Assembly: GCA_964352775.1 (NCBI GenBank)
Contig: CAYGTK010000002.1
Location: 1-60,810, forward strand
Direction of reading: 5' to 3'
DNA from: an uncultured Chitinophagaceae bacterium
GTDB lineage: Bacteria > Bacteroidota > Bacteroidia > Chitinophagales > CAIOSU01
DNA length: 60,810 nt
Shown here: piece by piece, positions 1 to 60,810 of the stretch
Layout: every line of letters begins with the position of its first letter
Position numbering within the stretch: the stretch's first letter is position 1
Translations under genes and position numbers: made by a program
Notes under the pieces: generated by a model
The model's database searches: none
The model's input: the letters and a program-made list of their open reading frames with translations, nothing else
What the model was told of the DNA's origin: nothing

Positions 1-128
1 ACAGCCTACTGTCAAATGGGAACATAACGGAGCAGTATCAGAAATATGACTCTTAAAGAGCTTTTGAGAATTCGAATGCAAATTTTGAAATCAACACTAA
101 CTCCGGCTGTATGAGCGACTAGAACAAC

Positions 129-968
129 TTGATAAATGAGGAAAATCCAAAAGAAACCCAATACCATCAATTAGAGCAATTCCACTTTAATAACTTGGGT
201 GTTATTCCTTTTAAAATAGCTGGTGATGCAGTTAATCCTTTATTGGATGTTACGTTTGACGGAACACACATTATGGATGGCGATATAGTTTCGGCACAGC
301 CAGAGATACGCATTGAACTGAAGGATGACAATGAGTTCCTTCGTTTAAATGACACCTCGTTGGTCAATGTATTTTTACTGCATCCTGATGGCTCACAAGA
401 GCGGGTACAATACGATGGAATAGAAGCTAGATTTGAACCTGCTCCTCTATCAAAAGAAAATTTCGCCGAAGTATTCATCAATAGAGAATTCTTAGTTAGT
501 GGAGAGTATGAGCTTTGGGTTCAAGCAGAAGATAGAAGCCGTAACGTGTCAGGTAACTATGGTAGCCCGCAGTCGGGTTTAGACTACCGTATAGCCTTCG
601 AGGTAATAAGGGAAGCTAGCATTACAAGAGTGGTTAACTATCCTAATCCATTTACCACTTCCACTCGATTTGTATTTACACTTACTGGTATCACTCCACC
701 AGATTATTTCAAAATACAAGTAATGACCGTTTCGGGTAAAATAGTAAGAGAGATCACCTTGGCCGAGCTAGGTAACTTACGTATTGGAAGAAACATTACT
801 GACTATGCTTGGGATGGTACCGATCAATATGGCGATAGACTTGCGAACGGTTTATACCTATACCGTGTAGTTGCCTCTATTGATGGAGAAAGCATTGAGC
901 TAAATGATAGTAATGGCTTAGGAAAGTACTTTAAAAGCGGCTTTGGTAAAATGTATCTAGTCCGCTAA
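129..968 (+). CDS. T9SS-type C-terminal (FlgD-Ig / Por-sorting-like) domain protein, probably the 3' remnant of a larger gene
   Basis: The C-terminal part reads VVNYPNPFTTSTRFVFTLTG...YAWDGTDQYGDRLANGLYLYRV, the beta-sandwich sorting-domain pattern. There is no signal peptide, and the first codon is TTG right after an in-frame TAG (120-122). All three forward frames are closed within 1-128. Confidence 0.45.
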   Translation: MINEENPKETQYHQLEQFHFNNLGVIPFKIAGDAVNPLLDVTFDGTHIMDGDIVSAQPEIRIELKDDNEFLRLNDTSLVNVFLLHPDGSQERVQYDGIEARFEPAPLSKENFAEVFINREFLVSGEYELWVQAEDRSRNVSGNYGSPQSGLDYRIAFEVIREASITRVVNYPNPFTTSTRFVFTLTGITPPDYFKIQVMTVSGKIVREITLAELGNLRIGRNITDYAWDGTDQYGDRLANGLYLYRVVASIDGESIELNDSNGLGKYFKSGFGKMYLVR

Positions 969-1570
969 GCTTGAAGCTTAGAAGCTATTCCAGCAAAGTA
1001 TTTAGATAGATACTTACCTAGTATATCGAATTCCAAATTCACTTTATGTCCCTCCTTTAAATACTTGAAACAAGTATGCTCGTAGGTATATGGAATTATA
1101 GCTACTGAAAAGCTATCCATAGTGGCCTGAACTACTGTGAGGCTTACACCATCAATGCATATTGATCCTTTATCAACTAGCATGCTAACATCGGTAGGAA
1201 TGAATTTGAAATAGTACTCCCAACTGCCATCTACTTCGTTAACCTTTACAACTTCCGCAGTAGTATCCACGTGGCCTTGTACCATATGCCCATCAAATCG
1301 ACTATCAGCAAGCATGGCTCGTTCCAAGTTAACGCTAGAGCCAATCTTCCAAGCTGCTAGACTAGTCTTATCTAAAGTCTCTTTAATGGCAGTAACTGTA
1401 TGTGCGTCGCCTTCTAGCTCTACAACAGTAAGGCATACCCCATTGTGCGCAACACTCTGGTCTATCTTCAGCTCTTTACTAATAGTGCTGCTTATGGTGA
1501 AATGAAGGTTTGTACCCTCTTCGCGAATAGTAGTTATCTCTCCTACTGCTTCAATAATTCCCGTGAACAT
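965..1570 (-). CDS. ribE: riboflavin synthase
   Basis: MFTGIIE.VGEI N-terminus, two lumazine-binding repeats, 201 aa. Confidence 0.9.
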   Translation of the reverse strand: MFTGIIEAVGEITTIREEGTNLHFTISSTISKELKIDQSVAHNGVCLTVVELEGDAHTVTAIKETLDKTSLAAWKIGSSVNLERAMLADSRFDGHMVQGHVDTTAEVVKVNEVDGSWEYYFKFIPTDVSMLVDKGSICIDGVSLTVVQATMDSFSVAIIPYTYEHTCFKYLKEGHKVNLEFDILGKYLSKYFAGIASKLQA

Positions 1571-1573
1571 CTG

Positions 1574-4354
1574 TTATGGATTTTCTCCTCCGTTACCTCT
1601 TATCAATCTGATATAGCCTTCCAAAATATCTGGCGATTGGTTTACACCGTCAACTCTTATCTCAAAAGTTTTACAAGAATAGTAATAAGTACCTTCTTTC
1701 ATTGGCTTACCGCTGTTCATATCATTACCATTCCAAAGTATTTCTGGGTCGGTAGTTTCAAACACCAAAGTACCCCAACGGTCGTATATCTTCATGTCTA
1801 TTCTATCGATATATCGGAACGGGGTGAATGGCACAAAGAAGTCATTACTACCATCGTTGTTCGGGGTGAACACATTTGGCAGTTTGTAGCAAGGACAATT
1901 GTCTACACATTCAATATTACTAGGCTCACTCTCATTACCCGCCGAATCTACTGCTGTAACGAAGTAGCATCCAGCCAAAGACCCATCTATAGTAGAATGA
2001 AAGTAAAAAGTGTCCGCAGCACCGAAAATACTATCAATAAGCATTGGATCGGTCTCTTCCGTTATTGGTGAGTCAAAGTAGACATAGTATTTCTCAGTAT
2101 CGTCACTATCCTCGCAGCTATTACTTGGGTTGGTCCAGTTAAGGGCATTCTTTAGCTGTGAAAGATCATCAGAGCAAAATTCTCCATTATCTACATCATC
2201 GCAAGCATTCTCCACCATAAGTACTGGTGGGCATGGAGCAAGGGTATCTATAGGGCGTGCACAAGCTATTTGGCTAAGGTTTATTATTGGGTCTACCACG
2301 CCTGTAATGGTATAACCACCTGTACTTTGCACATAGTAGCAGTACAAAGAATCGTTCACAAGACCTTCATCTACAAACACACTATCTAACGATGTACCAA
2401 TGAAATTGAAAACTGAAGTACCTGGATCTTGGCGGAAAATAGAATATTCCTCATTCGTCCACGGAACCCGTTCCTCCCAAGTCAAGGTCATTTTCCGATC
2501 GGAAGCATCCAAAGTCAAGAACACAGAAGATGCCGTTTCGCTAGCGCCAACGAACGTACCATTAGAGTAAAAGTCTATTTTATAAGTATGTGGCTGGGTT
2601 TGAGTGTTCAACCCACTGTCATTAAATGTGGTATCATTCAATCCGCTGAAAGTTGCGCTAGTAAAAGTTTGTATCTCCGTAAAAGCAGTTCCAAAACCGT
2701 CCGCTCTAGCGACCCTATACTCGTAAGGCCCTGGTAATTGCAATGTATCTAAGCCATCAACACCAGCTAGTGGTTTACTCCAAGATACTATGGTTCTACC
2801 AGTAATTTGATCAGTTTCCACAACAGTTACATGGGTAATGAGCGGAAGATCCTTTTTAAGTTCAGAGCAAGCTTCATTACTCGGCATACTTTCTACCTTA
2901 TTGTATAGTAGTCCAAATGACGTACGCTCCGCAAATTCCGCCAATACCCTGTAGCAATAGTTCTTACCGCGAACTACATTTGAATCAATATGGGTATAAA
3001 CAGTTAGTCTATCAGCTATTTTCACGTAGCCCTGTCCAGCTAGTCCCTTCATACAAGTATCTGGTGGAAAAGGATTAGAACCTTCTCTTCTCCATACCGA
3101 AAAACCAATAAATTTATCCGTTACAAAACAAGAATATGGGTCGTCCCAATTCACTTCAACTGTATTATTCACGGGGTCTGCCGTTACGTTTTCTGGTGGC
3201 GGGGCTACTACTTCAATAGTCCAAGTCTCTAGATCTACCAATGGATTGGGTTGACCAGGTATGGGAGAGAAATTATCGCTAGCCTTAAATACCACTTGGT
3301 AGAATTGTCGGCGGATATGATCACAAGAGGTTTGCCAGAAGAAAGTACCATTAGCAGGATTGATACCACCTGATGTAAATTGGGCAGCAGGAGCTTCAAT
3401 AGTAGCAGCATCTAAAGGGCCACCAAAGGCTTCTAGTATAACTGTTTGCCCAACATTGGGATCGGTCGCTCTAATGTCTATCTCTAAAGGGCTACCTGCC
3501 AATATACAGGTATCTCTGATCTCATTAAGTACAGGTGGGTCGTTCACATTATCTACAACAATTATCTGCATATCACGCAATACCGTACCTAGCTCAATAC
3601 CGTTTCTATATTCCGTTATAAGTATAGCTATGGTGTAAATACCCTGTTGCTGAGGTGTGTTCCAAACAATATCTCCAGTAAGCACATCTATAGTAAATAC
3701 ATCTGGTGCTGGATCTACTTCTTCTGGAAATTCATAGTTCGGCACTTCTAACCCTTTTTGACGAAAAGGGACGATGAGTTCGTAAACCAAGCTATCACCG
3801 TCAGGGTCGAAAGCAGCAGGGTTATGCTCAAATATCTCATCTACTTTTGCGTAATCGATAGGTGGATTAAGCAACACAGGCGACGTATTCAGGCCAACAA
3901 AAGTAGGGTCATAAATACGCAGTGTATCTTCTAAGTAAAAAGGTATTTGTACCGAAGCACCATTGTTGATATTTACAATACTGCTTATCCTGTTCGGGTC
4001 TACTATAGAAATAACAAAAAAGGGTAACGCACCTGGAAAAGTATGACGAACAGGACCGTAGACATTCTTCTTAGTATTATCTGCATTAGGGAATAATTCA
4101 CCCTGAGGAACACCATTTATACCCCCAACAGGTCCATTTTGCCTTGCAATGGGTTGAACTGGGCTACCATCTCCCCAATCCATATTCACGCTATCACGAT
4201 CTGCCGCATTATCTAGGGCGTAAGTAATTACTGTTACATCAAAGGTAAGCTGCGATACTTGCGTATAGATTATTTCGCCCGCTCGGTTATGTGTAGCATT
4301 AGCTAAAAGGCCAGCAAATACGAAAGCAATAAACAGAATTAACCGCTGCATCAT
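1574..4354 (-). CDS. large adhesin-like surface protein with a T9SS type-B (gliding-motility-associated / CHU_C) C-terminal sorting domain
   Basis: Signal peptide MMQRLILFIAFVFAGLLANA; cadherin-like DPDGDSLVYELI and VNDPPVL motifs; FN3-like segments. The C-terminal CPCYKLPNVFTPNNDGSNDFFVPF...YDRWG...NG is the type-B sorting signature. Confidence 0.8.
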   Translation of the reverse strand: MMQRLILFIAFVFAGLLANATHNRAGEIIYTQVSQLTFDVTVITYALDNAADRDSVNMDWGDGSPVQPIARQNGPVGGINGVPQGELFPNADNTKKNVYGPVRHTFPGALPFFVISIVDPNRISSIVNINNGASVQIPFYLEDTLRIYDPTFVGLNTSPVLLNPPIDYAKVDEIFEHNPAAFDPDGDSLVYELIVPFRQKGLEVPNYEFPEEVDPAPDVFTIDVLTGDIVWNTPQQQGIYTIAILITEYRNGIELGTVLRDMQIIVVDNVNDPPVLNEIRDTCILAGSPLEIDIRATDPNVGQTVILEAFGGPLDAATIEAPAAQFTSGGINPANGTFFWQTSCDHIRRQFYQVVFKASDNFSPIPGQPNPLVDLETWTIEVVAPPPENVTADPVNNTVEVNWDDPYSCFVTDKFIGFSVWRREGSNPFPPDTCMKGLAGQGYVKIADRLTVYTHIDSNVVRGKNYCYRVLAEFAERTSFGLLYNKVESMPSNEACSELKKDLPLITHVTVVETDQITGRTIVSWSKPLAGVDGLDTLQLPGPYEYRVARADGFGTAFTEIQTFTSATFSGLNDTTFNDSGLNTQTQPHTYKIDFYSNGTFVGASETASSVFLTLDASDRKMTLTWEERVPWTNEEYSIFRQDPGTSVFNFIGTSLDSVFVDEGLVNDSLYCYYVQSTGGYTITGVVDPIINLSQIACARPIDTLAPCPPVLMVENACDDVDNGEFCSDDLSQLKNALNWTNPSNSCEDSDDTEKYYVYFDSPITEETDPMLIDSIFGAADTFYFHSTIDGSLAGCYFVTAVDSAGNESEPSNIECVDNCPCYKLPNVFTPNNDGSNDFFVPFTPFRYIDRIDMKIYDRWGTLVFETTDPEILWNGNDMNSGKPMKEGTYYYSCKTFEIRVDGVNQSPDILEGYIRLIRGNGGENP

Positions 4355-4485
4355 TCTTTAGGCTTGAAGAGGCATGTTGCCCACTTCACAATTTTTGATA
4401 AATATACTGGTATAGCTACGAAAATGGGCGCACAGCTTATACACGGCAATAACGTTAAACAGCCCTAAAAATTGGCTACTTATCC

Positions 4486-7257
4486 TTATTGTGATGGTAT
4501 ATCATTACCCCCAACTATCAAATAAATATATCCTTCCAATGGTTCAGGTGACTTAACTATACCATCTTCCCTTATTTCAAACGTTTCGCACACATAGAAG
4601 TAAGTCCCTTCCTTCAATGGTTTTCCCGACTGCGGGTCTTTACCATCCCAATTTATATTTGGGTCATCTGTTTCAAACACCAATGTTCCCCACCTATCAA
4701 ATACCTTCAGATCTATCTTATCAATGTATCGATAAGGTAAGAATGGAATGAAAAAGTCATTACTACCATCGCCATTAGGCGTAAATACATTAGGCAGCTT
4801 ATAGCATGGGCAATTGTCAACACATACTTCTTCGCTTCGCTCACTTTCATTCCCCCTTACATCAACAGATGTAACATAATAGCAACCCGCCAGCGAACCA
4901 CTAAGCGTACTGTGAGAATAAAATGTATCAGCAGATGAAAAGAGACTATCTATCCGACGGAAAGAATCTTCTAATGGCGACCTGAAGTACACGTAGTATT
5001 TTTCTACATCATCAATACCTTCACAAGCATTCTCTGGGTTAGTCCAATTCAATTGATTTTGCAGTAGAGAGACATCATCAGAGCAAAACTCACCATCCTC
5101 TACATCAGGGCAATCGTTTACTACAGTAAGTACGGGTGGGCAAGGCGGAATGGTATCAATTGGGCGAGCGCAAGCTTGTTGGCTATTGTTCAATATAGGG
5201 TCTATTATCCCACTTACTGAATACCCTCCATCGCTTTCAATATAATAGCAGTAAAGCGAATCATTTACCACATCTCGGTCTGTATAAAGCTGGGTAGTAG
5301 TATTATCTATCAAATTATAGGCAGGGCTCCCAAAGTCGGCCCTGTAAATATTATACGTTTCATTTTGCCAAGGTACTTGTTCGCTCCAAGTCAGCTCCAT
5401 CCTATTGTCTGTGGCCACTAGCTCAAGAAATACAGTTGATGCCACTTCAGATGCTCCAACAAATGTTCCATTCGCATAAAATTCTATCTTATAACTGTAA
5501 GGATTCTCAAGCGTATTTAAGGCTAAATCAGTAAAAGTAGTATCGTTATGACTGAAAAAAGTTGGACTAGTAAAGGACTGTATCTCCGTAAATACAGTTG
5601 CATTTAAACCAAGCCCGCGAAGCACCTTGTATTCATATGGTCCGGGAAGTTGAAGCGTATCTAACCCATTAGTGCCCGCTAATGGTTTACTCCAAGTAAC
5701 ATCTACTGCTCCTTTAGATACATCTGTAGCTTCAACACTCGCTTTGGTAATGATAGGCACATCTCGAGATAACTCTGAGCATGCCTCATTACTCGGTAAA
5801 CTTTCCACTTTATTGTAGAGTAAACCAGCTGTAGTTCGTTCCGCAAACTCTGCTAACACTCGATAGCAATAGTTATTTCCCCTTACCACATTACTGTCAA
5901 TATAAGAGTAATCCGTTTCTAGCCTATCAGCTATTTTGGTATATCCCTTTCCTGCTAAGCCTACCTCACAATTTTCTGGAATGAATGGGTTACTTCCTAT
6001 TCTTCTCCAAACAGAAAAGCCAATGAATTTATCAGTGCTTGAACACAAGTAAGGATCTCGCCAAGAAACTTCTATACTGTTTCCTGATGCACTGGTTTGT
6101 ACATTTTGTGGGGCTGGTGCTACCACCTGTATTCGCCAGGTCTCTAGATCTACCAGCGGCCTAGGTGTACCTCCAGGAGAAAAATTATCGCTGGCTTTAA
6201 AAGTAACCTGATATGGTTGCCTGCGGATATGGTCGCAATTGGTACCCCACTCAAATAGACCATTAACTGGATTAGTGCCTGTAGTTGTTAAAGTAGCTGC
6301 TGGTGCTGGAATACTCGGTACATCCAATGGCCCACCGAAACCCTGTAAAAAAACAGTCTGGTTACTATCAATATCTCCAGCTATTAGTTCAAGCTCTAAA
6401 GGAGAGCCTGCAATAATACATGTATCCTTAACATCAGCAAGCTCAGGAGGTGAGTTTAAGTTATCTTCCACCACTATCTGCATATCCCGCATAATGGTAC
6501 CCAGTTCAATACCATTTCGATATTCTGTAATGAGAATAGCAATATTGTAAGTGCATATCTCAGGCGGTGCGTCCCAAACAATATCGCCCGTTAGTGGGTC
6601 GATAGTGAGTATATCTGGCTGGGGGTTGGTTTCCTCTGGAAAACGATAGTTGTTTACGGGAAAACCAGAACCTTGTAGCGAAGGTATCAACTGATAGACC
6701 AAGCTATCACCATCTACATCAAATGCCGCTGGATTATGCTCGAATACTTCTCCCACTTTAGCATAGTCGATCGGTGGATTCAACAAAATAGGGGACGTAT
6801 TTAAACCAACAAAGGAAGGGTCGAAAATGCGGATCGTATCTTCTATATAGAAGAGTTCATCACCAGACGATCCAAAATCCACATTACAAACAAAAGGTTC
6901 TCGGTAAGGCTCTGCAATTGATATTACAAAGAAGGGCAAAGCTCCAGAATAAATATGCCTAACAGGTCCATAGATATTCTTTTTTGTATTGCCAGCATTA
7001 GGTATGAACTCTCCTAGCCCAACACCCCCAACTATGTTTCCATTTGTTCTGGCAATATCTTGAACCGTTCCATCACCCCAATCTAATTCTATGAATGGTT
7101 GATCAGCGCTGTTGTTTAGTGCATAGGTAATAACTGTTGCCTCCACTTCCAGTTGCGAGATCTGTCGAAAAACGATCTCACCTGCCCTATAGTGCGAAGC
7201 CTGTGCAAATTGCACGAGCAAAAGGAACATAAAAAGGTAAGTAGATCTTAGCATCAT
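4486..7257 (-). CDS. paralog of 1574..4354: adhesin-like surface protein with a T9SS type-B sorting domain
   Basis: Collinear with the neighbouring gene over its full length and roughly two-thirds identical by eye. Same C-terminal CPCYKLPNVFTPNGDGSNDFFIPF motif. Start placed at MMLRSTYLF... (7257) to match the paralog's signal peptide; the ORF is open back to 7278. Confidence 0.8.
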   Translation of the reverse strand: MMLRSTYLFMFLLLVQFAQASHYRAGEIVFRQISQLEVEATVITYALNNSADQPFIELDWGDGTVQDIARTNGNIVGGVGLGEFIPNAGNTKKNIYGPVRHIYSGALPFFVISIAEPYREPFVCNVDFGSSGDELFYIEDTIRIFDPSFVGLNTSPILLNPPIDYAKVGEVFEHNPAAFDVDGDSLVYQLIPSLQGSGFPVNNYRFPEETNPQPDILTIDPLTGDIVWDAPPEICTYNIAILITEYRNGIELGTIMRDMQIVVEDNLNSPPELADVKDTCIIAGSPLELELIAGDIDSNQTVFLQGFGGPLDVPSIPAPAATLTTTGTNPVNGLFEWGTNCDHIRRQPYQVTFKASDNFSPGGTPRPLVDLETWRIQVVAPAPQNVQTSASGNSIEVSWRDPYLCSSTDKFIGFSVWRRIGSNPFIPENCEVGLAGKGYTKIADRLETDYSYIDSNVVRGNNYCYRVLAEFAERTTAGLLYNKVESLPSNEACSELSRDVPIITKASVEATDVSKGAVDVTWSKPLAGTNGLDTLQLPGPYEYKVLRGLGLNATVFTEIQSFTSPTFFSHNDTTFTDLALNTLENPYSYKIEFYANGTFVGASEVASTVFLELVATDNRMELTWSEQVPWQNETYNIYRADFGSPAYNLIDNTTTQLYTDRDVVNDSLYCYYIESDGGYSVSGIIDPILNNSQQACARPIDTIPPCPPVLTVVNDCPDVEDGEFCSDDVSLLQNQLNWTNPENACEGIDDVEKYYVYFRSPLEDSFRRIDSLFSSADTFYSHSTLSGSLAGCYYVTSVDVRGNESERSEEVCVDNCPCYKLPNVFTPNGDGSNDFFIPFLPYRYIDKIDLKVFDRWGTLVFETDDPNINWDGKDPQSGKPLKEGTYFYVCETFEIREDGIVKSPEPLEGYIYLIVGGNDIPSQ

Positions 7258-7343
7258 TCTATTAACCAAACTGGGCACTAACTAGTTTATGAAAGATAAA
7301 CAAAATGTATGGGTGCTTATTGTACAAGAGCACATGAACAGCC

Positions 7344-7382
7344 CTAAAACAAAACAGCCCCGCCATTAACTGACAGGGCTGT
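7344..7382 (-). terminator. rho-independent terminator downstream of sdhB
   Basis: On the minus strand, stem ACAGCCC/GGGCUGU (7382-7376 with 7360-7354), a 15-nt loop, then UUUUGUUUU. Confidence 0.55.
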
Positions 7383-7403
7383 GACATTTTATTTTATTGA
7401 CAG

Positions 7404-8153
7404 CTAGTTACTTGTAACTGATGCTTTCATGAACTCACGATTCATACGGGCAATGTTCTCTATAGAGATGCCTTTCGGGCATTCTACTTCACATGCACCT
7501 GTATTGGTACAATTTCCGAAACCTTCTTCGTCCATTTGTTGAACCATCTTCAGCACACGTTCTTCTGATTCCACTTGACCTTGAGGTAGCAGTGCTAATT
7601 GAGATACTTTGGCTGAAACGAATAGCATAGCCGATGCATTTTTACAAGTAGCCACACAAGCTCCACAACCGATACATGTTGCAGCATCAAAAGCTCTATC
7701 AGCATCTTCTTTAGGAACTGGAATAGCGTTTGCATCTAAGGTATTACCAGAGGTGTTAACCGATACGAAACCACCAGCTTGGATGATACGATCGAAAGCA
7801 GAGCGGTCTACCACTAAGTCTTTTATAATAGGGAATGCTTTAGCTCTCCAAGGCTCAATAAAGATGGTCTCCCCATCTTTGAAAGAACGCATGTGCAACT
7901 GACAAGTAGCTATCTCGCGACCCGGGCCATGTGCCTCGCCGTTAATGAACATACTGCAACTTCCGCAGATACCTTCACGACAATCATGATCAAAAGCTAT
8001 AGGGTCTTTACCATCTATAACTAACTTTTCGTTCAATACATCTATCATCTCTAAGAATGACTGATCGCCTTCAATACCTGTAACCTCATAGGTTTCCATG
8101 GCGCCCTTAGCGTTCGGTCCTTCTTGTCTCCATATCTTCAATGTCAAGTTCAT
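7404..8153 (-). CDS. sdhB: succinate dehydrogenase / fumarate reductase iron-sulfur subunit
   Basis: Cluster motifs [20 protein letters not shown] and [12 protein letters not shown]; located downstream of sdhA. Confidence 0.95.
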
Positions 8154-8175
8154 AGCACTTGTATTTTGTTCGTTC

Positions 8176-10176
8176 TTACTTGTAACTACGTGTTTTCAAC
8201 TCTACGTTGTCAAACACTAGTTCTTCTTTGTTCAATTTTGGCTGCGACACATCACCTGTAAATTCCCAAGCGGAGCTGTAGGCATAATTCACATCATCAC
8301 GAAGTGCTTCACCATCAGCTGTTTGGTACTCTTCGCGGAAGTGACCACCACAAGATTCGTTCCTGTCCAGTGCATCGATACACATCAATTCACCTAGCTC
8401 TAAGAAATCGGCAACACGGCCAGCTTTCTCTAATTCAGCGTTCAAGCCATCTTTTTTACCTGGTACTTTTACATCTCTCCAAAATTCTTCGCGTAGCGCT
8501 TGTATACCAGCTATTGCTTTTTTCAAGTCCTCCGCATTACGAGACATGCCGCAGTTATTCCACATAAACTTACCTAAACGGCGGTGGAAGCTATCTACGG
8601 TTTGAGTACCGTTGTTGTTCAACAAGTGGTCGATACGCTCGTTCACTTCTTTTTCAGCTTGTTCAAATTCAGGCGTATTGGTAGAAATTTCACCTGTACG
8701 TATCTCGTTCGACAAATAATCTCCAATAGTGTAAGGGATAACAAAGTATCCATCTGCCAATCCCTGCATTAATGCAGAAGCGCCTAATCGGTTGGCACCG
8801 TGATCAGAGAAATTAGCCTCACCTAAGGCATATAATCCAGGTACCGAGGTCATTAAGTTATAATCTACCCATAACCCACCCATAGTGTAGTGTACAGCAG
8901 GATAGATCTTCATTGGCATTTCATACGGGTTGTCGTCCGCTATCTTTTCGTACATCTGAAAGAGGTTACCATACTTGGCTTCCACTATCTCTTTACCCAA
9001 TTTTTGTACTAAAGCTTTGTCGTTCACATCAAGATGACGGGTTGTAGCTTCTACTTTTCCGTAGCGCTCGATCGCGGCAGCAAAATCCAAGTATACTGCT
9101 TCGCCTGTTTTATTCACCCCATATCCAGCATCACAACGCTCCTTAGCTGCACGTGATGCTACATCACGAGGCACTAAGTTTCCGAATGAAGGATAGCGGC
9201 GCTCTAAGTAATAATCACGTTTTTCTTCTGGTAGATCTTTCCCTTTTAGGCGGCCTTCGCGAATAGCTTTAGCGTCTTCCTGCTCTTTTGGCACCCAAAT
9301 ACGACCATCGTTACGTAACGACTCTGACATCAAGGTCAATTTCGACTGCGCATCTCCTGAAACAGGTATACAAGTAGGGTGAATTTGCGTGTAACATGGG
9401 TTAGCCATGTGGGCACCCTTACGGTGTGCTTTCCAAGCAGCAGATGTGTTAGAACCCATTGCATTGGTAGACAAGAAGAATACGTTACCATAACCTCCAC
9501 TTGCTATAATTACTGCATGCGCAGAATGACGTTCTACAGTTCCTGTAATTAAGTTACGAGCAATAATGCCTCGTGCCTTGCCATCTACTTTAACTATCTC
9601 CATCATCTCGTGACGGTTGTACATCTTTATCTTTCCTTTCCCGATCTGGCGAGACATGGCAGAGTATGCACCCAATAGTAGTTGCTGACCAGTTTGTCCT
9701 TTTGCATAGAAGGTACGAGATACTTGTACTCCACCAAATGAGCGGTTATCTAATAAACCACCATACTCACGTGCAAAGGGAACCCCTTGTGCAACACATT
9801 GATCGATGATGTTGGTAGATACTTCTGCTAAACGATGTACGTTAGCTTCTCTTGAACGGTAATCACCACCTTTAATGGTATCGTAGAATAAACGGTATAC
9901 GCTGTCTCCATCATTTTGATAGTTCTTAGCTGCATTTATTCCTCCTTGTGCTGCAATAGAGTGCGCACGGCGAGGGCTGTCTTGAAAACAGAATGCTTTT
10001 ACATTGTAGCCCATTTCTGCCAACGAAGCGGCAGCAGAACCTCCTGCCAAACCAGTACCAATAACAATAACGTCGATAGAACGCTTGTTAGCTGGGTTAA
10101 CCAAGCTAATGTTGTTCTTATGCTTTTGCCACTTATCAGCAAGTGGTCCTTCAGGTATCTTAGCGTCTAAACTCAT
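8176..10176 (-). CDS. sdhA: succinate dehydrogenase / fumarate reductase flavoprotein subunit
   Basis: FAD fold [28 protein letters not shown] (covalent-FAD His region), 666 aa. Confidence 0.95.
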
Positions 10177-10189
10177 GTTCTTTCTTTTC

Positions 10190-10864
10190 TTATCCTACAA
10201 CTAAAATGTAAACGGGAATGGCCGCAAATAACAAAGGCACAACTATGGATAAGCCCAAGCCTGCTTTGTGAATTAGAGGAGTATATTTCGGATGATTAGC
10301 ACCTATTGATTGGAAACCGCTTTCAAAACCATGTGCGAGGTGGAATGCTAAAACCAACATGCTAAACACATATATAGCTACGTACCAAGGCGTACTGAAT
10401 GCTTCGTAGACTACAGCATGAAGGTCTTTTAGGCCATTAGCGTCTAGTGGCACATCTCCAAAATGCATTTCATACCAAAATGCACGAAGGTGGATGACAA
10501 GGAATACCAAGATCAACACACCGAGTGGTGCCATGTAACGGCTCATCCAGCTTGAATTGGCTCCAGCATTTTCTTTAGCGTAACCTATTGGGCGCGCTTT
10601 TCTATTCTGCACTGTTAGATAAATACCCATAAATGCGTGAAATAGAATACTAAAGTACGTTACGTATGATAGTACTTTAACTGCGGGATTTGTGGTCATG
10701 AATTGGGCATATTCGTTAAAGGCAAACTTACCAGCATCCCCTTGAATGAACAGTTGCAAGTTTCCTGCTAAGTGTCCTAGTAAGAAAATGACCAAGAAAA
10801 GACCCGTTAGGGCGGTAAAAACCTTTTTCGCAATGGATCGTGTAGCTAGTGCTGATGCGCTCAT
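10190..10864 (-). CDS. sdhC: succinate dehydrogenase cytochrome b subunit (b558 family)
   Basis: A 224-aa polytopic membrane protein with conserved His in its TM helices, directly upstream of sdhA-sdhB. Confidence 0.85.
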
Positions 10865-10977
10865 TCAACTCCTGTTTAGTTATCGCAAAGGTATCAACCA
10901 AATAATGGGCAGCCAAAGAATTTGTTCACTTTGATGCTATTTAGATAACATCTAAATAAGCGCTGTAATTCAAGAGA

Positions 10978-11559
10978 TTAAGCGAAGAGTTTGGCCTCTA
11001 CCAATTGGCAGATAATATGGCCAAAAAGCATGTGTACCTCTTGTATACGTGGGGTATCAGCACTTGGCACTTTAATTAGGTGATCGCAATGTATATCCAT
11101 TTCACCTACTTTACTACCCGTGAAACCGATAGTTATCATCCCTAAGTCACGCCCTGTTTCCATGGCTTTAACCACATTAGGCGAGTTTCCCGACGTTGAT
11201 AAGCCCACCAAAATGTCACCTTGGCGGCCCATGGCCTGAACTAAACGGGCATAAACTTCATCGTATCCATGATCATTTGCCGTAGCTGTTAGGTAAGAGG
11301 TATTTACATGTAATGCTTCTGCAAATAGTGGTTCTCGGTCAATATAAAACCTGCCTGATAATTCTGCTGCAATATGCTGTGCATCGGCAGCACTACCACC
11401 ATTTCCACAGAACAGCACTTTACCCTCTCTTTCAAATGTGCTTACGAATAGATCAACCACAGCATTAACTGTGTTCGTCATTCCTTCATCAGCCAGCACT
11501 TCCTGCTTAAGGCTAATGCTAGACTTAATGAGTTCTTGTATTTCGGCTTTGCTGCTCAT
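10978..11559 (-). CDS. gmhA: D-sedoheptulose-7-phosphate isomerase (SIS domain)
   Basis: GNGGSAADAQHIAAEL and STSGNSPNV motifs, 193 aa. Confidence 0.85.
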   Translation of the reverse strand: MSSKAEIQELIKSSISLKQEVLADEGMTNTVNAVVDLFVSTFEREGKVLFCGNGGSAADAQHIAAELSGRFYIDREPLFAEALHVNTSYLTATANDHGYDEVYARLVQAMGRQGDILVGLSTSGNSPNVVKAMETGRDLGMITIGFTGSKVGEMDIHCDHLIKVPSADTPRIQEVHMLFGHIICQLVEAKLFA

Positions 11560-12552
11560 TTAGCTGGGGTATTCGTTCACATCGTTCTCGCGTTTTAAAA
11601 TTACGCGTTTCGTGTATTCTTGTATAAAGCCAACTCCGTAGGCCAGCAATTGTATGTAAGAAGTAGCTATACTGAGCAGTCCGATATGCACACTACCATT
11701 TAAGAATGTAGAATGGATGAATACCGAAACCGTAAACAGCATCAAGAAAACAGAATACGCCCCACCTATCCAAACATTGAACATGGATAGTATAAACCCA
11801 CCAACAATACCCACTAAGAACATAGCGGGTAGAAAGTGTACCAACTTCAACTCACTTCTATAATAGGTAAAGATGTTTATCCTAGCTCTTCCAAAAAACT
11901 TTAGCTGATTCCAGTATCGACGCAGGTCTGTTCTTCGTTTGTGATATACTTTGGCTTCTTCTATAAATCCTATTTTGAAGCCTAATTCTAGAATACGGAT
12001 GCTCAATAGAATATCCTCGCCCATGCGGGTAATGGGAAAGCCTTTAGTAGTTTCAAATACTTCTCGTGATAGGCCTAAATTGAAACTACGTGGATGGTAT
12101 ACACCTAAATGCTTCTTTTTACCACGAATACCTCCCGTAGTTAGTGGAGAAGTCATGGCGTAATTAATGGCCTTTTGTACTGGGGTAAAGGTTGGTAAGG
12201 CAGCATCAGGTCCACCATAGCAGTCGTACTTATGCTCTTTCAATTCTCGGTCTACTATCTGCATGTAGTCATCTGGAATAATGCAGTCCGAATCGAAAAT
12301 AATAAAGTAATCTCCTTTAGCACGTTCCATGCCGTAATTACGGGTAAAACCTTGTCCGCTATTGGGTTTAAAATAGTAGTGAACATCAAGCTTCTCCTTG
12401 AACTTATCCACTTCCTCTTCTCCTTTTATGGTAGAACCATCTTCAATTACCAGTACTTCGAAATTGGTATAAGTCTGTCGTTCCAGACTTTCCAATAGCT
12501 CTCGAATTTCATCGGGACGATTATAAAGTGGGACTATGATGGAGTAGAACAT
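11560..12552 (-). CDS. family 2 glycosyltransferase with C-terminal TM helices
   Basis: YSIIVPLYNR...FEVLVIEDGS...FDSD GT-A motifs and a hydrophobic C-terminus. Its ATG overlaps the stop of the upstream gene. Confidence 0.8.
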   Translation of the reverse strand: MFYSIIVPLYNRPDEIRELLESLERQTYTNFEVLVIEDGSTIKGEEEVDKFKEKLDVHYYFKPNSGQGFTRNYGMERAKGDYFIIFDSDCIIPDDYMQIVDRELKEHKYDCYGGPDAALPTFTPVQKAINYAMTSPLTTGGIRGKKKHLGVYHPRSFNLGLSREVFETTKGFPITRMGEDILLSIRILELGFKIGFIEEAKVYHKRRTDLRRYWNQLKFFGRARINIFTYYRSELKLVHFLPAMFLVGIVGGFILSMFNVWIGGAYSVFLMLFTVSVFIHSTFLNGSVHIGLLSIATSYIQLLAYGVGFIQEYTKRVILKRENDVNEYPS

Positions 12553-13520
12553 CAGTCGTTCAACCGAAGTCGTTTTGATACGAGATAGGTATTTCTATCA
12601 GGAGAATTCCGTGAAATAAGCTCTCCTAAAAAGCCTGCTAAAAACAACTGTACGCCAGCTACTACTGCCACTAATGCTAAGTAAAATAAAGGTTGGTCGA
12701 CCACATCGCGCGCAACTGTTTTACTGGCAATTCGGTACAGTTTTTCGGCTATTAGGTAAATAGTAACGCCACCACCCAAGAAGAACGATAAAGCACCAAT
12801 AGTACCAAAAAGGTGCATAGGGCTTTTACCGAAACGGGTTACAAAGGTGATAGACAATAGATCTAAAAAACCAAAAACGAAGCGCTCTAGTCCAAACTTG
12901 GTTACGCCGTATTTACGCTCTTGGTGTTGAACAACTTTCTCACCGATATTCCCGAAACCTGCTCGGCGAGCTATAACGGGTATGTAACGATGCATTTCGC
13001 CGTACACTTCTATGCTGTGCACTACATCGCCTTTATAGGCTTTTAGCCCACAGTTCATATCGTGTAGCTTAATACCTGTGATAACACCCGTAGTATAATT
13101 ATATAGTTTTGATGGAACGCGCTTGGTCAATGCAGGATCAAAACGCTTTTTCTTCCAGCCCGACACCAGGTCGTAACCGTCTTCCATTATCATTTTGTAT
13201 AAACCAGGAACTTCCTCAGGGCTATCTTGTAGGTCAGCATCCATGGTAATTACCACGTCACCACTAGTAGCGTGGAAACCTTCATTTAAGGCTGCTGACT
13301 TACCATAATTTCTGCGGAAGCGGATACCTTTTACGCGGTCGTCTTTCTCTGAAAGTTCTTCTACTATTTTCCAGCTATTGTCTTTACTTCCATCATCTAC
13401 AAATATCATTTCGAAGCTCTTGTTCATAGGCTCGATGGAGCGACAGATCCAACTGTGCAACTCACGAAGCGATTCTTCTTCGTTAAATAATGGTATGACG
13501 ATAGATATGTCCAAACTCAT
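12552..13520 (-). CDS. family 2 glycosyltransferase, polyprenyl-phosphate sugar transferase type (GtrB/DPM1-like)
   Basis: ISIVIPLFNEEES, VDDGSKD and MDADLQD motifs, with two C-terminal TM helices. Confidence 0.8.
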   Translation of the reverse strand: MSLDISIVIPLFNEEESLRELHSWICRSIEPMNKSFEMIFVDDGSKDNSWKIVEELSEKDDRVKGIRFRRNYGKSAALNEGFHATSGDVVITMDADLQDSPEEVPGLYKMIMEDGYDLVSGWKKKRFDPALTKRVPSKLYNYTTGVITGIKLHDMNCGLKAYKGDVVHSIEVYGEMHRYIPVIARRAGFGNIGEKVVQHQERKYGVTKFGLERFVFGFLDLLSITFVTRFGKSPMHLFGTIGALSFFLGGGVTIYLIAEKLYRIASKTVARDVVDQPLFYLALVAVVAGVQLFLAGFLGELISRNSPDRNTYLVSKRLRLND

Positions 13521-14089
13521 TCTTGTTCTTTTGGCCTGAAGCCGAATAGCACAATAGTAGCAATTATTAATGAATAGATAAATGCGGGTAATAAACTCTT
13601 TACATACTCATGAAACCATCTCTGGATAGAGTAACTGTAATCTAGCTCTGCTAATTCTTCTTTTTTCACCTCAATATCATAATCCAAAGCACCAGCATAT
13701 TCCATACGTTTCACCTCAAGGCTGGTGTTCTCTATTTTGGCTAACTCTTGTAATTGTGGATCGACATAGTTCATCATAAGCACGTGGAAATTATTCCACA
13801 GCAGCATCGCTATAATTGAACTAAGAAAGATGGGCTTAATTATATTCCTAATGCTTGAACGATCACCTCCTTGCTTTATATACAGCCACGCCGTAAGCGC
13901 CTGCATAACAAGTATAGGAAGCAAAACAAGCACATTAAGTACTGGTAACGGCATAGGCCCAATGGCCAACACCCCTACCAACCACTGCTTGTCAATAAAA
14001 TACAAGATGAGATAGAAGGTTATTGCAGCCAAACCACCATACAGCCCCATACGTAGGCCTAAACTTGTTGAGTTCGAACTATCGCTCAT
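13517..14089 (-). CDS. small multi-pass membrane protein (DUF4199-like)
   Basis: 190 aa with four hydrophobic helices. It overlaps both neighbouring genes, which fits translational coupling. The family assignment is from memory only. Confidence 0.5.
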   Translation of the reverse strand: MSDSSNSTSLGLRMGLYGGLAAITFYLILYFIDKQWLVGVLAIGPMPLPVLNVLVLLPILVMQALTAWLYIKQGGDRSSIRNIIKPIFLSSIIAMLLWNNFHVLMMNYVDPQLQELAKIENTSLEVKRMEYAGALDYDIEVKKEELAELDYSYSIQRWFHEYVKSLLPAFIYSLIIATIVLFGFRPKEQE

Positions 14090-15360
14090 CAGTCGTTCAA
14101 GTGTATTTGGTTACGGTGGATGCTTCCTATTACTTTGCCTGTATAGGTAGCTCCAAAAGCTGGATAGTTAGCCGACTTAGAACGATTATCTTCTTTGTTG
14201 AAGGTCCATTCCACTGAAGGGTCAAAAAGTGTAAGGTCCGCTTCTACGCCTTCTTCTATTGTAGTTTCGGGCAGGTTCAATATTTCTCTTGGCTTAGTGC
14301 TTAGTTTATCTACTATCACCTCTTGGCCCAATTGCTTTCCGGCTACTTCGTTTACCAGCGCATAAGTAGTTTGCAGACCTATCATCCCAAAATCAGCCGT
14401 ATCAAATTCTCGTTCTTTCGATTCAATATCTTGCGGAAGGTGGAAGCTGGCAATAGTATCAATAGTTCCATCTTTCAATCCTGCTATCAATTTCTTGATA
14501 GTTGCTTTGTCACGAAGTGGGGGAAGGACTTTGTAATTGGTATCGTATTCACCCAACACCTCTTCATCCCATGCTAGAAGATAGGCTGGTATAGAGCAAC
14601 TTACTTGCTGCCCCGTCTTTTTGGCTTTCTTTATTAGGTCCACACTTTCAATGGCTGAAATATAACCGAAGTGCAACCTTGAGTCAGTATATTGTAATAG
14701 GTCTAGGTCACGTTTCACCACAATGGTCTCTCCCAGTTCGGGAATACCTTTCATACCTAAAAGTGTACTCATTTCGCCTTCATTCATTTGTCCACTTATG
14801 CGGAGACTATGGTCATCGGGCATGGTGATGAGCAATCCATTAAAGGGTTTTACATATTGTAAGCTGCGAAGGGTTAAACCCGCACTTAATCCACTTTCCA
14901 CGCCATCGCTAAAGGCTATCGCCCCGCTATTGCGCATATCGTATATCTCGGTTATCTCTTCACCCTTAGCATGCAAGCTTACCGCACCTATGGGGTGAAC
15001 GGCAGTAAGTGTATCACGAGTTTTATTCAGAATGTATTCTACCTGCGATTTTGAATCTACCACTGGCTCAGTATTCGGCATGGTGCATACATGCGTGAAG
15101 CCACCCGCTGCTGCCGCCGCCGTTCCTGAAAGCAAGTCTTCTTTATGTTCCAGACCTGGGTCGTTGAACTGGCTGACCATATCTACCCAACCAAGGGAAA
15201 CATGTAGCTGCTTACTTTTCACTTCTTTATACTTCTTGGGGTTGGCTATTTTGGCACCTATCTTGGTAATTATACCGCGTTCTATCAACAGATCTTTACG
15301 GGTCAAATGATAAGCCGAGCGGGGATCGATGATGGTGGCTGAACGGATCAGATAGTTCAT
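14089..15360 (-). CDS. dihydroorotase-like amidohydrolase-fold protein, probably non-catalytic
   Basis: DHOase-like length and the MPNTEPVVD and AFSDG segments are present. The HxH metal motif is replaced (VDMVSQFNDPG) and the ATDHAPH Asp/His region reads ASFHLPQ. Confidence 0.7.
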   Translation of the reverse strand: MNYLIRSATIIDPRSAYHLTRKDLLIERGIITKIGAKIANPKKYKEVKSKQLHVSLGWVDMVSQFNDPGLEHKEDLLSGTAAAAAGGFTHVCTMPNTEPVVDSKSQVEYILNKTRDTLTAVHPIGAVSLHAKGEEITEIYDMRNSGAIAFSDGVESGLSAGLTLRSLQYVKPFNGLLITMPDDHSLRISGQMNEGEMSTLLGMKGIPELGETIVVKRDLDLLQYTDSRLHFGYISAIESVDLIKKAKKTGQQVSCSIPAYLLAWDEEVLGEYDTNYKVLPPLRDKATIKKLIAGLKDGTIDTIASFHLPQDIESKEREFDTADFGMIGLQTTYALVNEVAGKQLGQEVIVDKLSTKPREILNLPETTIEEGVEADLTLFDPSVEWTFNKEDNRSKSANYPAFGATYTGKVIGSIHRNQIHLND

Positions 15361-15381
15361 GATCTAATTTTGGTTAAGCAA

Positions 15382-17406
15382 TTAAGGCCAAAACCGCAGT
15401 AGCAGTACCTCTATCGCCAAAAATAGCAGTGCAAAAATAAGACAAAGTTTCCATAGCACTATTCCCTTGTCTAGCTCTTTCACCTTTGCACCTAAGTCAG
15501 CCTTAAGTACATCCAGCACCCTCAAGTTTTCGCTAGCGAAAGTATTGGTCAATTCTTCCGCACTAAAGTATTCCAGAACTGATTCAGCCCTGTTGTAATT
15601 CAAGGCCAATTGCTGCATTACAGCACCCTTATCGTCTACTACCTGGTAGTGCCCGCTGCGTTCAAATTGCTTACCTATTGATACTTGCATTTTGGAACCA
15701 ACACGACGCTGCTCTGGAATAAACTCTAATTCTTTACCAGTAATTCTTACTACCTCTTCGGCATTAGCTGTGGCTTGTTTTACCTCAATAATATCATCTA
15801 CCCCAAGTGTGAATGCAGGCTTACTGTACGTACCACCTGATAAGGCCATTTTATACATTAGCGGAACAAAAAGGGCGTGAACGGGAAGATCGGTATACTC
15901 TTTATCTAAAGGCGAAGCACATAGATACACCTTACCATTTCCGTAAGGATACTCCGCCACAAAAGGTGAACCATCGCGGAAAGCCAATATCACCTGTCCG
16001 CTAGAATTGGTGCTGCGCTGAAAAGTGAAATGCAAATTAGCCTTAGGCAGATCTATATTCCTCGGAACGCTTTCAAACACATCTTCAAAGATGGGCTGCT
16101 TATCATCTAATCGGCGAACGCGTTCTTCTTCGTCTGCTAATCCAGCAATACGGTCTAGGCCAAGCTTGGCGGCAAAAGCATTGTAACTACCGACATCCAT
16201 TTTCGCACCTGGAAATAAAGCTACTACCCCACCTTGCTCAACAAATTGCTGTAACTCAAAAGTCAATCCCGAAGGAATGGAAGCCACATTATCTAAAACT
16301 ATCATGGCATTATTACCCAATCCGCTGTAGTTCAGTTGGTCTATTTTTTGACTGCTCAACTCAAATTTCTCTGAGCTAGCATAAAGCGCTTTTAAGTAGG
16401 GAGAAAGCTCTTCTTGAAAAATGACCTGCACATCTACTTTATCAATAGCATTTACCGCCATGTAGTAATTATCATCAAACACTATTGGGTGGTCGCTCAA
16501 GTTCAGCTCTAATTGCTGCCAGCCCGACTTGCTTACCGTAAATGTTACCGTATCAATAGTAAAGGCTTTTGGTGCAACACTTACATCGGCTATAGCCTTA
16601 GTTTGCCCACCAATGTTAAGGGTCAATCGGTTGCTTTCAATATTGGTCTCTCCCGTATTACGCACTTTAACTAATAGTCGATTTGGTTGCCCAGTGTATA
16701 CCAATGGCTTTTCTAACCAAGTACTATCAATAAATACATTGTCTTGCTGCTGCGGCTGAAGAGGCACCAAATAGGTGATGGCCAGGGTGTCTATCTCCAT
16801 ATCTACCATGCTGCGCTGGTAGTCGCTTATCCAATAAAACACGCGGTTCTCAATACCCGCCGTGCTCATGTTCTGTTGCTGTAGGGCTTGTATTTCTTTT
16901 AGAGAGCGAGTGGTACTGGTCAATTTCACATCATCTAAAAAGGCCAGAAATTCTTCTTTGCCCACCATACGCTGGTGCTTGCCCTCCATGTCGTTGGTCA
17001 ACAGTTGAAAGCGGTCAGCTTCGCCGTAGGCTTTTACTATTTCCTCGGCTTTTCGCTTGGCACGTGCTAGTAATGGCTCCTCTTCGGTTTCAGCACTCAT
17101 GCTGAAGGAGTTATCAATATATACGCTTACTGCCCTATCGGTAGTGTTATCTACTGCATTATCACCCGTGGGGATAAAAGGCTGCGCAAAAGCCAACACC
17201 AAAAAAATAACCGCCAGAATACGACTGAGCAATACCAACAAATGCTTCAGTCGGTAGCGGCTAGTTGTTTCTTCTTTTACCTCTTTTAGGAACTTTACAT
17301 TGGTAAAGAATACCGTTTTGTATCGCCGGAACTGAAACAGGTGAATGATAATTGGAATGGCGATAAGACCAAGAGCCCACAAAAAAGCCGGGAACACAAA
17401 ATTCAT
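15382..17406 (-). CDS. BatA-N (aerotolerance-related N-terminal double-TM) domain membrane protein
   Basis: N-terminus MNFVFPAFLWALGLIAIPIIIHLFQFRRYKTV.F; a large extracytoplasmic region and a C-terminal TM helix. Confidence 0.7.
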   Translation of the reverse strand: MNFVFPAFLWALGLIAIPIIIHLFQFRRYKTVFFTNVKFLKEVKEETTSRYRLKHLLVLLSRILAVIFLVLAFAQPFIPTGDNAVDNTTDRAVSVYIDNSFSMSAETEEEPLLARAKRKAEEIVKAYGEADRFQLLTNDMEGKHQRMVGKEEFLAFLDDVKLTSTTRSLKEIQALQQQNMSTAGIENRVFYWISDYQRSMVDMEIDTLAITYLVPLQPQQQDNVFIDSTWLEKPLVYTGQPNRLLVKVRNTGETNIESNRLTLNIGGQTKAIADVSVAPKAFTIDTVTFTVSKSGWQQLELNLSDHPIVFDDNYYMAVNAIDKVDVQVIFQEELSPYLKALYASSEKFELSSQKIDQLNYSGLGNNAMIVLDNVASIPSGLTFELQQFVEQGGVVALFPGAKMDVGSYNAFAAKLGLDRIAGLADEEERVRRLDDKQPIFEDVFESVPRNIDLPKANLHFTFQRSTNSSGQVILAFRDGSPFVAEYPYGNGKVYLCASPLDKEYTDLPVHALFVPLMYKMALSGGTYSKPAFTLGVDDIIEVKQATANAEEVVRITGKELEFIPEQRRVGSKMQVSIGKQFERSGHYQVVDDKGAVMQQLALNYNRAESVLEYFSAEELTNTFASENLRVLDVLKADLGAKVKELDKGIVLWKLCLIFALLFLAIEVLLLRFWP

Positions 17407-17559
17407 GCGCGCAAAGTTAGCATATCCTATAACAAGATGTGGCGGTGAATATTGTTTGGAAATTGACCAATGTGCTAATTCGTAAATGTACCAATGAACA
17501 GGAGCTTATAAAATATGCTTCAAAAATCTACGGACTACAAACTATATACTATTAGCTAC

Positions 17560-18261
17560 CTACAGCATCCCCTCATCCGCAAAACTCAAATAACCGCTAT
17601 CGGTAACAATAACGTGATCTAGCACTAGCATATCTAGTAGTTGGGCGCCCTCTTTTATTTTTCGGGTAAGTTGCAGGTCGGCCTTACTGGCTTTTAGATT
17701 TCCGCTGGGGTGATTGTGCACTAATATTATTCCGCTGGTAAGTAGCTCCAATCCCTTTTTGAAAATGATACGGGCATCGGCTACTGTTCCTGCAATTCCT
17801 CCGCGGCTTATTTGTTCTTTGGCTATTACCTTGTTGGCCTTGTTCAGGTATAGCACCCAGAATTCTTCGTAGGGTAGATCGGCCAATAGCGGTTTCATTA
17901 TGCTATAAACATCGTGGCTGCCCGTTATAGCTGGCTTTTGCATCACTTCCTCCACGGCGCGTCTTCCGCCCAATTCCAGCGCGGCTATTATGGATATGGC
18001 CTTGGCCTCGCCTATTCCCTTAAATTTCATCAGGTCTTTTATGCTCAGTTTGGCTAGGGCGTTGATGTTGTTTTCTACACTATGCAATATGTCTTTTGCT
18101 AGATCTACGGCGCTTTGTTTGGGTGTGCCGCTACCAATTAATATGGCTATTAATTCGGCATCGCTTAGGCTTCGGCGGCCTTTGGCTAGTAGTTTTTCTC
18201 GCGGTCTATCTTCTTCCGCCCAGCTGGTGATGGCGCGGTGTGTGGTTGGGTATTTCTCCAT
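17560..18261 (-). CDS. radC: RadC-family JAB-domain protein (UPF0758)
   Basis: HhH motif KGIGEAKA and JAMM-like HNHPSG motif, 233 aa. Confidence 0.9.
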   Translation of the reverse strand: MEKYPTTHRAITSWAEEDRPREKLLAKGRRSLSDAELIAILIGSGTPKQSAVDLAKDILHSVENNINALAKLSIKDLMKFKGIGEAKAISIIAALELGGRRAVEEVMQKPAITGSHDVYSIMKPLLADLPYEEFWVLYLNKANKVIAKEQISRGGIAGTVADARIIFKKGLELLTSGIILVHNHPSGNLKASKADLQLTRKIKEGAQLLDMLVLDHVIVTDSGYLSFADEGML

Positions 18262-18348
18262 GGCCTGACTAAGTTAGCGAATAGATACAAGAGCCGAGAT
18301 GCTAGAAGCTAGACTTTATTTTAATTGGAGTTCAATAGTAGTTTGACT

Positions 18349-18458
18349 GTCATTCTTACTAGCTGTCACATTGAGCGTAGTCGAAATGCGACGCGCGTGG
18401 ACCGTGCTTCTGTCTTCGACTACGCTCAGACTGACAGCACTTCCCCTGTCATAATGAC
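18349..18458. repeat. long imperfect palindrome with a perfect 14-bp core stem
   Basis: TGAGCGTAGTCGAA (18372-18385) pairs with TTCGACTACGCTCA (18415-18428). The stem extends through GCTGTCA (18362-18368)/TGACAGC (18432-18438) and partly through GTCATTCTTAC/GTCATAATGAC. Confidence 0.8.
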
Positions 18459-18551
18459 TCTATGATACCCCACACAAACCAACACAAATGGCCCAAAATG
18501 GAATGTTTTGGTGCAGCTGCGGTGCACTGCCAAAAATGACCCTAGTGATAG

Positions 18552-18594
18552 CAAGGGTTTCAGGGCGGGTTTTGGCGGGTTAGGCGGGTTTTGG
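18552..18594 (+). repeat. G-tract cluster: three tandem GGCGGGTT(TT/A) units
   Basis: The sequence caaGGGtttcaGGGcGGGttttggcGGGttaggcGGGttttgg carries five GGG runs in 43 nt of an otherwise AT-rich region. Confidence 0.8.
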
Positions 18595-19032
18595 AATCCT
18601 ACTAGTAGCAAGGCATACAGCCATAGAAGGGGATATTTGCATGTATAAACCACTTTATACCAAGCACTTAATTTTCACGAAAAACACGGATACAAGCACA
18701 AATGGCTGAAAATGGGAATTTAGAGACTAGATGCTAGAAGTCAGATCACAGACTACATTGTAAATGTGCTGATGGGTGAATACGCTAATGCTAGAAGATT
18801 TCAGCTATTCAACTTTTAGTATCAAACCAACATCAGCAAATACCTGTAAAGTATAAACGTAGGTTTACACCCTAAACTCAATTCAGGCTCTGGCGAAAGA
18901 AAGTCTTGTGTTACGTGAGATACCGTTCTACAACGGTATGACGTTTTGCGGAAGGATAAACTCAACTACTGCCAACTGCGACGATAAACACTATGGACAG
19001 TCGACTATCGACCATTCCCATCAATACCAAAC

Positions 19033-19061
19033 AAAAAATCCCCTAGCCTAAGGCTAGAGGA
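19033..19061 (-). terminator. rho-independent terminator of rpsT
   Basis: On the minus strand, UCCUCUAGCC-uua-GGCUAGGGGA followed by UUUUUUGU, starting about 30 nt after the rpsT stop. Confidence 0.6.
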
Positions 19062-19089
19062 CTTCTATATAGTTTACATTACGTGCTGC

Positions 19090-19341
19090 TTACAGCGCGT
19101 TAACGAATAAGGTCAACTTACTTTTTAAGTTAGCCGCTTTGTTCTTGTGGAACTGGTTACGACGAACTTCACGGTCTATCATGCTTACTACTTTAGGTAG
19201 TTGCTCTTCCGCTGTTTTCTTTTCCTCTGTTGCACGAAGTTCGCGAATTGCGTTACGTACTGTTTTGCCATAATAACGATTAAGTAACCTGCGCTTAGCG
19301 GTTTGACGAATTCGTTTTTTAGCCGACTGATGATGTGCCAT
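19090..19341 (-). CDS. rpsT: 30S ribosomal protein S20
   Basis: MAHHQSAKKRIRQTAKRRLLNR..., 83 aa, basic. Confidence 0.95.
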   Translation of the reverse strand: MAHHQSAKKRIRQTAKRRLLNRYYGKTVRNAIRELRATEEKKTAEEQLPKVVSMIDREVRRNQFHKNKAANLKSKLTLFVNAL

Positions 19342-19529
19342 ATCTTAATTAATTCTTTATCGGACGGCAAAGATACATGTACCTTCTCTTTTTACCAAAT
19401 ATTTTTCGAAAACCTAAATTAGACTATAAACGTTACAATGCTGAATAACTAATGCTCTTATTGCTGGTCTGCTATATATAGATCTACGATATTTGCTTTC
19501 CATTTAGCAACGCGAAACAAGAGACCATA

Positions 19530-22244
19530 ATGGCTCAACAATTTTCCTACATCTCCAACGCTAACCCCGCTTACATCGAATCGCTTTATTTTGATTATCA
19601 GAAAGACCCTGATAGTGTAGATAAAGAATTCCAAAAATTCTTCGCTGGCTTTGATATGGCCCTCGAACGATTTGGTGAGAACGGCACTAGCGAAACCCTT
19701 AGCACCAAAGACTTACAAGTCTGGAGTTTGGTGCAGGCCTACCGATCGAAGGCCAATTTATTGTCGAACACCAACCCCATTCGCCAGCGGAAAGACAGGC
19801 TTGCCCGATTGGAGTTAAGCGACTTTGGATTGACCGATGAAGACCTAAAAAGCAACTTTGCCGCAGGTAAAGAGCTGGGCTTAGATAACCCTACATTGGA
19901 GAATATCATTGCTCACCTAAAGACCATTTATTGTGGTTCGATAGGGATAGAGTATATGCACACTTTTGATGAGGAGGCCCGCCAATGGATACAAGAAAAA
20001 TTTGAGCGCGAGTCAATAAACCTGACTTTACCCGAACAAAAGAAGCACAGAATACTCAATAAGCTGAACGAATCAGTAATATTTGAGACCTTTTTGCACA
20101 AGAAGTATGTGGGGCAAAAGCGTTTTAGTTTGGAAGGTGGCGAAAGCACCATTCCAGCCATTGATGCCATGATAAACCTTGGTGGAGACCTTGGCGTGAA
20201 CGAGGTGGTAATAGGTATGGCCCACCGTGGTAGGCTAAATGTATTGGCTAACATTATGGGTAAAACCTACGAGCACATCTTCAATGATTTTGAAGGAACT
20301 GCCGTACCTGACATGACAATGGGCGATGGTGATGTGAAATATCACTTGGGTTATTCTTCTCAATTAGATACTCCTAACGGAAAGAATGTATATGCTAAGC
20401 TAGCACCCAACCCTAGCCACTTAGAGGTGGTTAACTCGGTGGTAGAAGGTTATACAAGAGGTAAGGCCGATGTGCTTTACAATTCGGATTACGACAAAAT
20501 ATTACCGATACTGATACACGGAGATGCAGCCTTGCCTGGTCAGGGAGTGAGCTACGAGGTGATACAGATGTCGCAATTAAAAGGATATGAAACAGGTGGT
20601 ACTATCCACTTCATCATCAACAACCAGATAGGATTTACTACTGATTTTGACGATGCCCGTTCTTCTACATACTGTACTGGTGGTGCTAATTCTATTCAAG
20701 CCCCCGTGCTTCACGTAAATGGTGATGATGCTGATGCTGTGGTTTATGCCGCTGAATTTGCAGTAGAGTACCGTCAGAAATTCAACAAAGACATTTTTAT
20801 AGATATGGTGTGCTACAGAAAGCACGGCCATAACGAGGGCGATGAGCCTAAATTTACCCAGCCAAGTTTCTACAAGCTGATAGAAAAGCATGCTAATCCA
20901 CGTGATGTGTATGTGAAGAAGCTGATAAGCGATGGTATTATTGATGCCGATACCGCCGAGCGTATCGATCAAGAGTTCAAAGAGTTGTTGGAAGATCGCC
21001 TGAACTTGGTGAAACAGCACAACCTACCTTACACTTACCAAGAACCTGAATTGCAATGGAAATCGTTGCGACGTTCTACTCCAAAAGATTTTGAGAAGTC
21101 GCCGGAAACAAAGGTATCCAAGCAAAAGCTAGATAAAGTACTTAAGGGTATAATGACCGTTCCCGAAGGGTTTCAACCTATCGGTAAAGTAAGTCGCTTA
21201 TTAAAGAGCTCACAAAAGCTGATAGATAATGGCCAGCTAGATTGGGCTTTGGCAGAATTATGTGCTTACGGTACGCTTTTATTAGAGAAACATGATGTTC
21301 GCCTTTCAGGCCAAGATAGTGCGCGAGGTACGTTCTCGCACCGCCATGCTATGTTGCATGAAGAGGAGAACAAGAAAGAACACAACCGACTGAGCCTACT
21401 TAGTGAAGATCAGGCAGATTTTGTGGTATACAACTCCTTGTTATCCGAATTTGCCGTGCTTGGTTTTGAGTATGGATATTCTCAGGCTTCGCCAAATACC
21501 TTAGTATTGTGGGAAGCCCAGTTCGGTGATTTTGCCAATGGTGCACAAACGGTTATCGACCAATTTATAGTAGCTGCTGAATCGAAGTGGCAGCGTATGA
21601 GTGGTTTGGTTATGCTTTTACCGCACGGTTACGAAGGTCAAGGCCCAGAGCACTCTAGTGCAAGGTTGGAGCGTTTCCTACAGGCATGTGCTGAATTTAA
21701 CATTGCGGTAGTTAATTGTACTACTGCGGCTAATTTCTTTCACGTGCTTCGTCGCCAAGTGAATAGGCCATTCCGTAAGCCTTTGGTAGTAATGTCTCCT
21801 AAGAGTTTATTGCGCCACCCAAAAGTGGCATCAAATATTGAGGAGTTCACCAAAGGAGGATTCCAAGAAATAATAGACGACGCAGCTATTACCGACCCTA
21901 AAAAGGTGAAGAAAGTAGCTTTCTGTTCTGGTAAGATCTATTATGATCTATTAGACTTCCAAGAGAAAAACAACCGTAAGGATGTGGCTATAGTCCGCCT
22001 TGAGCAGCTGTACCCACTTACCTTCAAGCAGATAAAAAGTGTAATGGACCGCTATAAAAATGCGAAACCATTATGGGTACAAGAAGAGCCTGCAAACATG
22101 GGTGCATGGGTATACATGCTAAGCTGCATTAGAGAGATAGATTGGGAATTAATATCCCGTAAGTCAAGTGCATCGCCAGCAACAGGTTTTAACAAAGTAC
22201 ACCACGAGGAACAACAAGACATCATCAACAGAACATTTGCATAA
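19530..22244 (+). CDS. sucA: 2-oxoglutarate dehydrogenase E1 component
   Basis: 904 aa with E1o signatures (GMAHRGRLNVL, HGDAA..GQG, LLPHGYEGQGPEHSS); followed by the E2 gene. Confidence 0.95.
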   Translation: MAQQFSYISNANPAYIESLYFDYQKDPDSVDKEFQKFFAGFDMALERFGENGTSETLSTKDLQVWSLVQAYRSKANLLSNTNPIRQRKDRLARLELSDFGLTDEDLKSNFAAGKELGLDNPTLENIIAHLKTIYCGSIGIEYMHTFDEEARQWIQEKFERESINLTLPEQKKHRILNKLNESVIFETFLHKKYVGQKRFSLEGGESTIPAIDAMINLGGDLGVNEVVIGMAHRGRLNVLANIMGKTYEHIFNDFEGTAVPDMTMGDGDVKYHLGYSSQLDTPNGKNVYAKLAPNPSHLEVVNSVVEGYTRGKADVLYNSDYDKILPILIHGDAALPGQGVSYEVIQMSQLKGYETGGTIHFIINNQIGFTTDFDDARSSTYCTGGANSIQAPVLHVNGDDADAVVYAAEFAVEYRQKFNKDIFIDMVCYRKHGHNEGDEPKFTQPSFYKLIEKHANPRDVYVKKLISDGIIDADTAERIDQEFKELLEDRLNLVKQHNLPYTYQEPELQWKSLRRSTPKDFEKSPETKVSKQKLDKVLKGIMTVPEGFQPIGKVSRLLKSSQKLIDNGQLDWALAELCAYGTLLLEKHDVRLSGQDSARGTFSHRHAMLHEEENKKEHNRLSLLSEDQADFVVYNSLLSEFAVLGFEYGYSQASPNTLVLWEAQFGDFANGAQTVIDQFIVAAESKWQRMSGLVMLLPHGYEGQGPEHSSARLERFLQACAEFNIAVVNCTTAANFFHVLRRQVNRPFRKPLVVMSPKSLLRHPKVASNIEEFTKGGFQEIIDDAAITDPKKVKKVAFCSGKIYYDLLDFQEKNNRKDVAIVRLEQLYPLTFKQIKSVMDRYKNAKPLWVQEEPANMGAWVYMLSCIREIDWELISRKSSASPATGFNKVHHEEQQDIINRTFA

Positions 22245-22256
22245 AGCAAGCATATA

Positions 22257-23528
22257 ATGGCAGTAGAAGTAAAAATACCCGTAATAGGCGAATCAATATC
22301 TGAAGTAACACTATCCGAATGGCTAGTGGAAGACGGTGCCTATGTAACCAAAGATGACTTTATAGCAGAACTTGAATCTGATAAGGCCACTTTGGAATTG
22401 CCTGTAGAAGAATCAGGAATAATAACCTTTACGGTAGAAGAAGGTGCTGATGTAGAAATAGGTGGCGTAGTAGCTACTATTGACACAAGTGCTAAAGCAC
22501 CTGCTGCTGCACCTAAAAAAGAGGCTGCCCCAGTTGCTAAAGAGGAGCCGAAACCTGAACCTAAAAAGGAAGAAGCTGCTAAACCAGCGGAAACAAAAGC
22601 ACCTGCTAAAGAAGAAACCTATGCATCGGGCCACCCATCGCCAGCTGCTGCTAAGTTGATGGCAGAGAATGGTTTGACCAGTAAGGTAATATCAGGATCG
22701 GGCAAAGATGGTCGTATCACTCAAAATGATGTGGTACAAGCCTTGAAGAATGGTGCTGCAGACTTATCTAATGTTCAAGAGATAGTAAGTGGAAATTACA
22801 GCCGCGAGGTACGTCGCGAGAAGATGTCTCGTCTGCGTAAAACCATCGCCTCGCACTTATTGAACGCCAAGAACGGTACTGCCATGCTAACCACTTTTAA
22901 CGAGGTGGACATGACAGCGATACTAGACATACGTAAGCAATACAAAGAAAAATTCCGTGAAGAAAAAGGAGTGAACCTTGGCTTTATGAGCTTCTTCACC
23001 CGTGCTTGTACGTTGGCCTTGCAAGAGGTACAAGGTGTTAATGCCCAACTAGATGGCGACCACGTGATATACCACGATTTCTGCGACATCGGCGTAGCAG
23101 TATCTACTCCTAAAGGATTAGTAGTACCCGTTATTCGCAACGCAGAATCGATGAGCTTCTCCGAAATTGAAGGAAAAATTAAAGAGCTAGCCATAAAAGG
23201 CCGCGATAGCAAACTAACTATGGCAGACATGGAAGGCGGTACGTTCACCATTAGTAATGGTGGTGTGTTCGGTTCGTTAATGTCTACGCCAATATTGAAT
23301 GCTCCGCAATCAGCCATACTAGGTATGCACAAAATACAGGAGCGCCCAATGGCTATAGACGGCAAAGTGGAAATTCGCCCAATGATGTACCTAGCCATGA
23401 GCTACGATCACCGCATCATTGACGGAAAAGAAGCGGTTACCTTTTTAGTAAGAGTAAAAGAGCGCTTAGAAGATCCTGCTCAAATGCTACTTGGAAAAGA
23501 CCCTGTTCAGGCTTTAATAGGTTTATAG
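22257..23528 (+). CDS. sucB: dihydrolipoyllysine-residue succinyltransferase (E2o)
   Basis: Lipoyl domain [12 protein letters not shown], an Ala/Pro/Lys linker, an E3-binding domain, and the catalytic DHRIIDG motif. Confidence 0.95.
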
Positions 23529-23564
23529 TATATAGTCGGGAGTCAGTAGAAAAAAAAATAGCCT

Positions 23565-23933
23565 GTGTTCAAGTTCGAGAAACTGGTGGTTTGGCAACGT
23601 TCGTTGAAATATACACTAGCTGTACATCAACTTACTACTGGCTTTCCAAGCTCAGAACAATACGTACTTGGTCAACAGATGAAAAGAGCGGCAGATTCAA
23701 TTTGCTTAAATATTGCAGAAGGCTCAACTGGGCAAACTAATAAAGAGTTTGCTAGGTTTATAAGTATAGCTAGTCGTTCGGCATACGAAGTTGTAGCTTG
23801 TTTGCATATTGGTAAGCTGAGAGGGCTAGTAAGTGATAAAGATTTTGAAACTTTGCACAACGAGGCAGAGGAAATAATAAAAATGTTACATGGCCTTAGA
23901 AAGTCAGTACTCCAAAAAGTATCTACCGACTAA
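23565..23933 (+). CDS. four-helix-bundle protein (23S rRNA intervening-sequence protein family)
   Basis: 122 aa; the pattern F..L.VWQ....L...V...T..FP..E...L..Q..RAA.S...NIAEG is typical of the family. GTG start. Confidence 0.75.
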   Translation: MFKFEKLVVWQRSLKYTLAVHQLTTGFPSSEQYVLGQQMKRAADSICLNIAEGSTGQTNKEFARFISIASRSAYEVVACLHIGKLRGLVSDKDFETLHNEAEEIIKMLHGLRKSVLQKVSTD

Positions 23934-23953
23934 GGACTATAAACTATTGACTA

Positions 23954-25357
23954 ATGATGAAATATGATGTGACGGTTATCGGCTCTGGTCCTGGTGGATA
24001 CATAGCTGCAATTAGATGCGCACAATTGGGAATGAAAGTAGCCATCATTGAGCGTTACAATACCCTTGGTGGCACTTGTTTGAATGTGGGATGTATTCCA
24101 TCGAAAGCACTTTTAGATAGCTCTGAGCATTATCACAATGCCTTGGAGAAATTCCAAGAGCATGGTATTGATTTGAAGGACTTGAAAGTGAATTTCCCGC
24201 AGATGATCAAACGCCGTGGTGATGTAGTAAAGCAAACTACTGAAGGCATTGATTATTTGATGAAGAAGAACAAGATCGACGTATTTACGGGTCATGGTTC
24301 TTTCGTGAACAAGAATAAGATAGCCGTTAAAGGTGACGACGGAAAAGTAACGGAGATAGATACCGATAAGGCGATAATTGCTACAGGATCAAAGCCTTCA
24401 ACGCTACCAGGTATTGAGATAGACAAGAAACGTATCATCACTTCAACAGAAGCTTTGGTACTTCCTAAGCAACCTAAGTCGATGGTTATCATCGGTGGTG
24501 GAGTTATTGGCTTGGAGTTGGGTTCAGTGTATGCCCGTATTGGTACGGAAGTAACTGTGGTAGAGTATGCTGACGCAATTATACCTACTATGGACCGTGC
24601 TATGGGAAAAGAGTTGATGCGCTCTATGAAAAAGCTTGGGGTGAAATTCAACCTAAGTCATAAAGTAACAGAGGTAAAAGCTACTAGTCGTTCAGTAACG
24701 GTTAAGGCAGAAGATAAAAAAGGGGTATTACAAGAATTCAAAGCAGAATACTGCTTGATGTCAGTTGGTAGAAAACCATATACAGATAACTTAGGCCTAG
24801 AGAATACTGGTGTTAAGTTAGACGACCGCGGAAGAGTGGAAGTAGACGAACATTTACAGACATCAGAAGCAGGTATTTATGCCATTGGCGACGTAATTAA
24901 AGGTGCCATGTTGGCACACAAAGCCGAAGAAGAAGGAGTATTTGTAGCCGAAGTTATGGCAGGACAAAAACCACACATCAATTACTTACTGATACCTGGT
25001 GTGGTGTACACTTGGCCAGAGGTTGCTGCTGTTGGTTATACTGAAGAGCAATTGAAGGAAAAAGGCGTTGCCTACAAGTCAGGATCATTCCCATTCAAAG
25101 CGAGTGCACGTGCCCGTGCAAGTATGGATACCGAAGGATTAGTAAAAGTATTGGCCGATAAAGAGACCGATGAAATATTAGGTGTTCACATGGTAGGCCC
25201 TCGTACAGCAGATATGATAGCAGAGGCTGTTGTAGCTATGGAGTTCCGAGCTTCTGCGGAAGATATAGGTCGTATGAGCCACGCTCACCCAACCTTTACC
25301 GAGTGTTTTAAAGAAGCAGCCCTAGCAGCAAGTGCAGATAGAGCCTTGAACATCTAA
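23954..25357 (+). CDS. lpdA: dihydrolipoyl dehydrogenase (E3)
   Basis: GSGPGGY FAD fold, redox-active GGTCLNVGCIPSK, C-terminal HAHPT.(S/T)E interface motif. Confidence 0.95.
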   Translation: MMKYDVTVIGSGPGGYIAAIRCAQLGMKVAIIERYNTLGGTCLNVGCIPSKALLDSSEHYHNALEKFQEHGIDLKDLKVNFPQMIKRRGDVVKQTTEGIDYLMKKNKIDVFTGHGSFVNKNKIAVKGDDGKVTEIDTDKAIIATGSKPSTLPGIEIDKKRIITSTEALVLPKQPKSMVIIGGGVIGLELGSVYARIGTEVTVVEYADAIIPTMDRAMGKELMRSMKKLGVKFNLSHKVTEVKATSRSVTVKAEDKKGVLQEFKAEYCLMSVGRKPYTDNLGLENTGVKLDDRGRVEVDEHLQTSEAGIYAIGDVIKGAMLAHKAEEEGVFVAEVMAGQKPHINYLLIPGVVYTWPEVAAVGYTEEQLKEKGVAYKSGSFPFKASARARASMDTEGLVKVLADKETDEILGVHMVGPRTADMIAEAVVAMEFRASAEDIGRMSHAHPTFTECFKEAALAASADRALNI

Positions 25358-25365
25358 TTGGAATT

Positions 25366-25887
25366 ATGATCTTAGCCAAATTCGCGAAAACTTTTCTTTT
25401 ACTCTTGACCCTTGCTTTGCTCTCTAGCTGCGGATCAAAAACGGAAGGTGAGTTCTCCAAGGACGAATTGGCATGGTTAGTTTACCCAAAAAGTAAAGGT
25501 TTAGAGTTCAAAAATACGGAAGGTACTCTTCATCAATTTGAAGTAACCGACCGAACCGACTTGGAACAAATAAAAACCTATTTCCCTATTGAAGCAGAGG
25601 TTATTATTAATAACCAAGAGTTAGATAGTCGTTTCCAGATCTATCTTTTGAAGGATGTAAATTCCTTTAAACGCTATTTCAAGTTAGGTGAAGTGTATCG
25701 CTCCTTAGATATGTTAACGCCTATTCCTTCCATGTCTATCGCTGGGAAGAATTATTCAGAAGTATACCGAATAAAGGAAGATACCACAGGTGGTAAAATG
25801 GGTATCTGGATGGTAGACTTCAACCAGACTAAAGGCATCCTCCGTTATTTTGATAGAGAGACTGGAGCCTACGTTCTAGCCAAGTGA
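25366..25887 (+). CDS. hypothetical lipoprotein
   Basis: Lipobox LLSSCGSK after a hydrophobic signal; no recognisable domain. It overlaps the next gene by 4 nt. Confidence 0.5.
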   Translation: MILAKFAKTFLLLLTLALLSSCGSKTEGEFSKDELAWLVYPKSKGLEFKNTEGTLHQFEVTDRTDLEQIKTYFPIEAEVIINNQELDSRFQIYLLKDVNSFKRYFKLGEVYRSLDMLTPIPSMSIAGKNYSEVYRIKEDTTGGKMGIWMVDFNQTKGILRYFDRETGAYVLAK

Positions 25888-26750
25888 AAACCGTTCTACT
25901 TACGGGTGCTTCAGGTTTTTTAGGCAAGCACATTATTGCCCATAAACCAAGCGACTGGAAGATAACTGGACTTTATAATAGCACTCCTCCGCCAACTTCT
26001 ACTAATGCTACTTTTCTTCAAGTAGATCTCACTAATAGCAAAGCAGTTTCAACTTTATTTGAGGAACATCAATTTGATGGGGTGATCCATCTAGCGGCTA
26101 TCAGCAACGCCAATACGTGCGAGCAGTATCCCATAGAAAGCTACGCTATAAATGTATTAGCTACCGAGCAACTAGCGCAACATTCTGCCAATAAAAACAT
26201 CCCTTTTGTATTTACCTCCACTGACCTTGTATTTGATGGAGAACAAGGAAACTATTCAGAAGAAGATATACCTAAGCCACTAAGCACTTACGGAAAACAA
26301 AAGCTGGAAGCTGAGCAAAAAGTAAGGGTCATTTACCCAGAGGCCGCAATATGCAGAATGCCATTGATGTTCGGAACAGGAGGGAGCTTTTTACCCAGCT
26401 TTCTAGATAAAATGAGATCAGGTGAAAGCCTAAACCTATTCACCGACGAATACCGTAGCATATTAGGAGGAAAGGCAGCAGCACTAGGTTTAATACATGC
26501 ACTATCGAACTTTCAAGGGCTTTACCATATAGGTGGCCCTGAAAGGGTAGACCGCTATACTTTTGGGAAATGGATGCAAGAAGCCTTCAATATTCCGAAT
26601 GCTAAATTGGTACCCACGCTCCAAAAAGAGCTTAACCTAACACCTCCCCGTCCAGCAGATGTAACGATGAATAGTTCAAAAGCAAATAAAGCAAGGTTTA
26701 AACCAGTAAATCCTAAAACAGAATTAATTAGACTAGCAAGTACGCTTTGA
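25884..26750 (+). CDS. NAD(P)-dependent sugar-nucleotide epimerase/reductase (extended SDR, RmlD-like)
   Basis: GASGFLG Rossmann motif and the YGKQK (YxxxK) catalytic motif, 288 aa. Confidence 0.75.
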   Translation: MKTVLLTGASGFLGKHIIAHKPSDWKITGLYNSTPPPTSTNATFLQVDLTNSKAVSTLFEEHQFDGVIHLAAISNANTCEQYPIESYAINVLATEQLAQHSANKNIPFVFTSTDLVFDGEQGNYSEEDIPKPLSTYGKQKLEAEQKVRVIYPEAAICRMPLMFGTGGSFLPSFLDKMRSGESLNLFTDEYRSILGGKAAALGLIHALSNFQGLYHIGGPERVDRYTFGKWMQEAFNIPNAKLVPTLQKELNLTPPRPADVTMNSSKANKARFKPVNPKTELIRLASTL

Positions 26751-26765
26751 TGCGGATGTATAAAA

Positions 26766-26885
26766 AAGAAGCGTGGGCTGCAAAAAAGCGGTGGCGTGCG
26801 CTAGCTTTGAGCGCAGAACATTCTTTTTAGCTTGATTTTTTGGCTTCGTTTTTCATCAAGGAAAAAGGAAGAAGAAAACGAAACA
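26766..26885. repeat. REP/MITE-like intergenic element, copy 1
   Basis: Shares a 48-nt identical core (26824-26871, TTTTTAGCTTGATTTTTTGGCTTCGTTTTTCATCAAGGAAAAAGGAAG) and flanking similarity (AAGCGTGG, AAAAAGCG) with 29838-29952. Lies between convergent genes. Confidence 0.85.
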
Positions 26886-26950
26886 AGATCTAAAATGCGC
26901 AAGTGCTCAAAAGAAATATTCTAAGCAACATAAAAAGATCTGGTCAAGAT

Positions 26951-28132
26951 CTATTTCCCATTCACCTTCACCTTCGATGCCATTTCCAAAGCCTTAGCTC
27001 TAAGCTCATCTATGTTCCCACTTACTGGGCCATAAGTTAAGGCCACAGCCATACGGCGGTACGGGCGAGTACTTGGCTTTCCAAAAATTCGGATGTCCGT
27101 CCTAATATCTTGCATGGCAGCAGAAATACCGAAAAACTTGGGTGGGTCTTGGCTTTCATCATTAGCTAAAATTACCGCACTTACTCCTGCTCTATCCAAC
27201 TTCACCCGTGGTATTGGCAAACCTAAAATGGCACGTGCATGCAATTCAAACTCGTTCAAATTCTGCGTGCCAGCCAAAGTAACCATCCCCGTATCATGCG
27301 GACGAGGTGACAATTCACTGAAATAAACACCCTTTTCACCTATAAAAAACTCGACACCCCAAATACCTGCACCTGTAAGGGCTTCGGTCACTTTTGCGGC
27401 CATTTCTTCTGCTTCCTCAATAGCTACCTCACTTACAGCAACGGGTTGCCAGCTTTCTTGATAATCACCACGCTCTTGTCTATGCCCTATTGCTGGACAG
27501 AAAAGCGTTGGTCCCTCTTTTTGTGTAACCGTTAACAGCGTTATCTCCGTATGGAAATCAACAAACTCCTCAATAATTACTTCTTGCAGATCGCCACGGC
27601 TTCCGCTAATGGCGTAATTCCAAGCAGTTTCAATATCATCCTCCGTTTTCACCACGCTTTGTCCCTTACCAGATGATGACATCAATGGTTTTACCACGCA
27701 AGGCATCCCTATATCGCCTATCGCTTTTGTAAAGTCAGTAAGGTTATCGGCATATTGATAATTCGCGGTACGCAAGCCCAATTCTTTAGCAGCCAAGTCG
27801 CGAATCAACTTGCGGTTCATTGTATAATTAGCCGCTTTGGCACTTGGCACTACCGTTATGCCTTGTTCCTCATAAGCATAAAATCTATCGGTACGTATCG
27901 CTTCTATTTCGGGTACAACTAATTTAGGCTGGTGTTTAGCTATTACTGCGTCTAATTGCTTAGCATCCAGCATATCTAGCACTTCAAATTCTTGTGCTAC
28001 TTGCATGGCTGGGGCACCAGCATAGCTATCACAAGCCACTACATATTGACCCAATCGTTGCAAGGCTATTACTAGCTCTTTGCCTAATTCCCCACTTCCT
28101 AATAATACTATCTTGTTACTCATGTTGTTCAA
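26951..28132 (-). CDS. purT: formate-dependent phosphoribosylglycinamide formyltransferase
   Basis: ATP-grasp enzyme; N-terminal [13 protein letters not shown] and C-terminal ...RRMAVAL, typical of PurT; 393 aa. Confidence 0.9.
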
Positions 28133-28177
28133 TTATACCGATCGAAATTATCTCTTTCGTGTGCAAAGTTAATAGGT

Positions 28178-28215
28178 AAAAACAAAAAAGCCCGCACCAA
28201 AAGTGGAGCGGGCTT
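28178..28215 (-). terminator. rho-independent terminator after the phasin-like gene
   Basis: On the minus strand, AAGCCCGCUCCAC-uuuu-GGUGCGGGCUU followed by UUUUUGUUUUU. Confidence 0.75.
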
Positions 28216-28236
28216 AAAGCTTTCAGTAAAACCTAA

Positions 28237-28581
28237 TTAGGCTTTAGCTGTAGTTTTTTTAGTTGTGGTTTTAGCTTTTGCTAATTGACCTTCCAACTCT
28301 TCTACGCGAGCTTTCAACTCGTCTAATTCGCTACCTTTTTTACCGAAAGGTACTTTGTCTACTACTTCTTTGAAACGAGCTTCAAAGTCTTCACGAGTAG
28401 TTCCAGCTTTTTCGATCAAGTCGTCAACGCGAGATACTAATTCGTCAGCAGCTTCTTTTACGTCTGAGTCAGACTTCTGACCTTTTTTAGCTAAGTCTTC
28501 CAAAGCTTTTTCGAATTTGTCACCGGTTTGAGAGGCTAAACCTACGCCTGCATAAAGCAATTTTTTGAACAGATCTTCCAT
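28237..28581 (-). CDS. small coiled-coil, phasin-like protein
   Basis: 114 aa, highly charged helical sequence with a Lys/Thr-rich tail. The phasin-like pattern (LYAGVGLA...F..L...G) is only a weak resemblance. Confidence 0.4.
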   Translation of the reverse strand: MEDLFKKLLYAGVGLASQTGDKFEKALEDLAKKGQKSDSDVKEAADELVSRVDDLIEKAGTTREDFEARFKEVVDKVPFGKKGSELDELKARVEELEGQLAKAKTTTKKTTAKA

Positions 28582-28893
28582 GATAAGAGCGTTTAAAAAT
28601 GAGTTAATTAATTATGACAGCACATTGTCAATAACTGTGCAACAAATTCATGCCAAGCGTGCCAAAAATTCAACTCGAGATTTTAAAAATCAATTTAGCT
28701 ACTGATTATCAGTTAGTTGTGGTAATATTTCAAGTATTAAGAAACTAGAAGAAAAATATTTAGCCGAAATAGTTAATGTTAAAATGGCAGTCGACCCCAA
28801 AAAAAGCATGCAATTATGGCATAAAACCTGCCAAATTGCCGAAAAAGGACTGCCTGATCTTTCTTAATTTGGCATCGCTTTAAAGAAGCTACT

Positions 28894-29835
28894 ATGATAC
28901 AGAGCGCCACGAGGAGTTACGAGAGTTTAGACCACTATTTCGATTTCATTTGTGATTTCGTGGGCTTTCCTGCCCTGCACAAACACTTTCAACCAGCCGA
29001 GGTCTATTCTGATGGGCTTCGATTACATGTAGATGTTTTGGAAGTAGATAAAGATGCACCTACCATAGTATTTGTGCCTGGCACTGCCATTTATGCGCTT
29101 TGCTATGCCGAGTTTCTGTATAAACTAAGTCAAGAAGGATTCAATATAGTTGGCCTTGATCCACGAGGACATGGACGCAGCGAAGGAAACCGTGGCGATT
29201 ACACTATGAACGACCTTATAAAAGATACCGAGCGGGTAATTTATTATGCTAAAGAGCGATTTGGCGATAATGTATCACTTATGGGCAGTAGCCAAGGTGG
29301 TATAGTAAGTTTCTACATCGCATCTAAGCAAGATAACAATGTAAAGAGCGTCATCTGCCAAAATTTTGCTGACTTGACGTGGAGCGAATCAACTCAATTA
29401 ACCAGATACCCCCAACTGGCTAAATACCTAAAGCCTCTTGTTCTACAAATGGGCCGCCTGCTTTATGACACCCAGATACCAGTAAGCATCTATTTAGACT
29501 TGGAGCAGATAAATGTGAAGTATTTCGGCAACGCCAAGAAGTTTATGGATATGGACCCACTTTGCCTGCACAGTGTATCCTTACGGGCACTGAATTCTCT
29601 GCAAACTACCGAGATGCCGAGGCCTATAGAAGAAGTAGAAACACCCGTAATGGTGTTTCAAGGAAATGCCGACTCTATCTTCCCAATATCTTACACGCAA
29701 GACATTTACGATAGACTGAACTGCAAAAAACGTTTCGAGATATTTGAAGGACTCAACCACGCCATAATAACAGAAGACCCCGACGTAATACTTCCGCCCA
29801 TAGTAGATTGGTTAAAAGAAGTACATGGAGTTTAG
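28894..29835 (+). CDS. alpha/beta hydrolase (lysophospholipase / monoacylglycerol-lipase-like)
   Basis: HG oxyanion region (VFVPGTA), nucleophile elbow GSSQGG, C-terminal His (LNHAI). Confidence 0.75.
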   Translation: MIQSATRSYESLDHYFDFICDFVGFPALHKHFQPAEVYSDGLRLHVDVLEVDKDAPTIVFVPGTAIYALCYAEFLYKLSQEGFNIVGLDPRGHGRSEGNRGDYTMNDLIKDTERVIYYAKERFGDNVSLMGSSQGGIVSFYIASKQDNNVKSVICQNFADLTWSESTQLTRYPQLAKYLKPLVLQMGRLLYDTQIPVSIYLDLEQINVKYFGNAKKFMDMDPLCLHSVSLRALNSLQTTEMPRPIEEVETPVMVFQGNADSIFPISYTQDIYDRLNCKKRFEIFEGLNHAIITEDPDVILPPIVDWLKEVHGV

Positions 29836-29837
29836 TC

Positions 29838-29952
29838 AAGAAAGCGTGGCTCGCTAAAAAGCGCAGCCGAAGCCCTTGCCGTCTAGCGCATTTTTTTAGC
29901 TTGATTTTTTGGCTTCGTTTTTCATCAAGGAAAAAGGAAGGAAACACGAAGG
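29838..29952. repeat. REP/MITE-like intergenic element, copy 2
   Basis: The 48-nt core at 29893-29940 is identical to 26824-26871. Again placed between convergent genes. Confidence 0.85.
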
Positions 29953-30017
29953 TGAATCAACAGTAGCGAAGGGATACTTAAAGGGAGTACATCAAATCGG
30001 ATAATCCCTTAAAAGCA

Positions 30018-31673
30018 TCACCCTAACCTATCCTTAATATCCAAGCGGTATTTTCTAGCCGTATCCTTAGCTATATCATAACCAGCATCAGCATGACGGA
30101 TAACACCCATTGCAGGGTCGTTGTGTAGCACACGTTTCAATCTACGCTCAGCATCTTCCGTTCCATCGGCTAGTATTACCATACCTGCGTGCAAGCTATA
30201 ACCCATACCTACACCACCACCGTGATGGTAAGATACCCAACTAGCTCCACCAGCAGTATTGATCAATGCATTCAATATGGGCCAATCGGCCACAGCATCT
30301 GAACCATCTAACATAGCTTCGGTCTCTCTGTTAGGAGAGGCTACGGAACCAGTATCTAAATGATCGCGACCTATAACTATTGGTGCTTTCACTTTTCCCT
30401 CGGCAACAAGTTTATTAAATGCCAAACCTGCTATCTCTCTATCACCCATGCCTAACCAACAAATTCTAGATGGTAATCCTTGGAAGGCTATCTTTTCTTT
30501 CGCCATATCTAACCAACGAAGTAAGCCTTTATCTTCTGGAAACAAGTCTTTCAATACCTCATCACAAGTGTAAATATCCTGCGGATCGCCTGATAAGGCA
30601 ACAAAACGGAAAGGCCCCTTACCCTCGCAGAATAATGGACGAATGTAAGCTGGCACAAAGCCTGGGAAATCAAAAGCATTTTCTAAACCATGCGCATGTG
30701 CTTGTCCACGTAAATTATTTCCGTAGTCGAAAGTGATAGCACCGCGTTTCTGTAATTCTATCATTTGACTAGTATGCTTCACCATAGTTGACCACGAGCG
30801 CTCTTTGTAATCTTCAGGGTTTTCCTCACGAAGTACATTCGCTTGTTCCACGCTCAATCCTTCTGGGAAGTAACCGATCAACTCATCGTGTGCAGAGGTT
30901 TGGTCAGTCAAGGTATCAGGAGTTATGCCTTTATCTAACAAACGTTGAAGTAAGTCTACCACGTTACATACCACACCAATACTTATAGCTTCTCCTTTCT
31001 CCTTGGCTTCTAATGCCCAAGCGATACCTTCGTCAATATCATGGGTCATTTTATCTACGTAGCGCGTTTCTAAACGCTTACCTATTCGCCACTCTTCTAT
31101 CTCCGCTGCTAAGCACACACCTTCGTTCATGGTAATGGCTAATGGCTGAGCGCCACCCATGCCACCTAAACCAGCAGTTACGTTTAGCTTGCCTTTTAGG
31201 CTGCCATCATAGTGTTTATTAGCTAGTGATAAGTAAGTCTCGTAAGTTCCTTGTACAATACCTTGCGAACCGATGTAGATCCATGATCCTGCGGTCATTT
31301 GACCATACATCATCAACCCTTTGGCATCCAATTCGCGAAAATGCTCCCAAGTGGCCCATTTGCCAACTAAGTTGGAATTAGCGATGATAACTCGAGGTGC
31401 GTCTTTATGGGTTGGAAGAATACCCACGGGCTTTCCCGATTGTACCAACAAGGTTTCATCTTCCTCTAAGTCTTTCAAAGCCTTCACTATCAGGTCAAAC
31501 GATTCCCAATTACGGGCCGCTTTTCCTAATCCACCATACACAATTAGATCTTCTGGGCGCTCCGCAACATCAGGGTCCAAGTTATTATGCAACATACGAT
31601 ATGCTGCCTCTTGCACCCAACCTTTGCAATTAAGTGTTGTTCCTGTAGCTGCCTTTAAAGTCTTCGTTTCCAT
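30018..31673 (-). CDS. hutU: urocanate hydratase
   Basis: 551 aa with characteristic [10 protein letters not shown] and GLGARICWLG-like ([10 protein letters not shown]) segments. Confidence 0.95.
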
Positions 31674-31726
31674 ATCCTCTATTTTGTACTAAATAAAGGT
31701 ACGGAAAATCGAAATTGTTCGATATG

Positions 31727-32914
31727 CTAGTACTTAGCCAAATTGGTATCCACTTCATCAGCATAAGCTAGAATACCACCCTTTAAATTGTACAGGTTTT
31801 TATATCCATGCATTTGCTCTAAAGCATTAATAGCATTAGCGCTACGCACGCCACTTCGGCAATGTACCACCACCTTTTTACTGCGGTCTATCTTTTCAGT
31901 ATTCTCCATCAAAGTGCCTAGCGGAATAAGCTCTCCTTCTAAATTAGCAATGTCATATTCGTAATCTTCACGAACATCCACTAATTGGAAATCTTCGCCG
32001 CTATCTTTTAATTGCTTTAGCTCTTGTACAGTTATTTCTTTCACGGTTTCGTCTTTTTCAGGTTCTACCTCTTCCGAGGCCATACCACAAAACTGCTCAT
32101 AATCTATCAAACCATCAATAGTTGGGTTTTCTCCAGATAGTGGATTGGTCTTATCCTTCTTGAATTTGAACGTTCTTGTCTCAAAAGTCAAGGCATCAAA
32201 AGTGAACATCCTACCTACTAAAGGGTCACCAATTCCTGTTATCACTTTAATGACCTCATTAGCTTGAAGGCTTCCTAAAATACCTGGAAGCACACCTAAT
32301 ACCCCTCCTTCGGCACAGCTTGGCACTAGCCCTGGTGGTGGTGGCTCAGGGTATAGGTCACGGTAATTGGGTCCTCTTTCTTCATTATCTATTGGGTAGT
32401 TAAATACCGTTACCTGCCCATCAAAGCGAAAAATGGAGGCATATACGTTTACCTTGCCCAACAACACACAAGCATCATTCACTAAATAGCGGGTTGGGAA
32501 ATTATCTGTTCCATCGGCCACTACATCATAACCTTTGATGATGTCTAAGGCGTTATCACTGTTCAAGTGGGTGTTGTAAGTTTTGAAGGTAACGTAGGGA
32601 TTTTGCATCTCCAGTCGTTCCTTGGCAACTTCAACCTTTGGTCGGCCCACATCTTTTACGGTGAACAGTACCTGACGTTGAAGATTACTTTCATCCACTG
32701 TATCAAAATCGACGATGCCGATAGTTCCCACCCCCGCAGCGGTAAGGTATTGCAAAAGCGGACTACCTAGGCCTCCTGTGCCTACTACTAACACCTTAGC
32801 GTTCTTCAGCTTAGTTTGCCCCTTTATATTGAATTCAGGGATGATCAAATGCCTACTATATCGCTCTAGTTCCTTCTTGGTGAACTGCTGGCTTTTTCCG
32901 TTCAACTTGCTCAT
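31727..32914 (-). CDS. moeZ: sulfur-carrier adenylyltransferase / sulfurtransferase (ThiF/MoeB E1-like domain plus C-terminal rhodanese, MoeZ-type)
   Basis: RYSRHLIIPEF, GTGGLGSP nucleotide loop, and a C-terminal rhodanese with active-site CRSGVRS. Start moved to MSKLNGK (32914), 7 nt after the stop of the upstream carrier gene. Confidence 0.85.
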   Translation of the reverse strand: MSKLNGKSQQFTKKELERYSRHLIIPEFNIKGQTKLKNAKVLVVGTGGLGSPLLQYLTAAGVGTIGIVDFDTVDESNLQRQVLFTVKDVGRPKVEVAKERLEMQNPYVTFKTYNTHLNSDNALDIIKGYDVVADGTDNFPTRYLVNDACVLLGKVNVYASIFRFDGQVTVFNYPIDNEERGPNYRDLYPEPPPPGLVPSCAEGGVLGVLPGILGSLQANEVIKVITGIGDPLVGRMFTFDALTFETRTFKFKKDKTNPLSGENPTIDGLIDYEQFCGMASEEVEPEKDETVKEITVQELKQLKDSGEDFQLVDVREDYEYDIANLEGELIPLGTLMENTEKIDRSKKVVVHCRSGVRSANAINALEQMHGYKNLYNLKGGILAYADEVDTNLAKY

Positions 32915-32921
32915 TTCCTGT

Positions 32922-33200
32922 TTAGTTTTTACCTCCAGCAATAGCTGGCACAATACTGATCACCGTTGCCTCAGCAACTTCCGTATCGCCATTCTTCAAG
33001 TCCTTAATATCATCCTCGCCTACAAATACTTTTATGAAGCTTCTTACTTTCTTGTCCTTATCAAATAGGTGATCGCTTATACCAGGGTAGGCACTGGTCA
33101 ACTGACCAATAGCTTCGCTAACTGTTCCTGCGGAAGATTCGAAAGAACGCTGTCCGTCAGTAAATTTCCGTAATGGGGTAGGTATAATAACTTTTGCCAT
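32922..33200 (-). CDS. cysO: MoaD/ThiS/CysO-family sulfur carrier protein with a GG-KN C-terminus
   Basis: 92-aa beta-grasp-like protein ending ...IVPAIAGGKN. Flanked by a JAMM protease and an E1-like enzyme. Confidence 0.7.
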   Translation of the reverse strand: MAKVIIPTPLRKFTDGQRSFESSAGTVSEAIGQLTSAYPGISDHLFDKDKKVRSFIKVFVGEDDIKDLKNGDTEVAEATVISIVPAIAGGKN

Positions 33201-33222
33201 GATGCTTAGTTTTTCGTTTTTG

Positions 33223-33678
33223 TTAATTGAATAGCTCGTTCAGATCGAGCTCTTGAGGCTCTAATATTTCTAGATCTTCTTGCTCAAATTTTCCCTTATC
33301 ATCTAACCTCCAAGAATAGATGGACGACAGCTTGCCTCTTCTAATAGAAGCAATGATATAACTGAAATAAGGTAGAGCATGCCGCAGATCGTATTCTGAA
33401 GGAATTGCTGGGTGATCAGGATGCGAGTGATACACGCCCAATAGCGTTAACCCATTTTCATCGGCATACTGTTCCGCCTTCATATAATCCAAAGCCGAGA
33501 TCTCGAATCTACGCTCGCGATTTTCATCACGGGTGTTGTTCACTTCTACAGCTTCTGTAAATACGCGTTCATTCCCTTCTTCCTGTCCGTACAAAAACCC
33601 ACAGCATTCGTGAGGGTAGGTTGTCAAGGCATCTGCTACCAGTACTTCTCTTGCTTGCGCTTCTAGTTTTATACTCAT
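33223..33678 (-). CDS. mec: JAMM/MPN+ zinc metalloprotease (Mec-like)
   Basis: HECCGFLYG (catalytic Glu region) and HSHPDHPAIPSEYD (HxHx7Sx2D) motifs, 151 aa. Confidence 0.85.
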   Translation of the reverse strand: MSIKLEAQAREVLVADALTTYPHECCGFLYGQEEGNERVFTEAVEVNNTRDENRERRFEISALDYMKAEQYADENGLTLLGVYHSHPDHPAIPSEYDLRHALPYFSYIIASIRRGKLSSIYSWRLDDKGKFEQEDLEILEPQELDLNELFN

Positions 33679-33685
33679 CGTCTTC

Positions 33686-34621
33686 TTAGTTTAATAGTTC
33701 TTTTATCACTTCGGGATAATTGCTTCCATGATCTGGGAATATAGTTACAACAACACCTTCGTCTAATTCGTTTGCCACCTTCAATGCACCCGTCAAATTT
33801 GCGGCCGATGATGGGCTCAATAGTAATCCTTCCGACAAAGCAGTTTCTTTCAAAACCTTGTAGGCCTCTTCTGAATCTACCTTCTCATTTCTATCAGCCA
33901 GTTCAGGTCGGTATATCTTCGGTACTAATGCCGTTTCCATATGCTTCCATCCTTCCAACCCGTGCATCGCTATTTCAGGATGAAGGGCTACAGAAACCAG
34001 ATCAGGCTTAGCCGCTTTCAGTCCAATAGTAGTCCCCGTAAATGTTCCAGAGGTTCCTAGCCCCGTTACAAAATGGCTTATCTGTCCATTGGTTTGTTCC
34101 AGAATTTCTTGGGCAGTAGTATTCACATGGGCCTTCCAATTATGCTCGTTGGCATATTGATCGGCATAGAAATATTTACTAGGGTCTTTCGCTACCAGTT
34201 CCTTAGCCTTTTCTTGAGCTTCATCAGAACCACCAAAGCGAGAAGTATACACAATATTCACTCCAAAGGCTCTCAAACTAGCTTTCTTCAACTCCGAAGC
34301 ATTTTCAGGAACACACAAAGTAGCAGGGATACCAAGCGCAGCTGTTATTGCGCCAAAAGCCACACCGGTATTCCCACTACTTGCATCTAATAATTCTACC
34401 CCATCGTGCAATTCACCACTTAATAAGGCTTGCTTAATGATATTATAAGCTGCCCTTGCTTTTACACTACTTCCAATTTGATGCCACTCCAGCTTAGCAT
34501 ACAGTTTTACCTTTTCTGGAAGTTCAAAACCAGTCAACTCATAAAGCGGCGTGTTACCAACGGCTTGCTCCAATTGGGCTAGCCGATTTTGCAGGATAGT
34601 ATTTAAAGTAATTACAGACAT
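33686..34621 (-). CDS. cysM: PLP-dependent cysteine synthase, CysM-like
   Basis: PLP lysine region GSSVKARAA, SSGNTG loop, GLGTSGT(F)TG glycine loop, 311 aa. Confidence 0.8.
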   Translation of the reverse strand: MSVITLNTILQNRLAQLEQAVGNTPLYELTGFELPEKVKLYAKLEWHQIGSSVKARAAYNIIKQALLSGELHDGVELLDASSGNTGVAFGAITAALGIPATLCVPENASELKKASLRAFGVNIVYTSRFGGSDEAQEKAKELVAKDPSKYFYADQYANEHNWKAHVNTTAQEILEQTNGQISHFVTGLGTSGTFTGTTIGLKAAKPDLVSVALHPEIAMHGLEGWKHMETALVPKIYRPELADRNEKVDSEEAYKVLKETALSEGLLLSPSSAANLTGALKVANELDEGVVVTIFPDHGSNYPEVIKELLN

Positions 34622-35283
34622 TAGTTAAGGCTCAATTCTTTCTTTGCTAAATAGAAGTCTACTTTTTCGTAGTCGGAAGCTATACGTTCATCAACTTCGG
34701 CAATAGTTTTTGGTGGTGGCACTACTACCTTCTCTCCTGGTTTCCAGTTTACGGGTAAGGCTACACCATTGGCATCAGCAGTTTGCAAAGCTTCTACCAC
34801 ACGTTTTACTTCATCAATATTCCGCCCCACGTTCAATGGGTAATAAATGATCGCCCTAATGATTCCTTTGGGGTCAATTACAAATACAGCGCGCACAGTT
34901 GCTGTTTGGCTTTCACCAGGATGTAACAAACCATATAGCTGTGCCACTTTAGTGTCTAAGTCTGCTATTAAAGGAAAATCAAGCAACACACCCGTATTCT
35001 CACGAACATTCTGTACCCAAGCCAAGTGGGCATGTATACTATCAATACTAACCCCTATCAACTTGGTATTCTTACCAGCAAACCAATCGCTTTCACGAGC
35101 AAACTCCACCAACTCCGTAGTACAAACGGGTGTAAAGTCAGCTGGGTGGGAAAAGAATACGATCCAACTATCCTTATTGTATTCTGAAAAATTCAGATCG
35201 CCCGTGGTAGTCACCGCTTTGAAATCTGGAGCAGCATCGCCTAGTCTGCGTATGCTGTTCGTTTGGTTTGTTTGTTCGCTCAC
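34621..35283 (-). CDS. 1-Cys peroxiredoxin (Prx6-like)
   Basis: SHPADFTPVCTTEL active-site motif, 220 aa, GTG start. Confidence 0.9.
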   Translation of the reverse strand: MSEQTNQTNSIRRLGDAAPDFKAVTTTGDLNFSEYNKDSWIVFFSHPADFTPVCTTELVEFARESDWFAGKNTKLIGVSIDSIHAHLAWVQNVRENTGVLLDFPLIADLDTKVAQLYGLLHPGESQTATVRAVFVIDPKGIIRAIIYYPLNVGRNIDEVKRVVEALQTADANGVALPVNWKPGEKVVVPPPKTIAEVDERIASDYEKVDFYLAKKELSLN

Positions 35284-35311
35284 TTCGTTTTGTTTTTGTC
35301 TTGCATTATGG

Positions 35312-35346
35312 AAATAAAAAAGGCCCCGCCGAATGGGCGGGGCCTT
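35312..35346 (-). terminator. intrinsic terminator in the prx operon leader (candidate attenuator)
   Basis: On the minus strand, a perfect 11-bp stem AAGGCCCCGCC (35346-35336) / GGCGGGGCCUU (35330-35320) with loop CAUUC, then UUUUAUUU. It ends about 35 nt upstream of the prx start. Confidence 0.8.
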
Positions 35347-35383
35347 ATATTTAGGTATCTCGTTTTATATAGAATTCACTACA

Positions 35384-35446
35384 CTATCGCCTACCAAAAT
35401 AGCCCCGCTGGTGTTGACAACAACAACAGCACATCCAAGTGGCCAT
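35384..35446 (-). promoter_or_regulatory. candidate leader peptide ORF with five consecutive Cys codons (MATWMCCCCCQHQRGYFGRR*)
   Basis: Read directly: ATG GCC ACT TGG ATG TGC TGT TGT TGT TGT CAA CAC CAG CGG GGC TAT TTT GGT AGG CGA TAG. It contains the antiterminator 5' arm GCGGGGCUAUUUUGG (35408-35394). Confidence 0.6.
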
Positions 35447-35473
35447 ATTTTGATAGTTCGTGTTCATTCCTTC

Positions 35474-35505
35474 CAAATATATAAATACAAAAGTGAGATT
35501 CGCAA
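35474..35505 (-). promoter_or_regulatory. candidate Bacteroidetes-type promoter for the leader and prx operon
   Basis: On the minus strand, TTG (35505-35503), 21 nt, then TATATTTG (35481-35474), matching the -33 TTG / -7 TAnnTTTG consensus. It lies about 30 nt upstream of the leader ATG. Confidence 0.35.
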
Positions 35506-35523
35506 GATTTTGTTCCTTAAAAA

Positions 35524-36801
35524 TTAAATTATCATTCCTGCACCTACCGTCTCATTGGTCATTTCATCAATGATGATAACGCTTCCAGTGCCTCTATTCC
35601 TTCTGTAACTATCGAAAAATAATGGCTTGGTAGTGCGGATAGAAATACGCGCAATATCATTCAAACCGATGACTTTATCATCTTCGATCTTATGAAGCGT
35701 ATTGATATTCATCTTGTATTTGATCTCTTTGATGATACAACGAGCATCATTAGTGGTATGCTTGATAGCGTACTTACCATTTAACTGCATTGGCTTTTCG
35801 TTCAACCAGCATACCATAACATCAAGGTCTTGATCAACCTTAGGCATATTGTTTTCCGCCACTATCATATCACCACGGCTAATGTCTATTTCATCTTCTA
35901 AGCGAAGAGTAACCGACATTGGTGCGTAAGCCTCGTCTAACTCCCCATCATGGGTATCAATGGCTTTTATTTTAGAAGAAAAACCAGATGGCAATGCCAC
36001 TACTTTATCTCCCTTTTTGAAAACTCCACCCGAAATACGGCCTGCGTATCCACGATAATCGTGATAGTCATTCGATTGAGGACGAATTACATACTGCACA
36101 GGGAAACGACGATCGATATGGTTCATATCGCTTGCGATATGGATAGTCTCTAGCAAGTACAACAAGGTTGGTCCTTCGTACCAAGACGTTTTATCCGAAC
36201 GATCAACCACATTATCTCCCATAAGTGCAGAGATAGGAATGAAGTGAATATCGGTAGTATCTAATTTCGATGCGAACTTCTTGAAGTCGCGTTTTATCTT
36301 ATCAAAAGCTCCTTGATCGTAATCTACCAAGTCCATCTTGTTCACACATACCACCAAGTGAGGTATCTGTAACAACGATGCGATGAAGGCATGACGACAA
36401 GTCTGCTCCACAATACCATTACGGGCATCTATCAAAATGATAGTTAAGTTAGCTGTAGAAGCACCTGTAACCATGTTACGAGTGTACTGTATGTGCCCTG
36501 GAGTATCCGCGATGATGAACTTACGGCGTGGGGTAGAGAAGTAGCGATACGCCACGTCAATAGTTATCCCTTGCTCACGCTCCGCACGAAGACCGTCGGT
36601 CAACAATGCCAAGTTCACGTATTCTTCACCACGCTTTTCGCTGGTCTCTTTAATGGCGTCGTACTGATCTTCAAAAATCGACTTACTATCATACAGTAAG
36701 CGACCTATCAAAGTACTTTTTCCGTCATCAACGCTTCCTGCAGTAGTAAACCGCAGTAGCTCCATGTTCAAATATTCTTCGCTATTGAATTCTTCGCTCA
36801 T
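35524..36801 (-). CDS. cysN: sulfate adenylyltransferase subunit 1 (GTPase)
   Basis: GSVDDGKST G1 motif, DTPGH, NKMD; EF-Tu-like domains; 425 aa with no fused APS kinase. Confidence 0.9.
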   Translation of the reverse strand: MSEEFNSEEYLNMELLRFTTAGSVDDGKSTLIGRLLYDSKSIFEDQYDAIKETSEKRGEEYVNLALLTDGLRAEREQGITIDVAYRYFSTPRRKFIIADTPGHIQYTRNMVTGASTANLTIILIDARNGIVEQTCRHAFIASLLQIPHLVVCVNKMDLVDYDQGAFDKIKRDFKKFASKLDTTDIHFIPISALMGDNVVDRSDKTSWYEGPTLLYLLETIHIASDMNHIDRRFPVQYVIRPQSNDYHDYRGYAGRISGGVFKKGDKVVALPSGFSSKIKAIDTHDGELDEAYAPMSVTLRLEDEIDISRGDMIVAENNMPKVDQDLDVMVCWLNEKPMQLNGKYAIKHTTNDARCIIKEIKYKMNINTLHKIEDDKVIGLNDIARISIRTTKPLFFDSYRRNRGTGSVIIIDEMTNETVGAGMII

Positions 36802-36825
36802 AGCCTAATTTTCTTAGTTGGTCTG

Positions 36826-37728
36826 TTAAAAGTATCCCGCTTTTTTGCGGTCTTCCATTGCTGCTTCCGAACGTTTATCGTCCGATCGTCCACCACGCTC
36901 TGTTATGCGAGATGAAGCTACTTCGCGGATAATATCCTCAATGCTTGCAGCTTCTGATAAACTTGCTCCAGTACAGGTAGCATCACCGATAGTACGGAAA
37001 CGCAATACCATGTCCTTCACTTCTTCATCCTCACGAGTCTCTATAAAGTGTGTTTTCGCCAAAATAGTACCGTCGCGCTCAAATGCTTTACGGGTATGCG
37101 AAAAGTATAGATTAGGTAGATCGATGTTCTCCATGTGGATGTACTGCCAGATGTCTAGCTCCGTCCAGTTACTGATGGGGAATACACGGAAATGCTCTCC
37201 GAAATTCTTACGAGCATTAAAAGTATTCCACAACTCCGGGCGTTGGTTCTTAGGGTCCCATTGGCCAAAATCATCACGATGCGAGAAGAAACGCTCTTTT
37301 GCACGCGCCTTTTCCTCATCACGACGAGCACCACCCATGGCAGCATCTATCTTGTGTTCTTCTAAAGTTTCTAGCAAGGTAACGGTCTGCAAGCCATTTC
37401 TACTGGCATTGAAACCTTTCTCCTCTACCACTTTACCCTCATCAATTGACTTCTGAACAGAACCTACAATTAGATTCACTCCCAAGTCGGCTATCCACTT
37501 ATCACGGAAAGCTATGGTTTCGTCAAAGTTGTGACCCGTATCAATATGGATCAAAGGGAAAGGTATGTTAGCTGGGTAAAATGCCTTCTTAGCCAAGTAA
37601 CTCATCACGATGGAATCCTTTCCGCCGGAGAATAACAAAGCTGGGCGCTCAAATTCAGCAGCCACCTCGCGGATAACGAATATTGATTCGCTTTCCAGTT
37701 CTTTTAAGTGATTCAGATTATAATCCAT
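36826..37728 (-). CDS. cysD: sulfate adenylyltransferase subunit 2
   Basis: PAPS-reductase-fold FSGGKDS PP-loop, 300 aa, C-terminal KKAGYF. Confidence 0.95.
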   Translation of the reverse strand: MDYNLNHLKELESESIFVIREVAAEFERPALLFSGGKDSIVMSYLAKKAFYPANIPFPLIHIDTGHNFDETIAFRDKWIADLGVNLIVGSVQKSIDEGKVVEEKGFNASRNGLQTVTLLETLEEHKIDAAMGGARRDEEKARAKERFFSHRDDFGQWDPKNQRPELWNTFNARKNFGEHFRVFPISNWTELDIWQYIHMENIDLPNLYFSHTRKAFERDGTILAKTHFIETREDEEVKDMVLRFRTIGDATCTGASLSEAASIEDIIREVASSRITERGGRSDDKRSEAAMEDRKKAGYF

Positions 37729-37734
37729 AAGCTG

Positions 37735-38340
37735 TTATCGCTTTATTTTTGGCAGCAAAAATTGCAGCATAGCGTCAACTGACTCCTCTATACCCCATTC
37801 TGCTGTTGGTATTATAAAAGCAGGGTTTTCTGGGCGCTCAAAAGGAGCATCCAACCCCGTAAAATTCTTTATTTCTCCCGAACGGGCTTTCTTGTACAAG
37901 CCTTTCACATCACGCTTCTCACATTCCTCGAACGAAGCATCAACGAATACTTCCAGCATATTCTCCTCTCCTACTATCTCCCGCACTTGGTCGCGAATAG
38001 CATGTGTAGGGCTTACAAAACTACAAAGGGTAATTACACCCGCATCTAAAAACAACTTAGCTACCTCTGCAATTCGACGAATGTTCTCTTTACGATCTTC
38101 ATCTGAAAAGCCAAGGTTATTATTGATACCAGAGCGGATATTATCTCCGTCAAGCACTTGAACTAATAAGCCCTCGTCGTGCAATGCTTTCTCTAAACCC
38201 TTTGCAACAGTACTTTTTCCAGAACCAGACAAACCTGTGAACCAAACTACTTTAGCCTGCTGGCCTAATAGTTCTTCCTTCGCTTCACGAGGAAGTAATT
38301 GGTCAAAAATCGGGTGTATATGTTCTGGTACTGTTCCCAT
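37735..38340 (-). CDS. cysC: adenylylsulfate (APS) kinase
   Basis: FTGLSGSGKST P-loop, LDGDNIR and FVSP motifs, 201 aa. Confidence 0.9.
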   Translation of the reverse strand: MGTVPEHIHPIFDQLLPREAKEELLGQQAKVVWFTGLSGSGKSTVAKGLEKALHDEGLLVQVLDGDNIRSGINNNLGFSDEDRKENIRRIAEVAKLFLDAGVITLCSFVSPTHAIRDQVREIVGEENMLEVFVDASFEECEKRDVKGLYKKARSGEIKNFTGLDAPFERPENPAFIIPTAEWGIEESVDAMLQFLLPKIKR

Positions 38341-38378
38341 ACGGTCGGCAAAGATAATAAAAGCCCTTCTTTCTGTTA

Positions 38379-39569
38379 TCAGTTCCCCAAAGCCTTAACG
38401 GCGAGGTAAGCCATTAACCCTGAACCCGTTTGCAAGGCACTTTCATCAATATTAAATGTAGGGGTATGAACAGGCGATGTGAAGTTCCCATCTTGGCTAG
38501 CAGTGCCCAAGCGATAAAAGCATCCTGGCACATGGTGCGTATAAAAAGCAAAGTCTTCAGCGGTCATCCTTATCGGCAGATCGACCACATTTTCGGCACC
38601 TAAATATTCTTCTGCCCAAATCTTGGATCTTGGGGTCAGTTCTTCATCATTCTTTAAAAATGGATAACCCACTTTAATAGCAATATCGGCTGATCCGCCC
38701 ATACTTTTAGTTAGAGAATTAACTAGTTCTTCTATCTTTTGGTGGGCTTCTTTCCGCCACGCTTCATTAAAAGTTCGGAAGGTGCCTTCCATCTTCACCT
38801 CGCTTGGGGTGATGTTGGTGGCAGTTCCACCTTCTATTTTACCAATGGTCAATACACTTGGTATAGACGGGTTCGCATTTCTACTAACCAGTTGCTGCAA
38901 TGCAACCACTACATGGCTAGCTATTAATATGGGGTCTATATTCCTATGTGGCATAGCAGCGTGCCCACCTTTTCCCCTAATAGTTATATATACCTCATCG
39001 GCTGATGCCATATACATCCCAGAACGAAAACCTACCTTTCCCGCTGGAAGATCTGGGAATACATGTTGACCGAAAATGCTCTCAGGCTTGGGGTTTTGTA
39101 GAACGCCTTCTTCTATCATTACCGATGCGCCACCCGGTAGTTTTTCTTCTGCTGGTTGAAAGATCAGTTTAATTTTTCCTGAAAAACTTGCTCTTAATTC
39201 TTGAAGGATGTTTGCAGCACCTAACAAACTAGCTGAATGCACATCGTGACCACAAGCGTGCATTTTGCCGCTATTTTTTGAAGCGTATTCTACTTCGTTT
39301 TGCTCTAATATGGGTAATGCATCCATATCAGCTCTTAGAGCTACCACTTTATCAGAAGGTAATTCTCCCTTGATGTAGGCAACTATACCTGTTTTAGCTA
39401 CCCCTGTTTGATGCTCAACTCCCCAACTGGTGAGAAGTGCACTAATGAATTCAGAAGTATTGGTTTCTTCAAATGCTAACTCTGGATTGGCATGTATCGT
39501 TCTGCGCCAAGCTATCATATCAGCATGTAGCTTTTGGCTTAATGCCTTTATTTCAGAAGCCAGATCCAT
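38379..39569 (-). CDS. M20-family amidohydrolase (N-acyl-L-amino acid amidohydrolase / hippuricase-like)
   Basis: RRTIHANPELAFEE, MHACGHD and GGHAAMPH motifs, 396 aa. Confidence 0.85.
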   Translation of the reverse strand: MDLASEIKALSQKLHADMIAWRRTIHANPELAFEETNTSEFISALLTSWGVEHQTGVAKTGIVAYIKGELPSDKVVALRADMDALPILEQNEVEYASKNSGKMHACGHDVHSASLLGAANILQELRASFSGKIKLIFQPAEEKLPGGASVMIEEGVLQNPKPESIFGQHVFPDLPAGKVGFRSGMYMASADEVYITIRGKGGHAAMPHRNIDPILIASHVVVALQQLVSRNANPSIPSVLTIGKIEGGTATNITPSEVKMEGTFRTFNEAWRKEAHQKIEELVNSLTKSMGGSADIAIKVGYPFLKNDEELTPRSKIWAEEYLGAENVVDLPIRMTAEDFAFYTHHVPGCFYRLGTASQDGNFTSPVHTPTFNIDESALQTGSGLMAYLAVKALGN

Positions 39570-39574
39570 ACCTT

Positions 39575-39997
39575 TTATTCGTCTTCCTTATCAGGAACTA
39601 GTTCATCCATAGAAATAGACTCCCTAGTAATGAAGGCATCGGGGTAGAATTCCGAAACTTCAGTTAGTGCCTTAGTAGCCTCTAGCTTGTTACGGAAGTT
39701 ACCTATGCGCAATTTAAAATTGGGTTGTTGATACTCTATGTAGGTAGGTACATCCTTAAACTGACGATAGAATTCCGACTTAGTTTGGTATACCTGAGCG
39801 CGATTCGTAGTAGATACGATCTGTATCCTATAGCCTTTTATAGCTGCGGTTTTCTTGTTCTCCTTCTTATAATCTTCTACCAGCGTTTCAAATTCATAAG
39901 GGGCTATTACCTCTACCGAACCAGCACTAAGCGAGTCAGTTTGAGCCTGTATAGAAAAAATACTAAATAGAAAAAGGGTGAAAAAAGCGAATCTCAT
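39575..39997 (-). CDS. SPOR-domain (peptidoglycan-binding) protein
   Basis: Signal peptide, then a GYRIQI...F...P.Y..Y..P.FKLRIGNF....A SPOR-like repeat pattern. Confidence 0.6.
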   Translation of the reverse strand: MRFAFFTLFLFSIFSIQAQTDSLSAGSVEVIAPYEFETLVEDYKKENKKTAAIKGYRIQIVSTTNRAQVYQTKSEFYRQFKDVPTYIEYQQPNFKLRIGNFRNKLEATKALTEVSEFYPDAFITRESISMDELVPDKEDE

Positions 39998-40638
39998 AAC
40001 AGTAAATTTGGTCCTGAAGAAGTACCTATTCTATTTGCTCCAGCGGCCACCAATTCTTTAGCAAAGCTTGGTTCTTTAATACCTCCAGAAGCTTTAATAC
40101 CGATCTTTTTAGGTAATGCTGAACGCATCAACTCTACATGAGCTACCGTTGCGCCAGCCCCATTAAAACCAGTAGATGTCTTTACAAAATCCACCTCTAA
40201 TTCGGCACAAAGCTCACAGAGTTCCACAATTCTTTCATCACTCATTAAAGCAGTCTCAATGATAACTTTTAGCTTACCATTGAGTAGATGCACCATAGTT
40301 AGCACGGAAGAAATATCGTTCCGTACATAAGTCATATCGCCGCTTTTGATGGCTGCCATATTTACTACCATATCTATCTCTTGGGCTCCATCTTCCATGG
40401 CCTTTTTAGCCTCATCTACTTTTGACCGAGTGCCTGAATAACCCAAAGGAAAGCCAACAACCGTTACTAGTTTAACGCTGGTTTCTTCCAACTTCTTATT
40501 AGCCAGTTGAACATAATAAGGTGGCACGCAAACTCCGAAAAATTCATACTCAATAGCTTCTTCACACAGCTTATTAATATCCGCTGCAGTACAATCGGGT
40601 TTAAGTAAGGTATGTTCTATAGTCGTATTCAATGCCAT
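39994..40638 (-). CDS. deoC: deoxyribose-phosphate aldolase
   Basis: IEHTLLKP, Schiff-base lysine region DFVKTSTGF, IKASGGI; 214 aa. Confidence 0.9.
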   Translation of the reverse strand: MALNTTIEHTLLKPDCTAADINKLCEEAIEYEFFGVCVPPYYVQLANKKLEETSVKLVTVVGFPLGYSGTRSKVDEAKKAMEDGAQEIDMVVNMAAIKSGDMTYVRNDISSVLTMVHLLNGKLKVIIETALMSDERIVELCELCAELEVDFVKTSTGFNGAGATVAHVELMRSALPKKIGIKASGGIKEPSFAKELVAAGANRIGTSSGPNLLL

Positions 40639-43600
40639 TAGCCTTGTGCTTTACCGTGGCATTGTTTGTACTTCTTACCGCTACCACATGGGCATGGTTC
40701 ATTTCTTCCCACTTTTTTCTCCACCCGGACAGGCTGAGCTTTTTTAGGCTCTTGTTGCTGACCTTGTTCTCCTGATGGGCCAGTAATTCCAGGCACATCG
40801 TCTCTTCCAGCTGTCATTCGGCTCATGTCCGTTTTTTGAGGGGCTTTCGCCTCGCGCACTTGTTGAGGATCTTGCGCAGGAAGGTTTCCTTTAAATAAGA
40901 ACGATGTTACTTCACGATTTACCTCTCCAAGCATGCTCTGGAACAATGGGAACGCTTCTAACTTATAAACCAACAATGGATCTTTCTGCTCATAAACTGC
41001 TGCTTGTACAGACGTTTTCAGCTCATCCATATTACGCAAGTGTTCTTTCCAAGAATTATCGATGATACCAAGAAGAACTGCTTTCTCAAAAGAGCGAATA
41101 ACCTCATAACCACCTGACTCTAAAGCCTTCTCCAGATTGATGAGTATGTTCATCTGTTTTTTACCGTCAGAGAATGGTATGATAATATTCTTTATCGTCT
41201 CGCCTCTATTGGCATACACATCTTTAATAACGGGCATGGTCATAGTAACGATCTGATCGTTCTTGCGCTTGTAAGCTGCTTTAACTTGGTCGTAAAGCTG
41301 TTCTGTTAACTTTTGGGCTTTACCACTATTGAATTGTTCTTCAGTAATAGCTGCATCTACAGAGAAAAAGCGAATTACATCGGCTTTCAGTCCTGCATGG
41401 TCTCTAGCATCCATATGCATCTCTACTAAAGACAGGCACAGGTCGTAGAAGGTATTACTAATGTCTACCGACAAACGCTCACCAAATAAGGCGTGCTTAC
41501 GTTTTTTATAGATTTCTTCCCGCTGGATGTTCATTACATCATCAAACTCTAGTAACCGCTTACGCGTACCAAAGTGGTTTTCTTCTACCTTTTTCTGTGC
41601 TCGCTCAATGGATTTGGTTACCATCGAGTGTTGTATCACCTCACCATCTTCATAGCCCATACGATCCATTAAGCTGGCAATACGGTCTGACCCGAACAAG
41701 CGCATCAAATTGTCTTCCAAACAGACGAAGAATTGGGATGAACCCGGGTCTCCTTGACGACCAGCACGACCACGTAACTGCCTATCTACACGTCTACTCT
41801 CATGACGTTCAGAACCGATAATGGCTAAACCACCTGCGGCTTTTACTTTATCGCTTATCTTAATATCCGTACCTCTACCAGCCATGTTAGTTGCTACCGT
41901 AACGGCTCCATCACGTCCTGCCTCGGCAACTATATCGGCTTCTCTACCGTGCTGCTTTGCATTCAATACATTGTGGGGAATGTTCTTCATTTTCAGCATT
42001 CGGCCCAGTAATTCTGAAACCTCTACCGAAGTAGTACCTACTAACACTGGGCGACCAGCATCACGAAGGCTTAATACCTCCTCGATAATGGCGTTGAATT
42101 TCTCTCGCTTGGTTTTATATACCAAGTCTTGCTTATCATCACGTACAATTGGTCGGTTGGTAGGAATAACTACCACGTCCAACTTGTAGATCTCCCATAG
42201 CTCACCTGCTTCTGTTTCCGCAGTACCGGTCATACCCGATAGCTTATGGTACATACGGAAGAAGTTCTGTAGGGTAACTGTAGCAAAAGTCTGCGTAGCA
42301 GCTTCTACTTTCACATTCTCTTTAGCCTCAATAGCTTGGTGCAATCCATCCGAGTAACGGCGACCTTCCATAATACGGCCTGTATTCTCATCTACTATCT
42401 TCACCTTACCATCCATTACTACGTACTCATCTTCCTTTTGGAATAATGCGTAGGCTTTTAACAACTGCTGAATAGCATGCAAACGCTCCGACTTAACAGC
42501 GAAATCTTGCATTAGCTGATCTTTCTTCTTCACTTTCTCATCATCCAGCATGTCAGAGTTATCTATCTCTACCATTTCGGCACCTACATCAGGCATAATG
42601 AAAAAACTCGTATCCTCTCCGGCTCCAGTTATCAGCTCAATTCCTTTCTCGGTCAATTCTACCGAGTTGTTTTTCTCTTCTATCACAAAGAACAATTCCT
42701 GATCTACCACAGGCATATTCTTCGATTGCTCTTGTAGATAATAGTTCTCCGTTTTTTGAAGAACTTGTTTTACTCCACCTTCACTCAAATATTTGATAAG
42801 GGGACTATGCTTAGGCAAACCACGGTGTGCTCGTAGTAGCTTAAGTCCACCTTCTTTTTCACTGGTTTTTTTCTCGGCTATTTCTTTCTTTGCTTCAGTT
42901 AAGCTAGCTGTAACTACTTTTTTCTGTGCTTCTACTAGCTTCTGTATCCTTGGCTTTAGTTGATAGAACTCTTGCTCATCTCCACGCGGAACTGGACCCG
43001 AAATGATCAACGGGGTACGCGCGTCATCAATTAATACCGAATCCACCTCATCCACCATGGCAAAGTGCAACTTGTGCTGTACTAAGTCTTCTGGGGTACG
43101 CGACATATTATCACGCAAATAATCGAAGCCGAATTCGTTATTCGTTCCGTAAACTATATCGTTGCGGTAAGCTGTTCTTCTTTCTTCTGAATTGGGCTGA
43201 TACTTATCTATACAATCGATGGTCAATCCTAAGAATTGGAATATCGGTGCCATCCACTCGCTATCCCTACGGGCTAGGTAGTCATTCACCGTTACTATGT
43301 GCACTCCTTGACCAGATAGTCCATTCAAGTAAGCTGGCAAGGTTGCCACCAAGGTTTTACCCTCACCAGTAGCCATCTCCGCTACCTTTCCTTTGTGCAA
43401 TACGATACCACCGATCAACTGCACATCGTAATGCACCATGTTCCAATCGGTCTCCACACCAGCAGCTAGCCACTTGGTGTGGTAGTATACTTGATCTCCT
43501 TCTATCTCAATATTGTCTCTTCCTACTGATAGGTCTCTATCAAGGTCGGTTGCTTTGGCAGCCAATTTCCCATCTCCTGAAAAACGACTTGCAGTTTCTT

Positions 43601-43958
43601 TTACTACGGCAAATGCTTCTGGCAATATTTCCATCAGCACCTCTTCCAATTTCTTATCGCGGTCTTTTACTATCTCATCTATCTTCTGGTAGATCTCTTC
43701 TTTGGCATCAGGATCCATATCAGGAGCATCCTCTATAGACGCCTTTTTATCTGCTATTTCTTTATCAATAGCTTCTAAATGAGAACTAACACGAGCGCGG
43801 AACAGATCGGTCTTAGCCCTTAACTCATCATTAGAAATACCTTGAAGCTTAGCGTACTCATCGTTAACCTGCTTCACTAAAGGATACATGTCCTTTACGT
43901 CACGGTCGCTTTTGCTTCCAAATACCTTTGTTATCGTTTTCGAGATAAGATCGAACAT
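40638..43958 (-). CDS. secA: preprotein translocase ATPase SecA
   Basis: 1106 aa with DEAD-like motor motifs (MATGEGKT, VDEVDS, TNMAGRGTDI) and the C-terminal zinc finger CPCGSGKKYKQCHG. Confidence 0.97.
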   Translation of the reverse strand: MFDLISKTITKVFGSKSDRDVKDMYPLVKQVNDEYAKLQGISNDELRAKTDLFRARVSSHLEAIDKEIADKKASIEDAPDMDPDAKEEIYQKIDEIVKDRDKKLEEVLMEILPEAFAVVKETASRFSGDGKLAAKATDLDRDLSVGRDNIEIEGDQVYYHTKWLAAGVETDWNMVHYDVQLIGGIVLHKGKVAEMATGEGKTLVATLPAYLNGLSGQGVHIVTVNDYLARRDSEWMAPIFQFLGLTIDCIDKYQPNSEERRTAYRNDIVYGTNNEFGFDYLRDNMSRTPEDLVQHKLHFAMVDEVDSVLIDDARTPLIISGPVPRGDEQEFYQLKPRIQKLVEAQKKVVTASLTEAKKEIAEKKTSEKEGGLKLLRAHRGLPKHSPLIKYLSEGGVKQVLQKTENYYLQEQSKNMPVVDQELFFVIEEKNNSVELTEKGIELITGAGEDTSFFIMPDVGAEMVEIDNSDMLDDEKVKKKDQLMQDFAVKSERLHAIQQLLKAYALFQKEDEYVVMDGKVKIVDENTGRIMEGRRYSDGLHQAIEAKENVKVEAATQTFATVTLQNFFRMYHKLSGMTGTAETEAGELWEIYKLDVVVIPTNRPIVRDDKQDLVYKTKREKFNAIIEEVLSLRDAGRPVLVGTTSVEVSELLGRMLKMKNIPHNVLNAKQHGREADIVAEAGRDGAVTVATNMAGRGTDIKISDKVKAAGGLAIIGSERHESRRVDRQLRGRAGRQGDPGSSQFFVCLEDNLMRLFGSDRIASLMDRMGYEDGEVIQHSMVTKSIERAQKKVEENHFGTRKRLLEFDDVMNIQREEIYKKRKHALFGERLSVDISNTFYDLCLSLVEMHMDARDHAGLKADVIRFFSVDAAITEEQFNSGKAQKLTEQLYDQVKAAYKRKNDQIVTMTMPVIKDVYANRGETIKNIIIPFSDGKKQMNILINLEKALESGGYEVIRSFEKAVLLGIIDNSWKEHLRNMDELKTSVQAAVYEQKDPLLVYKLEAFPLFQSMLGEVNREVTSFLFKGNLPAQDPQQVREAKAPQKTDMSRMTAGRDDVPGITGPSGEQGQQQEPKKAQPVRVEKKVGRNEPCPCGSGKKYKQCHGKAQG

Positions 43959-44089
43959 AGATAGTGCTTTAAATTGCGAATAGCTGGGTAAAGTTAACTG
44001 AAATTATTGTCCTGTTAAGGTGCTGGTAAGTTCGAATATAGCTCTATAGCCCGGCAAAATGTTTTTACTTTTGAACAAATTCTATACCA

Positions 44090-45364
44090 ATGAACATCTT
44101 GTTGATAGGCTCTGGCGGAAGAGAGCATGCATTTGCTTGGAAATTAGCTCAAAGTGAGCAATGTGAAGAGCTATATATAGCCCCTGGAAATGGCGGAACT
44201 GCCGAGTGTGGAACCAATGTTGCCATAGCAGCCAACGACTTACAAGGCATAGGCGAATTCTGTGCCAAAAATGCCATTGATATGGTTGTAGTTGGCCCTG
44301 AAGACCCTTTGGTGCTGGGCATATACGACCATTTTTTGCAAACAAAAAACTTAAAGCATATTCATGTAATAGGGCCATCAAAAGAAGGGGCACAACTAGA
44401 GGGCAGTAAGGCCTATGCAAAGGAGTTTATGCTAGCCAACAATATACCTACGGCTGCTTACCAAGAATTTGGGGTAAATGACCTAGAAAAAGGAATCAGC
44501 TATATTGACAGCCAAGCACCGCCTATCGTATTAAAAGCTGACGGATTGGCAGCGGGCAAGGGTGTATTGATATGCCCGACCCTGGAAGAAGCAAAGGCAT
44601 CACTAAAAGAAATGTTGAGCGATGGCAAGTTCGGGAAGGCAGGAGAAAAGGTAGTAATTGAAGATTTCCTTTCAGGAATTGAATTCTCCGTTTTTGTACT
44701 TACGGATGGCGAGAATTACAAAATACTTCCTGTAGCGAAAGATTATAAACGCATTGGCGAAGGAGACACAGGATTAAATACTGGCGGAATGGGAGCAATA
44801 ACTCCAGTGCCATTCGTGACGGATGAAATGATGAAAAAAGTGGAGGAGCGCGTTATACTCCCCACCATTAAGGGATTAAAAGACCGAAACATCACTTACA
44901 AGGGCTTCATCTATATAGGGTTGATACAAGTAGAAAATGAGCCGTTCATAATTGAATATAACTGCCGCATGGGCGACCCCGAAACGGAGGTAGTTATCCC
45001 AAGGCTTAATAATGACCTAGTCGATCTATTTAAAGGAGTGGGCACAGGTACCTTAGCAGCGCATACTATTGATATGGATGAGCGTAGCTATGCTACCGTG
45101 GTAATGGTGTCAGGCGGTTACCCAGAGTCTTATGAGAAGGGGAAGGTAATAAGTGGTGCCAATGGCATTGAAGATAGTATCGTATTTCATGCCGGTACGA
45201 AATATGATGGGGAAGACTTAGTTACAAGCGGTGGCCGCGTATTGACCATCACATCCGCAGCACCAAGCTTAAAGGAGGCACTTGAATTGTCTATTGCCAA
45301 TGCTGAGAAGATCAGCTTCGATAAAAAGAACTACCGCAAAGACATCGGTTTTGACGTGCTGTAG
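44090..45364 (+). CDS. purD: phosphoribosylamine-glycine ligase
   Basis: MNILLIGSGGREHA N-terminus, ATP-grasp fold, 424 aa. Confidence 0.95.
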   Translation: MNILLIGSGGREHAFAWKLAQSEQCEELYIAPGNGGTAECGTNVAIAANDLQGIGEFCAKNAIDMVVVGPEDPLVLGIYDHFLQTKNLKHIHVIGPSKEGAQLEGSKAYAKEFMLANNIPTAAYQEFGVNDLEKGISYIDSQAPPIVLKADGLAAGKGVLICPTLEEAKASLKEMLSDGKFGKAGEKVVIEDFLSGIEFSVFVLTDGENYKILPVAKDYKRIGEGDTGLNTGGMGAITPVPFVTDEMMKKVEERVILPTIKGLKDRNITYKGFIYIGLIQVENEPFIIEYNCRMGDPETEVVIPRLNNDLVDLFKGVGTGTLAAHTIDMDERSYATVVMVSGGYPESYEKGKVISGANGIEDSIVFHAGTKYDGEDLVTSGGRVLTITSAAPSLKEALELSIANAEKISFDKKNYRKDIGFDVL

Positions 45365-45377
45365 TTACAGTGATATT

Positions 45378-45420
45378 AAAAGAAAAGGGGCGATAATTAC
45401 TTATCGCCCCTTTTTATTTT
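45378..45420. terminator. bidirectional rho-independent terminator between purD and the convergent T9SS gene
   Basis: GGGGCGATAA (45387-45396), loop TTAC, TTATCGCCCC (45401-45410), flanked by an A-run upstream and a T-run downstream. Confidence 0.8.
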
Positions 45421-45435
45421 TAGATGGAATAGCTA

Positions 45436-47391
45436 TTAGTAAACCGAAATTCTTTGGTCTACTGTAGCTCCGTTAGCTGAAATACGAACGATGTAAACTC
45501 CAGGGCTTAATGTACTTACATCAATACCTGTTTTAACTGAGCCACCATTAGTGGTTAATTCAGTTATCATCATTTCTTTACCTACTACATCAAATACTTG
45601 TACTGATAGCTCATTGGCTTCAGCAGCAGTTATCTCCAAAGTAACCATATCAGTACTTGGATTAGGATAAAGCTTAAGGTCGCTGAAAATGCTCGCATCG
45701 GCTATACTCGATACAATATTTACTACAACAGTAGCACTCTGGTCGCAAGCACCATCGCTAGCAGTAACGGTGTAAGAACCTGCTGTAGAAACTGTTAAAG
45801 ACGGTCCTGATTCACCGCTGCTCCAAGTGTGACCTGACAGTCCAGTTGTAGTAGCTTCTAGGTCAACCGTTTCTCCTGTATTCAAGGTAATAGGTCCAGC
45901 TGGACTAACTGTTAATGGGTTATTGTAGAATACTTCTACATCACCAATTTCAATAGGAAGTTCCAACACATCATCATCTTCATCGTAAATACCAGCAGCA
46001 CCCGCAAGCGTAGCAATAATATCAGGTAATCCGTTTATACGAACCAACATGGTAAATTCAACACCGTAAGTACCGGCATCATCACAAGTATTTCCACAAA
46101 GCTTGATACATCCTAGGTCAGTTACTCCAGGAGCTAAACCTGGGAAGTAGGTACAATCGTTACCTGGCTGGTCACATTCCCACTCAATACCTTGCGGTAA
46201 TCCTGAAACACCGCCAATAGCATAGAATTCAACTTCCAAGTCATCAGGAATTGGCAAACCAAACCCACCAATAGGAATACCTACCGCATCAGAAATGATC
46301 TCTTCAATATCTAATTCTTGAGGTAAAAAGAACGTGATGTTCTCATCATATGCTGCTCCTGCTTCAATATCAGCTATAGAACCAGTACATATAGTTGGCA
46401 CAGGACCAGAACAACCCGCGCCTGAAACAACGCAACCTGCACAGTCATCACCACAGTTTGTTAATACATCTACGAAAACGGAAGCCGTATCAGCACAACC
46501 TGCATTAGAAACTATTACTTGGTAAGTAACAGGGACCGTTAGTCCAGTTATTACTGGGTTGGCTACATTAGCATCAACCATACCCGTAGTTGGCGACCAA
46601 GCATAGGAGTCTCCACCTGAAGCAAAAAGCTGTAATACTTCTCCTTCACAAACGGAGGTATCATTGCTTGCAGATGCATCAAGATCAGCTATCTCTATCT
46701 CTTCTGCTACAGAACACACTATATCTCCTGTACTGGTTAAGGTTACGGTGTACGTACCAGCACTAGTTACATCAACAGTATTGGTAGTTTCACCCGTGCT
46801 CCATAAGTAAGAGTCAAATCCATTAGCAACAGTTAGTGTAACAACATCGCCAGGAGCCGAAGGACATAGAAAACCAGATGAAGCAACTATTTCTGAATCA
46901 GGGAAAGAACTAATAACCTCTAACGAAATAGGGAATGGTAGCTCAAGAGATGGTAAGAATGCATTAACTGGTGGAGGTAATGCCACATCAAAATTCAATG
47001 ATACATCGTAGTCACCAGCTAGATCGCAAACTGCTCCCGAAATATTCACACAACCATAAGGATTCTGAGATGGATCGTACTCACCGTTAGCATTGCTAAA
47101 AGTAGCTGTAAGCCCATCAGGCAACCCACTTATACTTAGTGAAACATCTGTAATAACTATGGCCGGAATAGGTAATGGAATACCTAAACTTGCAAGATCT
47201 AACTCACTTGGCATGTTAAAGGTCACATCTTCGCTATAGTTAAATGCTACAGATGCGTCAGGCAAGTTATCGGGGCATACAGCACCAAATGGACCGCTAC
47301 AGTTAGTAGAGTCGATAGTGCATTGTCCATTCACAGTATTTATACCTGCAAAAAGGAAAATAGTCACAAGGAATAGAAACACATTCTTCAT
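45436..47391 (-). CDS. secreted T9SS type-A cargo protein with two copies of an unassigned Cys-framed module plus Ig-like repeats
   Basis: Signal peptide; modules starting QCTIDSTNCSG... and CAGCVVSGAGCSG...; Y.WSTGETT..V...G.Y.V repeats; C-terminal LKLYPNPSTDMVTLEI...GVYIVRI sorting domain. Confidence 0.7.
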   Translation of the reverse strand: MKNVFLFLVTIFLFAGINTVNGQCTIDSTNCSGPFGAVCPDNLPDASVAFNYSEDVTFNMPSELDLASLGIPLPIPAIVITDVSLSISGLPDGLTATFSNANGEYDPSQNPYGCVNISGAVCDLAGDYDVSLNFDVALPPPVNAFLPSLELPFPISLEVISSFPDSEIVASSGFLCPSAPGDVVTLTVANGFDSYLWSTGETTNTVDVTSAGTYTVTLTSTGDIVCSVAEEIEIADLDASASNDTSVCEGEVLQLFASGGDSYAWSPTTGMVDANVANPVITGLTVPVTYQVIVSNAGCADTASVFVDVLTNCGDDCAGCVVSGAGCSGPVPTICTGSIADIEAGAAYDENITFFLPQELDIEEIISDAVGIPIGGFGLPIPDDLEVEFYAIGGVSGLPQGIEWECDQPGNDCTYFPGLAPGVTDLGCIKLCGNTCDDAGTYGVEFTMLVRINGLPDIIATLAGAAGIYDEDDDVLELPIEIGDVEVFYNNPLTVSPAGPITLNTGETVDLEATTTGLSGHTWSSGESGPSLTVSTAGSYTVTASDGACDQSATVVVNIVSSIADASIFSDLKLYPNPSTDMVTLEITAAEANELSVQVFDVVGKEMMITELTTNGGSVKTGIDVSTLSPGVYIVRISANGATVDQRISVY

Positions 47392-47405
47392 GATAATGAT
47401 AGGGT

Positions 47406-48497
47406 TTAGTATCTAGGGTTAATTAAAATTTTATGGGTCGTTAGTTGCTCGTTCATGGTAACTCTTAGAAAGTACATCCCTGGCTTTTCTTCGCTCAAGT
47501 TGATAGCAGAAGGTGCTTCAGTAGAGGTAAATATCCGTTTCCCTTGCACGTCCAACACTTCCACTAAGGTTGCATCTTGAGCATATTCTAAATATAGAAC
47601 ATCGCTCACGGGATTTGGAAAATACTCGACCAATGGAAACTGACCATCAATGGAAGCCACACTGGTGCCTATAGGGATAACCGTTTGGCTATAAGTAGTC
47701 TCATAAGTACATCCACTAGTATCTGTTACGGTAACACTATAAATAGTGCTACCATTTGGTGCAGCTGTTAATGTAGAAGTAGTTTCACCAGTAGACCAAG
47801 TATAAGTACTAAATCCAGCAGTAGCCGTTAATTCAATAGTTTCACCTTCAGCAATGGTAGCTGGCTTGTTACTTACCACCTCCAGTGGCATTGATGAACT
47901 TGGATCTACAGCAATAGTAAATCCATAAGACCCATCAGATGGAATAGAATCAAAGTTTATTAAACCTCCTCCAGGCAATCCACCACCACCAAAGGCTGTG
48001 GGATCAATACGCTGAACGGTAGTATAATTCACTTGTAGATCTTTAATTCCAGCATCGTCGCAATCCAACATTCCACAGAGACGTATACATGCTGTTTTAT
48101 TAGCAAAACTTGGGAAATATAGACATCCATTAGCGGAAGAATCGCATTCCCAACTTACGCCAGCAGGCAATCCACTTATACTTGTAATGGTATAGCGGCG
48201 TATCTCAATATCAAACGTAATAGGAGATGGTATCCCAATAATTGGGAATGGATCGCCTTGCTTTATCGTAAAGCGAGAGGGCATTTGAATAGTGATGTCG
48301 TGTTCGAAAGTCTGCGCTGCACGGCCTAATGCTACAGTATCACCACAAATTGTGGTACTTAATCCATCTAATGGACCAACCGTGGGGCACAGGGTATCAT
48401 TCTTAACACATCCTGGGCATTGCCCAAAAGAATATAGTTGGCCCGCTAAAAGCAGACCAACTATACCTAATATTCTATAAAGAGACTTACGCCTCAC
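47406..48497 (-). CDS. secreted T9SS type-A cargo protein with one copy of the Cys-framed module
   Basis: GTG start and signal peptide; QCPGCVKNDTLCP... module with LPAGVSWECD...ACIRLCG..DCDDAG; Ig-like repeat; C-terminal EYFPNPVSDVLYLEY...GMYFLRV. Confidence 0.7.
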   Translation of the reverse strand: MRRKSLYRILGIVGLLLAGQLYSFGQCPGCVKNDTLCPTVGPLDGLSTTICGDTVALGRAAQTFEHDITIQMPSRFTIKQGDPFPIIGIPSPITFDIEIRRYTITSISGLPAGVSWECDSSANGCLYFPSFANKTACIRLCGMLDCDDAGIKDLQVNYTTVQRIDPTAFGGGGLPGGGLINFDSIPSDGSYGFTIAVDPSSSMPLEVVSNKPATIAEGETIELTATAGFSTYTWSTGETTSTLTAAPNGSTIYSVTVTDTSGCTYETTYSQTVIPIGTSVASIDGQFPLVEYFPNPVSDVLYLEYAQDATLVEVLDVQGKRIFTSTEAPSAINLSEEKPGMYFLRVTMNEQLTTHKILINPRY

Positions 48498-50521
48498 TAC
48501 TTAATGATCAATTTCTTAACACCTGCACCTGTAGCGGTTTGCAAGCGAACGAAATATACACCAGATGCTAAGCTACCTAGTTGAACTGGTATAGCATTTG
48601 AACCGCTATTCACTTCAAGATCGCGGCTATAAACCACTTTTCCATCCATGCCAATTACAGCTAACTGACATTCTTGAGCAGTTGCAGCACCATCAATAGT
48701 TACGGTAAATGAACCCGTATTAGGATTAGGCTGAACACCTATTGCCATGTTAGTAGTATACCTATCGGCAATAGAAGAAGTGAAATCAATAGACTGAGAA
48801 TTAGATACCGTTCCACAACTGTTAGTTACAGTTAATACAACATTGTAAACACCAGGCTCAAAAATATGTGTTGGATTAGCAGTAGTATCTGTAGTACCAT
48901 CGTCAAAATTCCAGCTAACTGAAGTTGATGCAGATACATTGCTGGTAAAGTCATAAGAACCACCACCGTTATCAGTGAATTCGAAGAGTGCATTAGGAGA
49001 AGATAGATTCTCTGCATTAGGACTTCTATCCAATGGCAAGCAAGTAGTTCCAGGAGCGTGAACTCTGAAGTAGTATTCCAGATCGAATGGAAGTGTAACA
49101 CCTGCACCTGCAAGTTGACCAATAAGGTCGCTTATTTCGCCACCTTGTTCAATAGTTTGCCCTACTGCACTTGCGCTTACTGTTACATAAAGTTGGGTTT
49201 TGTATTGCCCAGGTGCATCATCAGTAGTTCCTGTGAAGTTGATACATGCTGAAGAGCCACCATTTATCAACCCATTTGCAGGGTTCAATTCATAGTCAAT
49301 CCCACATGGTAGGTTACCAAGGCTATCAATACGAATGAAGTTAACGGTTGCAGAGATAGTACCGATCGGAGGTGGAAGATCAACATTAATAGTCGCTGGT
49401 ACTTCAATACCGATATTATCATTAAAAGCTACTCCTTGCTCAACACAACCAAAAGCGTCAGGAATTGGCGAAGCACTTGCACTACCAGTAAGAGCTGGTA
49501 AAGGACAAACCGCAGCCACTGATGTAGTTACATCATCCATAAAGGTATCGCTACCACAGTCGTTATTAACGGTTAGTGATACGGTGTAAGTATTTGCTGC
49601 GCCATAAGAGTATGTAGGGTTAGCCATGTTACTTGTTCCAGATCCATCACCAAAATCCCAAGAATAGCTAGTAGCATCAGTTGAAGTACTAGTGAAAGTA
49701 ACATCAGAACCTGTAACACTAGAAGTAAACCCAGCTGTAGGGTCTGGAAGTGTTGTGATCGTAAAATCATCAACCTCCGAACCAGAAGTATTAGTTACAG
49801 TAACTGTGTAAGTACCAGCTGCAGAAACTGAAATATTATCTGTTGTCTGTCCTGTACTCCACAGGTAACTATTGCCCATCATAACAGGAGTAGTGGTAGC
49901 TGTTAATGTTGCACTTCCACCGCTACAAATACCCGCTGGGCCTGTGATCTCTGCGGTAAACTGTTGGCCAATTGGAGGACAAACCGCACTTGCAGTAAGG
50001 TTAGTTGCTCCTCCAGAAATATCAACAGTAGGGCATGTTGCTACACTCTCTTTAACTCTAACATAGTAGCTAAAATCTGGGCCACCGAACTGGCCAGACA
50101 AAGCACTTGCCTCACCACTTTGGTTTCCAAGAACTGGTAAATTAACCGTTATCCAGATGCCCAGCTTGTACTGACCTTCAAAATCAGTAGACGTACCCGA
50201 CACAAGAATACAACCTGTTTGACCAGTTGTAAGTGTGTTAGAACCCGGATTCATTTGCCAAGTAAGACCACATGGCAAGTTAGTAACACTATCTACTCTT
50301 AGTGAGTTGACAGTAATATTTCCGATCGGAGGGGGAGCTGCAATAGATGTGAAGTTCTCTACTTGGATCACTTCACTATATGCAACACCTCTATCTACGC
50401 AGGCTAGTGTTTGAAAATCTGGAACGAAGCCAGGGTTACCTGTAGCGGCAGCTGGCGTACATTGAGCTGAAGCGCCTAGGTAAGCCGCACAGCAAAGGAT
50501 AAGAGCAAATACTTTTTTCAT
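48497..50521 (-). CDS. secreted T9SS type-A cargo protein with two Cys-framed modules and PKD domains
   Basis: Signal peptide; modules QCTPAAATGNPGF... and VCPLPALTGS...; PKD signature WDFGDGSGTS...Y..AG.YTV.LTV.N.CG; C-terminal QPNPNTGSFTVTI...GVYFVRL. Confidence 0.75.
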   Translation of the reverse strand: MKKVFALILCCAAYLGASAQCTPAAATGNPGFVPDFQTLACVDRGVAYSEVIQVENFTSIAAPPPIGNITVNSLRVDSVTNLPCGLTWQMNPGSNTLTTGQTGCILVSGTSTDFEGQYKLGIWITVNLPVLGNQSGEASALSGQFGGPDFSYYVRVKESVATCPTVDISGGATNLTASAVCPPIGQQFTAEITGPAGICSGGSATLTATTTPVMMGNSYLWSTGQTTDNISVSAAGTYTVTVTNTSGSEVDDFTITTLPDPTAGFTSSVTGSDVTFTSTSTDATSYSWDFGDGSGTSNMANPTYSYGAANTYTVSLTVNNDCGSDTFMDDVTTSVAAVCPLPALTGSASASPIPDAFGCVEQGVAFNDNIGIEVPATINVDLPPPIGTISATVNFIRIDSLGNLPCGIDYELNPANGLINGGSSACINFTGTTDDAPGQYKTQLYVTVSASAVGQTIEQGGEISDLIGQLAGAGVTLPFDLEYYFRVHAPGTTCLPLDRSPNAENLSSPNALFEFTDNGGGSYDFTSNVSASTSVSWNFDDGTTDTTANPTHIFEPGVYNVVLTVTNSCGTVSNSQSIDFTSSIADRYTTNMAIGVQPNPNTGSFTVTIDGAATAQECQLAVIGMDGKVVYSRDLEVNSGSNAIPVQLGSLASGVYFVRLQTATGAGVKKLIIK

Positions 50522-50551
50522 GGTATATGGTATGGTTTAGGTTTATGGTAT

Positions 50552-51580
50552 TTAGTTAATTATTAATTTTTTGGTTGAAGTAGCATTAGCTGTATTCACT
50601 CGTAAAAAGTAACTACCTATTGGCAATTCTTCTACGTTCAGTATCATAGTCGTTTCCCCCTTTTGAGTAGATCGGTTTACCAGCACTTTACCCGCAAGGT
50701 CTATCAATTCAATAGAATAAGCTTTGTCATTATTTGAAGGGAAATTCAAAAATACATCGCCACTAGTAGGGTTGGGATACATAGTGAACTCCAACTCTGC
50801 TAAGTCGAAGATCCCAGTAGGGTTTTTTGGAGTAACAATAATGTTTTGCGTTAAGGTATCGCTATTACAATCGTTAGAAACTATTAAGGTTAGTGGATAG
50901 ATGCCAAAACTATCGTTAGGGTAAACATGCGAGAATGTAGTTTGATCAGTTATTATCGTACCATCTCCAAGATCCCAACTGGTGGTCATAAGTTCTGACG
51001 AACTAGAGGCATCCAAACTAACTAAGGTGTCAGTTATGGAAAAATCCAATACAGCGGATGGTACAGGGCAAGGACAAGGCTGCCCTACTTCTTTCACATG
51101 AAAAGTGAAGCTAAAACCCAAGGTGCCTGCCGAACCAGAAAAATTAATGCCATCCCCATTAGGTAGGGTTACCCTAATATCTGCCAATATATCTAAAGGG
51201 TAATCGCCTGCTTTATCGTTAGTAGTACCAAATATTTCAAGGCATCCATTTGTTCCTCCTGCAAAAACGCAAGTAGGAGGATTACAAGAGAATTGTATTC
51301 CGTCGGGTATATTGTCAATACCAGTTATGGTAATACTATCTATCTGAACTATAAGTCCCGCAGCTTGAGATAAAAAAAGACCAGCATCAACCATGTCGAA
51401 ATTCCGAAATTGAATAGTTGTATCGTAAAAAACACCCCTGTCAGCACAAGGCAAAAGAGTGTCCCCAGGATAGAAGCCAGGCTGGGTTATAGTAGTGTCT
51501 GGAACACACTGTGAAAACAATAGACCGCTCGCTGAGAAGCTTGAAAGGATCAAAAAACAGAGAAAGGTAGATAGCTTCAT
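50552..51580 (-). CDS. secreted T9SS type-A cargo protein with one Cys-framed module and a PKD domain
   Basis: Signal peptide; QCVPDTTITQPGFYPGDTLLPCADRG... module; WDLGDG PKD-like domain; C-terminal MYPNPTSGDVFLNF...GSYFLRV. Confidence 0.75.
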   Translation of the reverse strand: MKLSTFLCFLILSSFSASGLLFSQCVPDTTITQPGFYPGDTLLPCADRGVFYDTTIQFRNFDMVDAGLFLSQAAGLIVQIDSITITGIDNIPDGIQFSCNPPTCVFAGGTNGCLEIFGTTNDKAGDYPLDILADIRVTLPNGDGINFSGSAGTLGFSFTFHVKEVGQPCPCPVPSAVLDFSITDTLVSLDASSSSELMTTSWDLGDGTIITDQTTFSHVYPNDSFGIYPLTLIVSNDCNSDTLTQNIIVTPKNPTGIFDLAELEFTMYPNPTSGDVFLNFPSNNDKAYSIELIDLAGKVLVNRSTQKGETTMILNVEELPIGSYFLRVNTANATSTKKLIIN

Positions 51581-51622
51581 AGTTCCAACACTCTAAGATA
51601 AAAAATTAAGATGATACATCAG

Positions 51623-53011
51623 TTATCGCCCTACCATCTTTTCCGGCACGACTATTTCGTCAAATTTCTCTGCTGTAAGTAAGTCTAAAGCAAGGGCAGC
51701 TTGTTTCAAAGTAGTTCCTTCCTTGTATGCCTTTTTAGCTATTGCCGAGGCGTTATCGTAACCAATATGCGTATTCAATGCGGTAACCAACATTAGCGAG
51801 CGGTTCAAGTTGTCTTTTATTACTGGCAGGTTAGGCTCTAGACCAACAGCACAGTTATCATTGAACGAACGACATCCATCACCAATTAGGCGAGCCGAAT
51901 TCAACAAGTTGTGTATCATCATAGGCTTAAACACATTCAGTTGGAAGTGCCCTGTCATGCCACCAGTATTTATAGCAACATCATTACCCACTATTTGAGC
52001 GCAAGCCATCGTCAATGCCTCACACTGGGTAGGATTTACCTTACCTGGCATAATTGAAGATCCTGGTTCGTTTGCTGGTATCAAAAGCTCACCAATACCG
52101 CATCGAGGACCTGAAGCCAACATGCGAACATCGTTAGCTATTTTCATTACACTTACGGCAACAGTTTTTAATGCACCTGAAAGCTCAACGATAGCATCGT
52201 GAGCGCCTAATGCCTCAAATTTATTTTCTGCAGTTATGAATGGTAATTGAGAAAGGTCGGCAATATGCTTGGCTACATTTACCGCGTAGTCTTTTGGTGT
52301 ATTAATACCCGTACCTACAGCCGTTCCGCCCAATGCTAATTCGCTTAGGTGAGGAAGTGCATTCTTAACCGCTTTCATTCCATGATCTAACTGCGATACC
52401 CATCCAGAGATCTCTTGTCCCAAAGTAACTGGGGTAGCATCCATAAAGTGCGTTCTACCTATCTTAACTACCTCATCAAATTCCTTCGATTTAGCAGCTA
52501 GAGTATTTCGCAACAACTCCATTCCCGGCAAAGTCACTTCCACTATCATCTGATAAGCAGAAATGTGCATGGCCGTTGGGAAAGTATCGTTAGACGATTG
52601 CGACTTGTTCACATCATCATTGGGGTGAAGTACCTTTTCTGCATCTGTTAACGCACCACCTGATAATACATGGCCTCTGTTAGCTACCACTTCGTTCACG
52701 TTCATGTTACTTTGCGTACCCGAACCTGTTTGCCATATTTTTAGTGGGAACTGGTCTTCCAATTTACCCGCTAGTATTTCGTCACATACTTTACCTATAA
52801 GCTCTGCTTTTTCAGCAGGTAACACACCAGCATCTCTATTCGTTAATGCAGCAGCCTTTTTAAGAACCGCAAAGGCACGAATGACCTCCATCGGCATATA
52901 CTGGTCGGTGATCTTAAAGTTCTCTAACGATCGCTGGGTTTGTGCGCCCCAGTATTTATCTATTGGCACTTCAATGTAGCCAATGCTGTCTTTTTCGGTT
53001 CTAGTACTCAT
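51623..53011 (-). CDS. fumC: class II fumarate hydratase
   Basis: [15 protein letters not shown] signature, 462 aa. Confidence 0.95.
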
Positions 53012-53023
53012 TATATCTGTCGC

Positions 53024-53803
53024 TTATTTTCGCTGAAAATTAGGTTTGCGTTTTTCTAAAAAGGCACTTGCTCCTTCTTGGAAGTCTTCGGAAGAAGCGC
53101 AATCACCAAATGCTTTTATCTCGACCTCGTAGCCGTCCACACCATCTTGATAGTTGGCATTGATACTGCTGATCACTCGCTCAATAGCTAAAGGTGCTTT
53201 TACGGCTATCTTCTCTATCATTTCCGAAGCTGTTTCAATAAGGGTGGCGTTGTGCCCCAACTTATTTACTAAACCGATACGGTAAGCTTCCGAAGCATTT
53301 ATCATGTCGGCGGTCATCAATAGTTCAAAGGCTCGGCCCTTACCTACTAAATGCGCCATACGTTGTGTGCCACCATACCCAGGGATAATTCCCAAGTTAA
53401 CTTCTGGCTGACCGAAACGTGCAGTTTCTCCTGCTATGCGGATATGGCAAGCCATAGCCAATTCGCAACCGCCACCAAGTGTATATCCATTTACAGCAGC
53501 TACAACTGGTTTAGGAGCTCTCTCAATAGCATTGAACACGGCATGTCCCTTTCTAGATAGCTCATCGGCATCTTCTTTTCCTAGGCCCATAAATTCTGAA
53601 ATATCAGCACCAGCTGCAAAAGCTTTATCTCCTGACCCTGTGATGATCGCACCTTTTAGTTCAGCATTGGTATACAATTCATTTATTGCCACGCCCAATT
53701 CCTCGATAAGCTCGCGATTCAGCGCGTTCATTTTATCGGGTCGGTTAATGGTTATCAATAAGATGTTATCGGTAGTATCGGTTAAGATGTGCTGATAGCT
53801 CAT
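53024..53803 (-). CDS. enoyl-CoA hydratase/isomerase (crotonase family)
   Basis: ITINRPDKMNAL, GAGADI and GGGCELAMACH oxyanion-hole motifs. Start placed at MSYQHIL (53803); the ORF is open back to 53827. Confidence 0.85.
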   Translation of the reverse strand: MSYQHILTDTTDNILLITINRPDKMNALNRELIEELGVAINELYTNAELKGAIITGSGDKAFAAGADISEFMGLGKEDADELSRKGHAVFNAIERAPKPVVAAVNGYTLGGGCELAMACHIRIAGETARFGQPEVNLGIIPGYGGTQRMAHLVGKGRAFELLMTADMINASEAYRIGLVNKLGHNATLIETASEMIEKIAVKAPLAIERVISSINANYQDGVDGYEVEIKAFGDCASSEDFQEGASAFLEKRKPNFQRK

Positions 53804-53940
53804 AGTCCAGTTTTTAATGGCCCACAAATATAGTAAAGCAAGCCCTCAATTCCCTTACCTAGGCCATCCCCTCAACGGGTGAATGTTTAACCTCATTTTC
53901 TCGCTTTTACTTGTAACTTTCCAGCATAACATCAGCCCTG

Positions 53941-55377
53941 ATGAAGACATACCATATTGAATGCATTTCTGTATTCGACATATTTAAAATTGGCGTAGGC
54001 CCTAGTAGCTCTCATACTATGGGGCCTTGGCGTGCCGCGTTAAAAATGTTACTCGATGCTAAAAAGAAAGAGCTATTCCACCAAATAGTTGGCGTTGACG
54101 TGCTGCTATACGGTTCGCTTGCCAAAACAGGAAAGGGCCACGGTACCAATATTGCCGTAACTATGGGTTTACTCGGTTTTGAACCCGTAAGTGTAGATGC
54201 TGCATCGGTAAAACCAACATTCAACCTAGTTAAAGAGACAAAGCAGTTAAAGCTTTTAGGTGAACATGTTATCGGTTTTGACCCTGCTGTTAACATTCAT
54301 TTTCTGCAAGAGCAATTACCCTATCACCCAAATGCATTACGATTCAAAGTCACCTTGAAAAATGGCGAGGAATTCAGCAGTACGTTCTATTCCGTTGGTG
54401 GTGGTTTTATTGTAGAAGAAGGACAAGTGAAAGATCTGAAAGAAGAGTTAATAGCCAAATACCCCGTGCAGACTGCCGCTGAATTGATGTATTGGACCAA
54501 TGAATTGAATTGGTCGGTATCGCAAGTCACCCGTTTTAATGAAGAGCGCTGGCAAAGTCCAATTAGAGTTCATGAGAAACTGATGGAGTTGTGGAGCGTG
54601 ATGTTAGATTGTGTTTATAAGGGATGTCATGCCGATGGCGTGTTACCGGGTGGACTGAACGTAAAGCGTAGGGCTTGCGAAATGAACACCAAGTTGATGC
54701 ATGGTAAAACATACAACGACCGCACAGCGTGGCTTAAGCAGATAAAAAAGATAGACCCGCCCTTCCGCGAAGCTTTGAAATGGATAAGCTGTTTTGCCTT
54801 GGCCGTAAATGAAGAGAACGCTGCAATGGGCAGAGTAGTAACTGCACCCACTAACGGAGCTGCTGGGGTAATACCTTCTGTAATGCTTTACTATTACTGC
54901 TTTACAGAGGAAGAGGTGAAGGAAGAAGACATAGCCAAGTTCATTCTAGTAGCTGGGGAACTAGGTAGCATGTTTAAAAAAGGAGCTACCATTTCAGCTG
55001 CACAAGGTGGCTGCCAGGCAGAGATAGGTGTGTCTTCGGCAATGGCGGCAGGTGCTTTGACAGAATGCCTGGGTGGAACACCCGAACAAGTAGTGATGGC
55101 CGCCGAAATAGCTATGGAACACCACCTAGGCATGACCTGTGACCCAATAGGTGGATTAGTACAAATACCATGCATTGAGCGAAACAGTATGGGAGCTATA
55201 AAAGCCATTACCGCCAGCCAAATAGCTTTAGATAGCGACCCAAAACAGGCCAAAGTAAGCCTTGATGAGGTGATAGATACCATGTGGCAGACTGCCCTTG
55301 ATATGAATGAACAATACAAAGAGACCAGCGAAGGAGGCCTAGCAGCAAAGATCCCCGTTAATGTAAGTGAGTGTTAA
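53941..55377 (+). CDS. sdaA: L-serine ammonia-lyase (iron-sulfur dependent, single-chain form)
   Basis: ISVFDIFKIGVGPSSSHTMGP N-terminal motif, 478 aa with beta and alpha domains fused. Confidence 0.9.
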   Translation: MKTYHIECISVFDIFKIGVGPSSSHTMGPWRAALKMLLDAKKKELFHQIVGVDVLLYGSLAKTGKGHGTNIAVTMGLLGFEPVSVDAASVKPTFNLVKETKQLKLLGEHVIGFDPAVNIHFLQEQLPYHPNALRFKVTLKNGEEFSSTFYSVGGGFIVEEGQVKDLKEELIAKYPVQTAAELMYWTNELNWSVSQVTRFNEERWQSPIRVHEKLMELWSVMLDCVYKGCHADGVLPGGLNVKRRACEMNTKLMHGKTYNDRTAWLKQIKKIDPPFREALKWISCFALAVNEENAAMGRVVTAPTNGAAGVIPSVMLYYYCFTEEEVKEEDIAKFILVAGELGSMFKKGATISAAQGGCQAEIGVSSAMAAGALTECLGGTPEQVVMAAEIAMEHHLGMTCDPIGGLVQIPCIERNSMGAIKAITASQIALDSDPKQAKVSLDEVIDTMWQTALDMNEQYKETSEGGLAAKIPVNVSEC

Positions 55378-55483
55378 CACACTCCCTTTTCCTAACCAAA
55401 TTGTTTTTAGCCTGACACTAGATCTCATTAGCAGTTGCAAGTAGCTTAGTATACCCCGTATATTTATCTTAAAGACCTTTGTT

Positions 55484-57334
55484 ATGCGCACTTTACTACT
55501 TACCCTATTCAGTACTATTATAATAGGCGTATCATTTGCCCAAATGCCTAAGCGATATGTTTTCGTGGAGCATTTCACCAATACACGATGTTCTATTTGC
55601 GCCGTTAACAATCCTGGATTATTCCAGCGGTTAGATAATAATCCTGGCGAAGTCCATCACGTATCCATTCACTCTGAAGTACCCTACCCGCAGTGCATAT
55701 TTTACCAGGCAAATGCAGCAGGCAATAATATTCGGAAGGATTATTATGGGGATGTATTTGGTACTCCTACTAGTTATACGGACGGTATTGTTAAGGGAAA
55801 TGGAAGCAACCTTTTACCACAAAGCCGTATTGATAATTTAGCAGGACGAACTAGCCCATTGCAGATCGAGGTAAGCGAATTGAAAACCGGAGGTATACTA
55901 TACGTTACCATTAAAGTGAGAACATATGACGTAGTTAGTCAAACTGGCCTAAAACTATATGCCGCCGTATTGGAACGTAAAGTGAACTACGCCGCGCCAA
56001 ATGGAGAGGATGACCACTATAATGTATTCCGAGCGATGTTACCTGCTAATGGCGGGGTAGATCTTTTTCCAGCGGCTATTGGCGGAGAGGTATTGCTCAA
56101 CTATCAAATTAATATTGACCCTAGCTGGAACTCTACCGAGTTGGGAACTCTAGTATTCATTCAGAACGATGCTACTAAGGAAGTATTGAACTCTGGAACT
56201 GCATTTGACATAGTACCAAAACCTGAGATAACTAATGCCGACTGTTCTACTGCAAGTAATGGCAGCATAGCTACTAATGTAACTGGCGGCACCCCACCCT
56301 TTACCTATGCATGGAATACGGGAGCAACTTCTGCTACTGTTAATAGCTTATCAGCAGGAGCCTATACGGTTACTATTACTGATGCTGCCAATTACGAATA
56401 CATTCAAGAATACGATGTGGCTGATGTAAATAGCCTAACAGGGAATTTGACCTACACGCCTACATCAGGAAGCACAGGCACAGCAACGGCAACCCCTACT
56501 GGTGGAACTAGCCCGTATACCTACAACTGGGGTAATGGTGATATGATGCAAACGGCTACAGGCCTTTCTGCAGGAGTTGTGAATGTGACCATAACAGATG
56601 CAAATGGTTGTGAAGTAATGGACAGTATTGATATTCAAAGCATAGCGCTTCAAGGTGTAGCTACAGACGTGACCTGCTATGGAGAAATGGATGGTTCAAT
56701 TACGATAAACCCCATTGGTGGAACAATGCCTTTTACTTATTTATGGAGTACAGGTGGAACAAGCGAACTAATTGAAGACCTTTCAGCAGGCAGTTATACA
56801 CTAACACTTACTGATGCCAATTCAGCAGCTATTGAAGAAACATATACTATCAACCAACCCGATAGCCTGAGCTTGAGTGTTTTTGCAACAGGAGCTAGTG
56901 GGGGTAATTTAGATGGCACTATTACTAGCACAGTTTCAGGAGGAACGCCTCCTTATAGTTATCTATGGAATGATAACTCAACATTGGCTGATCTAGAAAC
57001 ACTAGCTGCAGGAACTTACAGCCTTACCTTAAGCGACGCAAATGATTGTAGCCTATCAAAACAAGTAGCGGTAGACCAGTTAACTAGTATTACTTCTATT
57101 AGTAAGGAAGGCCTGAAATTATATCCCAATCCGGTTAGCAATGAATTGACGGTGGAGCTAATTACTTCTGATGAAGTGAAGATATTGCTCTATGATATTA
57201 GTGGTAAGCTACTGAAGAACATCAGCGGAACAGGTACTTCAACCATCCAATTAAATGATCTGGAAGCAGGCACTTACCTACTACACATTCGCGGAAAGAA
57301 ATTCAATAGGCAAGAGCGTATCGTGAAGTATTAG
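55484..57334 (+). CDS. T9SS type-A cargo protein with an N-terminal Omp28-like domain and five SprB repeats
   Basis: Signal peptide; VFVEHFTNTRCSICA (Omp28-like EEFTG.WC..C pattern, weak). Repeats of the form C....NGSI...V.GGT.P(F/Y)(T/S)Y.W....T......L.AG.Y.(V/L)T(I/L).D...C. C-terminal LKLYPNPVSNELTVEL...GTYLLHI. Confidence 0.7.
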   Translation: MRTLLLTLFSTIIIGVSFAQMPKRYVFVEHFTNTRCSICAVNNPGLFQRLDNNPGEVHHVSIHSEVPYPQCIFYQANAAGNNIRKDYYGDVFGTPTSYTDGIVKGNGSNLLPQSRIDNLAGRTSPLQIEVSELKTGGILYVTIKVRTYDVVSQTGLKLYAAVLERKVNYAAPNGEDDHYNVFRAMLPANGGVDLFPAAIGGEVLLNYQINIDPSWNSTELGTLVFIQNDATKEVLNSGTAFDIVPKPEITNADCSTASNGSIATNVTGGTPPFTYAWNTGATSATVNSLSAGAYTVTITDAANYEYIQEYDVADVNSLTGNLTYTPTSGSTGTATATPTGGTSPYTYNWGNGDMMQTATGLSAGVVNVTITDANGCEVMDSIDIQSIALQGVATDVTCYGEMDGSITINPIGGTMPFTYLWSTGGTSELIEDLSAGSYTLTLTDANSAAIEETYTINQPDSLSLSVFATGASGGNLDGTITSTVSGGTPPYSYLWNDNSTLADLETLAAGTYSLTLSDANDCSLSKQVAVDQLTSITSISKEGLKLYPNPVSNELTVELITSDEVKILLYDISGKLLKNISGTGTSTIQLNDLEAGTYLLHIRGKKFNRQERIVKY

Positions 57335-57340
57335 AGCGAA

Positions 57341-57496
57341 CTATTTATCTGTAGAAGAAGCCTCAATAAGTCGAGACAGGTTAACTTCTTGATGACCGTA
57401 GTGATATTTATGATCTAAAAACTTTACCCCTGCTATCATTAAAAATAGCACGAACAGTATAGCTAGTAATTGTACGTTCGTTCGTTTCTTTAGCAT
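57341..57496 (-). CDS. possible small single-pass membrane protein (51 aa)
   Basis: Hand-translated ORF below the track cutoff: MLKKRTNVQLLAILFVLFLMIAGVKFLDHKYHYGHQEVNLSRLIEASSTDK*. It has a basic N-terminus followed by one hydrophobic helix and fills an otherwise empty 205-nt gap. Confidence 0.25.
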   Translation of the reverse strand: MLKKRTNVQLLAILFVLFLMIAGVKFLDHKYHYGHQEVNLSRLIEASSTDK

Positions 57497-57539
57497 TGTG
57501 CCAAGTTAATGGTATTGGTCGACTTGTTAAAATGAGCCG

Positions 57540-58439
57540 TTAATAAAATGCTAGTACCTGCTCCAACCAAATCTCAGGATCGCTCAGTTGGCAGAAGTGG
57601 CCTACCCCCTCCATCAAGCTTAGCTTGGCCGTAGGTTTTACTTTCTTTTTCAAATACTTAGCAATTGCTACATTGCCTACAGCATCTGCAGTACCCCAGC
57701 AGATATGCACGGGCAGGTCTGTATCGGCAACAGCTGGTAACCACCTACTTTTTTCGTGTTCGTATCTGTCGCGGATGTATCCTATTAGCTTGTGGCTAAT
57801 TTTACTACCACCCTTATGCTGCACCTGTATCCAAAGCAGCTCAATATCTTGTGCCGAAAGTCCATCCGTTCCGTGCGCACTTTTTACTTGATGGCTGAAA
57901 ATGGTGTAGTTATTCAGCTTACTTAATAACGGACCGAAAGGAGATAACAATATTTTCTGCGCGATACGAAGCTTTGAGAATTCCATAACTATGCTACCAT
58001 TGGTGAACGTAATGCTCTGCACACCAGCAGAAAACCAACTGGGCAACTCACCACCATTTTGTCTTGCGAGCATTTCAGTGGCTACGCTCACACCCATATC
58101 GTGCGCTAACAAATGCCCACCAGTTACACCTATATGTTTCCAAATAGCAAGTGCGGTATCGGCTTGGTTCAATAGGGAATAGCTGTAACCTTCTTGTGGT
58201 TTATCGCTAAACCCAAAGCCAGGAAAGTCTAACAACACTACCCTACCAAAACGTTGCAATAGTCTATCTACTACCTTATGATAGGAATAAGAAGACTCAG
58301 GAAAACCATGAAAAAGTAATAGTGTGTTCTCCGCAGCTGCATCTTTATCCCCCAGGTCAACATAAAAAACTTTTACATTAACACTAGGCAATTGATAATA
58401 AGCACCCTTTTCACTCCACTGTTGTAAGGTTATCTCCAT
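57540..58439 (-). CDS. alpha/beta hydrolase (epoxide-hydrolase / haloalkane-dehalogenase-like, Asp nucleophile)
   Basis: HGFPESSY oxyanion region, nucleophile elbow AHDMG, C-terminal GHF His; 299 aa. Confidence 0.75.
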   Translation of the reverse strand: MEITLQQWSEKGAYYQLPSVNVKVFYVDLGDKDAAAENTLLLFHGFPESSYSYHKVVDRLLQRFGRVVLLDFPGFGFSDKPQEGYSYSLLNQADTALAIWKHIGVTGGHLLAHDMGVSVATEMLARQNGGELPSWFSAGVQSITFTNGSIVMEFSKLRIAQKILLSPFGPLLSKLNNYTIFSHQVKSAHGTDGLSAQDIELLWIQVQHKGGSKISHKLIGYIRDRYEHEKSRWLPAVADTDLPVHICWGTADAVGNVAIAKYLKKKVKPTAKLSLMEGVGHFCQLSDPEIWLEQVLAFY

Positions 58440-58498
58440 GTAGTGAAGCTAACCAGTTTACCGAGATTATAAAAAAGATCTAACCCTTTAAGGCAAAC

Positions 58499-60265
58499 CT
58501 ACACGTTAAATAGGTCAGCTATTTCTTGTGCGTACTTCTCATTTATCACCCGGCGCTTTAGCTTCAGGGTTGGCGTTAACTCATCGGTACTTACATCCCA
58601 TTGGTTGGGTAGTAGTTTGAAGCGCTTTATTTGCTCCCACTTACCGAAGTCCTTATTCATCTCGTTTATCTCGGCCTCGTAGGCTTTAATAACGGTTTTG
58701 TTGTTCACTATCTCGAACATCTCTGTGAATTCAACACCATTGCGGTTGCACCAATCTCGTAGGTTCTCTTCGTTCGGAATAACCAATGCACCTACAAATT
58801 TTTCATTCTCGCCCACTACAGCCATTTGCTCTATTAGTGGACTCTCCTTCATCTTATTCTCTAATGCCTGCGGAGCAATGTACTTACCACCACTAGTTTT
58901 GAAAAGCTCTTTCACACGGTCGGTTATCTTAAGGTATTTGCCATCTACAAATTCACCTACATCACCTGTATGCAACCAACCATCTACCACGGTTTCCGCA
59001 GTTTTGTCCGGTAAGTTGTAGTAACCCACCATTACGTTTGGTCCTTTACAGAGTATCTCGCCTGATGTTTCGTGTATTTTCACCTCTACTCCAGGTAATA
59101 CCTGCCCTACGGTTCCTAACTCGTAGCTACCTTCTTCAAAATGGCCTATAGTAATTACTGGCGATGATTCCGTTTGTCCATATCCTTGGCGCACAGCTAT
59201 TCCTGCCGCATTAAATACGCGTTCTAATCTTGATTGTAATGCTGCTGCACCAGTAACAATACCTATAAGGTTACCCCCTAAGGCTTCTTGCCACTTACTA
59301 AATATCAATTTACGTGCTACGAATAATTTCATGTTATACCACATGCTGTTATTTCCACGAACATCGTATTTCAAACCAAGGTCTAAAGCCCAGAAGAATA
59401 GCTTTCGTTTAAACCCTTCCAAGTCTAAGCCTTTAGCCACTATTTTATCATACACCTTCTCCAATAAACGCGGTACGCTGGTAAAGAAGTGTGGTTTAAC
59501 CTCCTTAAGGTTATCTGCTATCTTCTCCATGCTTTCGGCGTAATACACTGATGCGCCAACTGCATAGTAGTTGTATATCACTACCCGCTCAAACACGTGG
59601 CAAAGTGGTAAAAAGCTAAGTACTATTGCGTTATCATCAAGTGGAGTTAATATCTGGGTTACCGCCTTTACATTACTCACCAAATTATTGTGCGATAGCA
59701 TTACTCCCTTAGGGTTACCTGTGGTACCCGAGGTATAAATGAACGTAGCTACATCACCCGGATCAATAGCATCTTTTTTAGCTTGAACTTCAGCTTGGTC
59801 TACATCCTTACCTAGCTCTAAAAACTCACTGATATGTTTTGCACCTTCTACCTTTTCAATGGTGTAGATGTCTTGCAGACTGCCTATTTCTTGCTTTACC
59901 TTATTCACTTTTTTGAACAGATCTGCATTCTCAACAAAGGCCACTTTTATCTTGGCATCGTTGAAAATATATTCATACTCACGTGGGCTAATGGTTGGGT
60001 ATATAGGCACGTTAATGGCCTGTACTTGTAGGATACCCATATCGATGAAATTCCACTCGGGGCGGTTACCACATATAAGCCCCACCTTATCACCCGGCTG
60101 TATTCCATACTTTATGAAGGCACGACTAAAGGCATTGGCCTGATCTACCACTTGCTGGGTAGAATAAGGTATCCACTTACCATCGACCTTGCTCACCAAA
60201 CAATCGGGTTGCGGATAGGTGGCTAGCTGGTGGTCTAATATTTCGGTTAGTCGTGTGAAGCTCAT
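58499..60265 (-). CDS. fadD: long-chain-fatty-acid-CoA ligase (AMP-forming)
   Basis: YTSGTTGNPKGV AMP-binding motif, GYGQTE, TGD...D...ITDR.KE, 588 aa. Confidence 0.85.
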   Translation of the reverse strand: MSFTRLTEILDHQLATYPQPDCLVSKVDGKWIPYSTQQVVDQANAFSRAFIKYGIQPGDKVGLICGNRPEWNFIDMGILQVQAINVPIYPTISPREYEYIFNDAKIKVAFVENADLFKKVNKVKQEIGSLQDIYTIEKVEGAKHISEFLELGKDVDQAEVQAKKDAIDPGDVATFIYTSGTTGNPKGVMLSHNNLVSNVKAVTQILTPLDDNAIVLSFLPLCHVFERVVIYNYYAVGASVYYAESMEKIADNLKEVKPHFFTSVPRLLEKVYDKIVAKGLDLEGFKRKLFFWALDLGLKYDVRGNNSMWYNMKLFVARKLIFSKWQEALGGNLIGIVTGAAALQSRLERVFNAAGIAVRQGYGQTESSPVITIGHFEEGSYELGTVGQVLPGVEVKIHETSGEILCKGPNVMVGYYNLPDKTAETVVDGWLHTGDVGEFVDGKYLKITDRVKELFKTSGGKYIAPQALENKMKESPLIEQMAVVGENEKFVGALVIPNEENLRDWCNRNGVEFTEMFEIVNNKTVIKAYEAEINEMNKDFGKWEQIKRFKLLPNQWDVSTDELTPTLKLKRRVINEKYAQEIADLFNV

Positions 60266-60361
60266 CGTTAGAGAGGGTTTGATGTTGAACGAAGTTAGAT
60301 AACTCCATAAAAATAAGTCATGATGGGCAAAAAAAGATGTCTAACCCACAGAAGGTCAAAT

Positions 60362-60397
60362 AAAAACAAAAAGGCCCTGCGCAATGCACAGGGCCTT
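60362..60397 (-). terminator. rho-independent terminator after the YceI-like gene
   Basis: On the minus strand, AAGGCCCUG-ugcauugcg-CAGGGCCUU followed by UUUGUUUUU. Confidence 0.75.
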
Positions 60398-60420
60398 CTA
60401 TATAATTTATTGGGCTTGGC

Positions 60421-60810
60421 TTATGCTCCTGCTGGAGTAAAAGTTAGGTCCAAAGTCAATTCGATCTCATTTTTGATCGCCTTGTCGCCTAATCCTTCAA
60501 AGAAAGAACCAGAACCGTATTTGATCTCCCACTGCGTACGATCGATAGCGAATGTGCTGCTTGCTTTAACACCACCTTCTACTGCTTCTACTTTCGCTGG
60601 GAAAGTGATCTGCTTGGCTATTCCTTTAATGGTCATGTTACCAGTAAGCTCATGCGTATACTCTGTACCAGTTTCAACAGGGTTTGCACTAGTTACTTCA
60701 AAGCTAGCTGTTGGATTACCTGCTACATCAAAAAAGTCAGGTGAGTTCAAGTGACCTTCTAGTTTAGCTTTCAAGTCAGCATCATCTGCTAAGTCGGTGT
60801 TATCCAAAGT
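60421..60810 (-). CDS. YceI-family periplasmic protein, 5' end outside the window
   Basis: The segment TGNMTIKGIAKQITFPAKVE...IDRTQWEIKYG...IELTLDLTF matches the YceI lipid-binding barrel pattern. The ORF is open to the window edge. Confidence 0.8.
   Translation of the reverse strand, partial: TLDNTDLADDADLKAKLEGHLNSPDFFDVAGNPTASFEVTSANPVETGTEYTHELTGNMTIKGIAKQITFPAKVEAVEGGVKASSTFAIDRTQWEIKYGSGSFFEGLGDKAIKNEIELTLDLTFTPAGA

Follow-up and report, generated by a model that had tools for sequence, protein, structure and literature searches.

The window, by which we mean the whole 60.8-kb stretch of DNA that was analysed, carries cysC, cysD and cysN on its minus strand, followed by a gap of 240 nt between the cysN stop codon (35524) and the GTG start codon of prx (35283), and then by prx-cysM-mec-cysO-moeZ, the operon that we propose to be regulated. 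Pfam assignments agree with the flanking gene names given in an earlier interpretation of this DNA (the sequence-only reading), and its statements about the sequence of the gap hold. The CysM protein shares 62-63% identity with its closest relatives, and those of them that have names come from Bacteroidota. The genes, as assigned by Pfam, are as follows.

Upstream of the leader, cysN stop at 35524, minus strand: cysC, cysD, cysN
31727-35283, minus strand: proposed regulated operon prx-cysM-mec-cysO-moeZ
34621-35283, minus strand: prx, 1-Cys peroxiredoxin, GTG start
33686-34621, minus strand: cysM, PLP-dependent CysM
33223-33678, minus strand: mec, JAB
32922-33200, minus strand: cysO, ThiS-like
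31727-32953, minus strand: moeZ, ThiF-rhodanese

The following features lie in the gap.

35474-35505, minus strand: promoter-like pair, TTG (35505-35503), 21 nt, TATATTTG (35481-35474) (sequence reading)
ATG 35467 to TAG 35386-35384, minus strand: predicted leader-peptide ORF, long form, peptide MNTNYQNMATWMCCCCCQHQRGYFGRR, then stop
ATG 35446 to TAG 35386-35384, minus strand: predicted leader-peptide ORF, short form, peptide MATWMCCCCCQHQRGYFGRR, then stop
35441-35456, minus strand: candidate region 1, CUAUCAAAAUAUGGCC, paired with region 2 in the MFE and centroid structures
35431-35417, minus strand: regulatory run of five Cys codons, TGC TGT TGT TGT TGT (sequence reading)
35394-35408, minus strand: region 2, predicted antiterminator 5' strand GCGGGGCUAUUUUGG, inside the leader ORF (RNAfold, masked folds)
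35337-35355, minus strand: region 3, predicted antiterminator 3' strand CCUAAAUAuaagGCCCCGC, overlapping the terminator 5' arm (RNAfold, masked folds)
35312-35346, minus strand: intrinsic terminator (attenuator), 11-bp stem, loop CAUUC, U-tract 35319-35312 (terminator scan, folding)

As the sequence-only reading had it, an ORF with five Cys codons in a row runs from 35446 to 35384. Like the leaders of ribosome-mediated attenuators, this predicted short ORF, with its own start and stop codons, precedes the first structural gene, and its Cys codons stand before the genes for CysM, Mec, CysO and MoeZ. The long-form peptide, from the in-frame ATG at 35467, starts with MNTNYQNMATWMCCCCC; the longer ORF may be the real leader, since the first leader of a relative (L001) begins MNTNF. 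The Cys run is in the same frame from either start. Nowhere else in the window, in any of its six frames, do four or more Cys codons follow one another, and the number of five-Cys runs expected in 60.8 kb from base composition (GC 0.424) is ≈ 0.003. The fold of the leader was better than those of 200 out of 200 dinucleotide shuffles (z = -4.3).

Sequence reading confirmed the promoter-like TTG-N21-TATATTTG pair described upstream of the leader, and a sigma-70-type scan of the window returned a site at 35505-35476. The pair fits the -33/-7 consensus of Bacteroidota, and an exact TAnnTTTG box is found ahead of 18 of 47 related leaders. Since ATG 35467 sits 6 nt past the -7-like box, a leaderless or near-leaderless transcript start at this codon is possible.

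The terminator consists of the arms AAGGCCCCGCC (35346-35336) and GGCGGGGCCUU (35330-35320), followed by the U-tract UUUUAUUU. Its stem has 11 pairs, nine of them G-C (terminator scan), and a folding energy of -23.6 kcal/mol. It is located between the leader ORF and prx and ends 36 nt before the prx GTG, in agreement with the ∼ 35 nt noted earlier for this G+C-rich hairpin and its U-run. The terminator scan of the window revealed no other terminator between the cysN stop codon and the hairpin, which makes it probable that cysCDN transcripts end here as well. This is what speaks for a rival explanation, which takes the hairpin for nothing more than the Rho-independent terminator of cysCDN and the Cys run for a chance feature of an untranslated spacer, with prx-cysM having an unregulated promoter of its own; the first two points had been raised as an alternative in the sequence-only reading itself. 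The low number of expected five-Cys runs argues against it, as does the lack of any sigma-70-type or TAnnTTTG promoter-like site in 35320-35283. More evidence came from related loci.

The architecture seen in the window was present ahead of all three Bacteroidota prx-cysM-mec-cysO-moeZ loci (L001, L003 and L005) among the loci fetched with Prx. These three, together with two loci in which prx stands alone (L004 and L006), combine a terminator with a short ORF containing 4-7 Cys codons, and a Cys run in leader position was found in none of the 75 other Prx-fetched loci. Among the loci fetched with CysM, 46 of the 53 with low or mid GC have a Cys-rich leader ORF, and a terminator lies 17-66 nt ahead of cysM in 41 of these 46; none of the 24 high-GC cysM loci has a Cys-rich leader. 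The gene order behind the leader is that of the window in L001, L003 and L005, and the same without prx in most of L081-L135. The relatives have 2-8 Cys codons per leader, occupying the same position. Ahead of these genes, the element is found in many Bacteroidota. Some loci have one unit of it, others have units in tandem and still others lack the terminator; the cultured strain Fulvivirgaceae bacterium BMA12 (GCA_030442055.1) has it too. Cys-leader elements were associated exclusively with genes of cysteine and sulfur assimilation. Five loci with a Cys-run uORF and no canonical terminator (L092, L093, L110, L113 and L115) were considered as cases of start-codon sequestration; this was rejected, the true cysM ATG being 130-143 nt downstream.

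In dozens of these loci, the unit of leader, in-ORF strand and terminator lies ahead of cysM or prx in a neighbourhood where no homolog of cysC, cysD or cysN was detected. In addition, a covariance model (R1, see below) matches the window over all of its 121 positions and not over the hairpin alone. We therefore regard the reading of the hairpin as nothing but a cysCDN terminator, with a fortuitous Cys run, as scarcely credible.

The sequence-only reading also proposed that the 5' arm of the terminator has an alternative partner within the leader ORF. With the terminator 3' arm blocked or untranscribed, RNAfold predicted this helix: GCGGGGCUAUUUUGG pairs with CCUAAAUA-uaag-GCCCCGC. Its core, GCGGGGC (35408-35402), has the spacing read earlier, starting 8 nt past the fifth Cys codon and ending 15 nt before the stop codon. 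The 2:3 structure has an energy of -26.3 kcal/mol versus -24.1 kcal/mol for the 3:4 structure, and the competing structures of the window are nearly isoenergetic (-25.1, -26.3 and -24.1 kcal/mol). A duplex of regions 1 and 2 (-16.3 kcal/mol) was seen in the ribosome-free full-length fold; region 1 could possibly act as an anti-antiterminator, paired to region 2 when no ribosome is present.

The antiterminator was not seen in every plain MFE fold of a naked transcript, since the ORF, when untranslated, folds back on itself. Footprint-masked folds were used in their place: the transcript was cut ahead of the terminator 3' arm and the ribosome footprint was masked. With the ribosome on Cys codons 1-4 of the window leader, 8 of the 11 nt of the terminator arm were captured by 35408-35401. 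The number fell to 6 of 11 with the ribosome on Cys codon 5 and to 0 of 11 with the ribosome at the stop codon. Together with the RNAfold result, this bears out in silico the mutual exclusivity claimed for the two helices. In a family-wide simulation of 46 units, a stalled ribosome led to capture of a mean of 0.64 of the arm versus 0.26 for a ribosome at the stop codon (p = 7e-7); shuffling of the middle segment reduced capture to 0.44 (p = 8e-6). Capture in the stalled state was below 0.6 in 14 of the 46 units, and a second simulation, run with another 5' end, still gave capture of 0.36 of the arm for the stop-codon ribosome.

The ribosome-free state gave intermediate capture in the family (mean 0.53) and 0.82 in the window. 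A strict trp-like 1:2 "superattenuation" helix appears in the MFE structure of the window and was rejected as a general property of the family: the ribosome-free state often allows the antiterminator, so that such a helix is not established. With TAG in its A site, a ribosome at the stop codon would cover UAUUUUGG and no more than 0-3 nt of the GCGGGGC core. The antiterminator strand would thus be covered partly, and the earlier claim that a ribosome at the TAG covers the antiterminator arm would hold for UAUUUUGG and not for most of the core. Because at most about 3 nt of the core would be covered, termination in cysteine-replete cells would depend partly on the terminator outcompeting a weakened antiterminator.

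Covariation was analysed on an alignment of metagenome contigs (A1). Pairing stood at 92.9% for the terminator helix, 6 of whose 11 pairs show compensatory changes, and at 79.9% for the antiterminator helix versus 43-62% for slid controls; these covariation counts include inherited changes. RNAalifold on A1 returned the terminator alone and no antiterminator. The in-ORF strand is a copy of the terminator 3' arm and switches sequence with the terminator type. The types of terminator arm and in-ORF strand include CTCCACC/GGTGGAG and CCTTTCC/GGAAAGG as well as CTCCGCC/GGCGGAG in L127, CCTTTCTC/GAGAAAGG in L003 and GCCCCGC/GCGGGGC in the window itself. A crude perfect-complement test, allowing neither G-U pairs nor bulges, gave p < 0.05 in 24 of 46 non-redundant units individually. 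The case for the predicted antiterminator rests on the type-matched covariation and the alignment counts, not on this test.

The covariance model R1 was built from 38 metagenome leaders, with the window left out. In the window, it gave a full-length match:

35314-35439, minus strand: R1 match, 61.9 bits, E ∼ 5e-12, model positions 1-121 of 121

On ≈ 1 Mb of control loci, the maximum score was 27.5 bits, except for L143, which is a member of the R1 training alignment, and its identical copy L146. Independent members of the family define a model that the window matches from end to end. One further locus (L105) scored 32.7 bits and was rejected as a member: it has a single Cys codon, and we take the match to be terminator-driven or degenerate. 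The sequence-only reading had suggested a search for a conserved Cys-run ORF and covarying helices in relatives, and the failure to find the ORF or the alternative pairing there had been named beforehand as grounds for giving up the attenuator. Both are conserved in relatives, and the A1 pair counts support both helices.

The short ORF might instead encode a functional Cys-rich peptide, metal- or redox-active or the precursor of a modified peptide and co-expressed with sulfur genes, with the RNA structures being incidental. The peptides are consistently Cys-rich and similar C-termini are kept in some sub-families. Outside the Cys run, however, they cannot be aligned across sub-families, the number of Cys codons varies from 2 to 8, and the annotated neighbours include no peptide-modification genes. 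As for the conserved C-terminal residues, the RNA motif GTGGAG accounts for them: it falls in each of the three reading frames (17, 10 and 1 units) and encodes VE, GG or W. Because of this three-frame usage, selection acts on the RNA rather than on the peptide. We give the functional-peptide explanation next to no credence.

In our view, the element of the window is very probably a classical ribosome-mediated transcription attenuator that senses charged tRNA-Cys. This was the proposal of the sequence-only reading, and conservation, the paired helices, the switching of types and the lack of a matching Rfam family support it. We infer that ribosomes translate the leader, that they do so in step with transcription and that read-through depends on the cysteine supply. 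Transcription would start at the promoter-like site 35474-35505 or read in from cysCDN, and a ribosome would translate the leader ORF as RNA polymerase moves ahead. When Cys-tRNA(Cys) is scarce, the ribosome would stall on one of Cys codons 1-4 within 35431-35417. Its footprint would end before 35408, leaving region 2 (GCGGGGCUAUUUUGG) free to pair with newly made region 3 (CCUAAAUA...GCCCCGC); with the terminator 5' arm thus occupied, the polymerase would read through into prx-cysM-mec-cysO-moeZ. When Cys-tRNA is plentiful, the ribosome would reach the TAG (35386-35384) and cover or unwind region 2, whereupon the 11-bp terminator would form and transcription would stop at the U-tract, 36 nt before prx.

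A poly-Cys uORF could also act mainly after transcription: a stalled ribosome would change the RNA structure and thereby control translation initiation or mRNA stability of the downstream genes, with the hairpin being a structural or stability element and not a conditional terminator. Mycobacterial poly-Cys short ORFs do unmask a ribosome-binding site (bioRxiv 10.1101/834739), and the five loci named above have a Cys-run uORF and no canonical terminator. On the other hand, the window and the 41 of 46 leader-bearing cysM loci have a G+C-rich hairpin followed directly by 5-8 U; the start codon follows the hairpin after 17-66 nt, the start region is not paired with it, and the competing helix is aimed specifically at the terminator 5' arm. 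We regard a mainly post-transcriptional role as unlikely. The terminated leader transcript could, in addition or mainly, be a trans-acting small RNA like rnTrpL of Sinorhizobium. The product of termination would be a stable RNA of ∼ 130-150 nt with a terminal hairpin, and trp attenuators provide a precedent (PMC7298713; bioRxiv 10.1101/606483). Yet the analysis yielded no pointer to targets, and sequence conservation is poor outside the switching elements. Such a role for the transcript is very unlikely.

We also compared the element with known RNA families. At gathering thresholds, the 4227 models of Rfam 15 gave no match in the window or in 20 related loci. In a permissive scan of the window, the best sub-threshold scores were 19-26 bits versus thresholds of 41-65; the Thr, Phe, Leu and Trp leader models reached 19-25 bits versus thresholds of 41-55, and these scores were terminator-driven. 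Hence, no riboswitch or leader family reaches its threshold, which settles the Rfam check that had been suggested. The Bacteroid-trp leader motif of Bacteroidetes is a leader-peptide attenuator type. No Cys-leader family of Bacteroidota was found in Rfam 15 or in the searchable literature (subscription-only papers and supplementary tables lying outside this scope), in accordance with the earlier statement that no curated one was known; nor did the searchable literature contain any RNA-level control of cysM-mec-cysO-moeZ in Bacteroidota.

We see about an even chance that Bacteroidota have a phylum-wide set of Cys-leader attenuators, not described before, and that the element is one of them. If so, the CysO/CysM sulfur-carrier route to cysteine would be directly controlled by the charging of tRNA-Cys, and in some genomes sulfite reductase and the 1-Cys peroxiredoxin would be as well. 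This would reveal how cysteine synthesis is controlled in a large and ecologically important phylum, and would be evidence that these genes are the cysteine pathway, of which the co-transcribed peroxiredoxin is functionally a part. Because the peroxiredoxin gene alone lies behind the leader in L004 and L006, one may speculate that the device also reports thiol oxidation: with the cysteine pool oxidised, less tRNA-Cys would be charged, and peroxiredoxin would be induced. The three-way covariation of the terminator 5' arm, its 3' arm and the in-ORF strand offers a seed alignment for an Rfam-type family and a better annotation for many short ORFs now labelled "hypothetical". Since at least one strain with the element is in culture, the prediction is directly testable.

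Leader-peptide attenuation would thereby be extended to cysteine in its classical terminator form, and the element would be the first terminator-type, cysteine-specific attenuator ahead of cysteine-biosynthesis genes. Like the classical attenuators of Proteobacteria (trpL, hisL, leuL, thrL, pheL and ilvL), it has a run of codons for the operon's own amino acid in a short ORF, an intrinsic terminator ahead of the first structural gene and an antiterminator 5' strand just 3' of the regulatory codons, which gives the same ribosome-position logic. It differs from them in sensing cysteine and in belonging to a phylum that largely does without Shine-Dalgarno-led initiation; it has no sequence or covariance-model kinship with them, and the 1:2 helix of the trp attenuator is not established in the Cys-leader family. 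Within the same phylum, a transcriptome study of Flavobacterium psychrophilum reported "strong clues" for leader-peptide attenuation before amino-acid biosynthesis operons; its main text describes no Cys-specific element and no cysM/cysO operon (PMC9723704).

Cys-codon attenuators as such are already known outside Bacteroidota: cysteine-sensing uORFs have been proven in mycobacteria, where they act on translation, and one has been predicted ahead of cysS in Rhodobacterales. The latter motif, uORFC-8-2 (Brewer et al. 2021, PMC8632094), is, like the window element, predicted to work by ribosome-mediated attenuation, and it too combines Cys codons in tandem with an intrinsic terminator. Unlike the window element, it has two Cys codons, located inside the first stem, and it controls the cysteinyl-tRNA synthetase gene, whereas the window element precedes cysteine-biosynthesis genes. 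uORFC-8-2 is a prediction confined to alpha-proteobacteria, and the window gives no Rfam match. The polycysteine leaderless sORFs of mycobacteria, predicted by Seliverstov et al. (2005, PMC1262725) and later described as the "Cys ribulon" (Canestrari et al. 2020, bioRxiv 10.1101/834739; Mol Microbiol 114:93), are the sole system of this kind with experimental proof. They share with the window a poly-Cys uORF before cysteine-metabolism operons and stalling at Cys codons as the signal. They belong to a different phylum, have no sequence similarity to the window, start leaderless transcripts and, unlike the window element, lack an intrinsic terminator (PMC1262725); at the locus studied in detail, a ribosome-binding site is unmasked, that is, control is translational (bioRxiv 10.1101/834739). 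Instead of a duplex that hides the ribosome-binding site or start codon, the window has a terminator, and the prx start lies 36 nt beyond the hairpin.

The sequence-only reading had proposed a Cys attenuator upstream of prx-cysM-mec-cysO-moeZ. The elements on which it rested were confirmed, and its reading agreed exactly with the minus strand of 35200-35620:

ATG 35446 to TAG 35386-35384, minus strand: leader-peptide ORF, short form, product MATWMCCCCCQHQRGYFGRR, then stop
35467, minus strand: alternative in-frame ATG of a candidate longer leader, which would give MNTNYQNMATWMCCCCC...
35431-35417, minus strand: run of five Cys codons within the leader ORF
35346-35336 with 35330-35320, minus strand: perfect 11-bp, G+C-rich terminator hairpin, loop CAUUC, then UUUUAUUU; found by terminator scan
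TTG, 21 nt, TATATTTG, ending 6 nt before ATG 35467, minus strand: promoter-like pair, read from the sequence

The leader run was the sole run of at least four Cys codons in the six frames of the whole window; ≈ 0.003 five-Cys-codon runs are expected by base composition. The hairpin (folding energy -23.6 kcal/mol) ends 36 nt before the prx GTG (35283), and the 161-nt leader folded more stably than 200/200 dinucleotide shuffles (z = -4.3). Exact TAnnTTTG boxes were present upstream of 18 of 47 leaders.

Using RNAfold with the terminator 3' arm blocked or untranscribed, we recovered the alternative pairing put forward earlier, GCGGGGCUAUUUUGG (35408-35394) with CCUAAAUA-uaag-GCCCCGC (35355-35337). 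This antiterminator and the terminator are mutually exclusive in silico: the 5' strand (region 2) lies inside the leader ORF, and the 3' strand (region 3) overlaps the terminator 5' arm, the partner of region 4. In the full-length window fold, CUAUCAAAAUAUGGCC (35456-35441, region 1) was paired with region 2, which makes it a possible anti-antiterminator in the folding model; the 1:2 helix was not general across the family. The window structures 1:2, 2:3 and 3:4 were nearly isoenergetic (-25.1, -26.3 and -24.1 kcal/mol, respectively), as expected for a switch.

The effect of a ribosome was simulated by masking a footprint from -18 to +12 relative to the A site in a window transcript cut before the terminator 3' arm. 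With the A site on any of Cys codons 1-4, 8/11 nt of the terminator 5' arm were captured, with Cys codon 5 6/11 nt, and with the stop codon 0/11 nt. A ribosome at the window TAG would cover UAUUUUGG and, of the GCGGGGC core, just 0-3 nt. Across 46 units, mean upstream capture of the terminator 5' arm was 0.64 with the ribosome stalled on Cys codons, compared with 0.26 at the stop codon (p = 7e-7) and 0.44 when the intervening sequence was shuffled (p = 8e-6); with no ribosome it was 0.53.

Pfam bore out the gene identities assigned earlier, with APS kinase, CysD and CysN upstream of the leader and 1-Cys peroxiredoxin, PLP-dependent CysM, JAB protease (Mec), ThiS-like CysO and ThiF-rhodanese MoeZ downstream, all on the minus strand. 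Minus-strand genes for an M20 peptidase, a SPOR-domain protein, a DeoC-type aldolase and a 1106-aa ORF (38340-43958) are followed on the same strand, with short gaps, by cysC-cysD-cysN, and neither a Cys leader nor another recognisable regulatory element was found upstream of the window cysC. Between terminator and prx lies an 8-codon uORF (ATG CAA GAC AAA AAC AAA ACG AAG TGA, 35280-35306, minus strand), absent from the Prx-fetched locus L001. The uORF stop codon TGA and the prx GTG start overlap (GTGA, 35283-35280), an arrangement that could couple prx initiation to uORF termination.

In this genome, cysCDN transcription probably also stops at the hairpin, which may therefore be both operon terminator and conditional gate. 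A metagenome scan with CysM gave 80 loci at 47-60% identity. A Cys-rich short ORF was present in 46 of the 53 low/mid-GC cysM loci with enough upstream sequence, and 41 of these 46 had an intrinsic terminator 17-66 nt before cysM; the leader ORF was found in 0 of 24 high-GC cysM loci. No cysC, cysD or cysN homolog was detected in the CysM-fetched loci, so the hairpin is more than a cysN terminator. The named close CysM homologs all belonged to Bacteroidota (Flammeovirgaceae, Microscillaceae, Fulvivirgaceae, Chitinophagales; identity ≤ 63%), which places the window in a divergent member of the phylum.

Three of these loci (L090, L098 and L099) carry the leader ≈ 3 kb upstream of cysM. In L098 (910-3923) it precedes genes for a sulfite reductase (NIR_SIR, 703 aa) and a siroheme-type (tetrapyrrole) methyltransferase, then cysM-mec-cysO-moeZ. 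Gene content thus differs among the operons that the element gates. The number of regulatory Cys codons per leader ranges from 2 to 8. L095 (3862-3975) has just two (…PACCIQQ…) and the full RNA architecture. A subgroup (L092 ~3820, L093 ~510, L110 ~3819, L113 ~1974 and L115 ~3838) has 6-8 Cys codons at the extreme uORF end and no canonical terminator; L110, L113 and L115 have two hairpins with a common repeated GTTACCGG element. Start-codon sequestration does not fit this subgroup, the cysM ATG being 130-143 nt downstream (L093, L110, L113 and L115). In L120 (leader upstream of cysM at 304), the antiterminator strand reads GTAGAG instead of GTGGAG and the antiterminator was lost in the footprint simulation; L120 is a natural variant that may be down-regulated or in decay.

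A Prx protein scan, with one genome per species, also yielded 80 loci. Of the closest five (L001, L003, L004, L005 and L006), one came from a Saprospiraceae MAG, one from a MAG labelled Chryseobacterium and the others from Flavobacteriales MAGs. In all five, a stretch of 4-6 consecutive Cys codons lies on the prx strand, 140-180 nt ahead of the gene. The short ORF that contains it is followed, 41-66 nt ahead of prx, by a G+C-rich hairpin with a U-tract; a Cys run at that position was found in 0 of the 75 remaining loci. Almost no primary sequence is common to the Prx-locus leaders, so the architecture is what is kept. The order prx-cysM-mec-cysO-moeZ is present in L001, L003 and L005 (in L005 up to the contig end). 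In the Flavobacteriales MAGs L004 and L006 (5838-6657 and 5841-6657), Cys leader and terminator precede a solitary 1-Cys peroxiredoxin, followed in L004 by a convergent 2-oxoacid dehydrogenase E2 gene. The peroxiredoxin itself is thus under a Cys-codon leader, an arrangement suggesting that the device may be tied to thiol or redox state. Tandem pairs of complete leader and terminator units, each with its own Cys run and matched antiterminator strand, stand before one operon in L001 (5678-5958), L003 (5599-5933), L005 (984-1277), L086 and L097.

The ORF of every unit also carries the sequence of that unit's own terminator 3' arm, placed downstream of the Cys run. This strand starts ∼ 18-20 nt past the run in main-family units, against 8 nt in the window, and it varies jointly with the terminator across unit types.

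Terminator arm and in-ORF strand by unit type
Main family: CTCCACC with GGTGGAG
Further type: CCTTTCC with GGAAAGG
L127: CTCCGCC with GGCGGAG
Window: GCCCCGC with GCGGGGC
L003: CCTTTCTC with GAGAAAGG

When 38 non-redundant metagenome units were aligned with MAFFT (alignment A1), the terminator helix was 92.9% paired, with compensatory changes at 6/11 pairs. The antiterminator helix was 79.9% paired versus 43-62% with the partner slid, and its covariation score exceeded 500/500 shuffles; MAFFT sets the small CCTTTCC subgroup two columns out of register, and the antiterminator result holds regardless. A functional peptide encoded by the leader ORF might be suspected from the apparent conservation of peptide C-termini. 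This is explained by the reading of the GTGGAG strand in all three frames (17, 10 and 1 units) as VE, GG or W, which argues against such a peptide. As judged from the joint variation with the terminator and the three-frame reading, selection acts on the leader RNA.

A covariance model built from A1 with the window left out (R1) matched the window element over its full length (35439-35314, 61.9 bits, E ~5e-12); the second-best match on the same strand of the window (20.7 bits) was to a terminator alone. R1 also recovered L095 (53 bits), L082 and L126, which the Cys-count filter had missed, and the tandem copy in L001. In ~1 Mb of Prx-only and high-GC loci, nothing scored > 27.5 bits except L143, itself part of the alignment used for training, and L146, which is identical to it. 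The cultured strain Fulvivirgaceae bacterium BMA12 carries a copy (46.5 bits) with leader MYKSFLCCCCNCCCLRYHGGKDNYIR, then stop, and in-ORF GTGGAAAGG opposite terminator arm CCTTTCCAC.

Conservation, covariation, competing folds and gene association provide good computational support for the attenuator interpretation, and a classical leader-peptide transcription attenuator sensing charged tRNA-Cys is the best-supported reading. A ribosome stalled on Cys codons 1-4 would leave region 2 free to sequester the terminator 5' arm, and polymerase would read through; an unimpeded ribosome at the stop codon would cover region 2, and the terminator would form. We infer that the leader is translated, that translation is coupled to transcription and that the device responds to cysteine.

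Rfam 15 gave no family at its threshold in the window or in 20 related loci, in line with the earlier remark that no curated Bacteroidota Cys-codon leader family was known, and the Thr, Phe, Leu and Trp leader models scored just 19-25 bits on the window. We found no description of a Bacteroidota Cys-leader family in the literature searched; subscription journals or supplementary tables might hold one. Work on flavobacteria mentions leader-peptide attenuation in general terms only (PMC9723704; compare PMC7366714). Cys attenuators of the terminator type, widespread in Bacteroidota on operons for cysteine biosynthesis, appear to be undescribed. Mechanistically the device is unsurprising; it can be tested directly, and it is of use in annotation and in understanding how the phylum regulates sulfur metabolism. 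Attenuation of this kind is well known, and there are precedents for cysteine-sensing uORFs. Upstream of cysS in Rhodobacterales, a uORF with two Cys codons and a terminator was predicted (PMC8632094). Cys-codon leaders of Mycobacterium smegmatis were shown to unmask a ribosome-binding site (bioRxiv 10.1101/834739), and a later paper treats such leaders as translation attenuation (PMC13236596). The Cys-codon leaders predicted in Actinobacteria are without terminators (PMC1262725), whereas the window leader has an intrinsic terminator.
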